From a virus (taxonomy: Duplodnaviria; Heunggongvirae; Uroviricota; Caudoviricetes): a DNA stretch of 32,795 bases. A model generated the notes under the pieces. That model ran no database searches. It saw nothing but the letters and a program-made list of their open reading frames with translations, and was not told the DNA's origin. Both the position numbers and the translations under genes were made by a program. Shown here in pieces: positions 1-32,795 of the stretch. Positions within the stretch are counted from its first letter, which is position 1, and each line of letters opens with the position of its first letter. The stretch lies in the IMG/VR virus record IMGVR_UViG_3300035703_000003; one strand, given 5' to 3'.

Positions 1-749
1 ACAGGTTCTGGTTTCTTTGTTGCAGCAACAGCGGCTTTTTTCTCATCACGTGACATACTACCAAAGTTTGCATTTGTTTTGTCTGCGTTTGCTATCCAGT
101 CCTTAGCTTGCTTTTTATTAACTGGTGCAGATAAAAATGATCTTATTTTTGATTCTGCATCTTTAACTTGATCTGGTTCAGCATCGAATCCATCTGTGCT
201 ATCAAAAATAATCATATCATTGCCAAACATACGTTGGAAGCGTCCAATATTGTTTTGAACAGCACTCCACATCTTTTCGACTTCTTTTGGATCTAAACTA
301 CGCTGGCGTTGACTGTTACGTTCTTGTGCAACGTCCAATGATGTGTTTACATATATCATCATTGTATCATAACCAAGTGCATCAAGCCTTGCTTTTAACT
401 TTGCAATCTTTTCTGCATCTTTACCGGTACCGTCAATTATCATACCTAAACGACCTAGTTTATATAGCTCGTCTTGTGTGGCACTTGTTTGTTTTGCACG
501 GTCTCTTATTTCTTGTCCTTGGGGACTAAAAATGCTGGCAGGATCTAATTCCATGCCAGCCTTTTTCATAAAAATCTCATATACGTCGTCACTGTTTAAC
601 ATTTTTAAACCAGGATAACCACCTAGTAATCTGCCAGCAACATAGCTTTTGCCACTACCCGGGCCTCCAGCCATAAAGACTGCTTTAAAAATGTAAGGAT
701 CGTTTGGACCCTCGTTTATTGGTTGGGATATAACTTCAAAAACTCTCAT
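1..749 (-). CDS. Zeta-toxin/PNK-like P-loop kinase (partial, runs off window start)
   Basis: Manual translation from ATG at 749: MRVFEVISQPINEG...FMAGGPGSGKSYVA (Walker A)...MIIDGTG...YVNTSLDVAQERN; open to base 1. TAAATA just upstream. Absent from the ORF track because it is truncated. Confidence 0.75.
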   Translation of the reverse strand, partial: MRVFEVISQPINEGPNDPYIFKAVFMAGGPGSGKSYVAGRLLGGYPGLKMLNSDDVYEIFMKKAGMELDPASIFSPQGQEIRDRAKQTSATQDELYKLGRLGMIIDGTGKDAEKIAKLKARLDALGYDTMMIYVNTSLDVAQERNSQRQRSLDPKEVEKMWSAVQNNIGRFQRMFGNDMIIFDSTDGFDAEPDQVKDAESKIRSFLSAPVNKKQAKDWIANADKTNANFGSMSRDEKKAAVAATKKPEP

Positions 750-772
750 GCATTTATTTATGCATATGAGCT

Positions 773-994
773 TTACAGTTTTCCAAACTTCACTACTTGA
801 CGCAGGTTACCACGATCATCTAATAGTTTAACTACCCCGTCCGTTACGTCACCTTGTTTAATCATGTCTGATCTACTTAGTTTAGAACGCATATGTGCAA
901 GAGCATTGTTTCTGTTATCAAACAGATCACACTCCTTAGTTTTGACCCCACCTTGGGAAGTATAATAAATGGTTTCTACTTCAAAAGTTGCCAC
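773..994 (-). CDS. hypothetical protein (73 aa)
   Basis: ORF with AAGGAG RBS 7 nt before a GTG start; downstream of a sigma70 promoter. Confidence 0.6.
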   Translation of the reverse strand: MATFEVETIYYTSQGGVKTKECDLFDNRNNALAHMRSKLSRSDMIKQGDVTDGVVKLLDDRGNLRQVVKFGKL

Positions 995-1021
995 ATTGTT
1001 ACTCCTTATATAGTAAAGTAT

Positions 1022-1050
1022 AATATAGTTTACTTATAAGTAGATGTCAA
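1022..1050 (-). promoter_or_regulatory. sigma70-type promoter
   Basis: TTGACA-17 nt-TATATT. Confidence 0.7.
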
Positions 1051-1065
1051 GAGTAATCAACTGCA

Positions 1066-1356
1066 TTAATCACACTCGGGGAATTTATGTTTTACAATTT
1101 GTTCCATGCCAGAAAAATGACCGTTAAGTTTATTTCTTACATAAACATGGGGTTCTTCCGTCCCCCAACGAAAAATAGCATTTTTTGCAAAGCTGAAGAT
1201 TTCTCGTTTATTACTTTGAAGCAAAGTGTCTTGCATATCATTATCTCCGATATCGTCTAGATATCGCAATGCATATACAGTTATGTCATTGACGCTTAGT
1301 GGGACTTCCACTTTAGCTAAAATTTTACGACCTGTGCCAGTGTCTTTTGATCTCAT
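1066..1356 (-). CDS. hypothetical protein (96 aa)
   Basis: ORF co-oriented with neighbours; upstream promoter. Confidence 0.65.
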   Translation of the reverse strand: MRSKDTGTGRKILAKVEVPLSVNDITVYALRYLDDIGDNDMQDTLLQSNKREIFSFAKNAIFRWGTEEPHVYVRNKLNGHFSGMEQIVKHKFPECD

Positions 1357-1431
1357 TGTTGTGCCTTTCGTTGCCAGTGTGTTAAATTATGAAGTGCCAT
1401 GACATCTCTCCATGATTATCTTGTATATAAG

Positions 1432-1460
1432 ATATTATGGCAAGATGACTTACTTGTCAA
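1432..1460 (-). promoter_or_regulatory. sigma70-type promoter
   Basis: TTGACA-17 nt-TAATAT. Confidence 0.6.
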
Positions 1461-1487
1461 CCAATATTTTTTGGTCATAGTATTTAT

Positions 1488-3071
1488 TTAAAGTTCCACA
1501 TAAGAAAACTTTATTGACCATGTAACATCTACAGTAGATGAACCATTTGCATATATTTTAAAAACACCATCATCTATTACAGTATCTATATCCCACCCAT
1601 TTGCAGTAGGAAATGTATATGTTTTAGTTGGGACTATTGGCAAAACAAAACCGCCATTGTTATTTTGGACAATACCTTCAATTTTTACTTTTTGTAATTC
1701 AGACCGGGTATTGTTTGATCCGACAGCTTCTATTGTATAAGACCATATCTTATTAAGTGCAGGTGCTAATTCCACTTCATCGAACTTTACAACCGTCGAA
1801 GTGGCACCGACAGTTTTTATAGTATATTTTGTATACGGATCACTGCTTGGTATTGCATCTGTTTGTATAACAGCACTAGTAGCAGTTAGAGGAGTTGATG
1901 TTACGATATCTCCACCGTTAAACCCAGGGTTAGTTGATTCAACTGGTGTAACACCTGCACTTTTTTCTGTTTGTTTTTGTGAAAATACAGTTCTATAGCC
2001 TGTTATAGATCCACAATAATCATATATCGGCACTTGTTGTGAAACATTAGGATTTGGATCATCATCTTTATCTAATATATCAAGTATTTCTGGTTCAACT
2101 AATAAATGAAATATATTAGGATAAGTTATTGGCTCACCGATGGCAGTCTGTGTACTTGAAAAGAGTGGACCTCCAGTGGCAGGATTGTAGTTATATTTGT
2201 AAGTTACCGGATATGATGCTAAGTTGTCATACACACTTTTTAATGATGCAACAACACTAGCAGTTGATGTTATAGGAACACTACCACTGCCACTGCCTGA
2301 ATTATACATCACACCGACTTCTGTATTACAGCCGCCAGATGTAAAGTTACTGCCGCCGGTAGCATAAGATCCTAAAATATTATTTTCAAAACTAATAATA
2401 CTCGATATTGCATTAGCAACAGTGTTAACATCATTGGTGATACTATCAATGACACTTTGTCCAAGTGTGCCTGCATTAACTGCAGAAAAATTGTTTGCAA
2501 TAGTTCCTAATATACCACCGTTAAAAACACTTGCATTAAAGCCACCAGTACCTAAACATGCACAAACTTGTCCCGGAACAATACTACCTATTTGATCAAT
2601 TATAGATTTACCTGCACCCAAAAAACTTCCAAATGCATTTGCAATAATATTTGGAATAGCAATGGGATTAACAGGTGATGCACAAAAGTTAATCATTGCT
2701 GCAACGTTTTGTGCTTCGGCAATTATACCATTTAACCTGCCTAAAATATCATCTATCTTAGTATGATCCATAAAAGATTGTAATGCACCTGCAAGTTTAT
2801 CCAATGCAGCGTATAATGCAGCTTGTAAATTTGGTATGCCTAATAATTCTTGTATATTTGCATACATACAAATTTGTAAGTTAGGAAGTTTAAAGCCGCT
2901 ACCACTTAGCAAACCACATATAAGTTCTCTAAGAGTAAAGCTATATTCAGCTGATGCAATTACTTTTAATGGGCCTGCGTCAATACCTGTGCCGCTACCG
3001 AAATATTGCGTTGCATCTAAATAATCGTTTGCATTTTGCAAACCTGCTTTAAAATCATTATACGTAGTCAT
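1488..3071 (-). CDS. putative virion structural protein (baseplate/tail region), 527 aa
   Basis: Long G/S/T/N-rich ORF directly downstream of the PAAR gene; beta-rich C-terminus; no specific family recognised. Confidence 0.6.
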   Translation of the reverse strand: MTTYNDFKAGLQNANDYLDATQYFGSGTGIDAGPLKVIASAEYSFTLRELICGLLSGSGFKLPNLQICMYANIQELLGIPNLQAALYAALDKLAGALQSFMDHTKIDDILGRLNGIIAEAQNVAAMINFCASPVNPIAIPNIIANAFGSFLGAGKSIIDQIGSIVPGQVCACLGTGGFNASVFNGGILGTIANNFSAVNAGTLGQSVIDSITNDVNTVANAISSIISFENNILGSYATGGSNFTSGGCNTEVGVMYNSGSGSGSVPITSTASVVASLKSVYDNLASYPVTYKYNYNPATGGPLFSSTQTAIGEPITYPNIFHLLVEPEILDILDKDDDPNPNVSQQVPIYDYCGSITGYRTVFSQKQTEKSAGVTPVESTNPGFNGGDIVTSTPLTATSAVIQTDAIPSSDPYTKYTIKTVGATSTVVKFDEVELAPALNKIWSYTIEAVGSNNTRSELQKVKIEGIVQNNNGGFVLPIVPTKTYTFPTANGWDIDTVIDDGVFKIYANGSSTVDVTWSIKFSYVEL

Positions 3072-3073
3072 TA

Positions 3074-3361
3074 TTATCCACCTGCTCTTACATTACCGCT
3101 TGCTGTTGTTGCTTTTGGGCTACAATGAGCACCGCCCAACGGAGGGCATAATTTATCGGGGGAAGCATTATCGTTTAAAACAATAATTGGCTTACCGCCG
3201 ATTCGAATTTTAGGATTAGATGTAATTAGCGAGCCGCCACCGTGTGTATTTTTGTCACCATCTACTGCAACAGTTCTACCGTTTACTCTAACGTTAGTGC
3301 CTGTTGCAATAGTTTGTGCGCCGCAACTTCTTGAATCTTTGTCTCTATGCACGTATCCCAT
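3074..3361 (-). CDS. PAAR-like spike tip protein (gp5.4-like)
   Basis: 95 aa with PAAR-type repeats (VRVNGRTVAVDGD...HGGG; IRIGGKPIIVLND) and Cys/His metal ligands; late promoter ATAAATA upstream. Confidence 0.85.
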   Translation of the reverse strand: MGYVHRDKDSRSCGAQTIATGTNVRVNGRTVAVDGDKNTHGGGSLITSNPKIRIGGKPIIVLNDNASPDKLCPPLGGAHCSPKATTASGNVRAGG

Positions 3362-3372
3362 GCATGTATTTA

Positions 3373-3696
3373 TTACAGCACAAGACCGGCAGGTGCTGCT
3401 ACAATACCAGATGTTGCTTGTAGATAGTTGTCAGAAATTTGTTTAACTGTTTTAGTAACCATAACAACGTTGTTTTTATAAACGTCAATGGGTGTTGTAT
3501 CTTTCGGATCTACACTCATTAACCATGGGATAAGCATTGCTTGGCCATTTTGCGGGTTAACTGTAAAAACCAACGGGCGTGTGATTTTTAGTGCATCTGA
3601 CTTATCCTCAATCAGTTTTCCGATGATTTCTTCACCGGTAACTAATTTAAGTGTCACAACATCATTTGTAACATATGACGGTTTAAGATTGAGCAT
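3373..3696 (-). CDS. Sm/Hfq-like fold protein
   Basis: VVTLKLVTGEEIIGKL resembles the Sm1 beta motif seen in phage Sm-like proteins. Confidence 0.55.
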   Translation of the reverse strand: MLNLKPSYVTNDVVTLKLVTGEEIIGKLIEDKSDALKITRPLVFTVNPQNGQAMLIPWLMSVDPKDTTPIDVYKNNVVMVTKTVKQISDNYLQATSGIVAAPAGLVL

Positions 3697-3946
3697 TAAT
3701 ATTTTCCATTAATTGTTTTACCTCTTCAGGATTCATTTTGCTCAAAGGCAAGCCGCCGCCTTCGACCAAAACTTTACCGTTATAGTAAATTTGCGGAACA
3801 GTTCTATGGCCCTGTTCCATAATCCACTCACGTTGAGCAGGATCTAAATCAATTCTAATTTCTTCAAATTCGAAGTTATTTTTTGTAAGATAATCCTTAG
3901 CAAGGGTGCAATATCCGCAACCTGCTTTGCTGTAAACTGTAATCAT
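3683..3946 (-). CDS. glutaredoxin (RNR reductant)
   Basis: CGYC active site, TVPQI and GG motifs; adjacent to nrdB. Confidence 0.9.
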   Translation of the reverse strand: MITVYSKAGCGYCTLAKDYLTKNNFEFEEIRIDLDPAQREWIMEQGHRTVPQIYYNGKVLVEGGGLPLSKMNPEEVKQLMENINAQS

Positions 3947-5073
3947 AATGAAAATCCTTTAAATGTGTCACCACTAACATCTTGCTTAACTGCGCCGATT
4001 GTATATGACGAGATTTCTGTTTCTTGTGGTGCCACTTGAACTTCTGCACCTGCAATCCATTTTTGTGTCCACGGAAGTGGATTTGTCGCTTGATTGTAAA
4101 TTTTAGGAAGTGAAACATGAGACATGCGCTTTGCTGCAATATGTTCAATATATTCACATAGTAATTGCTTATTAAGTCCTAGCATACTTCCATCCTTAAA
4201 CAAATAATCTGCCCAGGCTTTTTCTTGTTCAACTGCATCGGAAAACATTTTGATACATGCTTCTTCTGTTTCAACTGCAATTGTTTCAAAGTCGGGATCG
4301 TCTTTACGCAATGTTTTTAATAGCAACTGTGTGCTACCGAGATGCAAATTTTCATCACGAGCAATTAACTTAATAATCTTAGCATTGCCTTCCATTTTCT
4401 TTAGTTCAGCAAATGCCCACGAACAAGCAAAGCTAACATAGAAACGAACACCTTCAAGAATGTTAACACTCATCAATGCAAGCCATAGTTTCTTTTTTAG
4501 TTCGTAAAGATCAACAACAACAGTATTGCCGTTAACAGTATGAGTGCCTTCTCCTAAAAGATTGTAGTAACCAGCAAGCTCAATTAGTTCGTCATAATTT
4601 TTTGAGATGTCTTCTGCACAATCAATGATTTCTTCGATATCTAGCATCCCATCAAAAATCTTACTTGGATTGCTGTAGATATTACGGATAATATGTGTAT
4701 AACTACGGCTATGAATTGTCTCGCTAAACGTCCAAGTTATAATCCAGTTTTCAAGTTCTGGCAAACTAACAATACTACCAAATGATTCGGCTGGTGCTCT
4801 TCCTTGCACAGAATCTAATAGAATTTGACGCTTTAGATTTGAAGTAAAAATGTGTTGTTCATGCTCAGTTAGAGCTTTAAAATCTTTTGCATCTTTCATC
4901 ACGTCTACTTCTTCTGGTCGCCAAAAGAACCCAAGTTGCTTGTCAGTGAACTTGTCAAAGCTAGGATACTTCATTGTATCATATCGTTGGATAGTAGGCC
5001 CTCCACTTGGATCGAGGAAGGCCTTTACTGTTGTATGATTGCTTTTATTATTAATATCAAATACTGATGCCAT
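3943..5073 (-). CDS. nrdB: ribonucleotide reductase class Ia beta subunit
   Basis: FFWRPEEVD, LLDSVQGR, ETIHSRSYT, EGVRFYVSF, IARDENLH diiron and tyrosyl radical motifs. Confidence 0.97.
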   Translation of the reverse strand: MASVFDINNKSNHTTVKAFLDPSGGPTIQRYDTMKYPSFDKFTDKQLGFFWRPEEVDVMKDAKDFKALTEHEQHIFTSNLKRQILLDSVQGRAPAESFGSIVSLPELENWIITWTFSETIHSRSYTHIIRNIYSNPSKIFDGMLDIEEIIDCAEDISKNYDELIELAGYYNLLGEGTHTVNGNTVVVDLYELKKKLWLALMSVNILEGVRFYVSFACSWAFAELKKMEGNAKIIKLIARDENLHLGSTQLLLKTLRKDDPDFETIAVETEEACIKMFSDAVEQEKAWADYLFKDGSMLGLNKQLLCEYIEHIAAKRMSHVSLPKIYNQATNPLPWTQKWIAGAEVQVAPQETEISSYTIGAVKQDVSGDTFKGFSL

Positions 5074-5082
5074 GGTGTTCCT

Positions 5083-7395
5083 TTAAATTGTGCAACTGTC
5101 GCAAGCGGCTTCATCTGCGAACCCGTTTACATTTTCTGTTTCTACCACTATATTTGATTGTGCAAATTTGTCAATGTCAATTTCGCCAGCGCCGTCGTAT
5201 GTATTAAAATAATACAACTGCTTACCGCCGTACTTATAAAACATTAACATATGCTGAATCATAACAGACATCGGGATTTTTTCATCTTCGAAAAATTGTG
5301 GGTTATACGAAGTGTTTACACTAATACCCTGGTCAATATATTTTTGCAATACTGCCATAATCTTTAGGTAACCTTCTGGTGATTTTTGATCCCACAATAA
5401 TTCATATTTGCTTTTTAATTTATGAATACCAGGCACTACTTGCTTTAATACACCGTGCTTACTTTGTTTAACACTTACAAGAGAGCGTGGTGGTTCTACA
5501 CCGTTTGTAGCATTACTGATTTGTGCAGATGTCTCTGCAGGCATAAGTGCCATTAATGTAGAATTACGAATACCAGTATTACGCAATTGTTCTCTTAAAC
5601 TGTCCCAATCCATACGCTCTTGATGTGCAACAAGTTCATCTACATCACGCTTGTATGTGTCAATTGGTAGAACACCGTCACTATATTTGGTTTCTTCATT
5701 CCAAAGACATGCACCTTGTTCTGCTGCCAAATCTGCACTAGCTTTAATTAAATAATAACTCCATGCTTCTGCATATTCGTCAATCATTGCTAGATTTGGA
5801 TTGCTGTAAGTCATATCATTTTTAGCCATCCAGTATGCAAGGTTGATGATACCAACGCCAAGAGGACGTCTGCCCATTGTAGCACGATATGCAGCTTTGA
5901 CGGGATAACTCTGATAGCTCAATAGTGCATCTAACCCACGTACAGCAAGTTCACACGCTTTTGCAAAATCGGACGGCTTTTTAATGTTGCCCCAATTAAT
6001 AGCAGAAAGGGTGCAAAGTGCAATCTCGCCCTCTTCATCGTTGAAATCATTTAATGGTTTTGTTGGTAGATTAATTTCGGTGCAGAGATTGCTTTGTTTA
6101 ATAGGTGCAACTTCTGGTTTAAATGATCCATGTGTGTTTGCATGGTCAACATTCATTAGATAGATACGTCCAGTATCTTTACGTTCGCCCATAAACGAGC
6201 TAAACAGTTCAAGTGCGCTAACTACTTTCTTGCGTATCCGTGTATTGCGCTCTGCAGTTTCATATAATTCTTTAAATTTATCTTGGTTAGCAAAAAATGC
6301 ATCATACAGGCCCGGCACATCTGCAGGACTGAATAGTGTAATATTTCCGCCAGTAATTAAGCGTTCATACATAAGTTTATTAAATTGCACACCATAATCC
6401 ATATGACGCACACGGTTATCTTCGATACCTTTGTTGTTTTTAAGAACAAGTAAATCTTCTACTTCGTAATGCCAAATGGGATAATAAAGTGTTGCAGCAC
6501 CATTACGCACACCGCCTTGGCTGCATGAACGTGTTGCTGCTTGAAACATTTTATAGAAAGGAATTACTCCTGTGTGATAAGCATCACCTTTACGAATAGG
6601 AGAACCAATAGCACGGATACTGCCTGCGCCAATGCCAATGCCTGCTTTTTGTGAAACATACTTAACAATGCTACTAGTAGTAGCGTTAATGCTGTCTAAA
6701 CTATCGCCTGTTTCAATAAGCACACAACTAGAAAATTGCCTTTGAGGAGTTCTAACACCTGCCATAACAGGAGTAGGCAAGCTAATGTCATGCAAGCTAA
6801 TAGCATCATAATAATCCTTAACCCAACGGAGGCGAGTTTCTTTTGGGTAATTGCTGAATAGCGTTGCGGCTATCAGCATGTATGCCATTTGTGGTGTTTC
6901 TTTTATATCGTTTGTTACTCTGTTCTGAACAAGATATTTCCCACGCCACTGTTCCATACTAACGTAAGTTAGTGATTCATCACGTTCGTGTTTAACGTAT
7001 GTGTTTAGTTCATTCCATTCATTTTCAGTGTATGCAGTGAGCAATTCAGAATCATAAAATCCTTCTGCAACATTTCGGTTAATAAGTTCAAGTATATGAC
7101 ATGGTTCGTATGATCCGTATACCATTTTACGTAAATGATATACAATTAGTCTACCAGCAACTGATTGATAGTTTGGAGTTTCTTCGCTAATCAAATCAGC
7201 GGCTGCTTTAATAAGAGTTTCTTGAATTTCGTCTGTAGTAATGCCATTGTAAAACTGAATAGCACTTTTTAGTTCAACTTCACTAGGGCTAACGCCTGCT
7301 ATACCTTCGCAAGCGTGAAACACTACTTTATGTAGTTTATCAAGATTTAAAATTTCTTTTGAACCATTTCTTTTTATTACTTGTATATTGCTCAT
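5083..7395 (-). CDS. nrdA: ribonucleotide reductase class Ia alpha subunit with ATP cone
   Basis: N-terminal VIKRNG ATP cone, PTPVMAG, FSSCVL, SNLCTEI, C-terminal CDSC. Confidence 0.98.
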   Translation of the reverse strand: MSNIQVIKRNGSKEILNLDKLHKVVFHACEGIAGVSPSEVELKSAIQFYNGITTDEIQETLIKAAADLISEETPNYQSVAGRLIVYHLRKMVYGSYEPCHILELINRNVAEGFYDSELLTAYTENEWNELNTYVKHERDESLTYVSMEQWRGKYLVQNRVTNDIKETPQMAYMLIAATLFSNYPKETRLRWVKDYYDAISLHDISLPTPVMAGVRTPQRQFSSCVLIETGDSLDSINATTSSIVKYVSQKAGIGIGAGSIRAIGSPIRKGDAYHTGVIPFYKMFQAATRSCSQGGVRNGAATLYYPIWHYEVEDLLVLKNNKGIEDNRVRHMDYGVQFNKLMYERLITGGNITLFSPADVPGLYDAFFANQDKFKELYETAERNTRIRKKVVSALELFSSFMGERKDTGRIYLMNVDHANTHGSFKPEVAPIKQSNLCTEINLPTKPLNDFNDEEGEIALCTLSAINWGNIKKPSDFAKACELAVRGLDALLSYQSYPVKAAYRATMGRRPLGVGIINLAYWMAKNDMTYSNPNLAMIDEYAEAWSYYLIKASADLAAEQGACLWNEETKYSDGVLPIDTYKRDVDELVAHQERMDWDSLREQLRNTGIRNSTLMALMPAETSAQISNATNGVEPPRSLVSVKQSKHGVLKQVVPGIHKLKSKYELLWDQKSPEGYLKIMAVLQKYIDQGISVNTSYNPQFFEDEKIPMSVMIQHMLMFYKYGGKQLYYFNTYDGAGEIDIDKFAQSNIVVETENVNGFADEAACDSCTI

Positions 7396-7459
7396 AACAT
7401 ACTTTTCCTTTTTAGAATAAAATAGGCTTCCATTGCGTTAGTATAACGCAAGGTTTAAA

Positions 7460-7915
7460 TTATATTTTTTTTATAATATCGTTAACGGAAATACGATAAG
7501 ATATCGAACATTCGCTGTCGTGAAAACTACTTATCGTTCCTCGCTCATAATTAAGCAAGTGTTTATTGTCGATTAAGGCACAAAGTTTCTGAAAACTTCT
7601 GCCATTGCATGTTACATAAATTAGCTCATTAGGTATGTCTTGGTTAGCATAATAAATTGTGTATGCCATTCCTAATGCTAAACTATTTTCACAAAAATCT
7701 CCTTGGTGTAACATTTCCCAAGGAGTTGGCCAGTTAATGGAATCTACCGGATCAATAGTTATATTAATCAAAGGTGCAGACTCCCACCATGCCACTACAG
7801 TTTTACACACTTCAAATGTGTTTGTCGTATCTAGCCCACGTCTGAATTCTTTCCAGCGTCCTAGTCTTACGCTGGGTGATTCATACCAGGCCCTATGCTT
7901 TAATTGCTGTTCCAA
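7460..7915 (-). CDS. hypothetical protein, transglutaminase-like (BTLCP-like) motif
   Basis: WPTPWEMLHQGDFCENSLAL resembles the BTLCP W.TP.E.L..G.GDCED.A motif; start (TTG) uncertain. Confidence 0.5.
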   Translation of the reverse strand: MEQQLKHRAWYESPSVRLGRWKEFRRGLDTTNTFEVCKTVVAWWESAPLINITIDPVDSINWPTPWEMLHQGDFCENSLALGMAYTIYYANQDIPNELIYVTCNGRSFQKLCALIDNKHLLNYERGTISSFHDSECSISYRISVNDIIKKI

Positions 7916-8559
7916 AGTTGATATGTATATTTGAATTTTGCTACGGCGTTTGCGTTGTCGGTGTAAGTTAACTTTAGTGTATTTGCAGTTGCAACATTAG
8001 TTCCGAAATCGATATCAACTGTTCCAACTTCTGTATAGTTGTCGTCGATTGCTGCAGTTGGACCGGTTGTATTTACGGCGATACGAAGTTGACCTACACG
8101 CAAACCATTTGCTGTTTTTAATGTATAATCAATAATACATGCATCTGCTACTGTTGTATTGAAACTGAAACCAGTTTCTGCTGCAGAACCGTTTGCTGCA
8201 AGTTGTATGCTGCTAGGAATAATAAGATCATTTAAGAAATCAAGTTCGCCGTTAAACTTAGCAGTAATAGCAACACCTGATCCTGGTGCAGTGTTAAATG
8301 TTATTGTAGTTCCTGCTATTGTATACGCAGAAGTAATTGTGCCGTTTAAGTATACACCAATTACATTGTGGTTACTAAAATCAATAGGAAGCACAAATGC
8401 AGTAGTAGATGCGTTACCTGTGCCGACTGCAATTGTATCGTTGCCGATAAACAATCTACGTTGATCTTTTGCATAACCTAATTCGCCTGCATCAAGTAAA
8501 GGTAAATCTGCAAAATTACCTTGTCTTACTTTCATTTTACTAATACGTGTAGTTGCCAT
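7900..8559 (-). CDS. tail fibre/virion-associated protein with Mtd_N-like N-terminus
   Basis: LDAGELGYAKDQRRLFIG motif; T/A/G-rich; TAAATA late promoter upstream. Confidence 0.65.
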   Translation of the reverse strand: MATTRISKMKVRQGNFADLPLLDAGELGYAKDQRRLFIGNDTIAVGTGNASTTAFVLPIDFSNHNVIGVYLNGTITSAYTIAGTTITFNTAPGSGVAITAKFNGELDFLNDLIIPSSIQLAANGSAAETGFSFNTTVADACIIDYTLKTANGLRVGQLRIAVNTTGPTAAIDDNYTEVGTVDIDFGTNVATANTLKLTYTDNANAVAKFKYTYQLWNSN

Positions 8560-8582
8560 TTTCTATTCCCTCGATAACATAT

Positions 8583-9257
8583 TTAGTTGAGATTATAAAA
8601 CTCAGCAACACGACCTGCCCATTTTTCTTCCCAATATTTGAACTCATCGGGATCTACTTCGAACAGTTGCCATTCACACTCTCTACTACACATAAAAATT
8701 GCAGCCGTTTCTATATTTGTTTTATATAATTCGTTATGGGCCATACCGTATGCTGCTGCCTGCATAAAGTAATCTTCAATCCATTCACGCTTTTTTGGTT
8801 TGTTAGTTTGTTTGAAGTCCATTATGGCAGACTTGCCTTTCCACATACCAACAAGGTCAGTAGTGCCGGCATATAAACCCGGGTAGCAAAGATTAACTTC
8901 ACTGCCCCAAACCTCAGTAATATGTGGTTCTATGTTTTTAATCACAGTATCTGCCATTAGTCTCGACTGGACTGTTGCATCACCTGTATATAGTTCATTC
9001 TTGACCCAATGCTCTAATATGGCGTGCATATAAGTTCCGGTATTTGCTGCTTCTGTTACAACACGTTGGGCTTCTTGTTCGCCTACACGTTGTTTCCAGT
9101 TGTTAAGAGCTTCACGTTTTTCTTTGGGTTTTGTTTTGTCTAGAATAGTAGTTACACTTGGGACAGGATCTCCCCAAGGGTTTTCATATAAACGTTTTCC
9201 GTCTATTGATTTACGTTTTAATTCTTGATATGGATATGGTGAGGTTATTGTTAACAT
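8583..9257 (-). CDS. PD-(D/E)XK exonuclease (RecB/Cas4-like phage family)
   Basis: PSVTTIL, GTYMHAILE, YAGTTDLVG...IMDFKQT, QAAAY motifs. Confidence 0.9.
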   Translation of the reverse strand: MLTITSPYPYQELKRKSIDGKRLYENPWGDPVPSVTTILDKTKPKEKREALNNWKQRVGEQEAQRVVTEAANTGTYMHAILEHWVKNELYTGDATVQSRLMADTVIKNIEPHITEVWGSEVNLCYPGLYAGTTDLVGMWKGKSAIMDFKQTNKPKKREWIEDYFMQAAAYGMAHNELYKTNIETAAIFMCSRECEWQLFEVDPDEFKYWEEKWAGRVAEFYNLN

Positions 9258-9263
9258 ATTGTG

Positions 9264-9292
9264 ACAATATAATACTGTTACATTATTGTCAA
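9264..9292 (-). promoter_or_regulatory. sigma70-type promoter for the exonuclease gene
   Basis: TTGACA-17 nt-TATTGT. Confidence 0.6.
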
Positions 9293-9903
9293 TAAGTAAT
9301 TACCCATTTGAAAGTATTATTAGTTGTTGTATTTGTTCGTTGTTCAATACTATAACCTAAACTTTCAAAGTGAGATATAACCTGATTCATTTGATCTGTT
9401 TTAGCACGATCAGTCGAAGTGCCTTGCCATACGTTGAAATAGGATACACTGCTTGGATTTGTTGCTGCATATGAAGTCGCTGTAAGTCCCAGTGCAGTGT
9501 TGGCAGTGCCAGCACCAACAGTAAATGTCCATGCACCTGCAGTTGTTGTTTTAGTAAGAACTAATCTGTTTGATGCGTTTGCGCTTGCTACGATGCCTGG
9601 AAAATATCCGTTAATGTCTGCAATGACAGCTTTTAAACTAGTTCCAGTTGTTCCTAGTGTTAATGTAGTCCCATCTAGTATAATAGTTTGCCCTACAGTG
9701 ATAGTTGGTGCAGATACTGTTCCGGTAACAACAATGTCAGGTGTTGATTCTGTCATTGTTGTTCCGTCACTAACTGTAGTTTCGTATAAGAAGTTTCCAG
9801 CATCAGTAATGATTTGTTCCATAAGTGTGTTGATTTCACGGAATATTACAAGATCATTCCTTGCCACTGTCAATGCTTCTTTACTATTAAAACTGTATGT
9901 CAT
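9289..9903 (-). CDS. putative structural protein (204 aa)
   Basis: Thr/Gly-rich beta-type composition; ATGA overlap with the upstream gene. Confidence 0.6.
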   Translation of the reverse strand: MTYSFNSKEALTVARNDLVIFREINTLMEQIITDAGNFLYETTVSDGTTMTESTPDIVVTGTVSAPTITVGQTIILDGTTLTLGTTGTSLKAVIADINGYFPGIVASANASNRLVLTKTTTAGAWTFTVGAGTANTALGLTATSYAATNPSSVSYFNVWQGTSTDRAKTDQMNQVISHFESLGYSIEQRTNTTTNNTFKWVITY

Positions 9904-10226
9904 GACATTCTTTTCTTTAATTGGTTGTTAGCTAATTTGCTAACTGTTGCTTTGTCTTTATCTGCATCGGCGTTTGGAGAATCAGGAACCGCTGTATCTA
10001 AAGTAACTTCAGTGTCAGATGCTGCACCAACACTTTTTATATTTTTTAACAAGCTCTTTAAGCTAATCATATCTATACTATAACCCATTGATTCTAGTTT
10101 AGATAAAACAGATGGTGTATTGAGTTTAGTATATCCACGAGCTTTTGCTCGAGTGATTAATTCCTCAAGATCATTGGCAATATCACCTTGCTCAACTGTG
10201 GATTCAACTAAATCTGAAAATCTCAT
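9900..10226 (-). CDS. hypothetical protein (108 aa), CTS-like N-terminus
   Basis: Begins MRFSDLVE; overlapping stop/start with neighbours. Confidence 0.7.
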   Translation of the reverse strand: MRFSDLVESTVEQGDIANDLEELITRAKARGYTKLNTPSVLSKLESMGYSIDMISLKSLLKNIKSVGAASDTEVTLDTAVPDSPNADADKDKATVSKLANNQLKKRMS

Positions 10227-11059
10227 CTTAACTGCTTTAATAACTTTTCTAGTTGTGGTCTTGTGTAACCTGCTGCTCTGGCTGCTTCTAACACTCTTTT
10301 CTTAGCATTAACAACTCTTTGCTCTTTAAGTGCGTCTCTTTCCATGCGGTCCATAACACTTTCTGCTTTTAGTTCACGTCCAACTGAGTTGTCTGCACCA
10401 GCGGCAGCATCATCGCCTTCGAAGTCATCGCCCATATCTATATCTTCAGGTGCTGCTGGACCCATGTCAGTTGGAGCAGGTGCATTAACTGGCTTACCTT
10501 GTGCTTGAAGCGTAGCATTTTCAAGTGATTCTTTGGTTGCTTTTAATTGATCTAGCAATGAACCTAGTGCCGAATCTGCTGCACTGTTGTATTGTTCTGC
10601 AACATCAAAACCAATTTGTTCTTTCATTGCATCAGTGATAGGCATCAATTCCTGGACTTGCATTGCCGCAACATCTTCTACCATTTTTTGTAGTTTGTCA
10701 ACAAGCTCTTGTGCTGCTAGTAGAACCTCGGCTTGTGCCAAGTCTTGTTCCATTAGTCTCTTGCTTTCCATTGTTTTCTTTTTCATAGCTTTTCCATCTT
10801 TTCTCGCTGGTGCAACTTCATTGATATATGTTCGTAATGAGTGTGCAATTAGATTTAGTTTATTGTATTGTGCATTTTCCCAATACTGAAAATCGCTTTC
10901 TTTAATAGCTTCTATTTTTGCATTGGTTGTTCTTAGCATACGATGCAATGCATCGGTGCTCATTTCTGATAATTTTACATTATGCCCAAATGTGCTAGCA
11001 AGAACACTATTAATTTTTTGGACATTATGTTTTGATGAATTTAAGTCATTTAAATACAT
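10223..11059 (-). CDS. putative head scaffold/core-like protein (278 aa)
   Basis: Helical, acidic, with a Pro/Asp-rich linker; exact TATAAATA late promoter upstream; function inferred only. Confidence 0.5.
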   Translation of the reverse strand: MYLNDLNSSKHNVQKINSVLASTFGHNVKLSEMSTDALHRMLRTTNAKIEAIKESDFQYWENAQYNKLNLIAHSLRTYINEVAPARKDGKAMKKKTMESKRLMEQDLAQAEVLLAAQELVDKLQKMVEDVAAMQVQELMPITDAMKEQIGFDVAEQYNSAADSALGSLLDQLKATKESLENATLQAQGKPVNAPAPTDMGPAAPEDIDMGDDFEGDDAAAGADNSVGRELKAESVMDRMERDALKEQRVVNAKKRVLEAARAAGYTRPQLEKLLKQLR

Positions 11060-11086
11060 GATAGTGGTTCCTGATCTGTTATAGTA

Positions 11087-11094
11087 TATTTATA
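11087..11094 (-). promoter_or_regulatory. T4-type late promoter TATAAATA
   Basis: Exact match ~28 nt upstream of the ATG at 11059. TAAATA cores also precede genes starting at 749, 3361, 8559, 12662, 16020 and 19704. Confidence 0.7.
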
Positions 11095-11572
11095 GTTTTC
11101 TAATAATTTTTTGTTTCGCTTCTTTCAACTTACGAGTTGCATTATCTATTTTAGCTAAACTTATGTCTTCGGATAAATGTGTTTTACTTTTGTGCATATA
11201 CACTTCATATAACGCATTGCAATATTCCATGTCGTGTGTTTCTAATTCAGCTATTGTATTTACTTTGCCAAGAATATATGCTTTTGTCATAGCAAGTGCG
11301 GTTTCAAATAATCCTAATTCTTCTTGCAATGTTTCGTTAATTTCAGTATCTATTATATTGTAAAACTTCTTCTTACGACCTGCAAACTCGTGTTCTACTA
11401 TATCGATTCTATAATTTTGAACTTCTACACTATTCTCTTTTACAGTTTGTGTCATTGCTATTGCAAGTTCAACATCCTTCAATGCTTCTTTTGCCAAGTC
11501 ATCAACAGTTTCACGCAACTGCTTATCAATTGCGTGACTCAACTTATCCAGTTCTTTTAGTAAGTCTTTCAT
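11090..11572 (-). CDS. hypothetical protein (160 aa)
   Basis: ORF in a tightly packed operon (TAATG overlap). Confidence 0.7.
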   Translation of the reverse strand: MKDLLKELDKLSHAIDKQLRETVDDLAKEALKDVELAIAMTQTVKENSVEVQNYRIDIVEHEFAGRKKKFYNIIDTEINETLQEELGLFETALAMTKAYILGKVNTIAELETHDMEYCNALYEVYMHKSKTHLSEDISLAKIDNATRKLKEAKQKIIRKL

Positions 11573-11799
11573 TATTCCCTACTTAGATTGTTAACATTTA
11601 ATTTGTAATTAACCGATTTACGATCTACAACTTTGTCTAGCACGCCTCTGCTTACAAGTGTTTGTGCAATATATTCATCACGTTCGTTTAGATCTTTTTT
11701 GTCTAAGAGGTCATTGCCAGTAAAGTGTTCTTCTAGGAATTTACTTTCTCTGCTATTAATCCATGTATGAAAGCCACCTTTTGTTACAAATGTTTTCAT
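11572..11799 (-). CDS. hypothetical protein (75 aa)
   Basis: ORF with overlapping start/stop on both sides. Confidence 0.7.
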   Translation of the reverse strand: MKTFVTKGGFHTWINSRESKFLEEHFTGNDLLDKKDLNERDEYIAQTLVSRGVLDKVVDRKSVNYKLNVNNLSRE

Positions 11800-12071
11800 T
11801 GTTGCTTTCCTTGATTTTGTAGCTCTTGTTGTTGTTGCATATATGCACGGTTGGGAATACCAGTAGGAGCATATTGTTTACGCTTTTGGCTGTGAAATTG
11901 ATGTGCGGCAGCTATGTTAGCTTCGTCGTTAGCATTTTTATTATCATTGTTTGCACGTTTATTTTGGTTTGCAGGATCACCAGACTGTTGTTGCCTTGCC
12001 GCAGCTTTAGTAAGACCTGGTCCAGGCTCGCCCCTTAATCCATATGCTTCAACAATATCACTAACTTTCAT
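11796..12071 (-). CDS. hypothetical Q/N-rich protein (91 aa), CTS-like N-terminus
   Basis: Begins MKVSDIVE; operon packing. Confidence 0.65.
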   Translation of the reverse strand: MKVSDIVEAYGLRGEPGPGLTKAAARQQQSGDPANQNKRANNDNKNANDEANIAAAHQFHSQKRKQYAPTGIPNRAYMQQQQELQNQGKQQ

Positions 12072-12072
12072 T

Positions 12073-12360
12073 TTATTTCACCTTATTAAGTTTACGGACT
12101 GCAATACTTGCTGGATTAAATCGCTTTGTAAACTTTGCTTTCTTTTGTAATCTAACACCCATTTTTGCTTTAGTTCTGCGTAGAACAAATTGTTTTTTCA
12201 AATCTACTGGTTGTGTGCATTGTCCAGGGTTACTAACTAATCTACCCGATCTGTGCCCGACGCTGCAACGATATTTTCTTGACAAGGACTTGCCTTTACG
12301 AGCCCAGACTAGCTGTGCTTCTACAATTGGGCTGTTTGGTGCTAAATCATTTAAATCCAT
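12073..12360 (-). CDS. small basic protein (95 aa)
   Basis: K/R-rich after MDLNDL...PIVE; operon packing. Confidence 0.7.
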   Translation of the reverse strand: MDLNDLAPNSPIVEAQLVWARKGKSLSRKYRCSVGHRSGRLVSNPGQCTQPVDLKKQFVLRRTKAKMGVRLQKKAKFTKRFNPASIAVRKLNKVK

Positions 12361-12377
12361 ACAACTATTTATTAAAA

Positions 12378-12662
12378 TTACATGCTCATTAATATAGTAA
12401 CAATAACTGTTAGTATACCTGCAACTACGCTAGCTGCAGCACCTAGTAATATCTTATTAGTTGTTTGATTTTGTTTGAGGTTATCTTCACGCATTTGTGA
12501 AAATGCTTTGATGCCTTCTTCACGTAAATTAGTGACTTTGTCTTCTATGTTATCTAAACGATCACTGATATTTTTTACTTTTTCTTCCAAGACACGATAT
12601 CTCTCAGCGCATAGGTCAACATGTGCTTCCAGGTTTGTTTTTTCTAGTGTAGTAACCGACAT
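12378..12662 (-). CDS. coiled-coil protein with C-terminal TM helix (XhlA/holin-like architecture)
   Basis: Heptad coiled coil followed by ILLGAAASVVAGILTVIVTILM. Confidence 0.55.
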   Translation of the reverse strand: MSVTTLEKTNLEAHVDLCAERYRVLEEKVKNISDRLDNIEDKVTNLREEGIKAFSQMREDNLKQNQTTNKILLGAAASVVAGILTVIVTILMSM

Positions 12663-12767
12663 GGTTCACTGCCTACTTCTTCATTAGCTTCTAGCTAATT
12701 TGTTTATAGGAGCCTTAGATATTGTGCCTGGTGTTATGCCTATTTTATCAATATATTTATTACGATA

Positions 12768-13184
12768 CTAACTATTTAAAAAGTATAAGTTTATACTATT
12801 TTTATTTTTAGTTTCGAATGTGCTACGTTTAAACTTTACAGTCTCATTTAATTTAGATACAAATGCAGCACCGTCACTATCTTCTTTTAAAAAATAAACA
12901 GTATCTTCATTATGTTTATAAACATCCGTATGCTCTGATGCAAAGTTAAGTTTCCATACAGTATGTAGTCCTGAAAATTGTTTTCCAAAGCTAAAATTAA
13001 CTAAATCTTGTGTCGATAATGCAGTCACGTATATATTAATAGGTTGACTACGCATACCTATTAGCTGTAATAATGTGTTTAAATTCTGTTGTTGATTATA
13101 ACTTTTTGTATCTGATGTTCGACTGTTAAAAACATTTGTTTCTGTAATATCAACTAACGTGTATGCAGTAAATTGTTGTATCAA
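12768..13184 (-). CDS. hypothetical protein (138 aa)
   Basis: ORF with TTG start, co-oriented. Confidence 0.65.
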   Translation of the reverse strand: MIQQFTAYTLVDITETNVFNSRTSDTKSYNQQQNLNTLLQLIGMRSQPINIYVTALSTQDLVNFSFGKQFSGLHTVWKLNFASEHTDVYKHNEDTVYFLKEDSDGAAFVSKLNETVKFKRSTFETKNKNSINLYFLNS

Positions 13185-13199
13185 TAGTTAACCTGTGAT

Positions 13200-13940
13200 T
13201 TATTTCCCGATTATCCGAGTTGCTAAATTACTAAACGGAGAAATAGACAATCTCGGTTTTTCTGCATTTTTAACGTTTTTCAATTCTAAGTTCTGTGACT
13301 TAGCATAAGCATCTAATACTTGATATAATTCGCTGCGTATTGCTGTTGTTCTATAAAATTGTAATAATCGAGTAACTACTAATTTTTTTTGAGTGTTATC
13401 TAAATTTGACCAATTTACAATCAGTCTTCTTAAATCTTTGTAATTAGAATTAGTAATGTCAAAGCTTCGCTCTAGCAAAAAGAAAAACGGATTTAAACCT
13501 GGGTAACTAGTGCCGTTACTTAACTTAATCAAATAATCTTTAATTTTATTATAAGGAACATTTAACTTATTCAATTGAATAGCTGCATGATTTCCGCCGG
13601 AAACATTCTTTGTTAAAATGCTGTTTAGTGCAATATATAAATCAGTTCCAGCTTGCTGATAATTATTAAAATTTTGATATTGTATTGTTTTTGCAGCATA
13701 TGCTTGCGCTAGTGGTGCAGTCTCATATTCGTTAAATAGAAGCTCTAATGTTAACATGTTAATAAACGCAAAATCAATCATATATCTAGCATCAGTAGTT
13801 TGCACTTGTTGACGAGTTCTAAAAAGAGTGCTTTCGTTTAAATCATTGATAAAATTTAATGGTAATGAAGATTCGCTTTCTTCAATTACATGACCGCCCG
13901 ACATTTGTGCATATTCTTTTGCTGTATATCTTTGCTCCAT
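13200..13940 (-). CDS. hypothetical helical protein (246 aa), downstream of the ligase-like gene
   Basis: Start reassigned to MEQRYTAKEYAQMSGGH (ATG 13940), 13 nt after the upstream stop. Confidence 0.7.
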   Translation of the reverse strand: MEQRYTAKEYAQMSGGHVIEESESSLPLNFINDLNESTLFRTRQQVQTTDARYMIDFAFINMLTLELLFNEYETAPLAQAYAAKTIQYQNFNNYQQAGTDLYIALNSILTKNVSGGNHAAIQLNKLNVPYNKIKDYLIKLSNGTSYPGLNPFFFLLERSFDITNSNYKDLRRLIVNWSNLDNTQKKLVVTRLLQFYRTTAIRSELYQVLDAYAKSQNLELKNVKNAEKPRLSISPFSNLATRIIGK

Positions 13941-13953
13941 AACAATATTTACC

Positions 13954-15030
13954 TTAGCTTGGAGTCCAACGATGGCGTGGAACAAGTTTAACTTTTTCTG
14001 TGTTTGCTGCATAACCTTCTCCGCCGGGCTGACCGTCTGTGGTAGCGGTGATATCTGCAGTTTGTTGATCTAACTGATCGATTATGTCATTCTTTACGCT
14101 TTGGACTTTTAATACCAAGTCAAAGAGCAAGGGAATAGACTTGCTCTCTGGCATTGCTAAAATTTTTGCTTGCTTTTGTGGACTTACTTTACTTGTCTTT
14201 AACCAATCAGTGAACCCAGTTGCCAGTTCTTTTAATCTGCCTGCTCTACTCATTTGATTAACATAAGTGTAAATGATATTTTTCATATCGCTTAGACCTT
14301 GCTGCGGTGCAAGTAAGCTATCAATTTCGTTTGCATGTGTATTTGCTAACGAAACAATTTCACTAACTGCACTAGTGTCTATCTTAGTTTGATATGATGT
14401 AATTCTAGAATTCAATACAATAGCATCCGACGAGTTCAACGCAGACACATCATTTAACGGAACACCTTCCGCATCTCCGAAATTTTTATAATATAAGTGT
14501 GCAGCAATACCTACACTACTGTTAGCAACTCGCTTACCTAAATCACTTTGTGGATTAACAGTATATGTTACTTTGTTTGGTGTGAATGAAATACCTGCGT
14601 CGGTAGTAGTAAAAGGTTCGCCTGGATACCATAGCAAATCTCCAAATGCATAACCTTTAAAATTAGCAGGAGTATTGCGTTCCATTATAGCAAACACTTG
14701 TGCCATATCGGCACCTAGTTTTTGTCTCCAGTCCTCACCTTTGCCTGCTGTAGTGATTGCGGTTTGCATTTCGTCAGGTGAAGTATATTTGTCTTTACCC
14801 CAACCGTTTTTACCTACTAAAACAAATGTGCCGTCTGGTTCACGCCCCCAATAAACAGCAATACGTCCGTCCCATTTGATGTTAAGTGCTGTTGCTCCGC
14901 TGCCCATATCTTGTAATATTTTTGCAGCTTGCAATGCACCTTGACTGCCGTCAACGAAAACCAAATCTTCTAAGTGTTGCCACTCACGACCTACTTTAGC
15001 AGCTTCGAATAAAAAGTCAGATGCTCTCAT
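13954..15030 (-). CDS. RNA-ligase-like covalent nucleotidyltransferase (probably DUF6267-like)
   Basis: HLEDL, motif I KWDG, motif III-like FGDLLW, motif IV EGYAA, motif V KVKLV.R; start reassigned to MRASDFLFE (ATGA overlap). Confidence 0.65.
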   Translation of the reverse strand: MRASDFLFEAAKVGREWQHLEDLVFVDGSQGALQAAKILQDMGSGATALNIKWDGRIAVYWGREPDGTFVLVGKNGWGKDKYTSPDEMQTAITTAGKGEDWRQKLGADMAQVFAIMERNTPANFKGYAFGDLLWYPGEPFTTTDAGISFTPNKVTYTVNPQSDLGKRVANSSVGIAAHLYYKNFGDAEGVPLNDVSALNSSDAIVLNSRITSYQTKIDTSAVSEIVSLANTHANEIDSLLAPQQGLSDMKNIIYTYVNQMSRAGRLKELATGFTDWLKTSKVSPQKQAKILAMPESKSIPLLFDLVLKVQSVKNDIIDQLDQQTADITATTDGQPGGEGYAANTEKVKLVPRHRWTPS

Positions 15031-15788
15031 GACAACTCTTTCCAATTAGTATCTGTTCTTAGATCAGCTAGCATTTGTTGACCGTTATCTGGCAATGCGT
15101 TCATTATAGCTTCGACACTGCCCAAGTCGTTTGCAGTTGCAGTAGGACCTAACAATATCTTAGCAACATCATTTATATCCTTAGACACCATGCTGTCATC
15201 TTCACGACGCAATAGACCTTTGAACCCACTCCACTTTAATCCTTTTTGTTTTGCAAGATAAGACATTGCAATATGTTTATTAACACCTTTAAAAGGACTA
15301 CCTTGTGGAATAGCGTGTGTATGGAATTTAGAAACATCTGCTGCATCAGGTACAACCATAATGTCAACTTGATGCGAGTGATCTTCCATTGGCACTCTAA
15401 CATGAACACTAACACCGCTTTGACCTGTTTGCAATCCTGCAAGGTCAAATACTTGTCGTAATTGTTTTCTTATTAATTTTGGATCTTGTAATTTGAATTC
15501 ACGGGCTAGTGTATCTTGATCAACGATTAAATCTAAATCGCCGCTTACTTTTCCTGGTGTGGGTGTTGCGCCACTACCAATAGGAATAGCAGTTGCTCCT
15601 GTTTGTGAAAGCACTTTATTGACAGTAGCAATAATATTAGGAATCATTTCATGTGCAAAAGGTTGTGCATCAGCGAAGACATTACCGCCTTCTCTAATTA
15701 TTAACTCTTTTTGAAGCAGACGTTTAACTCGTGGACCTCGTCCTGCCCTACGCTTCGTTGTCCCACTTAGGATGTCTTTTATCTTCAA
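15027..15788 (-). CDS. Pol-beta superfamily (PolX-like) nucleotidyltransferase
   Basis: IGSG...SGDLDLIVD (GS, DxD), third Asp in QVDIMVV, PolX-like thumb YLAKQKGLKWSGFKGL; probable TTG start giving MKIKDIL (track starts at 15842). Confidence 0.7.
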   Translation of the reverse strand: MKIKDILSGTTKRRAGRGPRVKRLLQKELIIREGGNVFADAQPFAHEMIPNIIATVNKVLSQTGATAIPIGSGATPTPGKVSGDLDLIVDQDTLAREFKLQDPKLIRKQLRQVFDLAGLQTGQSGVSVHVRVPMEDHSHQVDIMVVPDAADVSKFHTHAIPQGSPFKGVNKHIAMSYLAKQKGLKWSGFKGLLRREDDSMVSKDINDVAKILLGPTATANDLGSVEAIMNALPDNGQQMLADLRTDTNWKELS

Positions 15789-16020
15789 TTTTTGCCATTC
15801 CTCTACTAAACTTTTTAGGATCCTGTAATCGAATACTAGCAAGCAATCGTTTGTTTAAATCTTCGGCAACCTCAGGATCGAAACTTTCATTAATCAACTT
15901 TATTAGATTAATTGCCGTAACAATAACTTGTTGTGCATTAGATTCAACAATTTGCTTTTTATCCCGTTTGGGGGACATTGCATTAATTTCTTCTAAAATG
16001 GATCTTGTATTTTTCTTCAT
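15748..16020 (-). CDS. hypothetical protein (90 aa)
   Basis: ATG 8 nt after TAAATA; first gene of the NTase/ligase operon. Confidence 0.7.
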   Translation of the reverse strand: MKKNTRSILEEINAMSPKRDKKQIVESNAQQVIVTAINLIKLINESFDPEVAEDLNKRLLASIRLQDPKKFSRGMAKIEDKRHPKWDNEA

Positions 16021-16028
16021 TATAACAC

Positions 16029-16053
16029 TATTTAGCGGTTTAGTTGGTAAATA
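16029..16053. promoter_or_regulatory. divergent pair of TAAATA late-promoter cores
   Basis: TAAATA on - at 16029-16034 and on + at 16048-16053. Confidence 0.45.
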
Positions 16054-16283
16054 TTTTAAGCTGAAGCATTGATGATCAGCACTTATGGCATTTGCAGAAA
16101 TTCGGATAACTGGACAACAGATTCATTGCTTATAAGAACTAGAACATCAATGACAGGCGAGCAAAACACAGGCTTACAATTTGGCACACACAGGCTCATA
16201 CTTATTGACTCCGTTTGGCACTGCTCGTCGTTCAGAATCATATATAGATAAAGATAAGGTCAACAACATCTTTGCTTCAGCAC

Positions 16284-17681
16284 TTATTCTCTTCGTTTAA
16301 GCAGACTTTTTAGTTTATCTGTATTGACGTTAGAATGCGTCATTACAGGTGCTGCAGGTTGTGCAGCTTGCTCTCCTGGTGTGATAGAGCTTTTAGTTTT
16401 TAGCTTTTGGTAAATGCTAGTTACTTGATTTTCGCCGCTATCTTGTTCATCTTCATCAAGGTCTGTAATACGCAACGTTTCCATGTTGTATCCTAAATCC
16501 AACTTAGTCCCTACACCGCTGCTACTACGTGTTTTCATAAACTGAATTTGAACACGACCACGTTCACGCATAGCACGACTACTAAAGATACCGATCAAGT
16601 TATCTGCAGTGTTGATCTTAGAAATACCACCTGCGATATGGCTATGGTCAAATTCAATCTCATCAACTGCACTACGGTTTAGCTGCGATGCTGTAACGAA
16701 CAGTATGTGCAATTCAATTGCTAAGTTACGCAATTCTTCCGATACATACTTGTCCTTAATAAACTGGTCACTTGGATTTACTTTTACACTAACAGGCATC
16801 ATAAGGTCTAGATAGTCAACAAACAATGCATCTACTTTGATACGCTTTTGTATCTGGTATTCTTTAATATATGCACGTATGTCGTTAACAGTTGCGCCGT
16901 TAGGCATTTGAATGATTTGTAAAATGCCTGCTTTTTTAGATGCTATTTTAACCTTAAGTTCTACATCCTCTGGGTTACGCATAACATTAACGGTGCTCAT
17001 GTTTGTAAGCATAGCGTCTAGTCGCATCGAACAAAGTTCTTCGCTAAGTTCAAGACTTACGTAAACAACGTTTTTACCTTGTAACGCCCAATTCAATGCC
17101 ATGTTCTGCATGAATAGCGATTTACCAGAACCAGAACCGCCAGCAAAGATGTTTAGTTCACCTGGGTTAAATCCACCATATAAAATTTTATCGAGGCTTG
17201 CCCAGCCTGTGCTGTTTTGTCCTCTGTTGTCTTTAATCTTCTGAATACGTCCAGCAGGATCGTCCCAATAGTTAAGACCAAAGTTTTTAGCAAGTCCAAT
17301 ACCTACTGCATCTTTGATAAGTTGTTCTACTGCACCATACTCGTGTTTTTCTAATTTATCGGCACTTTGTAAGATTGCATTTTCTAACGCTTTATGTCTA
17401 CAGAATTTTTCGTATTCATCCATAAACCATTTTTTATGGTCATCGGTAACTTTGCCTGAAATGTCATCAAACTGATGTTGTGTTTTTGCTTTAATTTGTT
17501 CTAGTGTAGGAAGATCGTTATACTTCCTTACATGTTCATCCATAAAATCTATAGTAGGCTGATACTTCCTAGAAAAATACTTTGGATTAGTAATAGCGTT
17601 ACACCGAACATACAAGTCCTTTTCTGCTAGTAAAAATTCAATGTATAACTTTTGCAGATCGTCTGTATATTCTTCACTCAT
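16284..17681 (-). CDS. replicative DNA helicase (DnaB/T4 gp41-like)
   Basis: GGSGSGKS Walker A, SLEL, VDYLDL, TASQLNR, KINTAD, KTR motifs. Confidence 0.95.
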   Translation of the reverse strand: MSEEYTDDLQKLYIEFLLAEKDLYVRCNAITNPKYFSRKYQPTIDFMDEHVRKYNDLPTLEQIKAKTQHQFDDISGKVTDDHKKWFMDEYEKFCRHKALENAILQSADKLEKHEYGAVEQLIKDAVGIGLAKNFGLNYWDDPAGRIQKIKDNRGQNSTGWASLDKILYGGFNPGELNIFAGGSGSGKSLFMQNMALNWALQGKNVVYVSLELSEELCSMRLDAMLTNMSTVNVMRNPEDVELKVKIASKKAGILQIIQMPNGATVNDIRAYIKEYQIQKRIKVDALFVDYLDLMMPVSVKVNPSDQFIKDKYVSEELRNLAIELHILFVTASQLNRSAVDEIEFDHSHIAGGISKINTADNLIGIFSSRAMRERGRVQIQFMKTRSSSGVGTKLDLGYNMETLRITDLDEDEQDSGENQVTSIYQKLKTKSSITPGEQAAQPAAPVMTHSNVNTDKLKSLLKRRE

Positions 17682-17887
17682 CTTGATAACTTCCTAACAA
17701 CGTATTCGTCTACTGACAAATTCTCATAATGCAACATTCTTATCATTGTGTTAATAGATATAAAATTAACTACTTCGTAATAATTTGTCAACCAAACAAA
17801 TTTACCCGACGCTAACTTAATAGGTATCCACGCAAACTTTTTATTTTCTTCTACTGTTACATTAGTTATGGCACTTATATGTTTCAT
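17678..17887 (-). CDS. hypothetical protein (69 aa)
   Basis: ATGA overlaps with primase and helicase. Confidence 0.6.
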   Translation of the reverse strand: MKHISAITNVTVEENKKFAWIPIKLASGKFVWLTNYYEVVNFISINTMIRMLHYENLSVDEYVVRKLSR

Positions 17888-18900
17888 TTACAATGTTGTT
17901 TTGCAAGTATTTGGATCTTTGTGCTGCTAGTTTCTGCACTGTCCAAGATACTACGCACGGTGAACAATCTGCCATATTTTGCAACTGCTTCACCTGCGTC
18001 TTTACAATTTTCCCATGGCGGAAAACTAACACTCCAACCACGTTTAACTGCAACCTTTACTGTTTCCAAACCAGGCTTATCAAAGTCTGGTAGTAGGATA
18101 ATTTGTTTATCTAGCTGGTCAATGATACTGCATTGGGTAGCATTGGGTGTATTGCCGTTCAGTGCAATGCCTCCAACTAGTAGCGCATCTAACTGTCCTT
18201 CAGTGACAATTACATAATCATGTGTTGTCTGTGCATCTAGATTATACACAAAGTTTTTAGGACTTTGAAGAAAGTATTTTGGTGTCTCTAATGGACGATC
18301 AGGTAGTGTCCAACGAGCCGTATAACCCACAATTGTATTATTATGATAAAACGGTAAGATAACCCTATTAGCAAAATGGCTATGAGACGACCAGTGCCAC
18401 TTATCATAAAAGTCTAGACTGCGAGCTGAGATATATTCACATGCAATGATAAACTTTTCTAATTGTTTATCATCTAGTTCTGACGTATCAACATCTTGCA
18501 GCAACTTTGAATATGGAGGTAGTTCGTGTTCTTTCCAATATACTTTTACTTGCTCGACTGTAGCAACAGGTAGAAACTGTTTTGCAATGTTTTCTGTTTC
18601 TGCTTGCTTGAGCAACTCAAAGTTGACTCTTTGCACTTGTGCAGGATCTGTTCCAAACTTAACTAACAGATCTTTAAGGCGATCATTAATTCGTTTGCCC
18701 GGGCTCCAGCCTGTTTTGTAGCCGCAGTTAAAACAATTGTATTGAAATTTATCGTCAACAAACATAATACCGCCTCTACGACGAGTATCGGAACGGTGAC
18801 CACGAGTGGCACACATTGGACAGTTTCCACTGATCCAACCGCTTGGCGTTTGCCGCCAGCCGTGTGGTATTTGCTGTCGAATAAATTCTAAGGCTGTCAT
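17884..18900 (-). CDS. DNA primase (gp61/DnaG-like)
   Basis: Zn finger CPMC...CFNC; TOPRIM VTEGQLDA...PDFDKPG. Confidence 0.92.
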   Translation of the reverse strand: MTALEFIRQQIPHGWRQTPSGWISGNCPMCATRGHRSDTRRRGGIMFVDDKFQYNCFNCGYKTGWSPGKRINDRLKDLLVKFGTDPAQVQRVNFELLKQAETENIAKQFLPVATVEQVKVYWKEHELPPYSKLLQDVDTSELDDKQLEKFIIACEYISARSLDFYDKWHWSSHSHFANRVILPFYHNNTIVGYTARWTLPDRPLETPKYFLQSPKNFVYNLDAQTTHDYVIVTEGQLDALLVGGIALNGNTPNATQCSIIDQLDKQIILLPDFDKPGLETVKVAVKRGWSVSFPPWENCKDAGEAVAKYGRLFTVRSILDSAETSSTKIQILAKQHCK

Positions 18901-18906
18901 ATAGTA

Positions 18907-18935
18907 ATATTAGTTTCTATAAAGAACTTTGTCAA
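18907..18935 (-). promoter_or_regulatory. sigma70-type promoter for primase-helicase
   Basis: TTGACA-17 nt-TAATAT. Confidence 0.6.
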
Positions 18936-19704
18936 GTGTTCCGGTGTTGGCACCATCCGGATCATGATAAAATCTTACCCACATAAACATACCATCCCAT
19001 GTAAACGGAACAACTCCAGTTTGATCTGTAAAGGTGTAACCATCTTCTGCATTTTCAGGATCTAGCTGTATAGTAAACCAATCCGATTCGGTTGGGTTTA
19101 ACTCTAATGTTCCTTGTGCATAAAAAATACCAGTGTAGTCTGTCATGTATACAGCACAAGTATTAGTGCCGTCTCTGTTAAACGATTGTGCGGTTCCTGC
19201 AGTTCTACTTGTATAAAAAGCGTTGCTTATTGTTGTAAATGTGCTTAGGGTAACACTTTCTCTGAGTCCCGGCAACGGTGATTCTTTTACTTCTAACACA
19301 AAACTTATTCTATTATTTTGGTCGCTTAGTAAGCCAAAAGTTCTGCTTTGCGAATCTGTATAAGTAATTATAAGATCGTATAGACCTGCAGTAAGATCAA
19401 CTGTATCATCTTGCGAAATACGCATAACTAGATTACTAGTTTCGTAGTTAATAGGAATTAGAGTTTCAGTTAAACGAACACTACCAGAGGTTCTGTCTAC
19501 CAATTGAGCTACAAATGTTTTGCCGCTAAGGTTAACAGGTTTTCTCCCAGAGTCAGCTACAAAAAACTCAATATCGCTATCAAGTCCGGTATAAATGACT
19601 AAAGACTTTGCATTTTGAGGAACATAATATGTCGTTCCTTTTCTACTAGGAATAACTATTTCTGCTCGTTGATTGTAGCTGTATGCTGTGCCTTGATAAT
19701 TCAT
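18910..19704 (-). CDS. putative structural protein (264 aa)
   Basis: Two beta-sandwich-like halves; late promoter ATAAATA and GGAG RBS upstream. Confidence 0.55.
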   Translation of the reverse strand: MNYQGTAYSYNQRAEIVIPSRKGTTYYVPQNAKSLVIYTGLDSDIEFFVADSGRKPVNLSGKTFVAQLVDRTSGSVRLTETLIPINYETSNLVMRISQDDTVDLTAGLYDLIITYTDSQSRTFGLLSDQNNRISFVLEVKESPLPGLRESVTLSTFTTISNAFYTSRTAGTAQSFNRDGTNTCAVYMTDYTGIFYAQGTLELNPTESDWFTIQLDPENAEDGYTFTDQTGVVPFTWDGMFMWVRFYHDPDGANTGTLDKVLYRN

Positions 19705-19743
19705 TTTTAAATCTCCAATACTATTTATTTGCTAAGTAATAAT

Positions 19744-20124
19744 ATGACAACACTGCCAAAGAAATATCAAACACTTTTAGACGATTTTCCGTTCTTAACA
19801 CTCGTTTCTTACGGAGGCAACGAGTATATAGGAATTATACAAAATATAGATAATAATCTAGCAAGTATGTATAATTTTGAGAATGTCAAAACTTTAGAAG
19901 ATAAGAAAGAATTTTTAACATTGGGCGAAGAATGGTGGTGGGGAACAAATCGAATGATTCCTATTAACATTATTTTCAAAAGTAAATTTGAAAAATTTAG
20001 ACCCGCATTAGTTACATTCAGTCTTAAAGACTTTGAAGTAATACACGGACCTATTATTAGTTTAAGTAATATCATCCAACGCAGAGTTAAACGCAGAAAT
20101 ATCCAACTAATAAGAAAATTTTAG
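19744..20124 (+). CDS. hypothetical protein (126 aa); only well-supported plus-strand gene
   Basis: Fills the gap between minus-strand genes; ATG 19744 follows TAAGTA; divergent from 19704. Confidence 0.7.
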   Translation: MTTLPKKYQTLLDDFPFLTLVSYGGNEYIGIIQNIDNNLASMYNFENVKTLEDKKEFLTLGEEWWWGTNRMIPINIIFKSKFEKFRPALVTFSLKDFEVIHGPIISLSNIIQRRVKRRNIQLIRKF

Positions 20125-20870
20125 GTTTTTCTTAATTTAGTATTAACTTGTGGATCAATCACTTCTAAACGTCTAGCTGTTGTTTTTTCTGATGCATGTA
20201 TCAATAAAGCACGTCTAATTGTATTAGTTTTATTTGGCATAGTGCTATGCAACAGTCGTGGGTGCCAAGACACAAAACTACCCGCAGGCGCAGTATATTG
20301 TTTATAATTATCAGCAAAAAATATATCCCAGCTTGCAGAATTATCTCTCATATCAATTGCATCATAAAAATATTTGTGTGTGCCAGGAACATAACCTGTT
20401 GCGCCATTGTCTTCATTAAAATCGCACATCATCACCATAAATTGTAACCCTAACAATTCTTTAGAATAGCGAAATTCTTTAAAACGATACGGTGTGTCAA
20501 CATGAGGACGGCGAAAATTCATACCGGGATATAAGACAATAAAATCTTGCACATGCCATACCCAATTACCAAATCCAAACACTTGGTCAACAGACGGTGA
20601 TAGGTGTGCTTTTATTTCTTCAATATATGGATGATGAACATGTGGCGTCCAGTAATATGCCCAATCAACTTCGTTAAGAGGATCTTGCATTACTGATACA
20701 TTATTCCAACCATACCACTTTTTATCTTTGTCATGTCCTCGCTGTGGCAGTAACGATGCTGCGTAATTATCTAATTCTGCAATCTTATCAGGATCAAAAA
20801 TATTTTGGTGAACTGTGAACCCTTCGTGCTCAATATCTCTGATAAATCTTTCCCGGTCTATTTCTTGCAT
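20121..20870 (-). CDS. Fe(II)/2-oxoglutarate dioxygenase, PhyH-like
   Basis: HVD...NGATGYVPGTH...WHPRLLHST...N.T...RRA; HxD...H facial triad. Confidence 0.85.
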   Translation of the reverse strand: MQEIDRERFIRDIEHEGFTVHQNIFDPDKIAELDNYAASLLPQRGHDKDKKWYGWNNVSVMQDPLNEVDWAYYWTPHVHHPYIEEIKAHLSPSVDQVFGFGNWVWHVQDFIVLYPGMNFRRPHVDTPYRFKEFRYSKELLGLQFMVMMCDFNEDNGATGYVPGTHKYFYDAIDMRDNSASWDIFFADNYKQYTAPAGSFVSWHPRLLHSTMPNKTNTIRRALLIHASEKTTARRLEVIDPQVNTKLRKT

Positions 20871-20878
20871 CTTTATTC

Positions 20879-21436
20879 CTAACTCTGTAACTTTTCACAT
20901 ATCACATTCATATGCACTACTACTGCCATTGCATAACTAAACGCATGTGCTTTTTTGAAATAGTAACTACCGTCATTTGGCTTAAGCCATACTTCACGAT
21001 GTATACGATCCCAATCAATGTCTTTTGCTAGATAACGTTTCGACGGTCTGATTACTGCTAATGTAACTGCTAGCTGTTCTAAGTTTTTCGGAGCAAGTCT
21101 TTTAACTAAATCTTCATTACCTGCTAAGTGAAAAACTTGCGAACAAAATTCCGAGTGCTCTAGTAATTCCCATAACGGTTCTGTTTCCATTAACTCTTTA
21201 AGATGACTTTCGCTACGTATATCTTTATATATATTTACATTCAGTAGGTCTACTTTAAAGTACCCCTGTTCTTCTGCATCTTTGTGGTCTATAGTGCAAA
21301 CATTTTTAAAAGGGTCTACAGGGACACGATGAAAGTAAACACCTGTGTTGTGTTTACGATCTCCTAGTCTAGCAGGAACATGCTTTAGTAATTGTAAGAT
21401 GTCTTGCCTGTTCGCTAAGTCGATATCAATATCCAT
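20879..21436 (-). CDS. minimal DNA polymerase III alpha (DnaE)-like protein, 185 aa
   Basis: DIDID, HNTGVYF, FKVDLLN, QVFHL, LAVIRPS, YYFKKAHAFSYA match the DnaE palm/fingers motifs in order. Confidence 0.8.
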   Translation of the reverse strand: MDIDIDLANRQDILQLLKHVPARLGDRKHNTGVYFHRVPVDPFKNVCTIDHKDAEEQGYFKVDLLNVNIYKDIRSESHLKELMETEPLWELLEHSEFCSQVFHLAGNEDLVKRLAPKNLEQLAVTLAVIRPSKRYLAKDIDWDRIHREVWLKPNDGSYYFKKAHAFSYAMAVVVHMNVICEKLQS

Positions 21437-22086
21437 TATAGTTCCCCGTCGATAATATGACTAACCCATGCTGCATCCGCTGGATTTAAATCACGCTTTC
21501 TTGCCCAATAGTCTGCATCGATACATGCTGCTACACGATCTAACTGTTCAGCATTTAACCGTTCAATTGAGTGTTGCCCACGCTTACTGCATATAAGTAA
21601 CCAAGGACTAATCTTTCCTGTCTCTACCCAATCAGCTATTAGGTAGCCGTTTGCATCTTCCCAAAAAGTGTTAAAGTAGTCAAGCTCACTAGCATGTTCG
21701 ACAAAACGTTCTAACGCTCGTTCAACTGTTTCTTTTTTCAAATGTTCTTTAACAAATAGCCCATACATACGATCAGTCGGCCAATCTTTAAGTTTAGCTT
21801 GATTGCGAATTAACCATCGTGTGTATGCTTCTGTATCAATAACACGAGTGTTAATGCAATAGCTACCAAACTTAATAAATGCACTGTAATACTGACTGTT
21901 TACAAAATCATCAAAAGTTTTAGGTTTACTTTGCATACCTAATCTATAAAACAAATCAAATGCTTCAAAACCTGCAAACGATTCTGGCATGTCCTTTTGC
22001 ATCCATCTGCGCTTTTTATCGCACATATGAACTGCAGCGGTTCTCTCTGTTTTAAATGATTGCTTACAGTATTCGCATGTAATCAT
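21436..22086 (-). CDS. hypothetical protein with N-terminal C2H/C zinc finger (216 aa)
   Basis: CEYC...HMC; TAATG coupling to the mini-DnaE gene. Confidence 0.7.
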   Translation of the reverse strand: MITCEYCKQSFKTERTAAVHMCDKKRRWMQKDMPESFAGFEAFDLFYRLGMQSKPKTFDDFVNSQYYSAFIKFGSYCINTRVIDTEAYTRWLIRNQAKLKDWPTDRMYGLFVKEHLKKETVERALERFVEHASELDYFNTFWEDANGYLIADWVETGKISPWLLICSKRGQHSIERLNAEQLDRVAACIDADYWARKRDLNPADAAWVSHIIDGEL

Positions 22087-22547
22087 TTGAACATTTCTTT
22101 AATATCTTTTGGAGTCATCCCTTGCTGTTCCATGCGGTCAACAAAATCTTCTTTACTGTTTGTTGCAACAAGCAAATCTAACTCGTCATCATTGTAAGTA
22201 GGAAATTGACCAGCAAGCCAATCTAGTAACTTGTTTTTCTTACCACGTTTGCCAGGTGCAATCCACGGATGATACTGCGGCGATCCGATGCCTACTAGTT
22301 GTAACAACTGGTGTTGTAACTGCGGATGATGTCGTAGTATGTTGTTATGAACATTAACAAAGTCGTTAGTCATTGTTAAGTAATGAGATTGGATATCAAA
22401 GTTTTTGCTATCAATTGCACTAGTATATCTCATAAGAACAAAGATGCTAACTTTGCTTTGCTCTTCCTCGGTTAAACTATCCCACCAAGACCTGTCTCGG
22501 CAGTCAATTGCTCGCATTTCTTCTTTAATGTCTAGTTTGTTTACCAT
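22083..22547 (-). CDS. putative clamp loader small subunit (gp62-like)
   Basis: Size and motifs (LMRY.S, HPQLQ..LL, HPWI.P.K) resemble gp62-like proteins; replication context. Confidence 0.5.
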   Translation of the reverse strand: MVNKLDIKEEMRAIDCRDRSWWDSLTEEEQSKVSIFVLMRYTSAIDSKNFDIQSHYLTMTNDFVNVHNNILRHHPQLQHQLLQLVGIGSPQYHPWIAPGKRGKKNKLLDWLAGQFPTYNDDELDLLVATNSKEDFVDRMEQQGMTPKDIKEMFK

Positions 22548-23041
22548 AGGTCATCTGTGCTTAATACGTCTGGCACTTTACTTGTTTCTTTAACAAAAAA
22601 TGCACATTTCGGGTTGTCGGTCGTTTGAACTGGTATAGTTAATATGTGTCCATATTTTAATTTAGGAAAATACCATCGCATATCTTGGTATATGTTAATA
22701 ATCTCAATTTCAACAAAGTCGGGCATAAATCCAGTAATAGGATTAAACAAAAACGCTTTAAATCCTCTATCATTTAGACTTGTAATAGGCAATACTTCAG
22801 GATCGCCGACTTCGGGATCGCAAACAATAATACTCCAATCTAACGGGACTGTTATTGTGTGATTTCCCAGCCTAAGGACTGCAGCCGGACTATTGAAACT
22901 CTCTAAAAACACTAACGGAACAAATATATAATCCGCATTATGTTTATCGCTATAATCTAACACACAATATCTGATATCGTCAATCTCTTCCGGAACATAA
23001 TCTAAATCATATGTCTTATTTTCTACAGTTAATATTTTCAT
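22541..23041 (-). CDS. hypothetical protein (166 aa)
   Basis: ORF coupled to the helicase stop (TAATG). Confidence 0.7.
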   Translation of the reverse strand: MKILTVENKTYDLDYVPEEIDDIRYCVLDYSDKHNADYIFVPLVFLESFNSPAAVLRLGNHTITVPLDWSIIVCDPEVGDPEVLPITSLNDRGFKAFLFNPITGFMPDFVEIEIINIYQDMRWYFPKLKYGHILTIPVQTTDNPKCAFFVKETSKVPDVLSTDDLW

Positions 23042-24492
23042 TAATAGGTTACCTTATCTACAACAAAAGGATAATTCGCTTCTTTGTAGTATTTCTTACG
23101 TTCAGTCAAATGTCGTTTGCTAAACTTTGCACTGCTAGTGATATCCCAGATACGAACACTATCCTTATCCTTTGCTTTACGTATACCACGACCGATACTT
23201 TGTATCACCCTGACAAAACTTTTGCCAGGTTCAAGAAGGACAAGATTAAAAATACGAGGGATATTAATCCCCACCGCTGCGACTCCGTAAGTTGCCACGA
23301 TAATTTTGTTATCTGCTTCAGATACTTCATCATATTCTTCCTTTCTATCTTTTGACTTCATGCTACCACTAATAAAAACAACTTCATCTCCAAGTCGTTC
23401 TATTAGTCCTTCGCCCGTTTTAATACGGTCAACAAGAACAAGTGTGTTACCATCAAGCGATAACGTTTGTATCAAACCTGCAAGATAGTCAAGTCGTTTC
23501 TTATCAGTGGTAAGATAGGTAAGTTCGCTTTGATAGTTATTGTATGTAACGTTATCTTGCAACTGTAAAATATTAACTTCACACTGTGCAAGAACTCCTT
23601 GCTCCTGTAGTTCGCTTGCTGCTAATTGATGAACAACTTCACCTAAGCTAATCTCTAGTGTTAATCGTTCCCATTGCTCTTTAGGAACAGTCCCTGTTAG
23701 ACCCCAACGAATCGGAATGTTACTAAACGGCCCTGTTAATAGCTTCTTCAATACATCAGCTTTTGCTTGGTGAACTTCGTCTACTATAATGCAAACTACA
23801 CCTTCTGCGAAATCTGATAAACTGAAATCGCTTTCACCGTCTTTGAATTTCTTATCAATGACGTTTAAACTTTGCCATGTGCATATGGTATGTGTTTTAC
23901 CCAAGTCTTTACGATCACCAAAGTATACACCAACATCTAGACCTAGGTTAATGTAGTCTGCTTCTGTTTGAACAACTAAGTCTTTGTTTGGAACAATAAC
24001 AATACTACGTCCATACGATTCGACTAAACTGCTTAGTGCTGCAGTCATAAGTGTCTTACCAGCACCTGTCGCAATTTCTTGTAACGACTGTGGATTCGAT
24101 AAAAACTTGTTGATGATCTCCACTTGGTAATCACGTAGTATAACAGGTTCACCTGCAGCAGGATGCTTAGGCGGCCACACTTTATGGCTAAAGTGGTCTT
24201 CTGTAATTTCTGGAAATTCTAACTTCCACGGTGTTCGTTGATCTACAATATCAACTGTATACCCATCTTCTTCTAATACCGGTAGGATTGTAGGCAAGCA
24301 ATTGATAAACGTATTGCCGCCCGTAGTGAAAAATCCCACACACCCATCCCAACGACCTAGTTTATAAGCAGGACTATGGAATGCATATGGTAGTAGGAAT
24401 TTTAGTTTTTTTTCTAGTTTACGACGAGTTGTTAATTGCAAGTTTTCGATTTTACAATTAACTTCGTCTTTTAATATGATGTTACACTTCAT
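23041..24492 (-). CDS. uvsW: SF2 DNA helicase, UvsW-like
   Basis: LRDYQ, ATGAGKT, DEVH, GLTGT, GINIP, QSIGRGIR motifs. Confidence 0.88.
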   Translation of the reverse strand: MKCNIILKDEVNCKIENLQLTTRRKLEKKLKFLLPYAFHSPAYKLGRWDGCVGFFTTGGNTFINCLPTILPVLEEDGYTVDIVDQRTPWKLEFPEITEDHFSHKVWPPKHPAAGEPVILRDYQVEIINKFLSNPQSLQEIATGAGKTLMTAALSSLVESYGRSIVIVPNKDLVVQTEADYINLGLDVGVYFGDRKDLGKTHTICTWQSLNVIDKKFKDGESDFSLSDFAEGVVCIIVDEVHQAKADVLKKLLTGPFSNIPIRWGLTGTVPKEQWERLTLEISLGEVVHQLAASELQEQGVLAQCEVNILQLQDNVTYNNYQSELTYLTTDKKRLDYLAGLIQTLSLDGNTLVLVDRIKTGEGLIERLGDEVVFISGSMKSKDRKEEYDEVSEADNKIIVATYGVAAVGINIPRIFNLVLLEPGKSFVRVIQSIGRGIRKAKDKDSVRIWDITSSAKFSKRHLTERKKYYKEANYPFVVDKVTY

Positions 24493-24498
24493 TTTAAT

Positions 24499-24527
24499 AC
24501 TATAAAAGATATCTTAATTATTGTCAA
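24499..24527 (-). promoter_or_regulatory. sigma70-type promoter for uvsW
   Basis: TTGACA-17 nt-TATAGT. Confidence 0.65.
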
Positions 24528-24548
24528 TCTTTACGTAAATACTTATAT

Positions 24549-24581
24549 AAAAAAAGGACTAGTAAGATGTCTTACTAGTCC
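24549..24581 (-). terminator. intrinsic terminator
   Basis: GGACTAGTAAGA-CA-TCTTACTAGTCC perfect inverted repeat followed by T7. Confidence 0.85.
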
Positions 24582-24587
24582 CAGGCA

Positions 24588-24641
24588 GTCTCGGCAGTGG
24601 TTGAGTGAGAGTGACAGTGACAGAGGAGCCACTGCCGAGAC
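24588..24641. repeat. 13-bp perfect inverted repeat with a repeated-hexamer loop
   Basis: GTCTCGGCAGTGG (24588-24600) / CCACTGCCGAGAC (24629-24641); loop contains GTGAGA GTGACA GTGACA. Confidence 0.8.
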
Positions 24642-24649
24642 AGTGTGGA

Positions 24650-25660
24650 TTAACGCTTCATGCAAGTAGTTTCTGCATAGCGTTTCCATTTATCACCGTT
24701 CATCTTCTTGAGATCGGCGATCTTTAGAACCATACGCAAGCTGATTTCACGCAACTTGTTTCGGTTATCGTAAATGTAGTTTAGGATTTCGTCTTGCTCT
24801 GCTTGACCAAAATCGTATTGATACAACATACCATCTTGCACAATTTGGCGGCAACGAAGGAACTTATCCCGGAAGTTGTCAATGGTCAGGTCAATATAGT
24901 GGCAGCGAGACATAAGGGCTTCCAAATGGTGACCAATTTTACCCCTTACCTTTTCGAACTTAAGGTTAGTGATAAAGATAACCGAACCCTTAAACTCGAA
25001 CTTGTCTGGGATACCTTCGTTTTTCAACACACGGCTTTCTTGACGCCAGCTTAGAAAACGCTTAGTCCCGCTGTCGAGTGCTGCTTTAAGCATATTGAGC
25101 GAAAGTTCGTCATACAACACGCTATCGCAGTCGTCCATAACAAGCACACTACCTGCAGCGGAATACTCAAACAGCAACTTATACAAACCGATTGGACTTG
25201 CTGCACCTTTTTCTACACCGAATTTACGGCCAGTAGTATTGTGGCTACCGCTCATCTTATTCATCATTTCTGCTTCACGCATGACTTTTTCGACGCCGTA
25301 GCTTTTACCAACACCAGGAGGACCAGACACAACCATGCCACGCACTACACCGTCACATGCAGCATAGCTCATGTCTTCTAGGATTTGGAATCGATCACGC
25401 AACCGATCCATAATGTCTTCGTCGGTTTCTACTTTGGCTTTAGTAGGATGTGCGGGCTCAAACTCGCTATCGAGAATCTCAAAGTCTTCGGGATTGACTT
25501 TGATCCGAACTTTGGAGTTAGGAAGACCGGCGTGTTCTGCGCCGTCTACAGTAATGTAGTTACTGTCTTTGCCTTCTGTATACTCTTTGACCAAAGTAAA
25601 AACAGTATCCTTAATCTCAAGATTCCGATAGCTGCCGCTATGAACTAGAACTTTCTGCAT
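24650..25660 (-). CDS. AAA+ ATPase
   Basis: GPPGVGKS Walker A, VLVMDDCD Walker B, IFITN sensor, ALMSR arginine finger. Confidence 0.85.
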   Translation of the reverse strand: MQKVLVHSGSYRNLEIKDTVFTLVKEYTEGKDSNYITVDGAEHAGLPNSKVRIKVNPEDFEILDSEFEPAHPTKAKVETDEDIMDRLRDRFQILEDMSYAACDGVVRGMVVSGPPGVGKSYGVEKVMREAEMMNKMSGSHNTTGRKFGVEKGAASPIGLYKLLFEYSAAGSVLVMDDCDSVLYDELSLNMLKAALDSGTKRFLSWRQESRVLKNEGIPDKFEFKGSVIFITNLKFEKVRGKIGHHLEALMSRCHYIDLTIDNFRDKFLRCRQIVQDGMLYQYDFGQAEQDEILNYIYDNRNKLREISLRMVLKIADLKKMNGDKWKRYAETTCMKR

Positions 25661-25690
25661 GGTGTTACCCTCTTTCTCTGTCTACAGTTA

Positions 25691-25718
25691 ACATTAACAT
25701 ATGCGACAGCAGAGTCAA
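25691..25718 (-). promoter_or_regulatory. sigma70-type early promoter
   Basis: TTGACT-16 nt-TAATGT; leader contains GTAGACAG, shared with the promoters at 26898 and 28398. Confidence 0.55.
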
Positions 25719-26410
25719 CCTTTATTTTCAATCTTAACATAATTCAGGACAGTTTCTTTGCAGTCGCTAAACTTGCTAACATCATGGGTTTTGACTTTAC
25801 CGGTGAGGATAATACGCTTGCCCTCAAGCAGGCCAGCAATGTCAGGTTCACGATTAAAGAAGAACTTAACAATATTGCCATCGTCGTTGATGCAAGTAAC
25901 AAGGTGAATGCCAAACTTAGCAATAAATTTGACGTCCTTAACTTCAACTTCAAACTTTACACGGTCACCAATTTTACCAACAAACTCGCTAGTAGCACGA
26001 TGAGCATCAAACCAGTTGTCAAGATGTTGCCGCTTCTTTTGAACTCGATAGCTGTTGGGCAAGCTAGCAAGAATGCTCACACCAAAATTGTCAACGTTTT
26101 CATTTGCAATTGAATTCAAAACACTTTCTTCGAACGTGTTGAGTTTGTTCATTAGTTTTTTTGCAATCAGTTCTTCTTTGAAAGAAGTTTTAATCTCTTG
26201 AGCGAGCGCACGATCTTCGTCAGTCACTGTAACCGTTTGCTCTGTTGCTACAAGCGCCATTGCAATAGCAGTCTTGTTATCATGAATCTGAACACCACGA
26301 CCGTAATCGTAATATCCGAACCCACTTTTAATAAATCCCTGATCTCGGTCGATTGCAATTGAAAGTGCAAGAACCGAGTCTGTATTGTAAGTAGTCTTTA
26401 GTGCTTTCAT
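25715..26410 (-). CDS. hypothetical protein with probable C-terminal OB fold (231 aa)
   Basis: FVGKIGDRVKFEVEV...ILTGKVKTH beta-barrel pattern. Confidence 0.6.
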   Translation of the reverse strand: MKALKTTYNTDSVLALSIAIDRDQGFIKSGFGYYDYGRGVQIHDNKTAIAMALVATEQTVTVTDEDRALAQEIKTSFKEELIAKKLMNKLNTFEESVLNSIANENVDNFGVSILASLPNSYRVQKKRQHLDNWFDAHRATSEFVGKIGDRVKFEVEVKDVKFIAKFGIHLVTCINDDGNIVKFFFNREPDIAGLLEGKRIILTGKVKTHDVSKFSDCKETVLNYVKIENKG

Positions 26411-26451
26411 GTCATCTTGTCCTTAAGCTTCTTGTCCGTTACAATAATATT

Positions 26452-26480
26452 AAATTAGCGTATGACTTTATAGTTGTCAA
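26452..26480 (-). promoter_or_regulatory. sigma70-type promoter
   Basis: TTGACA-17 nt-TAATTT. Confidence 0.5.
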
Positions 26481-26881
26481 CACGTTTCTTTGAGTTGTTC
26501 GCAAACTTCGTTAATCACTGCATCGTATTTGCTCTTGTAGGGCAAGTCGAACAGGAAAGCCACGTAGTCCGAACCATAGGAAAGGTCAAAATCTGAAATA
26601 TTCTTAGCTTGAAGAATCCAGCGGATTGCAGTCTTTTCGTCACTGGCGCCATAATTAATAGTGGACTGGATTAACTGAGCAAAGGCTGCCTCAGCAGCAC
26701 TGTGCCGGTCTTTTTCTTCTTTGATCGAAATTTCAAGATCAACAAGCAGATCGTCCCACGTCTCTTGTTTCTCGTCGTCGGTGCTCGACATCCAATCGCT
26801 CCACCAATAAGTGGAAGGACGATAACCATAGGCGTCCTTGTGGAGATCGGAAACGATGCGTTCATCAAACGTGTAAGCCAT
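26477..26881 (-). CDS. hypothetical early protein
   Basis: SDLHKDAYGYRP motif; start moved to the second ATG on RBS spacing (GAGG 9 nt upstream). Confidence 0.7.
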   Translation of the reverse strand: MAYTFDERIVSDLHKDAYGYRPSTYWWSDWMSSTDDEKQETWDDLLVDLEISIKEEKDRHSAAEAAFAQLIQSTINYGASDEKTAIRWILQAKNISDFDLSYGSDYVAFLFDLPYKSKYDAVINEVCEQLKETC

Positions 26882-26897
26882 TTCAAACATCCTCTGT

Positions 26898-26944
26898 TTC
26901 GCTGTCTACATATATAATATAGTGTAAGAGCTCTTGGATGTCAA
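26898..26944 (-). repeat. 47-bp duplicated early promoter, copy 1
   Basis: TTGACA-tccaagagctcttacac-TATATT-ATATATGTAGACAGCGAA; 45/47 identical to 28398-28444. Confidence 0.85.
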
Positions 26945-26949
26945 TAGAT

Positions 26950-27183
26950 TTATGCTGCGGCTTGCGAATATTTTTTAACTGTATCTTCAGTCATGATGCC
27001 TGTTACCCAATTATCAGCAGCATCTCTTACATAAGGATAACTGTTATTAGGGTATTCAATCTCTCCCACACGACAACCGTCGAGGAAAAATTCTACAACT
27101 AAGATTTCGTTTGAAATTCTCATAACTGCCTTTTTTCTTTTGCAGTCACTGACAAATGTTGATAACGGCTTCATTTGATACAC
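26950..27183 (-). CDS. hypothetical protein (77 aa)
   Basis: ORF co-oriented; TATAAATA upstream. Confidence 0.6.
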   Translation of the reverse strand: MYQMKPLSTFVSDCKRKKAVMRISNEILVVEFFLDGCRVGEIEYPNNSYPYVRDAADNWVTGIMTEDTVKKYSQAAA

Positions 27184-27250
27184 TCACATTTAGTATACGC
27201 ATAAACGTATAAGGATATTTATATAGTTGTTACATCGTATAACGCTAACA

Positions 27251-27595
27251 TCATGAAAAATTAAGATGAAGTGATTGTTTAAAGTTGAAGTTGCCAGGTC
27301 TTTCGTTGCCTTCTACAGCAAGAATTTTATGAACATATTCGGGCAAGTGATGTCCGAACCGTTTTAAAAATTCTTCACGTAGCAGGTTTTCTGCACCCAT
27401 AGCAAAATACCCGCCGAATTCTTCGATAAACTCTCGGCCAGCAATCACCTTAGGTGTGTGACCTTCTTTGAGTTCATAATTTTCGTCGTAGTCATCTCGG
27501 TGAGGATATGCTCGAGTAATTAGCAGCATCACAGTTCTACCCTCGCCCGTGGCATAGTAGTCTGATGCGATAAATTGATAAAGTTCCTCGCTCAT
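27251..27595 (-). CDS. hypothetical protein (114 aa)
   Basis: Start reassigned to MSEELYQF (ATGA overlap with the Pth2-like stop). Confidence 0.65.
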   Translation of the reverse strand: MSEELYQFIASDYYATGEGRTVMLLITRAYPHRDDYDENYELKEGHTPKVIAGREFIEEFGGYFAMGAENLLREEFLKRFGHHLPEYVHKILAVEGNERPGNFNFKQSLHLNFS

Positions 27596-27981
27596 TTGTG
27601 AAGATCCCATTGACGCATGTATTCTAGTTCTGCTTCAGTGTAAGCAAACACCCACATACAAGTGACTTCCGACCTAGTAAACACTTCGCCGTAGTAGTTG
27701 CGGTATGGGTAAGTAGGATCAGTAACGTAACCCCAATGTGCTACGTTCATTGAAATCTTACCGAATGTATCCAGCGTTTCGTGCAGCACCAGCGTAACGC
27801 CAAATTCACGATTTTCTCGCCAAGCACTCATTGCCTGCCAAAACTCGTCTCCGTCTTTGTTAACCAACGAGCTTTGATAAGCACCAAAGTCTGCTTGGGC
27901 ATGAGCAGCCTGTGCCATAGCCTTGCCTGGGTTCATATCCCACAGGTCACGGCGCATAACAATATAAAGTCTTGGTTCCAT
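27592..27981 (-). CDS. peptidyl-tRNA hydrolase 2 (Pth2)-like protein
   Basis: LYIVMRRDL.MNPGKAMAQAAHA is the Pth2 N-terminal signature. Confidence 0.75.
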   Translation of the reverse strand: MEPRLYIVMRRDLWDMNPGKAMAQAAHAQADFGAYQSSLVNKDGDEFWQAMSAWRENREFGVTLVLHETLDTFGKISMNVAHWGYVTDPTYPYRNYYGEVFTRSEVTCMWVFAYTEAELEYMRQWDLHK

Positions 27982-28383
27982 TTATTTTACATTCTCTTTA
28001 AGTTTAGCAACAAGTGCTTCAAGATCTTCGATGATCGTGTCCGTAGCGTGGAAAGTGCCGCTATAGCCCCAACCTTCTTTAACTTTCTGCTCCAGTTCAC
28101 GAGCAACAGTGTTAATGGTTTTACGCTTTTCTTCACGTGCTTGCTCTACACGGAGTTGTTCTGCGTGGCACAGGTGGGGACCATAATCGTCCTTGTAGGC
28201 GTTGCCACGACGAGTGAAGCGCATTTCTTTTTCGCCATTGTCCCACTGCACAAAGATATGACCGTGTCCGTTGATCTTGGTAACAGTGCCAAATCGAGCC
28301 ATGCTCAGCCCGCCGTAACTGCGATTGCGACGAACAATTCCAACTTCAGCACCAACCGACGTAACAAAATCACCGTATGCCAT
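27982..28383 (-). CDS. hypothetical early protein (133 aa)
   Basis: First gene after the duplicated promoter; GAGG RBS. Confidence 0.7.
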   Translation of the reverse strand: MAYGDFVTSVGAEVGIVRRNRSYGGLSMARFGTVTKINGHGHIFVQWDNGEKEMRFTRRGNAYKDDYGPHLCHAEQLRVEQAREEKRKTINTVARELEQKVKEGWGYSGTFHATDTIIEDLEALVAKLKENVK

Positions 28384-28397
28384 GGCGTGTATCCCTC

Positions 28398-28444
28398 TTC
28401 GCTGTCTACATATATAATATAGTGTAAGAGTTCTTGGTTGTCAA
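28398..28444 (-). repeat. 47-bp duplicated early promoter, copy 2
   Basis: TTGACA-accaagaactcttacac-TATATT; exactly 1500 bp from copy 1. Confidence 0.85.
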
Positions 28445-28472
28445 CCATTATAACAACAGTTGACAACTTTTT

Positions 28473-29123
28473 TTATAGATCGACGTCTACGTAATCAAGT
28501 TCGCCGATGCATTGAAACATAGTGCGACCATGCTTGTGTGCCATAGTTTTATGCCAGTGACCAAAATACCATTCGTCAGGTTGATGTGCATCAATAAAAC
28601 GATCAAACCAATTACTGGTGCGATTTGGATATACTGGACCTTTGATAAACCCGCTTCCCCAAAACATGGGATAGCTAACTTTTGCAGGGCAATCATGTGT
28701 AATCATAACACGTGGCTTAACAGTTTTGTATGTTTCAAACATTTGTTCAAACTGTTCATCTGAACATTCTTCATCAATCCACCAATCATAACCTGCAGTT
28801 CGACGATACCACCCTGGAGGTGCTGCAGGTCCGTCGATGCTCCAAGCACCGCCAATAAACATTACGTCATTTTCAACAGTGCCGTCGGTAATCCATCCAC
28901 TCATAGTCTTACACAATGCAGGGTTATCATGATTGCCACGAATAAACCGATGCCCGCCAGCTACGTGGTATGCATCAATGCTTTCGTGCCAATGATCGCC
29001 TTGTCCGAAACCAATTCCGAAGTCGCCAATTTGGATAGTTGGCCCCTCAAATTTGTCGATAGCATATGCTTTATAGTCATAGACCATGCCATGAATATCG
29101 CCGATCAGTCTTGTTAGTGTCAT
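28473..29123 (-). CDS. calcineurin-like metallophosphoesterase
   Basis: GDIHG, GDFG, RGNHD, ITHDCP, FGHWH. Confidence 0.9.
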   Translation of the reverse strand: MTLTRLIGDIHGMVYDYKAYAIDKFEGPTIQIGDFGIGFGQGDHWHESIDAYHVAGGHRFIRGNHDNPALCKTMSGWITDGTVENDVMFIGGAWSIDGPAAPPGWYRRTAGYDWWIDEECSDEQFEQMFETYKTVKPRVMITHDCPAKVSYPMFWGSGFIKGPVYPNRTSNWFDRFIDAHQPDEWYFGHWHKTMAHKHGRTMFQCIGELDYVDVDL

Positions 29124-29124
29124 T

Positions 29125-29361
29125 TTATGATCTCCTTACAGGTGTGCCAGTGTTAGGTTTGTCCGGATGCTCACGTGATGTTTTAGTTGTCTGCCAATAG
29201 CCAAACCCAGTGCCAAACTCTCCCGAGTTCCATGTTTCGATTGCCCAGTATGATTCTAACCACACTGTATAACCGTCGTCTAATTTAGCAGGCCACAGAG
29301 CAAAGTATTTTGAAACTCTAGTCTCTCCGGGTTTCGGATCTTGCCACGATTGCCAATACAT
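29125..29361 (-). CDS. hypothetical Trp-rich protein (78 aa)
   Basis: ORF in operon. Confidence 0.55.
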   Translation of the reverse strand: MYWQSWQDPKPGETRVSKYFALWPAKLDDGYTVWLESYWAIETWNSGEFGTGFGYWQTTKTSREHPDKPNTGTPVRRS

Positions 29362-29362
29362 T

Positions 29363-29521
29363 TTATTTCTTCGTTTTACCCATAAATGTCATATCGCCTG
29401 CAGCAATTGCATCATAGTTTTCAATTATAAACCAAACTACATTTTCGATTCCTTTACTTAGCAAGTAAAGACCGCCAAACAATGCAACATTAGGCAGGAC
29501 GTAGTAAATTAGAATTTCCAT
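29363..29521 (-). CDS. small membrane protein (52 aa, not in the track)
   Basis: MEILIYYVLPNVALFGGLYLLSKG...; TAATG coupling; fills the gap exactly. Confidence 0.55.
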   Translation of the reverse strand: MEILIYYVLPNVALFGGLYLLSKGIENVVWFIIENYDAIAAGDMTFMGKTKK

Positions 29522-30087
29522 TATCGGATCCTTAGTTCTTCGATGTTAACAGGAGTATAGTCGATAGCTTCAACGCTCATATTACGGTATGGGCCGTCTG
29601 GGCTTGGATTTTGGTGAATATGTCCATGAACGTTTAGGAAGGTCTTTTGGACTGTTCCTACATCACCTTCTGTATATTCGCCTTCTTCTACAAAGACTCG
29701 TAAGTTACTAGGATGAACAGGAACATGTGTTAGCAGCAAGCCAAATTCAGTCATCATACGCCACATATGAACCTTAGCAAAAAATCCACCGCTAGACAAA
29801 TACTTAATATCGTCGTGGTTTCCGACAATGAGTCTCTTTTGTCCATGTAGTTTGGGCCACAGCTTTTGGAAATACTCTTTATCTCCAAACATAACATCGC
29901 CCAGATGATAAACTTTATCTCCGGGCTTTACGGTGCTGTTCCACTTGTCTACCATAAACTCGTCCATTTCAGATACAGTCTGAAACTTAGCGCCACGGAT
30001 TAGTTCACCTGAATTACTATCAGTAAACTTTAAAATATTTGCATGGTTAAAGTGCGTATCACTAATAACCCATATGTCTTTTGTCAT
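29521..30087 (-). CDS. calcineurin-like metallophosphoesterase (second family)
   Basis: SDTHFNH, YHLGD, GNHD, LTHVP, VHGHIH. Confidence 0.9.
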   Translation of the reverse strand: MTKDIWVISDTHFNHANILKFTDSNSGELIRGAKFQTVSEMDEFMVDKWNSTVKPGDKVYHLGDVMFGDKEYFQKLWPKLHGQKRLIVGNHDDIKYLSSGGFFAKVHMWRMMTEFGLLLTHVPVHPSNLRVFVEEGEYTEGDVGTVQKTFLNVHGHIHQNPSPDGPYRNMSVEAIDYTPVNIEELRIR

Positions 30088-30112
30088 ATTATATCTCTTC
30101 TTTTACAAGTTG

Positions 30113-30141
30113 AGTTTATGTTATTAGTGATAGTTTGTCAA
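30113..30141 (-). promoter_or_regulatory. sigma70-type promoter
   Basis: TTGACA-17 nt-TAAACT. Confidence 0.6.
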
Positions 30142-30148
30142 GATAAAT

Positions 30149-30227
30149 TGGTGTCCTTGGTGGGACTCGAACCCACAAATCCTGCCGCTCTCGACGGAAG
30201 AGGTTTACCATTTTCCGTTACAAGGAC
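30149..30227 (-). tRNA. atypical tRNA-Leu(GAG)-like lacking the long variable arm
   Basis: 7-bp acceptor GTCCTTG/CAAGGAC, A73, CCA, T arm GTGGG-TTCGAGT-CCCAC, Leu-type D arm; loop TC-GAG-AG (C33); 6-nt variable region. Confidence 0.5.
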
Positions 30228-30236
30228 AAATTATAT

Positions 30237-30312
30237 TGGCGCCCCCGGCAGGAGTCGAACCCACAACCCAGGGAGTAGAAATCCCTTGCTCTTCCAGTTG
30301 AGCTACGAAGGC
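30237..30312 (-). tRNA. tRNA-Arg(TCT)
   Basis: Cloverleaf with AGGGA-TT TCT AC-TCCCT; encoded CCA. Confidence 0.92.
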
Positions 30313-30328
30313 TAAAATATTTAGGGCA

Positions 30329-30398
30329 AACCTGCTACGGGAATCGAACCCGCCTCTCCACCTGCACAGTGGTATCCTCTCCGATAGACGAAGCAGTC
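30329..30398 (-). pseudogene. degenerate tRNA-like element
   Basis: Intact T arm and Asp/Glu-type D arm, but 5-nt anticodon loop (CCACT-GTGCA-GGTGG), acceptor mismatch and no CCA. Confidence 0.55.
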
Positions 30399-30678
30399 TA
30401 CTACACAGAAGCCCGTAATTCTCCTGTAAATAGTCCCCGTTAGGTGTTCACGGCCACCTATTCAAATTCCCGGGACCCCCATTAGGGTTTTTACCCCTGC
30501 GTGATATGATCACCTTAATGATACGCCGAGGTCCCACAGCGTATGCAACGTTCTCTCTATATAAAGTGTCGACCCCTTACATAAAGATTTACAACATGTC
30601 ACGATCCCACCTTGGTTGCCGTCCAGTCGTCACTACATGCACTACACAAGTTGCCGGTCTCTCCTTATGCAGCTTTAT
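30399..30678 (-). ncRNA. candidate structured ncRNA (~280 nt) between tRNA-like elements
   Basis: No convincing ORF; several hairpins rich in G-U pairs on the minus strand (30641-30673, 30555-30586, 30521-30544, 30484-30498, 30441-30460). Confidence 0.55.
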
Positions 30679-30785
30679 TGGCGTCCTGTGTCCGATTCGA
30701 ACGGGATGAAGCACACGAGCGTTTCATTTCTCTACTTCGACATCTGAGCGATCAACCTCATAGTCAGCACCATGCCAGACAGGAC
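30679..30785 (-). tRNA. non-canonical 107-nt tRNA-like RNA (possible 9/3 fold, Ser-like)
   Basis: GTCCTGTCT/ACACAGGAC acceptor with one mismatch, CCG-TTCGAAT-CGG T arm, G73 plus CCA, small D arm, very long variable arm, 8-nt loop containing T-TGA. Confidence 0.5.
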
Positions 30786-30790
30786 ATATT

Positions 30791-30867
30791 TGGTAGGCCT
30801 GTGGGGATCGAACCCAACACTTGACGGCATCATGTCATAATGCCCGACTACACCATAGTTGCGGCCT
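30791..30867 (-). tRNA. non-canonical tRNA-like RNA (Val GAC?)
   Basis: AGGCC/GGCCT acceptor, A73 plus CCA, T loop TTCGATC, 5-bp D stem with GGT loop, 6-7-bp anticodon stem with AT-GAC-AT. Confidence 0.45.
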
Positions 30868-30874
30868 ATATAAT

Positions 30875-30950
30875 TGGCACTCCCGGAGGGACTCGAACCC
30901 CCAACAATCGCCTTCGTAGGGCGGCGCTCTTCCAGTTGAGCTACGGAAGT
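30875..30950 (-). tRNA. tRNA-Arg(ACG)
   Basis: Cloverleaf with CCGCC-CT ACG AA-GGCGA; CCA. Confidence 0.93.
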
Positions 30951-30955
30951 ATATT

Positions 30956-31030
30956 TGGTGCCCCTAGAGAGATTCGAACTCCCGACCCTTGGTTTCGAAG
31001 ACCAGAGCTCTTCCACTGAGCTACAGAGGC
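30956..31030 (-). tRNA. tRNA-Arg(TCG)
   Basis: Cloverleaf with CTGGT-CT TCG AA-ACCAA; CCA. Confidence 0.92.
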
Positions 31031-31035
31031 GTTAT

Positions 31036-31113
31036 TGGCTGTCCTAAGAGGACTCGAACCTCTCTCCATCCTGGTTAACAGCCAGGTGCCGTCACCTGGA
31101 CGACTCTAGGACA
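31036..31113 (-). tRNA. tRNA-Asn(GTT)
   Basis: CCTGG-CT GTT AA-CCAGG; G73; CCA. Confidence 0.88.
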
Positions 31114-31119
31114 ATATTC

Positions 31120-31194
31120 TGGTGTGCCGGGAGGATTTCGAAACCTCGACCTTGGGTTTAAGAGACCCCTGCTCTGCCTCTGAGCTACCGGCGC
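31120..31194 (-). tRNA. tRNA-Lys(CTT)
   Basis: GGGGT-CT CTT AA-ACCCA; A73; CCA; unusual T53.T61 in place of G-C. Confidence 0.85.
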
Positions 31195-31195
31195 A

Positions 31196-31348
31196 TTATT
31201 GATAATTGGCTTTGATTTCAAAGTGAATTGGATTTTTGTTACTACCCAACATCAAACGAGCAACTTCGATCTTATGACGAACTGCAGGGTCATCCATAAG
31301 AATTTCAATAATTGCTTCTAGTTTTGCCAATCTTTCTTCTACAGTCAT
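31196..31348 (-). CDS. small hypothetical protein (50 aa, not in the track)
   Basis: MTVEERLAKLEAIIEILMDD...; ATGA overlap with the SGNH gene. Confidence 0.55.
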   Translation of the reverse strand: MTVEERLAKLEAIIEILMDDPAVRHKIEVARLMLGSNKNPIHFEIKANYQ

Positions 31349-31737
31349 TTAAATACCTTTGCTAGTGCTTCATAGCTTTTTGTAGTAGGATGAACACCAT
31401 CTTTGCTTAACGGCAGTTGTCTAATATCAGCAACTTTATCGTTATGAATACTTGCAATAGTTAGTATATTGCTTCTCGCTTCGTCATTGTTAGCTGGCAA
31501 TATCCAAAGCACAGTGCCTTTAATTTCGCTACGTAAGTTATACAACACAGTATATTGATTGCTCATACCTAGATCGTTACTACCAAGGCTAATCACTGTT
31601 AACTTCGACTCAGGCAATGCATAAGTCTTAACATAGTTACGACTGTTAATACCTACCTTAGCTTCTACTACACAATCCAGTCTATATTGCCCTATTCCTA
31701 CTGCAATACTATCACCAATGATTAAACACTCTAACAT
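31345..31737 (-). CDS. SGNH/GDSL hydrolase
   Basis: IIGDSIA, SLGSND, DGVHP; start reassigned to MLECLIIGDS because the track's extension overlaps a tRNA-like element. Confidence 0.85.
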   Translation of the reverse strand: MLECLIIGDSIAVGIGQYRLDCVVEAKVGINSRNYVKTYALPESKLTVISLGSNDLGMSNQYTVLYNLRSEIKGTVLWILPANNDEARSNILTIASIHNDKVADIRQLPLSKDGVHPTTKSYEALAKVFK

Positions 31738-31753
31738 CTTTACTCCTATTACT

Positions 31754-31850
31754 TGGAAGATACACCGCGGAGGTATCGAAACTCTCCTACCCACCTCAAC
31801 GGCAGGCTTCCACCAAGGAAAGGGCTGGTACCAATCGCCCTCGGTGTATC
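31754..31850 (-). tRNA. non-canonical 97-nt tRNA-like RNA with a 9-bp acceptor stem
   Basis: GATACACCG/CGGTGTATC, then TTCCA; D stem AGGGC/GCCCT; TTCC-TTGGT-GGAA; 6-bp variable arm; T loop TTCGAT. Confidence 0.55.
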
Positions 31851-31860
31851 ATCAAAGTAA

Positions 31861-31936
31861 TGGTGAACCGGGTGGGGTTCGAACCCACGTCCCAAGATTA
31901 AAAGTCAAGTGCTAAAACCAACTCAGCTACCGGTCC
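31861..31936 (-). tRNA. tRNA-Lys(TTT)
   Basis: Loop CT TTT AA; A73; CCA; two T.T mismatches in the anticodon stem. Confidence 0.85.
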
Positions 31937-32076
31937 TCATTTAATTTGTTGCGTATTACTTGTTTGTCGGCTTTACGCAAAGCCTTGTTTGTTTTACCGT
32001 GCGGTCCAGAACGCTTGGTAACCAAATGTTGAACAAATGGATTACGTTCTTTAGGCACTTTAGGTTTTCGTTTCAT
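31927..32076 (-). CDS. small basic protein (49 aa); stop codon lies inside tRNA-Lys(TTT)
   Basis: MKRKPKVPKERNPFVQHLVTKRSGPHGKTNKALRK...; GAGG RBS 7 nt upstream. Confidence 0.6.
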   Translation of the reverse strand: MKRKPKVPKERNPFVQHLVTKRSGPHGKTNKALRKADKQVIRNKLNEDR

Positions 32077-32206
32077 TTCGTTTCCTCAATCCGTTTATAT
32101 ACCGTCTCATATAGTCTGTTGGTTCAGGTGCTTCTTTGCACAACTCATCTATACGTTCAAGTTCTTCCTTTGTCAATAGTATTCGTTCTTCAGGGTCTAA
32201 CTTCAT
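32060..32206 (-). CDS. small hypothetical protein (48 aa)
   Basis: MKLDPEERILLTKEELERIDELCKEAPEPTDYMRR...; TAATG coupling. Confidence 0.5.
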   Translation of the reverse strand: MKLDPEERILLTKEELERIDELCKEAPEPTDYMRRYINGLRKRNETKT

Positions 32207-32343
32207 TACTCACTCATAATTGCTAGCAAAACAGCATGATTGATTGCTGACCGCATGGGATCATAGTTAACTACCATCCCAACCATAACAACTGCAAGTG
32301 CAGTATTAAGAGTAAGTGCAAAAAACTTCGTAACGTCCGACAT
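32206..32343 (-). CDS. small membrane protein (45 aa)
   Basis: MSDVTKFFALTLNTALAVVMVGMVV...; TAATG coupling at both ends. Confidence 0.55.
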   Translation of the reverse strand: MSDVTKFFALTLNTALAVVMVGMVVNYDPMRSAINHAVLLAIMSE

Positions 32344-32699
32344 TATGCAGTCTCCAATTCAGTAAACCCGACCATCGAAACTTTGTAAGTCTTGCCGTTA
32401 AGCACCATACGGTCAAACATGCTAGTGCTACGGAGACCCATACCGCCTTTATGCAGCGGACGCAGAACAGTCACGTCGTTGTTGTAGTCGCCGTTTTCAA
32501 ACATAGTGCCATCACGCAGTGTCATATCTCGCAGCTTGATGCTCCACGAGCCTGAAATGTTATTGGTCCAGCGATAAGCATATTCAAGTGCTTCGTTAGT
32601 GTCTTCAGTGTGCCAAACATTAACTTCAGCAACATCCTCAAACCCAAGAACCGCACCAGTGTCACGGTCTTGATTGATGTGTTGGACGATAACTTTCAT
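32343..32699 (-). CDS. hypothetical early protein (118 aa)
   Basis: Start reassigned to MKVIVQ after a GGAG RBS; promoter upstream. Confidence 0.7.
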   Translation of the reverse strand: MKVIVQHINQDRDTGAVLGFEDVAEVNVWHTEDTNEALEYAYRWTNNISGSWSIKLRDMTLRDGTMFENGDYNNDVTVLRPLHKGGMGLRSTSMFDRMVLNGKTYKVSMVGFTELETA

Positions 32700-32731
32700 T
32701 GTTGTCTCCGTTGTTCTCAACTTACATATAC

Positions 32732-32760
32732 ACACTACATTCAAGACATCTTGGAGTCAA
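32732..32760 (-). promoter_or_regulatory. sigma70-type early promoter heading the tRNA region
   Basis: TTGACT-17 nt-TAGTGT; spacer begins with CCAAGA, as in the duplicated promoters. Confidence 0.65.
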
Positions 32761-32795
32761 CAACTATTTTGTCTTTTTTTTAATTTTTTTGGTCC

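Follow-up and report, generated by a model that had tools for sequence, protein, structure and literature searches.

We identified in an uncultured aquatic jumbo phage two functionally paired genes. One encodes a nucleotidyltransferase (NTase) that, judging from its predicted model, is a minimal family-X-like enzyme with palm and thumb only, and the other a DUF6267 protein for which the evidence moderately supports a ligase/capping-type covalent nucleotidyltransferase fold. We tentatively read the two, at somewhat below even probability, as an extend-and-seal repair pair, with gaps and nicks in DNA slightly favoured as the substrate and repair of tRNA or other RNA as a close rival. This reading builds on folds, motifs and genetic linkage, from which we infer the chemistry, substrate and timing. 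The genes lie in the window, the whole 32,795-nt stretch of DNA that was analysed, where four minus-strand genes span positions 13200–16020 and primase and DnaB helicase genes stand upstream. Elsewhere the window also carries two metallophosphoesterase genes and a tRNA array. The locus comprises the following features:

16029..16035, minus strand: CTAAATA promoter-like element, T4-late-like, 8 nt ahead of the start codon (ATG) of the 90-aa gene
15748..16020, minus strand: gene for a 90-aa protein, first in the operon (phrog_11854 'virion structural protein', PHROG E 1.7e-17)
15027..15788, minus strand: NTase gene (253 aa, PolX-like, palm and thumb), TTG start
15690..15788, minus strand: NTase residues 1–33, basic extension predicted to be disordered (MKIKDIL...RE), pLDDT < 50 at residues 14–34
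15531..15578, minus strand: NTase residues 71–86, GS...SGDLD, putative triphosphate-binding GS and first two catalytic Asp
15363..15365, minus strand: NTase D142, putative third catalytic Asp (HQVDIMVVP), invariant
13954..15030, minus strand: ligase-like gene (358 aa, DUF6267; Pfam PF19782), model pLDDT 87
14989..15030, minus strand: ligase residues 1–14 (MRASDFLFEAAKVG), extension predicted to be disordered, with L7-x-E9, pLDDT < 50
14866..14877, minus strand: ligase motif I, K52-W-D-G, predicted AMP-accepting lysine, invariant in 41 sequences
14056..14403, minus strand: helical insert of ~115 residues (~210–325) from motif IIIa to motif IV, by model secondary structure
13975..14025, minus strand: ligase motifs IV and V, GGEGY ... 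K346-x-K348-LVPR, located at the very C-terminal end of the protein, invariant or nearly so
13200..13940, minus strand: gene for a 246-aa protein, a variable accessory gene

The NTase gene shares 41 nt with the 3′ end of the 90-aa gene and starts at a position shared with relatives, some of which use ATG there, while the ATG of the ligase gene overlaps the TGA of the NTase gene (ATGA). In all 64 of the 64 syntenic loci containing both, the NTase gene was located just upstream of the ligase gene. Moreover, at least 23 of 149 cluster representatives carry NTase and DUF6267 as a single polypeptide, with either of the two coming first, which offers a ready single-protein form for biochemistry. This recurrent adjacency and frequent fusion point to a set of two enzymes, not described before, that would extend and reseal broken nucleic acid. 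The first-pass annotation had proposed the pairing within a unit of four coupled genes. The pairing held up in the comparison of neighbourhoods; the larger unit, although all four ORFs are indeed on the minus strand, was overstated, because only NTase and ligase are co-conserved. In cultured Rak2-like jumbo phages, homologues of the 90-aa gene stand behind the DnaB helicase gene at a site where NTase and ligase are missing; the gene is the first of the operon, yet not specific to the enzyme pair. The 246-aa protein matched no family and gave no Atlas match in Pfam, PHROG and Atlas searches. Its gene is accessory and outside the core pair: it is absent from two of the syntenic loci compared (L013 and L014), in several others insertions stand between it and the ligase gene, and its product, up to 99% identical in the closest loci, is only 27–49% identical in most syntenic relatives farther away.

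The assignment of the NTase comes from its fold and catalytic residues. No Pfam, PHROG or NCBIfam family matched the protein, Pfam gave nothing for it or for 41 homologues even with E values up to 10 accepted, and phmmer and hmmsearch matches against PDB included no PolX. The predicted model used for fold comparison (pLDDT 83) matched Pol lambda in a Foldseek search of PDB (E 6.7e-8, probability 1.0, ~200 aligned columns). Consistently, the best eight VIA-align rows were all family X, covering model residues 23–237 over 161–184 residues at Z 11.3–12.0. They included Pol beta (Z 12.0 over 178 residues), ASFV PolX (Z 11.8, 161 residues, rmsd 3.0), TdT, Pol lambda and Thermus PolX. These family X alignments cover palm and thumb; other Pol-beta-superfamily NTases aligned mostly over ~100 palm residues, the few longer alignments (141–164) having rmsd 4.2–8.9. 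G71-S72, D84-x-D86 and D142 were invariant in the 41 homologues, and the three catalytic Asp also in 69 distant multidomain relatives. The 8-kDa dRP-lyase and fingers domains, which are found in cellular PolX but not in ASFV PolX, are missing from the phage protein: ahead of its palm there is just one helix and a basic, disordered tail of 33 residues, and its alignment to ASFV PolX begins at the first residues of the latter. Membership in the RlaP family was also considered and rejected, as neither the protein nor the 41 homologues matched PF10127 and the C-terminal half of the model is a PolX-type thumb where RlaP has a helical domain.

The DUF6267 protein matched PF19782 over residues 23–359 with 84.9 bits (gathering cut-off 27; E 9.1e-24). 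It was the only Pfam match: neither PF01068 (DNA_ligase_A_M) nor RNA_lig_T4_1 or RNA_ligase was hit, so that resemblance to Rnl1/Rnl2 is at the level of the fold only. No paper turned up in a full-text literature search for DUF6267. In the sequence, motifs I, III, IIIa, IV and V occur in canonical order, as assigned from sequence pattern and model strand order rather than from a nucleotide-bound structure. Across the 41-sequence alignment, G130-D131, F149, E338-G-Y and K348-L-V were invariant and K346 was at least 90% conserved; motif I reads KYDG or KWDG in distant homologues. Among the best 25 VIA-align rows for the model (Z 4.7–6.7), 24 were ligases and one was a capping enzyme. NgrRnl was the top row (Z 6.7), followed by others including Trl1, REL1, DNA ligases, T4 Rnl1 (Z 5.5) and Rnl2, with DNA ligases within 1 Z unit of NgrRnl, and such scores (Z < 8) do not separate DNA from RNA ligases. 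Foldseek against PDB gave a weak match (E 0.08), and in AFDB and BFVD the first named matches outside the DUF6267 family were RNA ligases (E ~2e-3). The protein stops 10 residues past motif V, with no OB domain or motif VI; an OB domain is found in nearly all DNA ligases. Much of what the first-pass annotation had read from the letters was thus recovered, namely the GS, DxD and third Asp of the NTase and its PolX-like thumb, motifs KWDG, III, IV (EGY) and V (KxK) of its neighbour, and the long helical insert between III and IV. Structure comparison led the NTase to PolX folds and the ligase-like protein, with modest Z, to ligase folds.

Both families are abundant in aquatic phages, neither with a described function. 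NTases formed 434 clusters at 50% identity, 1,689 DUF6267 proteins were among the candidates scored, and at least 574 viral contigs carried a DUF6267 relative. If our assignments are true, family-X-like polymerases would turn out to be common in bacteriophages, where hardly any are known, and DUF6267 would define a new ligase architecture. It would also be a concrete candidate to supply the ligase activity apparently absent from T4-like cyanophages, judging from two genomes checked.

We propose that the NTase, minimal in architecture like ASFV PolX, extends a 3′-OH end by one or a few nucleotides. The DUF6267 protein would act as an ATP-type ligase, adenylylating itself on K52, passing AMP to a 5′-phosphate and then sealing the break, with the helical insert holding the substrate in place of the missing OB domain. 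The substrate would be short gaps and nicks in phage genome DNA. A ribonucleotide patch may serve as an intermediate in sealing, along the lines suggested for LigD and for the combination of Rnl5 and PolX; the idea that a polymerase and a nick-sealing RNA ligase together carry out ribo-patch repair has been discussed (PMC5397189), and the best structural match of the phage ligase, NgrRnl, is an Rnl5 enzyme. We slightly favour DNA because the module follows primase and DnaB, because one triple fusion adjoins an SbcCD-like nuclease gene, and because the DUF6267 gene of cyanomyoviruses follows the gp41 helicase gene and, in the two genomes checked, was the only ligase-superfamily gene detected. 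Against DNA it may be said that no sequence profile ties either protein to PolX or known ligases, and that the ligase, which has no OB domain, gives modest fold scores that leave DNA and RNA ligases undistinguished. The proposal in the first-pass annotation that the system might act on a protein target gained no support.

Two known systems resemble the pair in the DNA setting. ASFV Pol X (pO174L) and the ASFV DNA ligase, which carry out viral base-excision and short-gap repair, likewise combine a minimal palm-and-thumb PolX with a virus-encoded ligase. However, the two systems share no detectable sequence similarity, the phage ligase departs from the canonical OB-containing DNA ligases, the host is bacterial, and no AP endonuclease partner was identified here. 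LigD unites NHEJ polymerase, phosphoesterase and ligase in one protein; the phage polymerase and ligase modules are similarly adjacent or fused, in variable order and sometimes with a phosphatase-like end-healing domain. In contrast to the phage pair, the LigD polymerase has the archaeo-eukaryotic primase fold rather than that of PolX, and its ligase has an OB domain.

RNA is a possible, if somewhat less probable, substrate. In tRNA repair, the NTase would restore lost 3′ nucleotides and DUF6267 would reseal the break, as an analogue of RlaP and its RNA ligase, shielding the large tRNA set of the phage and the host tRNAs from anticodon nucleases. RlaP, which is common in jumbo phages, adds 1–2 NMP to damaged RNA beside RNA ligases, and restoration of 3′ nucleotides before ligation has been predicted and shown in vitro (PMC7824862; bioRxiv 10.64898/2025.12.29.696909). 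RlaP systems are like the phage pair in the genetic link between a Pol-beta-superfamily NTase and a ligase, and differ in that the ligase is Rnl1, Rnl2 or RtcB instead of DUF6267. The complete genome of a relative, G002, has 27 tRNA genes, the NTase and DUF6267, together with a canonical ATP-dependent DNA ligase, and Rnl1, Rnl2, RtcB and RlaP were not found in it. Such a gene content fits a role in RNA repair better than one in DNA repair. Rnl1, Rnl2 and RlaP are all present in two cultured Rak2-like phages, fHe-Yen9-04 and Vibrio phage 2.275.O, the first of which does not have the pair. The distribution of RlaP with Rnl1, Rnl2 or RtcB is thus complementary to that of the pair, but this complementarity comes from one complete genome, and Vibrio phage 2.275.O has DUF6267 together with Rnl1, Rnl2 and RlaP.

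Several properties of the proteins would also suit RNA repair: the ligase has no OB domain, its best structural row and first named outside relatives are RNA ligases, and some NTase–DUF6267 fusions add HAD or NT5C phosphatase-like domains, fitting end healing. The T4 Pnkp and Rnl1 enzymes, which repair tRNA against PrrC, likewise join an end-processing enzyme to an OB-less ATP-dependent ligase; the phage pair differs in having no kinase/phosphatase, the partner being a polymerase-type NTase. The tRNA array and metallophosphoesterase genes of the window are in keeping with RNA repair too, although the array is 13 kb from the module, which itself lies among DNA replication genes. Speaking further against RNA, the NTase is not RlaP and bears a PolX-type thumb, and we know of no PolX-fold enzyme that acts on RNA. 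Late-type expression would moreover be odd against early-acting anticodon nucleases unless the proteins were packaged.

Some of the partners of DUF6267 are left unexplained by a simple DNA-repair model. PF01467 cytidylyltransferase-like proteins adjoin or are fused with DUF6267 in group-B phages and cyanomyoviruses, and a triple fusion joins cytidylyltransferase-like, NTase and DUF6267 domains. One long multidomain NTase protein contains a Thoeris-inhibitor Tad3 domain along with a weak, sub-threshold match to crAss cargo. These associations, together with the NT5C nucleotidase-like fusion, could suggest that DUF6267, the NTase and the cytidylyltransferase-like protein, which has an NMNAT-type fold, make or recycle an adenylylated small molecule, for instance supplying NAD+ for or by the ligase-like enzyme or modifying a nucleotide signal as anti-defence. 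We consider this very unlikely: no cytidylyltransferase-like gene adjoins the pair in the window, those of G002 are found at other places in its genome, fusion to Tad3 was seen only once, and both folds are typical of enzymes acting on polynucleotide ends. To our knowledge, no pathway uses such a trio.

Returning to the extend-and-seal pair, its operon has a promoter motif of its own, of conserved (C/A)TAAATA form. Diverged relatives carry TATAAATA or CTAAATA at the same place, and 41 of the 58 ATAAATA copies in G002 lie at most 45 nt upstream of same-strand gene starts, compared with ~1.6 expected. From this phage-specific, T4-late-like promoter the pair would be transcribed with the small upstream gene, while promoters of sigma-70-like type precede the primase, exonuclease and helicase genes next to it. 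The T4 Pnkp and Rnl1 genes, in contrast, are early. Since the ribonucleotide reductase gene of G002 is also preceded by this promoter type, the type does not prove late timing: of the late TAAATA promoter described earlier, the motif stands, and its lateness is presumed.

Such a promoter bears on whether the enzymes, irrespective of their substrate, are delivered with the virion. Made late, they would be led by N-terminal peptides into the prohead core, trimmed by a gp21-type protease, packaged and injected, and would start repairing the incoming genome, or RNA, as soon as they entered the next host. We regard this as doubtful, the evidence being divided. In its favour, the T4-late-like element sets the operon apart from neighbouring replication genes; its occurrence before the ribonucleotide reductase gene weakens the point. 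Relatives of the 90-aa gene carry a virion structural annotation, but this is an unverified database label borne by many genes of the region. The 90-aa protein begins MKKNTRSILE and so has I and E at positions 8 and 10, the two on which processing of capsid targeting sequences in T4 depends (PMC9026906). The lineage also encodes a gp21-type prohead protease (Peptidase_S77, PF03420), found in G002 (E 8.5e-27) and in cultured Rak2-like phages, and occurrence of NTase domains in long multidomain proteins, one with the Tad3 domain and the crAss cargo match, is compatible with delivery.

The N-termini of the two enzymes differ in what they suggest. In the ligase, L7 is at least 90% conserved and E9 invariant within the disordered extension, outside the folded domain; cyanophage and Vibrio-phage homologues have no such 14-residue extension and start M..NTHLEHLED. 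In the NTase, most family members do not have residues 1–33, their alignments starting at profile position ~30, and the G002 orthologue begins MKAILKEGGNVF with no long N-terminal extension. The family consensus at the domain start is LxEGGN, and LxE before GGN within the conserved catalytic domain gives no sign of a cleavage site. An M[KR]xx[DE]-hydrophobic start occurs in 5 of 42 window proteins and in 11 of 436 G002 proteins, a modest enrichment over the 3.5 expected (p ~9e-4). None of the 10 other motif-bearing G002 proteins scanned matched a virion-annotated PHROG (eight had no match and two weak ones of unknown function). The capsid-targeting-like peptides of the first-pass annotation are therefore present as described and their pattern is enriched, but the NTase site belongs to the catalytic domain. 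T4 internal proteins with a capsid targeting sequence are alike in their short N-terminal peptides with hydrophobic-x-Glu and in the gp21-type protease of the lineage (PMC9026906). They differ in that one of the two claimed phage sites is inside a catalytic domain and that packaging and cleavage are hypothetical for the phage proteins.

A bolder combination of these readings strikes us as improbable. Helical-insert DUF6267 would be a new ligase clade and the long-missing DNA ligase of T4-like cyanophages, and its version in aquatic jumbo phages would bear a T4-like capsid-targeting peptide, be packaged with the minimal PolX and engage on entry in filling gaps and sealing breaks of an injected genome damaged by sunlight or host nucleases.

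Every gene of the window lies on the minus strand, and the four open reading frames that the first-pass annotation had grouped into one operon are present, with overlapping genes for a PolX-like nucleotidyltransferase (NTase) and a ligase-like protein:

15748-16020, minus strand, 90-aa gene
15027-15788, minus strand, NTase gene (253 aa), TTG start, 41-nt overlap with the 90-aa gene
13954-15030, minus strand, ligase-like gene (358 aa), its own ATG overlapping the TGA of the upstream gene
13200-13940, minus strand, 246-aa gene

NTase homologues were called from the same start position, some with ATG. A primase gene and a DnaB-type helicase gene lie upstream of the operon, and small unknown genes, an exonuclease gene and both ribonucleotide reductase subunit genes lie downstream. 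Rak2-like jumbo phages (285-470 kb) encode homologues of the 90-aa protein, again behind the helicase gene, and the gene order of the window is that of a 328-kb metagenomic contig (L003) and of a complete 357.6-kb IMG/VR relative (G002); the window thus derives from a jumbo phage that has not been cultured. The closest DNA relatives of the operon region (window 13200-16300) shared up to 99% of sampled words and came from subsurface, lake and other freshwater metagenomes of 17 studies, and a freshwater origin is probable for the phage; relatives at a greater distance (53-60% identity) were found in marine (Tara) samples among others. No match was returned by blastn of this region against 50,697 phage records or by tblastn of the NTase. 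The DnaB gene and the 90-aa gene are 263 nt apart, and the space between them holds a 52-aa ORF (16083-16241, minus strand). The 3' end of this ORF, TGCCATAAGTGCT, is kept in diverged relatives, and in L003 the site is separated from the DnaB gene by an inserted radical-SAM/SPASM gene.

The NTase matched no Pfam, PHROG or NCBIfam model, none of its 41 homologues matched any Pfam model, and single-sequence and profile searches against the PDB gave no meaningful match. A structural model built from the 41 homologues (pLDDT 83) resembled Pol lambda in Foldseek (E 6.7e-8, about 200 columns). In a search independent of Foldseek, the top eight representatives were all family X polymerases, aligned across palm and thumb: they included Pol beta (Z 12.0, 178 residues), ASFV PolX (Z 11.8, 161 residues, rmsd 3.0), TdT, Pol lambda, Thermus PolX and Leishmania Pol beta. 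Most alignments to TUTases, CD-NTases and poly(A) polymerases covered only about 100 palm residues, and the longer ones (141-164 residues) had rmsd values of 4.2-8.9. The GS, DxD and third Asp that the first-pass annotation noticed alongside a PolX-like thumb correspond to G71-S72, D84-x-D86 and D142, all invariant in the homologue alignment; the three Asp are also invariant in 69 distant relatives. Like ASFV PolX, the NTase has neither an 8-kDa nor a fingers domain, and its residues 1-33 are basic and disordered.

The ligase-like protein is a member of Pfam DUF6267 (E 9e-24), a name for which a full-text literature search returned no paper. Single-sequence and profile searches against the PDB gave no meaningful match, and its model (pLDDT 87) matched the PDB weakly in Foldseek (LigIV, E 0.08). 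In an exhaustive fold search, the first 25 rows comprised 24 ligases and one capping enzyme, with Z scores of 6.7 for NgrRnl, 6.0 for Trl1 and REL1, 5.0-5.9 for several DNA ligases, and 5.5 for T4 Rnl2 and Rnl1; in AFDB and viral structure libraries, the first named entries outside the family were RNA ligases (E about 2e-3). The motifs proposed from sequence occur in covalent-nucleotidyltransferase order and are invariant or nearly so: K52-W-D-G (I), G130-D131 (III), F149 (IIIa), E338-G-Y (IV) and K346-x-K348 (V), with the expected helical insert at about residues 210-325, between IIIa and IV. The comparison thus bore out the proposed folds, PolX for the NTase and, with moderate support, the ligase/capping superfamily for its neighbour. 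The latter ends ten residues past motif V and therefore has no OB domain, and we assign it neither to the canonical DNA ligases nor to Rnl1 or Rnl2.

The two enzymes are kept together. Among 80 DUF6267-bearing viral contigs, 64 retain the jumbo-phage synteny with the NTase gene just upstream of the ligase-like gene (one further contig starts at the ligase-like gene), and in a few of the syntenic contigs a small insertion parts the two. A profile search with the NTase gave 434 clusters at 50% identity; at least 23 of the 149 cluster representatives inspected carry NTase and DUF6267 on one polypeptide, in both orders, and some of these fusions also have a cytidylyltransferase-like or HAD/NT5C phosphatase-like domain. 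The NTase and DUF6267 enzymes belong together. The fusions are the strongest new result and are independent of the window. The predicted complex of the two proteins scored 0.00, which is evidence neither way. The co-conservation expected for all four genes held for this pair and failed for the flanking genes, neither of which is a core part: the 90-aa gene is present without the pair in cultured relatives, and the 246-aa gene is absent in two relatives (L013 and L014), diverges fast and is often split from the ligase-like gene by insertions. Neither a family nor an Atlas relative was found for the 246-aa protein (best score 0.76).

Insertions interrupting the cassette in relatives measure 0.4-1.9 kb and lie between the NTase and ligase-like genes (L048, L049, L057) or between the ligase-like and 246-aa genes (L021, L032, L039-L041, L052). 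Five metagenomic proteins of 800-1300 aa (P0348, P0367, P0370, P0381, P0385) contain the NTase domain among other domains and resemble phage 'polyvalent' proteins; the partners include DUF5661, the Thoeris inhibitor Tad3 (in one NTase-only multidomain protein), NT5C or HAD-like phosphatases, an amidoligase and a weak crAss cargo match.

Polymerase-plus-ligase repair pairs are already known (ASFV PolX with its ligase, LigD, RlaP with Rnl), and a literature search on PolX in phages found nothing describing the NTase-DUF6267 pair. Three features set this pair apart from the known examples: both of its protein families are uncharacterised; an OB-less ligase with an internal helical domain is matched with a minimal PolX-like enzyme; and the pair is widespread and frequently fused.

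DUF6267 also occurs in other settings. A second group of large phages (L002, L015, L016, L043, L051, L058 and similar) has DUF6267 without the NTase, between ClpB/DnaJ genes and a cytidylyltransferase-like gene. The conserved block there comprises DnaJ, ClpB, three small genes, DUF6267 and the cytidylyltransferase-like protein, the last sometimes fused to sigma-70 region 4 or ParB_N. Vibrio phage 2.275.O has a lone DUF6267. The genes upstream of DUF6267 in the second group and in the Vibrio phage were considered as NTase relatives and rejected on comparison. In T4-like cyanophages, DUF6267 follows the gp41 helicase and MazG genes and adjoins, or is fused with, a cytidylyltransferase-like protein. 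It is the sole ligase-superfamily gene detected in S-WAM1 (KU686210.1) and S-PM2 (LN828717.1), where it lies in the replication cluster; the whole records of these two phages yielded neither a canonical DNA ligase of the ATP- or NAD-dependent type nor an Rnl1 or Rnl2 domain.

The evidence on a DNA or RNA substrate is split. We tentatively predict, at a little under even confidence, that the pair acts in DNA gap or nick repair: the ligase-like protein is partnered by an enzyme of PolX fold, replication and recombination genes surround the module in several lineages, and one triple fusion adjoins an SbcCD-like nuclease gene. The cyanophage pattern also fits DNA. RNA repair by the pair is a somewhat less likely alternative, to which the OB-less ligase-like protein points with a likeness to RNA ligases at least equal to that to DNA ligases. 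On the same side, G002 has 27 tRNA genes and a canonical DNA ligase, with no Rnl1, Rnl2, RtcB or RlaP found, and the cultured relatives fHe-Yen9-04 and Vibrio phage 2.275.O carry Rnl1, Rnl2 and RlaP. In jumbo phages RlaP, a Pol-beta-superfamily NTase, is linked to RNA ligases (PMC7824862), and its addition of one or two NMP to damaged RNA has been demonstrated (bioRxiv 10.64898/2025.12.29.696909). The NTase of the window is not RlaP: PF10127 does not match it, and in place of the helical domain of RlaP it has a PolX thumb. A hybrid is possible, in which the polymerase would place ribonucleotides in a DNA gap and leave the closing to a nick-sealing ligase of the RNA type, a scheme discussed for Deinococcus Rnl5 and PolX (PMC5397189). 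DUF6267 as the sole DNA ligase of the jumbo phage was ruled out by the PF01068 ligase in G002.

The operon had been assigned a TAAATA late promoter, and a T4-late-like CTAAATA is indeed conserved there. Relatives have TATAAATA or CTAAATA at the same spot, and in G002 CTAAATA is the variant found at the matching position before the orthologous 90-aa gene. The strict T4 late consensus TATAAATA was rejected as the operon promoter, with only two copies in the window and none before the operon; the relevant motif is the looser (C/A)TAAATA. Primase, exonuclease, helicase and phosphoesterase genes of the window have sigma-70-like promoters (TTGACA, about 17 nt, TATAAT-like) instead. Elements of both kinds in the window are:

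8 nt before the ATG of the 90-aa gene, minus strand, CTAAATA element
before genes starting at 749, 8559, 11059, 12360, 16020 and 19704, (C/A)TAAATA elements
9257-9330, minus strand, sigma-70-like promoter
18900-18970, minus strand, sigma-70-like promoter
24492-24560, minus strand, sigma-70-like promoter
25660-25730, minus strand, sigma-70-like promoter
26410-26480, minus strand, sigma-70-like promoter
26890-26960, minus strand, sigma-70-like promoter
28383-28450, minus strand, sigma-70-like promoter
30087-30160, minus strand, sigma-70-like promoter

Because CTAAATA is conserved before the operon while neighbouring genes have sigma-70-like promoters, the operon belongs to a separate, T4-late-like promoter class. 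The same (C/A)TAAATA-type motif also precedes the G002 ribonucleotide reductase gene, and for this reason we only infer late timing from the motif. Of the 58 ATAAATA copies in G002, 41 sit no more than 45 nt upstream of a gene start on their own strand; many of the genes behind them are very large and may be structural. The two promoter classes are interleaved within one 'replication' region of the window. Genome-wide, G002 has about 55 (C/A)TAAATA sites no farther than 40 nt upstream of a gene start. Some of them stand just 1-8 nt from the ATG, and their mRNAs would be leaderless or nearly so; the 90-aa gene of the window is of this short-leader type (8 nt, no Shine-Dalgarno sequence).

The first-pass observations were confirmed overall, and their interpretation as a packaged, injected end-tailing and sealing system was supported in part. 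We consider virion packaging of the enzymes, as predicted there from capsid-targeting-like N-termini, rather unlikely; the evidence for targeting of the operon proteins is mixed. In T4 internal proteins, the first ten residues direct prohead targeting and residues 8 and 10 govern cleavage (PMC9026906; PMC5694885), and a gp21-type prohead protease is encoded in the lineage. The M[KR]xx[DE]-hydrophobic N-terminus occurs in 5 of 42 window proteins and is enriched in G002 (11 of 436 proteins against 3.5 expected, p about 9e-4). The best fit to the T4 targeting peptide is the start of the 90-aa protein, MKKNTRSILE. The ligase-like protein also fits, with a disordered 14-residue extension that has a conserved L-x-E and is absent from cyanophage and Vibrio-phage homologues. 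Against targeting, the LxE of the NTase is the start of a conserved domain (LxEGGN), and its G002 orthologue begins MKAILKEGGNVF. Also on this side, the 'virion structural protein' labels are unverified annotations. Ten pattern-bearing G002 proteins scanned against PHROG gave no informative match; in that genome such starts cluster at 223-226 kb and 348-357 kb. Similar N-termini occur in the window on the minus strand at 9900-10226 (MRFSDLVE), 11796-12071 (MKVSDIVE), 12073-12360 (MDLNDL...PIVE) and 3-749 (MRVFEV...INE).

Follow-up and report, generated by a model that had tools for sequence, protein, structure and literature searches.

The putative C-terminal unit of a split, minimal DNA polymerase III alpha in an uncultured phage

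The gene and its neighbourhood

The window, that is, the whole stretch of phage DNA analysed here (32,795 nucleotides; IMG/VR record IMGVR_UViG_3300035703_000003), carries a tightly packed operon on its minus strand, in which a 185-aa protein is encoded. A previous examination of the letters, hereafter the sequence-only reading, had reported the ORF at 20879..21436 and several DnaE motifs in its product. The ORF is present and has the length given there; it lies on the minus strand, which that reading did not mention. All the motifs that it quoted were located in the protein, with coordinates matched to the DNA. The product is called the C-unit below, and its features are as follows.

20879..21436, minus strand: C-unit gene (P0001), ATG start, 185 codons, 185 aa (ORF and translation)
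21419..21433, minus strand: DIDID motif, C-unit residues 2–6, within MDIDIDL at residues 1–7
21242..21259, minus strand: FKVDLL strand, C-unit residues 60–65 (a strand at residues 62–66 in the AlphaFold2 model)
21044..21049, minus strand: R130-P131, the 'RP' of the DnaE fingers, invariant, corresponding to R698-P699 of Taq DnaE in ..LYRPGP..
20930..20965, minus strand: YYFKKAHAFSYA, C-unit residues 158–169, the counterpart of Y-G-F-N-K-S-H-A-A-A-Y of DnaE (Taq 811–821)

The stop codon TAA of the upstream 216-aa ORF overlaps the ATG of the C-unit gene by one base (TAATG, at 21436), and the stop codon of the C-unit gene is separated by 8 nt from the start of the next gene. An SD-like GGGGA lies upstream of the start. 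Because of the overlap on one side and the short gap on the other, the gene is judged to be intact, and the statement in the sequence-only reading that it is not a frameshift fragment holds.

The C-unit gene clearly belongs to a replication/recombination module. Along the minus strand, an AAA protein is followed by a UvsW-like helicase, proteins of 166 and 154 aa, the 216-aa C2H2 protein, the C-unit, and a PhyH-like dioxygenase; beyond these come a 131-aa gene, which runs on the opposite strand, and then genes for a 264-aa protein, a primase, and a DnaB-like helicase. The positions of the main neighbours are listed below.

23041..24492, minus strand: UvsW-like SF2 DNA helicase (Pfam ResIII/Helicase_C, PHROG 16), whose orthologue in phage PAC2 is annotated as UvsW
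22083..23041, minus strand: two conserved proteins, 154 aa (PHROG 11758) and 166 aa (PHROG 11279) long, with the UvsW-like helicase on one side and the C2H2 protein on the other
21436..22086, minus strand: conserved protein of 216 aa (PHROG 11058), the N terminus of which carries a C2H2-like zinc finger
20121..20870, minus strand: PhyH-like dioxygenase, directly downstream of the C-unit
19729..20124, plus strand: conserved 131-aa gene (PHROG 11637), downstream of the C-unit
17884..18900, minus strand: DnaG-type primase
16284..17681, minus strand: DnaB-like replicative helicase

This gene order is repeated in Pseudomonas phage vB_Pa-PAC2 (PAC2). Eighty IMG/VR loci encoding relatives were compared, which are close kin (54–88% identity) and therefore do not count as independent events; 79 of them contain the 131-aa gene, 69 the primase, and only 12 the dioxygenase. 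In 74 of these 80 loci, and in PAC2 as well, the C2H2 protein is encoded no more than 3 kb upstream of the C-unit. In G005, a related IMG/VR phage contig of 357.6 kb that is rated 100% complete, a peptide deformylase gene is located between the gene for the C2H2 protein and that for the C-unit. A family B polymerase is encoded in both PAC2 and G005. In the window, Pfam and PHROG scans detect the UvsW-like helicase, the DnaB-like helicase, and the primase, and no family B polymerase.

Relationship of the C-unit to DnaE

The only Pfam family found for the C-unit is DNA_pol3_finger, below the threshold (E 0.078). The profile of PHROG 11778, labelled 'DNA polymerase', matches the protein end to end with an E value of 1.1e-56 (profile positions 7–195 of 197). 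Using tblastn, 96 phage records were matched, all of them jumbo myoviruses; the identity is 51% to the PA5oct group (Pseudomonas phages), 46–47% to the Sinorhizobium/Agrobacterium jumbo phages, and ~35% to the Rak2/121Q/GAP32 group. The labels of the family in GenBank vary among 'hypothetical protein', 'DNA polymerase', and 'DNA polymerase III alpha'. The sequence-only reading had stated that other jumbo phages have annotated small DnaE-like genes of this kind, and these 96 records, some of which are annotated as DNA polymerase, bear out that statement. When 1.84 billion cluster representatives were searched exhaustively with HMMER, 396 clusters (50% identity) were obtained at E ≤ 0.001, in which nearly all full-length members are 180–215 aa long, and at least 594 IMG/VR loci encode a relative of the C-unit. 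Megablast with 10 kb of the window gave no match in the phage collection. The exact protein was found in one 8-kb Logan contig (SRR11566518), which is too short for a partner gene.

Conservation was evaluated with an alignment of 99 C-unit homologues, down to 30% identity (alignment A1). Asp2, Asp4, Lys61, Asp63, Arg130, and Pro131 are invariant in all 99 sequences, and Asp6, His29, Gly32, Lys161, and His164 are conserved in at least 90% of them. Most homologues start with MPDIDIDF, and the window copy starts with MDIDID. When the profile made from A1 was compared with all PDB sequences, only DnaE chains were matched, with a best E value of 7.9e-5 and in three collinear pieces. Asp2 and Asp4 align with Asp463 and Asp465 of Taq DnaE (PDB entry 3e0d, SMPDIDTDF at 460–468), Lys61 and Asp63 align with Lys616 and Asp618 in the profile alignment, and the segment YFKKAH aligns with YGFNKSH (811–817). 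In the literature, Asp463, Asp465, and Asp618 are the catalytic aspartates of Taq DnaE, and their counterparts in E. coli DnaE are Asp401, Asp403, and Asp555. The claim of the sequence-only reading that all three catalytic aspartates are kept agrees with this alignment, and their conservation among homologues, on which that reading had made its claim depend, is complete in the 99 sequences.

The AlphaFold2 model of the C-unit, built with alignment A1, has a mean pLDDT of 95.8 and a pTM of 0.86. Foldseek, run against the PDB, places DnaE chains in all of the top 14 ranks (probability 0.90–1.00). The results of superposition with VIA-align are given below.

Taq DnaE, residues 462–838: Z 9.6, rmsd 3.8 Å, 183 residues aligned
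M. tuberculosis DnaE1, residues 420–808: Z 9.5
E. coli DnaE, residues 401–781: Z 9.2, 179 residues aligned
PolC, residues 971–1301: Z 7.7
Best unrelated chain: Z 3.1

The superposition on the E. coli DnaE palm that had been proposed with the sequence-only reading thus places the model on residues 401–781. Together with the PHROG 11778 match, the restriction of the PDB matches to DnaE, and Z scores of 9.2–9.6 for the three DnaE structures, this result upholds the description of the protein as a drastically reduced family-C (DnaE-type) module.

The 185 residues of the C-unit span ~380 residues of cellular DnaE, about 190 of which are deleted. In Taq numbering, ~94 residues are absent between the DxD motif and the third aspartate, ~13 between the third aspartate and the RP motif, and ~85 residues of the fingers between the RP and KSH motifs. 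Judging from the first of these spacings, the C-unit would have no room for a thumb.

The missing half of the palm

A Pol-beta-like palm needs, ahead of its catalytic strand, a helix-strand element with an hG[GS] nucleotide-binding motif. The C-unit begins exactly at the DxD strand, and the hG[GS] motif is not found in its polypeptide. In every complete relative examined, a separate gene of ~170 aa with a GRGS motif, called the N-unit here, is located at a distance of 5 kb to more than 200 kb from the C-unit gene. In PAC2, the N-unit gene is at 172846..173355 (169 aa, PF07733) and the C-unit gene at 129268..129870, 43 kb apart. In G005, the N-unit (P0002, 173 aa) is at 244.5 kb and the C-unit at ~37 kb, ~207 kb apart. 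The distance is 4.8 kb in RsoM2USA, ~31 kb in the 121Q group, and more than 200 kb in Phosso, as in G005. The sequence-only reading had called the protein a stand-alone core, and had itself considered whether the remaining DnaE parts might be encoded elsewhere as a split gene. The former description does not stand, since the GRGS half is a separate and distant gene in PAC2 and G005; as for the latter, the remaining half of the palm is indeed encoded elsewhere in both.

The profile of the N-unit matches residues 270–392 of E. coli DnaE with an E value of 6.9e-10. In the N-unit model (pLDDT 84.3), residues 64–173 fit residues 271–393 of E. coli DnaE with Z scores of 10.1–10.6; the model also fits residues 303–413 of M. 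tuberculosis DnaE1 (Z 12.6), and the best unrelated chain gives Z 2.2. The N-unit ends with ...GVGRGSSVASY...NLDIKEFL[KR]-stop in 49 of 49 aligned sequences, and C-units start with M(P)DIDIDF. Since the N-unit corresponds to residues 271–393 of E. coli DnaE, the gene appears to be cut inside the palm, between the segment with the GS motif and the catalytic strand. Both halves together map to residues 271–781 of E. coli DnaE only, ~200 residues of this span being deleted, and no counterpart of residues 1–270 or of those beyond 781 is found in either. The PHP, thumb, clamp-binding, OB, and tau-binding parts are without a counterpart in the N- or C-unit. The sequence-only reading had contrasted the small protein with bacterial DnaE and its PHP, thumb, clamp-binding, and OB domains; the absence of these four is confirmed for the two halves combined. 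The N-unit family (PHROG 11127) is also large, at least 7,905 proteins being matched.

The window was searched for an N-unit by motif scanning, by tblastn with the PAC2 sequence as query, and by an unfiltered profile hmmsearch in six frames, and none was found (best E 0.62); in the same window, the C-unit profile matches the ORF at 20879..21436 with 1.5e-80. The other 31 ORFs of the window, scanned against PHROGs, include no other polymerase pieces. The 216-aa ORF directly upstream was considered as the missing half; it has no GRGS motif, belongs to its own C2H2-type family, and is not matched by the N-unit profile. In the closest long relative, the 75-kb contig G002 with a C-unit 88% identical to that of the window, no N-unit is present within 43 kb on one side and 31 kb on the other. 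Because the N-unit is absent from both the window and G002, the partnership is deduced from the other relatives, and on this ground we infer that the window phage also encodes an N-unit.

The occurrence of the two units suggests that they belong together. Of the records in the phage collection, 96 contain the C-unit and 114 the N-unit, the latter including phages with full-length DnaE. The counts of C-unit and N-unit are equal in the main genera: Escherichia (34/34), Pseudomonas (11/11), Erwinia (8/8), Salmonella (8/8), Xanthomonas (4/4), and Yersinia (4/4).

Rare natural fusions of the N- and C-units are also found. Three proteins of 375–376 aa (P0200, P0272, and P0273), from different samples and archives, consist of PHROG 11127 followed by PHROG 11778. 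In P0200, the N part (PHROG 11127) shares 30% identity with P0002 (E 5e-22), and a linker of ~10 residues connects it to the PHROG 11778 part. The PF07733 match crosses the junction between the N and C parts in the fusions, and the genes of P0200 and P0273 are complete. The contig of P0273 derives from a related phage, because a homologue of the 264-aa gene of the window lies downstream of the fusion. The fusions came from the exhaustive and follow-up searches only; a word index gave no longer fused relatives of the window protein, and a search of viral contigs with the N part of the fused protein gave no related locus.

The complex of the C-unit of the window and the N-unit of G005 was modelled with an alignment for each chain. 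The score of this model, in which the partner is taken from another phage whose C-unit is 56–57% identical to that of the window, is 0.91, as compared with 0.00 for the best of three controls; since the halves of one solved fold can score high through their likeness to DnaE structures, this value shows that the two fit as parts of one DnaE palm, a likeness rather than binding. Of 80 solved complexes, 58 attain the mark used for such scores, as do 2 of 110 mismatched pairs. Contact agreement between runs is 97% or higher, and the pLDDT of the partner is 87 or higher. At the predicted interface, residues 1–8 of the C-unit face residues 134–147 of the N-unit, so that the catalytic strand would lie beside the strand preceding GRGS. 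The suggestion in the sequence-only reading that the protein may act with a partner subunit gains support from the N-unit gene in relatives, the equal counts in the genera, the natural fusions, and this model.

Proposed enzyme and comparison with known systems

Judging from its sequence and predicted fold, the product of 20879..21436 is the C-terminal unit, with the Mg2+-binding and template/fingers parts, of a split minimal DNA polymerase III alpha. We consider it highly probable that the protein is the C-terminal subunit in a minimal C-family nucleotidyltransferase made of two subunits, a proposal that includes the non-covalent pairing and a role as an accessory polymerase. The system is typical of group 2.2 jumbo myoviruses, such as Rak2/121Q, PA5oct, and Atu_ph07, and of many uncultured aquatic relatives.

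In the proposed mechanism, the C-unit would supply the metal-binding residues Asp2, Asp4, and Asp63, together with Lys61 and shortened fingers with the RP and KxxH motifs, and the N-unit (~170 aa, with GRGS, roughly residues 271–393 of E. coli DnaE) would supply the other half of the Pol-beta-like palm. No intein sequence is found on either side of the split junction, at the ends of N-units or at the starts of C-units, and the fusions contain the linker of ~10 residues only, so the halves could not be spliced and would have to function together as two non-covalently associated chains. Residues 1–8, which form the first strand of the C-unit, may pair with the pre-GRGS strand of the N-unit to give one beta-sheet and one active site, and the complex model is consistent with a heterodimer having one composite active site. 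Such an enzyme would presumably be a template-dependent DNA polymerase. Because the thumb and clamp-binding parts are missing, it may act distributively on short stretches, as when primers are extended, gaps are filled, or DNA is synthesised in association with recombination, and would do so beside a family B replicase. An accessory role as a short-patch or primer-extending polymerase seems the most likely one.

A more specific role can be proposed tentatively. The N+C mini-DnaE might be a second polymerase of the replisome, working after the primase on the lagging strand or on recombination-primed DNA, in a T4-type replisome based on a family B polymerase. The C2H2 protein, the proteins of 154 and 166 aa, and the 131-aa protein on the opposite strand would be possible co-workers. 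We regard this role as possible but rather doubtful. If true, no natural C-family polymerase would be smaller, and the enzyme would serve as a model of an ancestral bacterial replicase.

Three other explanations were weighed against the accessory polymerase. The two subunits may form an enzyme that is not templated but uses the DnaE palm for tailing, for the modification of primers, or for the synthesis of nucleotide signals; tailing and template-independent reactions had been entertained in the sequence-only reading as well. The deletion of the thumb, clamp-binding, and OB domains and of about half of the fingers is compatible with this possibility, as is the family B replicase that these phages (PAC2 and G005) already possess, and Pol-beta-fold enzymes include many non-templated transferases. 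However, the fingers motifs that are kept (Arg130-Pro131, Lys161/Lys162, and His164) are those of DnaE, not those of minimal nucleotidyltransferases, which argues mildly against it, and the gene resides in a replication/recombination module with a primase and DnaB-like and UvsW-like helicases in 69–79 of the 80 loci. We consider a non-templated enzyme improbable.

The possibility that the 185-aa protein is by itself an enzyme, a stand-alone minimal nucleotidyltransferase, is considerably less probable still. Its three catalytic aspartates are present and invariant, the fold of this compact protein is predicted with confidence (pLDDT 95.8), and the window has no partner gene. Nevertheless, the hG[GS] element, the first palm strand, and the accompanying helices are missing from it and are supplied by a separate gene that co-occurs with it, the split point is identical in all members seen, and fused forms exist; moreover, residues 1–8 are packed on the partner in the complex model and do not face the solvent. 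Finally, a functionless, decaying remnant of an acquired bacterial dnaE, as one fifth of the DnaE length and the loss of most domains might suggest, is hardly credible: the family comprises 396 clusters and is encoded at 594 or more IMG/VR loci, its members are all similar in length, the catalytic residues are invariant, the start is intact with an SD-like GGGGA upstream of it, and synteny is kept.

The split, two-subunit polymerase favoured here is of interest for several reasons. The family is the smallest known derivative of a bacterial replicative polymerase, and a heterodimer of ~360 residues retaining DnaE chemistry would define a minimal catalytic core of the C family. Such a two-part enzyme could also explain why family B and family C enzymes are encoded side by side in these phages. 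The family is very large and marks a major group of jumbo phages; PF07733 is the sole distinguishing gene of PGC_A, the largest marine jumbo-phage cluster (Weinheimer and Aylward 2022, PMC9123017).

Iyer et al. (2021, PMC7824862) have described, for the jumbo phages of group 2.2, a split minimal DNA polymerase III alpha encoded together with a family B polymerase. That description is based on comparative genomics, and the suggested role is synthesis of one strand or repair (PMC7824862); the same authors proposed a model in which the enzyme represents an ancestral form of the bacterial replicase (Viruses 13:63, PMC7824862). No experimental study, biochemical or genetic, of any member of the split-enzyme family was found in the literature searched. 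The C-unit of the window shares its length, its start at the DxD strand, and the synteny of the replication module with the group 2.2 system (PA5oct/PAC2, 121Q, Rak2, GAP32, Atu_ph07, and XacN1), whose C-terminal unit is PHROG 11778, to which the window protein belongs, and whose N-terminal unit is PHROG 11127. Nothing essential differs between them; the window copy comes from an uncultured aquatic phage and has the MDIDID start. Added here are the precise position of the split, the correspondence with DnaE structures, the naturally fused proteins, and a model of the complex.

The bacterial enzymes DnaE and PolC (PDB entries 2HNH, 2HPI, 3E0D, 5LEW, and 3F2B) share with the C-unit the Pol-beta-like palm, the three aspartates, the lysine before the third, and the RP and KSH motifs. 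In contrast to bacterial DnaE, the phage enzyme is one fifth of the size, consists of two polypeptides split within the palm, and falls below the Pfam thresholds. In the cyanobacterial split-intein DnaE (dnaE-n/dnaE-c), a C-family catalytic subunit is likewise produced from two distant genes; the phage halves differ in having no intein, in being split within the palm, and in forming a minimal rather than a full-length protein. Bacillus subtilis possesses DnaE beside PolC, both of the C family, and its DnaE extends RNA primers before handing off. By analogy, the phages may likewise use a DnaE-type enzyme beside another main replicase, which in their case would be the family B polymerase. The window gene does not represent a new kind of system but is an orthologue, from an uncultured phage, within the two-gene system already published.

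Genes adjoining the C-unit on its downstream side

Two genes follow the C-unit, the 185-aa DnaE-type half of a split minimal DNA polymerase III alpha.

Window 19729-20124, plus strand: 131-aa gene (PHROG 11637, function unknown)
Window 20121-20870, minus strand: Fe(II)/2-oxoglutarate dioxygenase, PhyH family (Pfam E = 2e-20)

The 131-aa gene, for which no Pfam match was found, is located on the opposite strand directly downstream of the pair formed by the C-unit and the dioxygenase gene. Its position and orientation are kept in 79 of the 80 related IMG/VR loci compared for gene content, and apparently also in Pseudomonas phage vB_Pa-PAC2 (PAC2) and in G005, a complete 357.6-kb IMG/VR contig. 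In the contig carrying a gene for a natural fusion of the N- and C-units, a 119-aa opposite-strand gene occupies the same place. The dioxygenase gene sits between the C-unit and the 131-aa gene as an insertion. Since only 12 of the 80 loci have this gene, it is variable cargo within the replication module.

Other enzymes encoded in the window

Further downstream of the C-unit, ribonucleotide reductase subunits and an exonuclease are encoded in the same strand block.

Window 3943-7395, minus strand: both subunits of a class Ia ribonucleotide reductase (small, PHROG 86; large, PHROG 84)
Window 8583-9257, minus strand: Cas4/RecB-like exonuclease (PHROG 298)
Window 13954..15045, minus strand: ORF with a ligase-like KWDG motif
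Window 15027..15842, minus strand: ORF with a Pol-beta-type NTase signature (IGSGA...DLDL)

The latter two ORFs adjoin each other (window 13954-15842, minus strand). Judging from their motifs, this pair is predicted to include a second Pol-beta-fold enzyme in the window, unrelated to the C-unit.

Possibly interrupted or chimeric genes outside the window

The family B polymerase matches in PAC2 fall in two open frames of 825 aa and 379 aa, approximately 2.5 kb apart (PP408249.1 202949-206726), suggesting that the PolB gene of this phage is itself interrupted or split. In a 233-aa metagenomic protein (P0203), the first ~110 residues correspond to the N-terminal part of a C-unit, and the remainder resembles a pseudouridine-synthase-type C-terminus (..HQLRKHL..GNPILGD..); the gene call that yields P0203 is probably truncated or chimeric.

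Coupled genes upstream of the C-unit

On its upstream side, the C-unit is preceded by three conserved, translationally coupled genes of unknown function.

Window 21436-23041, minus strand: 166-aa, 154-aa, and 216-aa conserved proteins (PHROG 11279, PHROG 11758, and PHROG 11058, respectively)
G005 (locus L062) 2508-3011, plus strand: putative peptide deformylase ORF, 167 aa (read by eye)

The 216-aa protein has a C2H2-like zinc finger at its N-terminus. In G005, the 167-aa ORF separates the C2H2 protein from the C-unit, indicating that their coupling, tight in the window, is not universal. The three proteins are candidates for replisome accessory roles. Evidence identifying the 216-aa protein with the T4 gp59 helicase loader was not found; the two proteins are alike in length.

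What the first reader, a model, noticed from the sequence alone, without database searches (positions are those of the whole stretch)
30399..30678. Unassigned ~280-nt structured RNA embedded in the tRNA array, with a possible alternative fold
Seen: the segment starts right after the CCA of the 107-nt tRNA-like element and ends 1 nt before a degenerate tRNA, so tRNA processing could release it. Hairpins on the minus strand: CTTTATGTAAGG/CTTTATATAGAG (12 bp, 4 G-U), ATACGCTG/CGGCGTAT, TAGGTG/CACCTA, AGGG/CCCT. The 5' arm GCTGCATAAG can pair with the nearby CTTGTGTAGT or with the 3'-terminal CTTCTGTGTAGT (ACTACACA occurs at 30400 and 30641), giving mutually exclusive local versus closing helices. 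GAC(C)GGCAAC occurs twice. The G-U pairs work only on the minus strand, which suggests selection at RNA level. I do not recognise a known RNA family.
Basis: partly seen in the sequence, partly recalled or inferred. Interest (0 to 1): 0.75.

Follow-up and report, generated by a model that had tools for sequence, protein, structure and literature searches.

The report
New two-part RNA in phage tRNA-array
The flagged stretch is real structured RNA. It consists of two conserved, independently folding RNA modules (a pseudoknotted ~135-nt RNA, and a second RNA that wraps around a tRNA look-alike) found among the tRNA genes of giant freshwater phages. They match no described RNA family, and their job is unknown.

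Summary
The minus strand folds better than shuffles (z = -2.98); the plus strand does not (z = +0.42). The 280 nt are not one unit, though. Comparison with about 45 related loci from viral and metagenome contigs shows three parts:

- **5' extension** (30597-30678), shared only with two near-identical relatives.
- **Motif A** (about 30464-30596): a long hairpin with a near-invariant GGUCGACA loop, a three-way junction and an 8-9 bp pseudoknot.
It has a 6-bp kissing loop and a covarying 10-bp helix that encloses the "degenerate tRNA".

Covariation is strong: 15 of 26 pairs in motif A and 21 of 36 in motif B change on both sides, with 96-97% of cells paired.

Each motif occurs once per near-complete genome, and each can occur alone. 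The gap between them holds from 3 nt to 2.5 kb of genes. Rfam 15 gives no match. Group I intron, tmRNA, YrlA and T4 rnaC/rnaD membership all fail.

The proposed alternative closing helix competes with a conserved hairpin and has no comparative support.

Best reading: stable non-coding RNAs cut out of the tRNA precursor, probably protein-binding tRNA mimics. Function is inferred, not shown.

The parts
30597..30678 (-). Lineage-specific 5' extension. It starts right after the CCA (30679-30681) of the upstream 107-nt tRNA-like element.
   Evidence: Present only in the window, L016 and L042, nearly identical. Other lineages have no extension, or an unrelated one (TAGACTGG...CCAGTCTA type).
30464..30596 (-). 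Motif A: conserved pseudoknotted RNA module of about 135 nt.
   Evidence: Model R1 matches 30458-30599 at 128 bits, E = 2.8e-42. In 26 distinct homologues 95.9% of cells are paired, and 15 of 26 pairs change on both sides.
30555..30586 (-). H1: 12-bp hairpin (30586-30575 with 30566-30555) with the near-invariant loop GGUCGACA (30574-30567).
   Evidence: 10 of 12 pairs show compensatory changes. The loop is GGUCGACA in 24 of 26 sequences and GGUUCGAAAC in 2; both keep N-UCGA-N' self-complementary.
30497..30548 (-). Three-way junction. P2 (30548-30545 with 30500-30497) encloses H2 (30544-30537 with 30528-30521) and the variable hairpin H3 (30514-30501).
   Evidence: P2 is 99% paired but nearly invariant. 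H2 has 4 of 7 pairs with compensatory changes. H3 varies in length and sequence but always forms a hairpin.
30472..30535 (-). PK1 pseudoknot: the H2 loop GGGACCUC (30535-30528) pairs with GGGGUCCC (30479-30472). H4 (30497-30485, GGG/CCC with an A-rich loop) lies between the two strands.
   Evidence: Duplex of 8-9 bp in most of 25 homologues. Mean energy -11.6 kcal/mol against -5.8 +/- 2.5 for shuffled partners. Compensatory types include GGAACC/GGUUCU, GGGCUA/UAGCCC, GGAC/GUCC and GGGCCG/UGGCCC. Weak in L018, L027 and L071.
30313..30461 (-). Motif B: conserved module that encloses a tRNA-like domain. It ends at position +1 of tRNA-Arg(UCU), which is at 30312.
   Evidence: Model R2 matches 30293-30466 at 127 bits, E = 1.2e-35. 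In 20 homologues 97.2% of cells are paired, and 21 of 36 pairs change on both sides.
30442..30459 (-). Its loop (30454-30447) forms the PK2 kissing interaction with the H6 loop UUACGGGC (30418-30411).
   Evidence: H5 has 3 of 6 pairs with compensatory changes. PK2 is 100% paired, with 3 of 6 pairs compensatory: CGGCAA/UUGCCG, CUGCAA/UUGCAG, CCGCGA/UCGUGG.
30398..30433 (-). Pb/H6 arm: CUAUU (30433-30429) pairs with AGUAG (30402-30398), extended by H6.
   Evidence: Pb covaries CUACC/GGUAG with CUAUC/GAUAG. In most of the 17 homologues parsed, including the window (13 bp, -10.1 kcal/mol), the arm folds as one long hairpin.
30331..30397 (-). No CCA.
   Evidence: The acceptor, D and T stems covary. 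ARAGORN does not call it in the window. It calls the homologue tRNA-Leu(GAG) in L001/L016 and tRNA-Asp(GUC) in L024. Rfam tRNA scores are 23 to 39 bits.
30322..30442 (-). Pa: long-range helix whose 5' strand (30442-30435) and 3' strand (30327-30322) enclose Pb/H6 and the tRNA-like domain. It is degenerate in the window (UA..GGG / CCCUA, 5 bp with a 2-nt bulge).
   Evidence: In relatives it is a 9-10 bp helix with 8 of 10 pairs compensatory, for example CUGAGAG/CUCUCAG, GGCUAGGAG/CUCUUAGCC, GACUGGAGA/UCUCCAGUC and GACUCAAAG/CUUUGAGUC.

Best explanation
Window 30313-30678 (minus strand) encodes two adjacent, independently folding, conserved non-coding RNA modules inside a jumbo-phage tRNA operon, preceded by a lineage-specific 5' extension.

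**Motif A** (~135 nt) is a compact fold: a long hairpin with a T-loop-like, self-complementary loop; a three-way junction; and an H-type pseudoknot.

**Motif B** (~150 nt) is a three-way junction closed by a 10-bp helix. One arm is a hairpin that kisses a neighbouring hairpin. The other arm is a tRNA-shaped domain with an intact elbow (D and T arms), a free-varying 'anticodon' arm and no CCA.

**Shown:** the structures, their conservation, their separability, and one copy of each per genome.

**Inferred (about 60%):** both are cut out of the polycistronic tRNA precursor by host tRNA-end processing. RNase Z or an exonuclease would act after the upstream CCA, and RNase P at position +1 of the next tRNA. 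The products would accumulate as stable RNAs.

**Inferred (about 30%):** they act in trans as protein-binding tRNA mimics, scaffolds or decoys in tRNA metabolism or the phage-host conflict over tRNAs. This fits the tRNA-repair-type genes around them. The linker between A and B tolerates insertions and has become a landing site for small gene cassettes.
For: **Structure and covariation**
- The fold is strand-specific.
- Motif A: 26 sequences, 95.9% of cells paired, 15 of 26 pairs with double changes. Slid controls give 31-59% paired.
- Motif B: 20 sequences, 97.2% paired, 21 of 36 pairs with double changes.
- The kissing loop and Pa are supported. PK1 is supported.

**Boundaries at tRNA ends**
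- The window RNA begins right after the GCCA of the upstream tRNA-like element and ends at +1 of tRNA-Arg(UCU).
- In L079, L071 and L073, motif A alone fills the gap between the CCA end of one tRNA and the start of the next.

**Independence of the modules**
- Motif A occurs without B in L068-L074 and L079.
- Motif B occurs without A in L064 and L067.
- In the 330-kb contig, B lies 1.8 kb upstream of A.
- There is one copy of each in two near-complete genomes.

**Function independent of cargo**
- Versions with no cargo (window, L019, L032, L041) keep the structure through compensatory changes.

**Not a decoding tRNA**
- The anticodon-like loop varies in size and sequence, and the nominal anticodon differs between homologues.

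**Context**
- Two metallophosphoesterases lie beside the array.
- The inserted cargo includes a HAD_SAK_2 RNA-repair-type HAD domain.

**Weak hint of expression**
- Short contigs of 151-195 nt from three metatranscriptome runs lie wholly within 30469-30667.
Against: - No direct evidence for processing sites, stability or any binding partner.
- The metatranscriptome evidence is low-depth contigs from libraries that may contain DNA.
- Pa is degenerate in the window itself (5 bp with a bulge), so this motif B copy may be impaired.
- Cargo genes always lie between A and B when both are in canonical order. In the 330-kb contig, A is still directly upstream of genes and B directly downstream of genes. 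That pattern also fits a cis role in expressing the embedded genes.
- No phage-encoded partner protein was identified. The small basic protein often found in the linker also occurs without either motif.
Confidence: 0.55

Rival explanations
1. Cis-acting bracket for genes embedded in the tRNA operon. Motif A would be a 5' leader that protects or regulates the downstream mRNA. Motif B would be a 3' tRNA-like processing and stabilising handle, where RNase P defines the mRNA 3' end as with MALAT1-mascRNA. Empty versions would be cassettes that have lost their cargo.
For: - Cargo of 3 nt to 2.5 kb always lies exactly between A and B.
- In L016, A directly precedes four ORFs and B directly follows three ORFs.
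- Cargo is varied: a small basic protein, a HAD_SAK_2 protein, and a 1.65-kb insert in L024.
Against: - Only one A and one B per genome, although these arrays hold many embedded ORFs.
- Four lineages without cargo keep both structures by compensatory change.
- Motif A stands alone between two tRNAs with no ORF nearby.
- Near-invariant loop and junction nucleotides suggest specific recognition rather than a generic stabiliser.
Confidence: 0.2
2. Motif A is a ligand-sensing riboswitch aptamer or a self-cleaving ribozyme of a new class. Its pseudoknot and invariant junction nucleotides would form a binding or active site.
For: - Size, an H-type pseudoknot across a three-way junction, and blocks of near-invariant unpaired nucleotides (GGUCGACA, GAGAAC, GGGGUAARAGUCC) are typical of aptamers and ribozymes.
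- In several lineages it lies directly upstream of an ORF whose ribosome-binding site sits in a small hairpin.
Against: - No conserved expression platform or terminator.
- The downstream element varies: an ORF, motif B, or a tRNA.
- No match to any Rfam riboswitch or ribozyme, even at E <= 10.
- No cleavage-site signature was identified.
Confidence: 0.1
3. Motif B, perhaps together with motif A, is a Y-RNA-like (YrlA-type) RNA. A closing helix plus a tRNA-like module would bind a host Ro60/Rsr protein, linked to RNA repair or decay.
For: - The architecture is the same as published for YrlA: a stem formed by distant 5' and 3' strands enclosing a tRNA-like module with D and T arms (PMC4201824).
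- The H1 loop GGUCGA resembles the Ro60-contacted GGUCCGA and GNCGAA motifs.
- RNA-repair-type neighbours are present.
Against: - The Rfam YrlA model scores 18-26 bits against a gathering score of 69.
- No TROVE/Ro60 gene in two near-complete phage genomes, whereas the control genomes gave matches.
- YrlA genes lie within 4 kb of rsr, which is not the case here.
- The motif resemblance is six letters and sits in a hairpin loop rather than a 5' stem strand.
Confidence: 0.07
4. Self-splicing group I-type intron, or another mobile RNA with ORFs inserted in a peripheral loop.
For: - Variable ORF insertions at one fixed point inside a conserved structured RNA.
- A GAGAGACUAC segment resembles the group I R element (seen by eye).
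Against: - No Intron_gpI hit at E <= 10.
- The helices supported by covariation do not give a P3-P7 pseudoknot or a P4-P6 arrangement.
- No conserved 5' exon: upstream is a tRNA, a promoter-like sequence or another RNA.
- The U.G pair in H1 is not conserved.
- The inserted ORFs are not homing endonucleases.
- The two halves occur separately.
Confidence: 0.03
5. Non-functional spacer or decayed tRNA pseudogenes with chance hairpins.
For: The window copy has a degenerate Pa helix and an uncallable tRNA-like domain.
Against: Extensive compensatory covariation across about 26 distinct sequences from many samples. Single-copy retention in complete genomes.
Confidence: 0.02

Closest known systems
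YrlA / bacterial Y RNAs (Rfam RF02553; Chen et al. 2014, PMC4201824)
   Same: A helix formed by distant strands closes a module that mimics tRNA (D arm, T arm, acceptor-like stem) with a non-decoding 'anticodon' region. Some members are phage-encoded. Associated with RNA-repair-type genes.
   Different: No sequence or model homology (18-26 bits against a gathering score of 69). No Ro60/TROVE gene in the phage genomes. Motif B has an extra Pb/H6 arm, an H5 hairpin and a kissing loop. It sits inside a tRNA array, not next to rsr.
T4 rnaC / rnaD (species 1 and 2 stable RNAs at the end of the T4 tRNA cluster; annotated in NC_000866)
   Same: Two small stable RNAs of unknown function, encoded within a T4-type phage tRNA gene cluster and processed with the tRNAs. 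rnaC folds with a T-arm-like hairpin.
   Different: Models R1 and R2 find nothing in the T4 cluster beyond generic T-arm or tRNA matches. Sizes and folds differ, and no pseudoknot or kissing-loop architecture is known for the T4 RNAs. That they are processed with the tRNAs is from my own knowledge.
GOLLD and ROOL large ornate RNAs (Rfam; PMC12286853)
   Same: Phage-borne, highly structured RNAs that sit in or near tRNA clusters and have unknown function. According to earlier notes of this scan, the same genome carries a GOLLD RNA. A self-complementary loop (GUCGAC) could allow self-association, as in those RNAs.
   Different: Much smaller (135 and 150 nt against 580-800 nt). No Rfam match. Oligomerisation is untested.
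tRNA-like 3'-end processing elements (MALAT1-mascRNA; plant mitochondrial t-elements) and E. coli tyrT-operon RtT RNA / tpr (own knowledge)
   Same: tRNA-shaped elements used as RNase P/Z processing signals for neighbouring RNAs. A small basic protein gene and a structured RNA are embedded in a tRNA operon.
   Different: Here the tRNA-like domain is enclosed by a covarying helix rather than free-standing. No homology. Processing was not tested.

Membership tests
Any Rfam 15 family | Covariance-model score at or above the family's gathering threshold | tested here: not met
   Only tRNA models match in the window and in relatives without cargo. Nothing else overlaps motif A or B apart from sub-threshold matches to YrlA, tmRNA and pemK fragments (13.6-18 bits), even at E <= 10.
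Group I intron | P3-P7 pseudoknot with a P4-P6 domain, a conserved U.G at the 5' splice site in P1, a terminal G, and flanking exons that are joined | tested here: not met
   No Intron_gpI hit. The covariation-supported helices do not fit that architecture. The U.G in H1 is U-A in 6 of 15 sequences. The upstream flank is not conserved.
Group I intron | Self-splicing activity | not testable with these tools
   Needs in vitro transcription with GTP, or RNA-seq junction reads.
YrlA / Y RNA | Match to the YrlA covariance model | tested here: not met
   18 bits at 30288-30353, and 25.8 bits elsewhere in L020, against a gathering score of 69.
YrlA / Y RNA | Encoded within about 4 kb of a Ro60/Rsr (TROVE) gene on the same strand | tested here: not met
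   No TROVE match in G002 (330 kb, 93% complete) or G003 (201 kb, complete). The control genomes gave matches.
YrlA / Y RNA | tRNA-like module closed by a stem formed from distant 5' and 3' strands | tested here: met
   Pa (8 of 10 pairs compensatory) encloses a domain with covarying acceptor, D and T stems.
tmRNA (standard or two-piece) | ARAGORN or Rfam tmRNA detection, with a tag reading frame and an alanine-type acceptor ending in CCA | tested here: not met
   ARAGORN finds no tmRNA in the window. The Rfam tmRNA match is a 15-nt T-loop fragment at 13.6 bits. The tRNA-like domain has no CCA.
Functional (decoding) tRNA, for the embedded domain | 7-nt anticodon loop with a conserved anticodon, a free 7-bp acceptor stem and a CCA end | tested here: not met
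   Loop length and sequence vary widely, and the nominal anticodon differs (Leu GAG, Asp GUC, none). No CCA. The 5' strand continues directly into helix Pb and the 3' side into Pa.
T4 rnaC / rnaD | Sequence or structure homology to the T4 stable RNAs | tested here: not met
   R1 gives nothing above 7 bits in the T4 tRNA cluster. R2 gives only T-arm or tRNA matches. blastn against 50,697 phage records finds nothing.
GOLLD / ROOL | Match to the Rfam models | tested here: not met
   No hit.

The most novel reading that the evidence does not exclude
Motif A is a new class of functional RNA: a ribozyme, a ligand or protein sensor, or a self-associating RNA that uses its self-complementary N-UCGA-N' loop. 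Motif B is a purpose-built tRNA-elbow decoy that phages use against host enzymes that recognise or cleave tRNAs. Together they would be a previously unrecognised RNA-based counter-defence or translation-control device carried in jumbo-phage tRNA arrays.
Probability: 0.15. Interest if true: 0.85.

Novelty: new variant of a known kind. Interest (0 to 1): 0.62.

Why it matters
Phage tRNA arrays are increasingly seen as tools in the contest with host tRNA-cleaving defences, but the non-tRNA RNAs inside them are almost unstudied. The T4 rnaC and rnaD RNAs still have no known function, to my knowledge.

This report gives two well-defined RNA families with pseudoknot and kissing-loop architecture, clear boundaries, and models (R1, R2) that others can search with. 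They are found in many freshwater and saline-lake phage contigs.

The tRNA look-alike locked inside a helix, with a free-varying 'anticodon' arm, gives a concrete, testable handle on tRNA mimicry by phages. The linker between the modules is a natural insertion point for small genes, including an RNA-repair-type HAD protein, which is of interest for how phage accessory genes move.

Tried and rejected
- **Rfam.** Searched at gathering and at E <= 10 on the window, on the cargo-free relative L019, and on L020/L076. No family was found for motif A, motif B, the L020-type insert or the 5' extensions.
- **Cultured phages.** megablast and blastn of the region and of L019 against 50,697 phage records gave no match. 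Sinorhizobium phage phiM12 has the closest cultured relative of the neighbouring phosphoesterase, but it lacks both motifs.
- **Own genome.** Not held. The nearest record, G001, is a 9-kb fragment without the locus.
- **Bacterial and archaeal genomes.** The genome contigs pattern scan gave 0 hits.
- **Group I intron idea.** Dropped after the covariation analysis.
- **Ro60/TROVE search.** Negative.
- **Small basic CxCCxC protein as an obligate partner.** Rejected. More than 130 homologue clusters exist, and several (L057, L059, L060) have neither motif nearby.
- **Helix joining the 5' end (AAUUC) to GGAAUU or GAAAUU tails.** Considered by eye. It is AU-rich with no covariation, so it is not claimed.
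- **Base pairing between motif A and motif B.** None found.
- **Metatranscriptome contigs.** No cover was seen over motif B or the flanking tRNA-like elements. Under the tool's own rules this is not evidence of absence.
- **Catalogue of 10,006 viral candidate RNAs (PMC10690425).** Its supplement is not held, so I could not check whether these motifs are listed there.
- **Literature searches.** No description of this RNA was found.

Full report
**1. Observation**

The region lies on the minus strand of a phage tRNA array. Reading 5' to 3' on the minus strand, the order is: Lys, Asn, Arg, Arg, an odd tRNA, a 107-nt tRNA-like element, the flagged RNA, a 'degenerate tRNA', Arg(UCU), Leu(GAG), and then a phosphoesterase gene.

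The minus-strand RNA folds to -88.9 kcal/mol, z = -2.98 against dinucleotide shuffles. The plus strand gives z = +0.42.

Rfam 15 finds only tRNAs in the array, both at gathering thresholds and at E <= 10.

**2. Relatives**

The 50,697 deposited phage genomes hold nothing similar. Uncultured relatives were reached in three ways:
- through the neighbouring phosphoesterase;
- through exact-pattern scans of viral contigs;
- through a pattern scan of metagenome contigs.

This gave about 45 loci and about 26 distinct sequences. They include contigs of 201 kb (complete, with terminal repeats), 330 kb, 342 kb and 374 kb. Bacterial and archaeal genomes gave no hit.

Hints about the phage and its host:
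- Earlier notes of this scan describe the same genome as a jumbo phage with about 31 tRNAs and a GOLLD RNA just outside this window. I did not re-test this.
- A related contig carries an alphaproteobacterial two-piece tmRNA.
- The closest cultured relative of the neighbouring phosphoesterase gene is in Sinorhizobium phage phiM12.
- DNA runs holding the sequence are mostly lake or other freshwater metagenomes; the run that may be the source is labelled subsurface.

**3. Anatomy**

The alignments show that the 280 nt are not one unit.

*5' extension (30678-30597).* It is shared only with two near-identical relatives (L016, L042). Other lineages have nothing there, or an unrelated extension.

*Motif A (about 30596-30464).* Its parts are:
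- hairpin H1, 12 bp, with loop GGUCGACA;
- a purine-rich joiner, GAGAAC;
- helix P2, which closes a three-way junction holding H2 and the variable H3;
- the small hairpin H4, with an A-rich loop;
- pseudoknot PK1, between the H2 loop and the segment after H4 (GGGACCUC with GGGGUCCC in the window).

On 26 sequences, 95.9% of cells are paired and 15 of 26 pairs change on both sides. Slid controls give 31-59% paired (the first alignment is).

PK1 forms 8-9 bp in most of 25 sequences, with several compensatory types. Its mean energy is -11.6 kcal/mol against -5.8 for shuffled partners. Three sequences (L018, L027, L071) combine mismatched halves, which looks like recombination within the motif.

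The H1 loop is GGUCGACA in 24 sequences and GGUUCGAAAC, a T-loop-like sequence, in two. Both keep N-UCGA-N' self-complementary. This could mean one extra closing pair on a UCGA tetraloop, or a loop that pairs between two molecules. The data cannot tell these apart.

The types seen are CGGCAA/UUGCCG, CUGCAA/UUGCAG and CCGCGA/UCGUGG; in the window it is CCGU(G)AA/UUACGG.
- A 10-bp long-range helix, Pa, pairs the segment before GACUAY with the conserved 'trailer' after the tRNA-like element. Pa therefore encloses two branches: the Pb/H6 arm and the tRNA-like domain.

Support for motif B: 98.5% paired and 21 of 42 pairs changing on both sides in the first alignment, kissing loop included. In the 20-sequence alignment it is 97.2% paired with 21 of 36 pairs. 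Pa alone has 8 of 10 compensatory pairs. In the window Pa is degenerate, at 5 bp with a bulge.

The tRNA-like domain keeps covarying acceptor-like, D and T stems, but it is not a decoding tRNA:
- its 'anticodon' arm varies freely in loop size and sequence;
- ARAGORN calls it Leu(GAG), Asp(GUC) or nothing, depending on the phage;
- it has no CCA.

**4. Separability and copy number**

- Covariance models R1 and R2 each find exactly one full-length copy in the window and in two near-complete genomes.
- Motif A occurs alone, exactly filling the gap between the CCA end of one tRNA and the start of the next, in several lineages.
- Motif B occurs alone in others.
- In the 330-kb contig, B lies 1.8 kb upstream of A.

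When both are in canonical order, the linker between them varies widely:

| Linker content | Where |
|---|---|
| 3-7 nt | window, L019, L032, L041 |
| structured insert of 110-156 nt | L017, L020 |
| gene for a 64-70 aa basic CxCCxC protein | L018, L021, L022 |
| HAD_SAK_2 gene (RNA-repair-type HAD) | L015, L027 |
| 1.65 kb | L024 |
| seven ORFs, 2.5 kb | L056 |

The small protein is widespread and also occurs without either motif. It is therefore cargo, not an obligate partner.

**5. The alternative-fold claim**

The 5' arm GCUGCAUAAG lies in the lineage-specific extension. Its proposed 3' partner CUUCUGUGUAGU is the 3' strand of the conserved Pb/H6 hairpin. That hairpin is 13 bp in the window, and the same arm folds as one long hairpin in most of the 17 homologues parsed.

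Duplex energies for local and distal pairing are similar (-13.1 and -13.5 kcal/mol), so competition is physically possible. However, only three near-identical sequences carry the arm, and L042 loses a local pair without compensation. There is no comparative support for the claim.

**6. Expression**

Contigs of 195, 151 and 164 nt from three metatranscriptome runs (riverine and freshwater) lie wholly within 30469-30667. That span is the extension plus motif A. They are about 97-99% identical to the window.

This is only a weak hint of a discrete abundant RNA: depth is low, these are contigs rather than reads, and DNA carry-over cannot be excluded.

**7. Comparison with known systems**

| System | Result |
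|---|---|
| Group I intron | No model hit, wrong helix topology, no conserved exon, halves separable |
| tmRNA | Not detected |
| YrlA / Y RNA | Shares the 'tRNA-like module closed by a distant-strand helix' design (PMC4201824). Fails the model score (18-26 bits against 69), and no Ro60 gene is present |
| T4 rnaC / rnaD | The closest analogue in genomic setting, and rnaC has a T-arm. Not homologous |
| GOLLD / ROOL | Share the setting but not size or sequence |

**8. Mechanism**

*Shown:* two conserved folds, their independence, single copy per genome, and boundaries that coincide with tRNA ends.

*Inferred:* release by RNase P and RNase Z-type processing of the tRNA precursor, and action in trans as protein-binding RNAs. 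Motif B would present a tRNA elbow without a usable anticodon or acceptor end, which is what a mimic or decoy for a tRNA-recognising factor would look like. Motif A has the complexity of an aptamer or ribozyme core.

The main rival is a cis role in expressing the genes lodged between them.

**9. Verdict**

This is a real, well-supported and apparently undescribed pair of phage RNA families. Function remains open.

Noticed in passing
window 30679-30787 (minus strand); homologues in L001/L015, L002/L021, L017: The upstream 107-nt tRNA-like element has a very long, almost invariant variable arm. Its acceptor stem is completely re-coded between relatives (GUCCUGU/ACAGGAC against GCUGGGU/GCCCGGC). 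It is therefore a functional RNA and not a decayed tRNA. ARAGORN does not call it.
   Followed up: partly
window 30792-30866 (minus strand): Another tRNA-shaped element ending in CCA, with two acceptor-stem mismatches and a 6-bp anticodon-like stem (loop AUGACAU). Neither ARAGORN nor Rfam calls it.
   Followed up: no
L020:1175-1330, L024, L029, L066 (between motif A and motif B): A conserved non-coding insert of about 150 nt replaces the ORF cargo in some lineages. By eye, a stem changes GAUCCAUC/GAUGG to GCGUC/GACGC between L020 and L024. No Rfam match.
   Followed up: partly
L018, L022, L024, L027, L076: about 95 nt directly upstream of motif A: A second, unrelated type of 5' extension: a long helix TAGACTGG...CCAGTCTA enclosing two hairpins. 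In some loci it is preceded by a promoter-like GCTATAGTGT. No Rfam match.
   Followed up: no
L016:12188-12902; L056, L057, L058: A gene pair (small basic 64-70 aa CxCCxC protein followed by a HAD_SAK_2 protein) recurs in several jumbo-phage contigs; the small protein alone has more than 130 homologue clusters. It has a conserved short leader in which the ribosome-binding site sits in a hairpin (CTAGGCTAATAACCTAGGAG). The small protein matches no Pfam or PHROG family.
   Followed up: partly
L076:11042-11405: A related 100-kb viral contig encodes an alphaproteobacterial-type two-piece tmRNA (alpha_tmRNA, 124.6 bits). This points to an alphaproteobacterial host for this phage group.
   Followed up: no
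L018/L037/L039, L027, L071 (motif A): The two strands of pseudoknot PK1 are of different 'types' in these sequences and pair poorly. This suggests recombination between variants inside the motif.
   Followed up: partly
L079/L071/L075/L080: about 75 nt directly upstream of motif A: Another aberrant tRNA-like element (GCTTCTGCCGG...GGGAGCACCA, with a TTCAACTCATTCC loop region) is conserved immediately upstream of motif A in one lineage.
   Followed up: no
L063:1409-1547 (T4 rnaC): T4 species-1 RNA folds (z = -4.57) into a closed structure that includes a canonical T-arm (CCGGGUUCGAAUCCCGG). It is therefore also a tRNA-like-containing RNA.
   Followed up: partly
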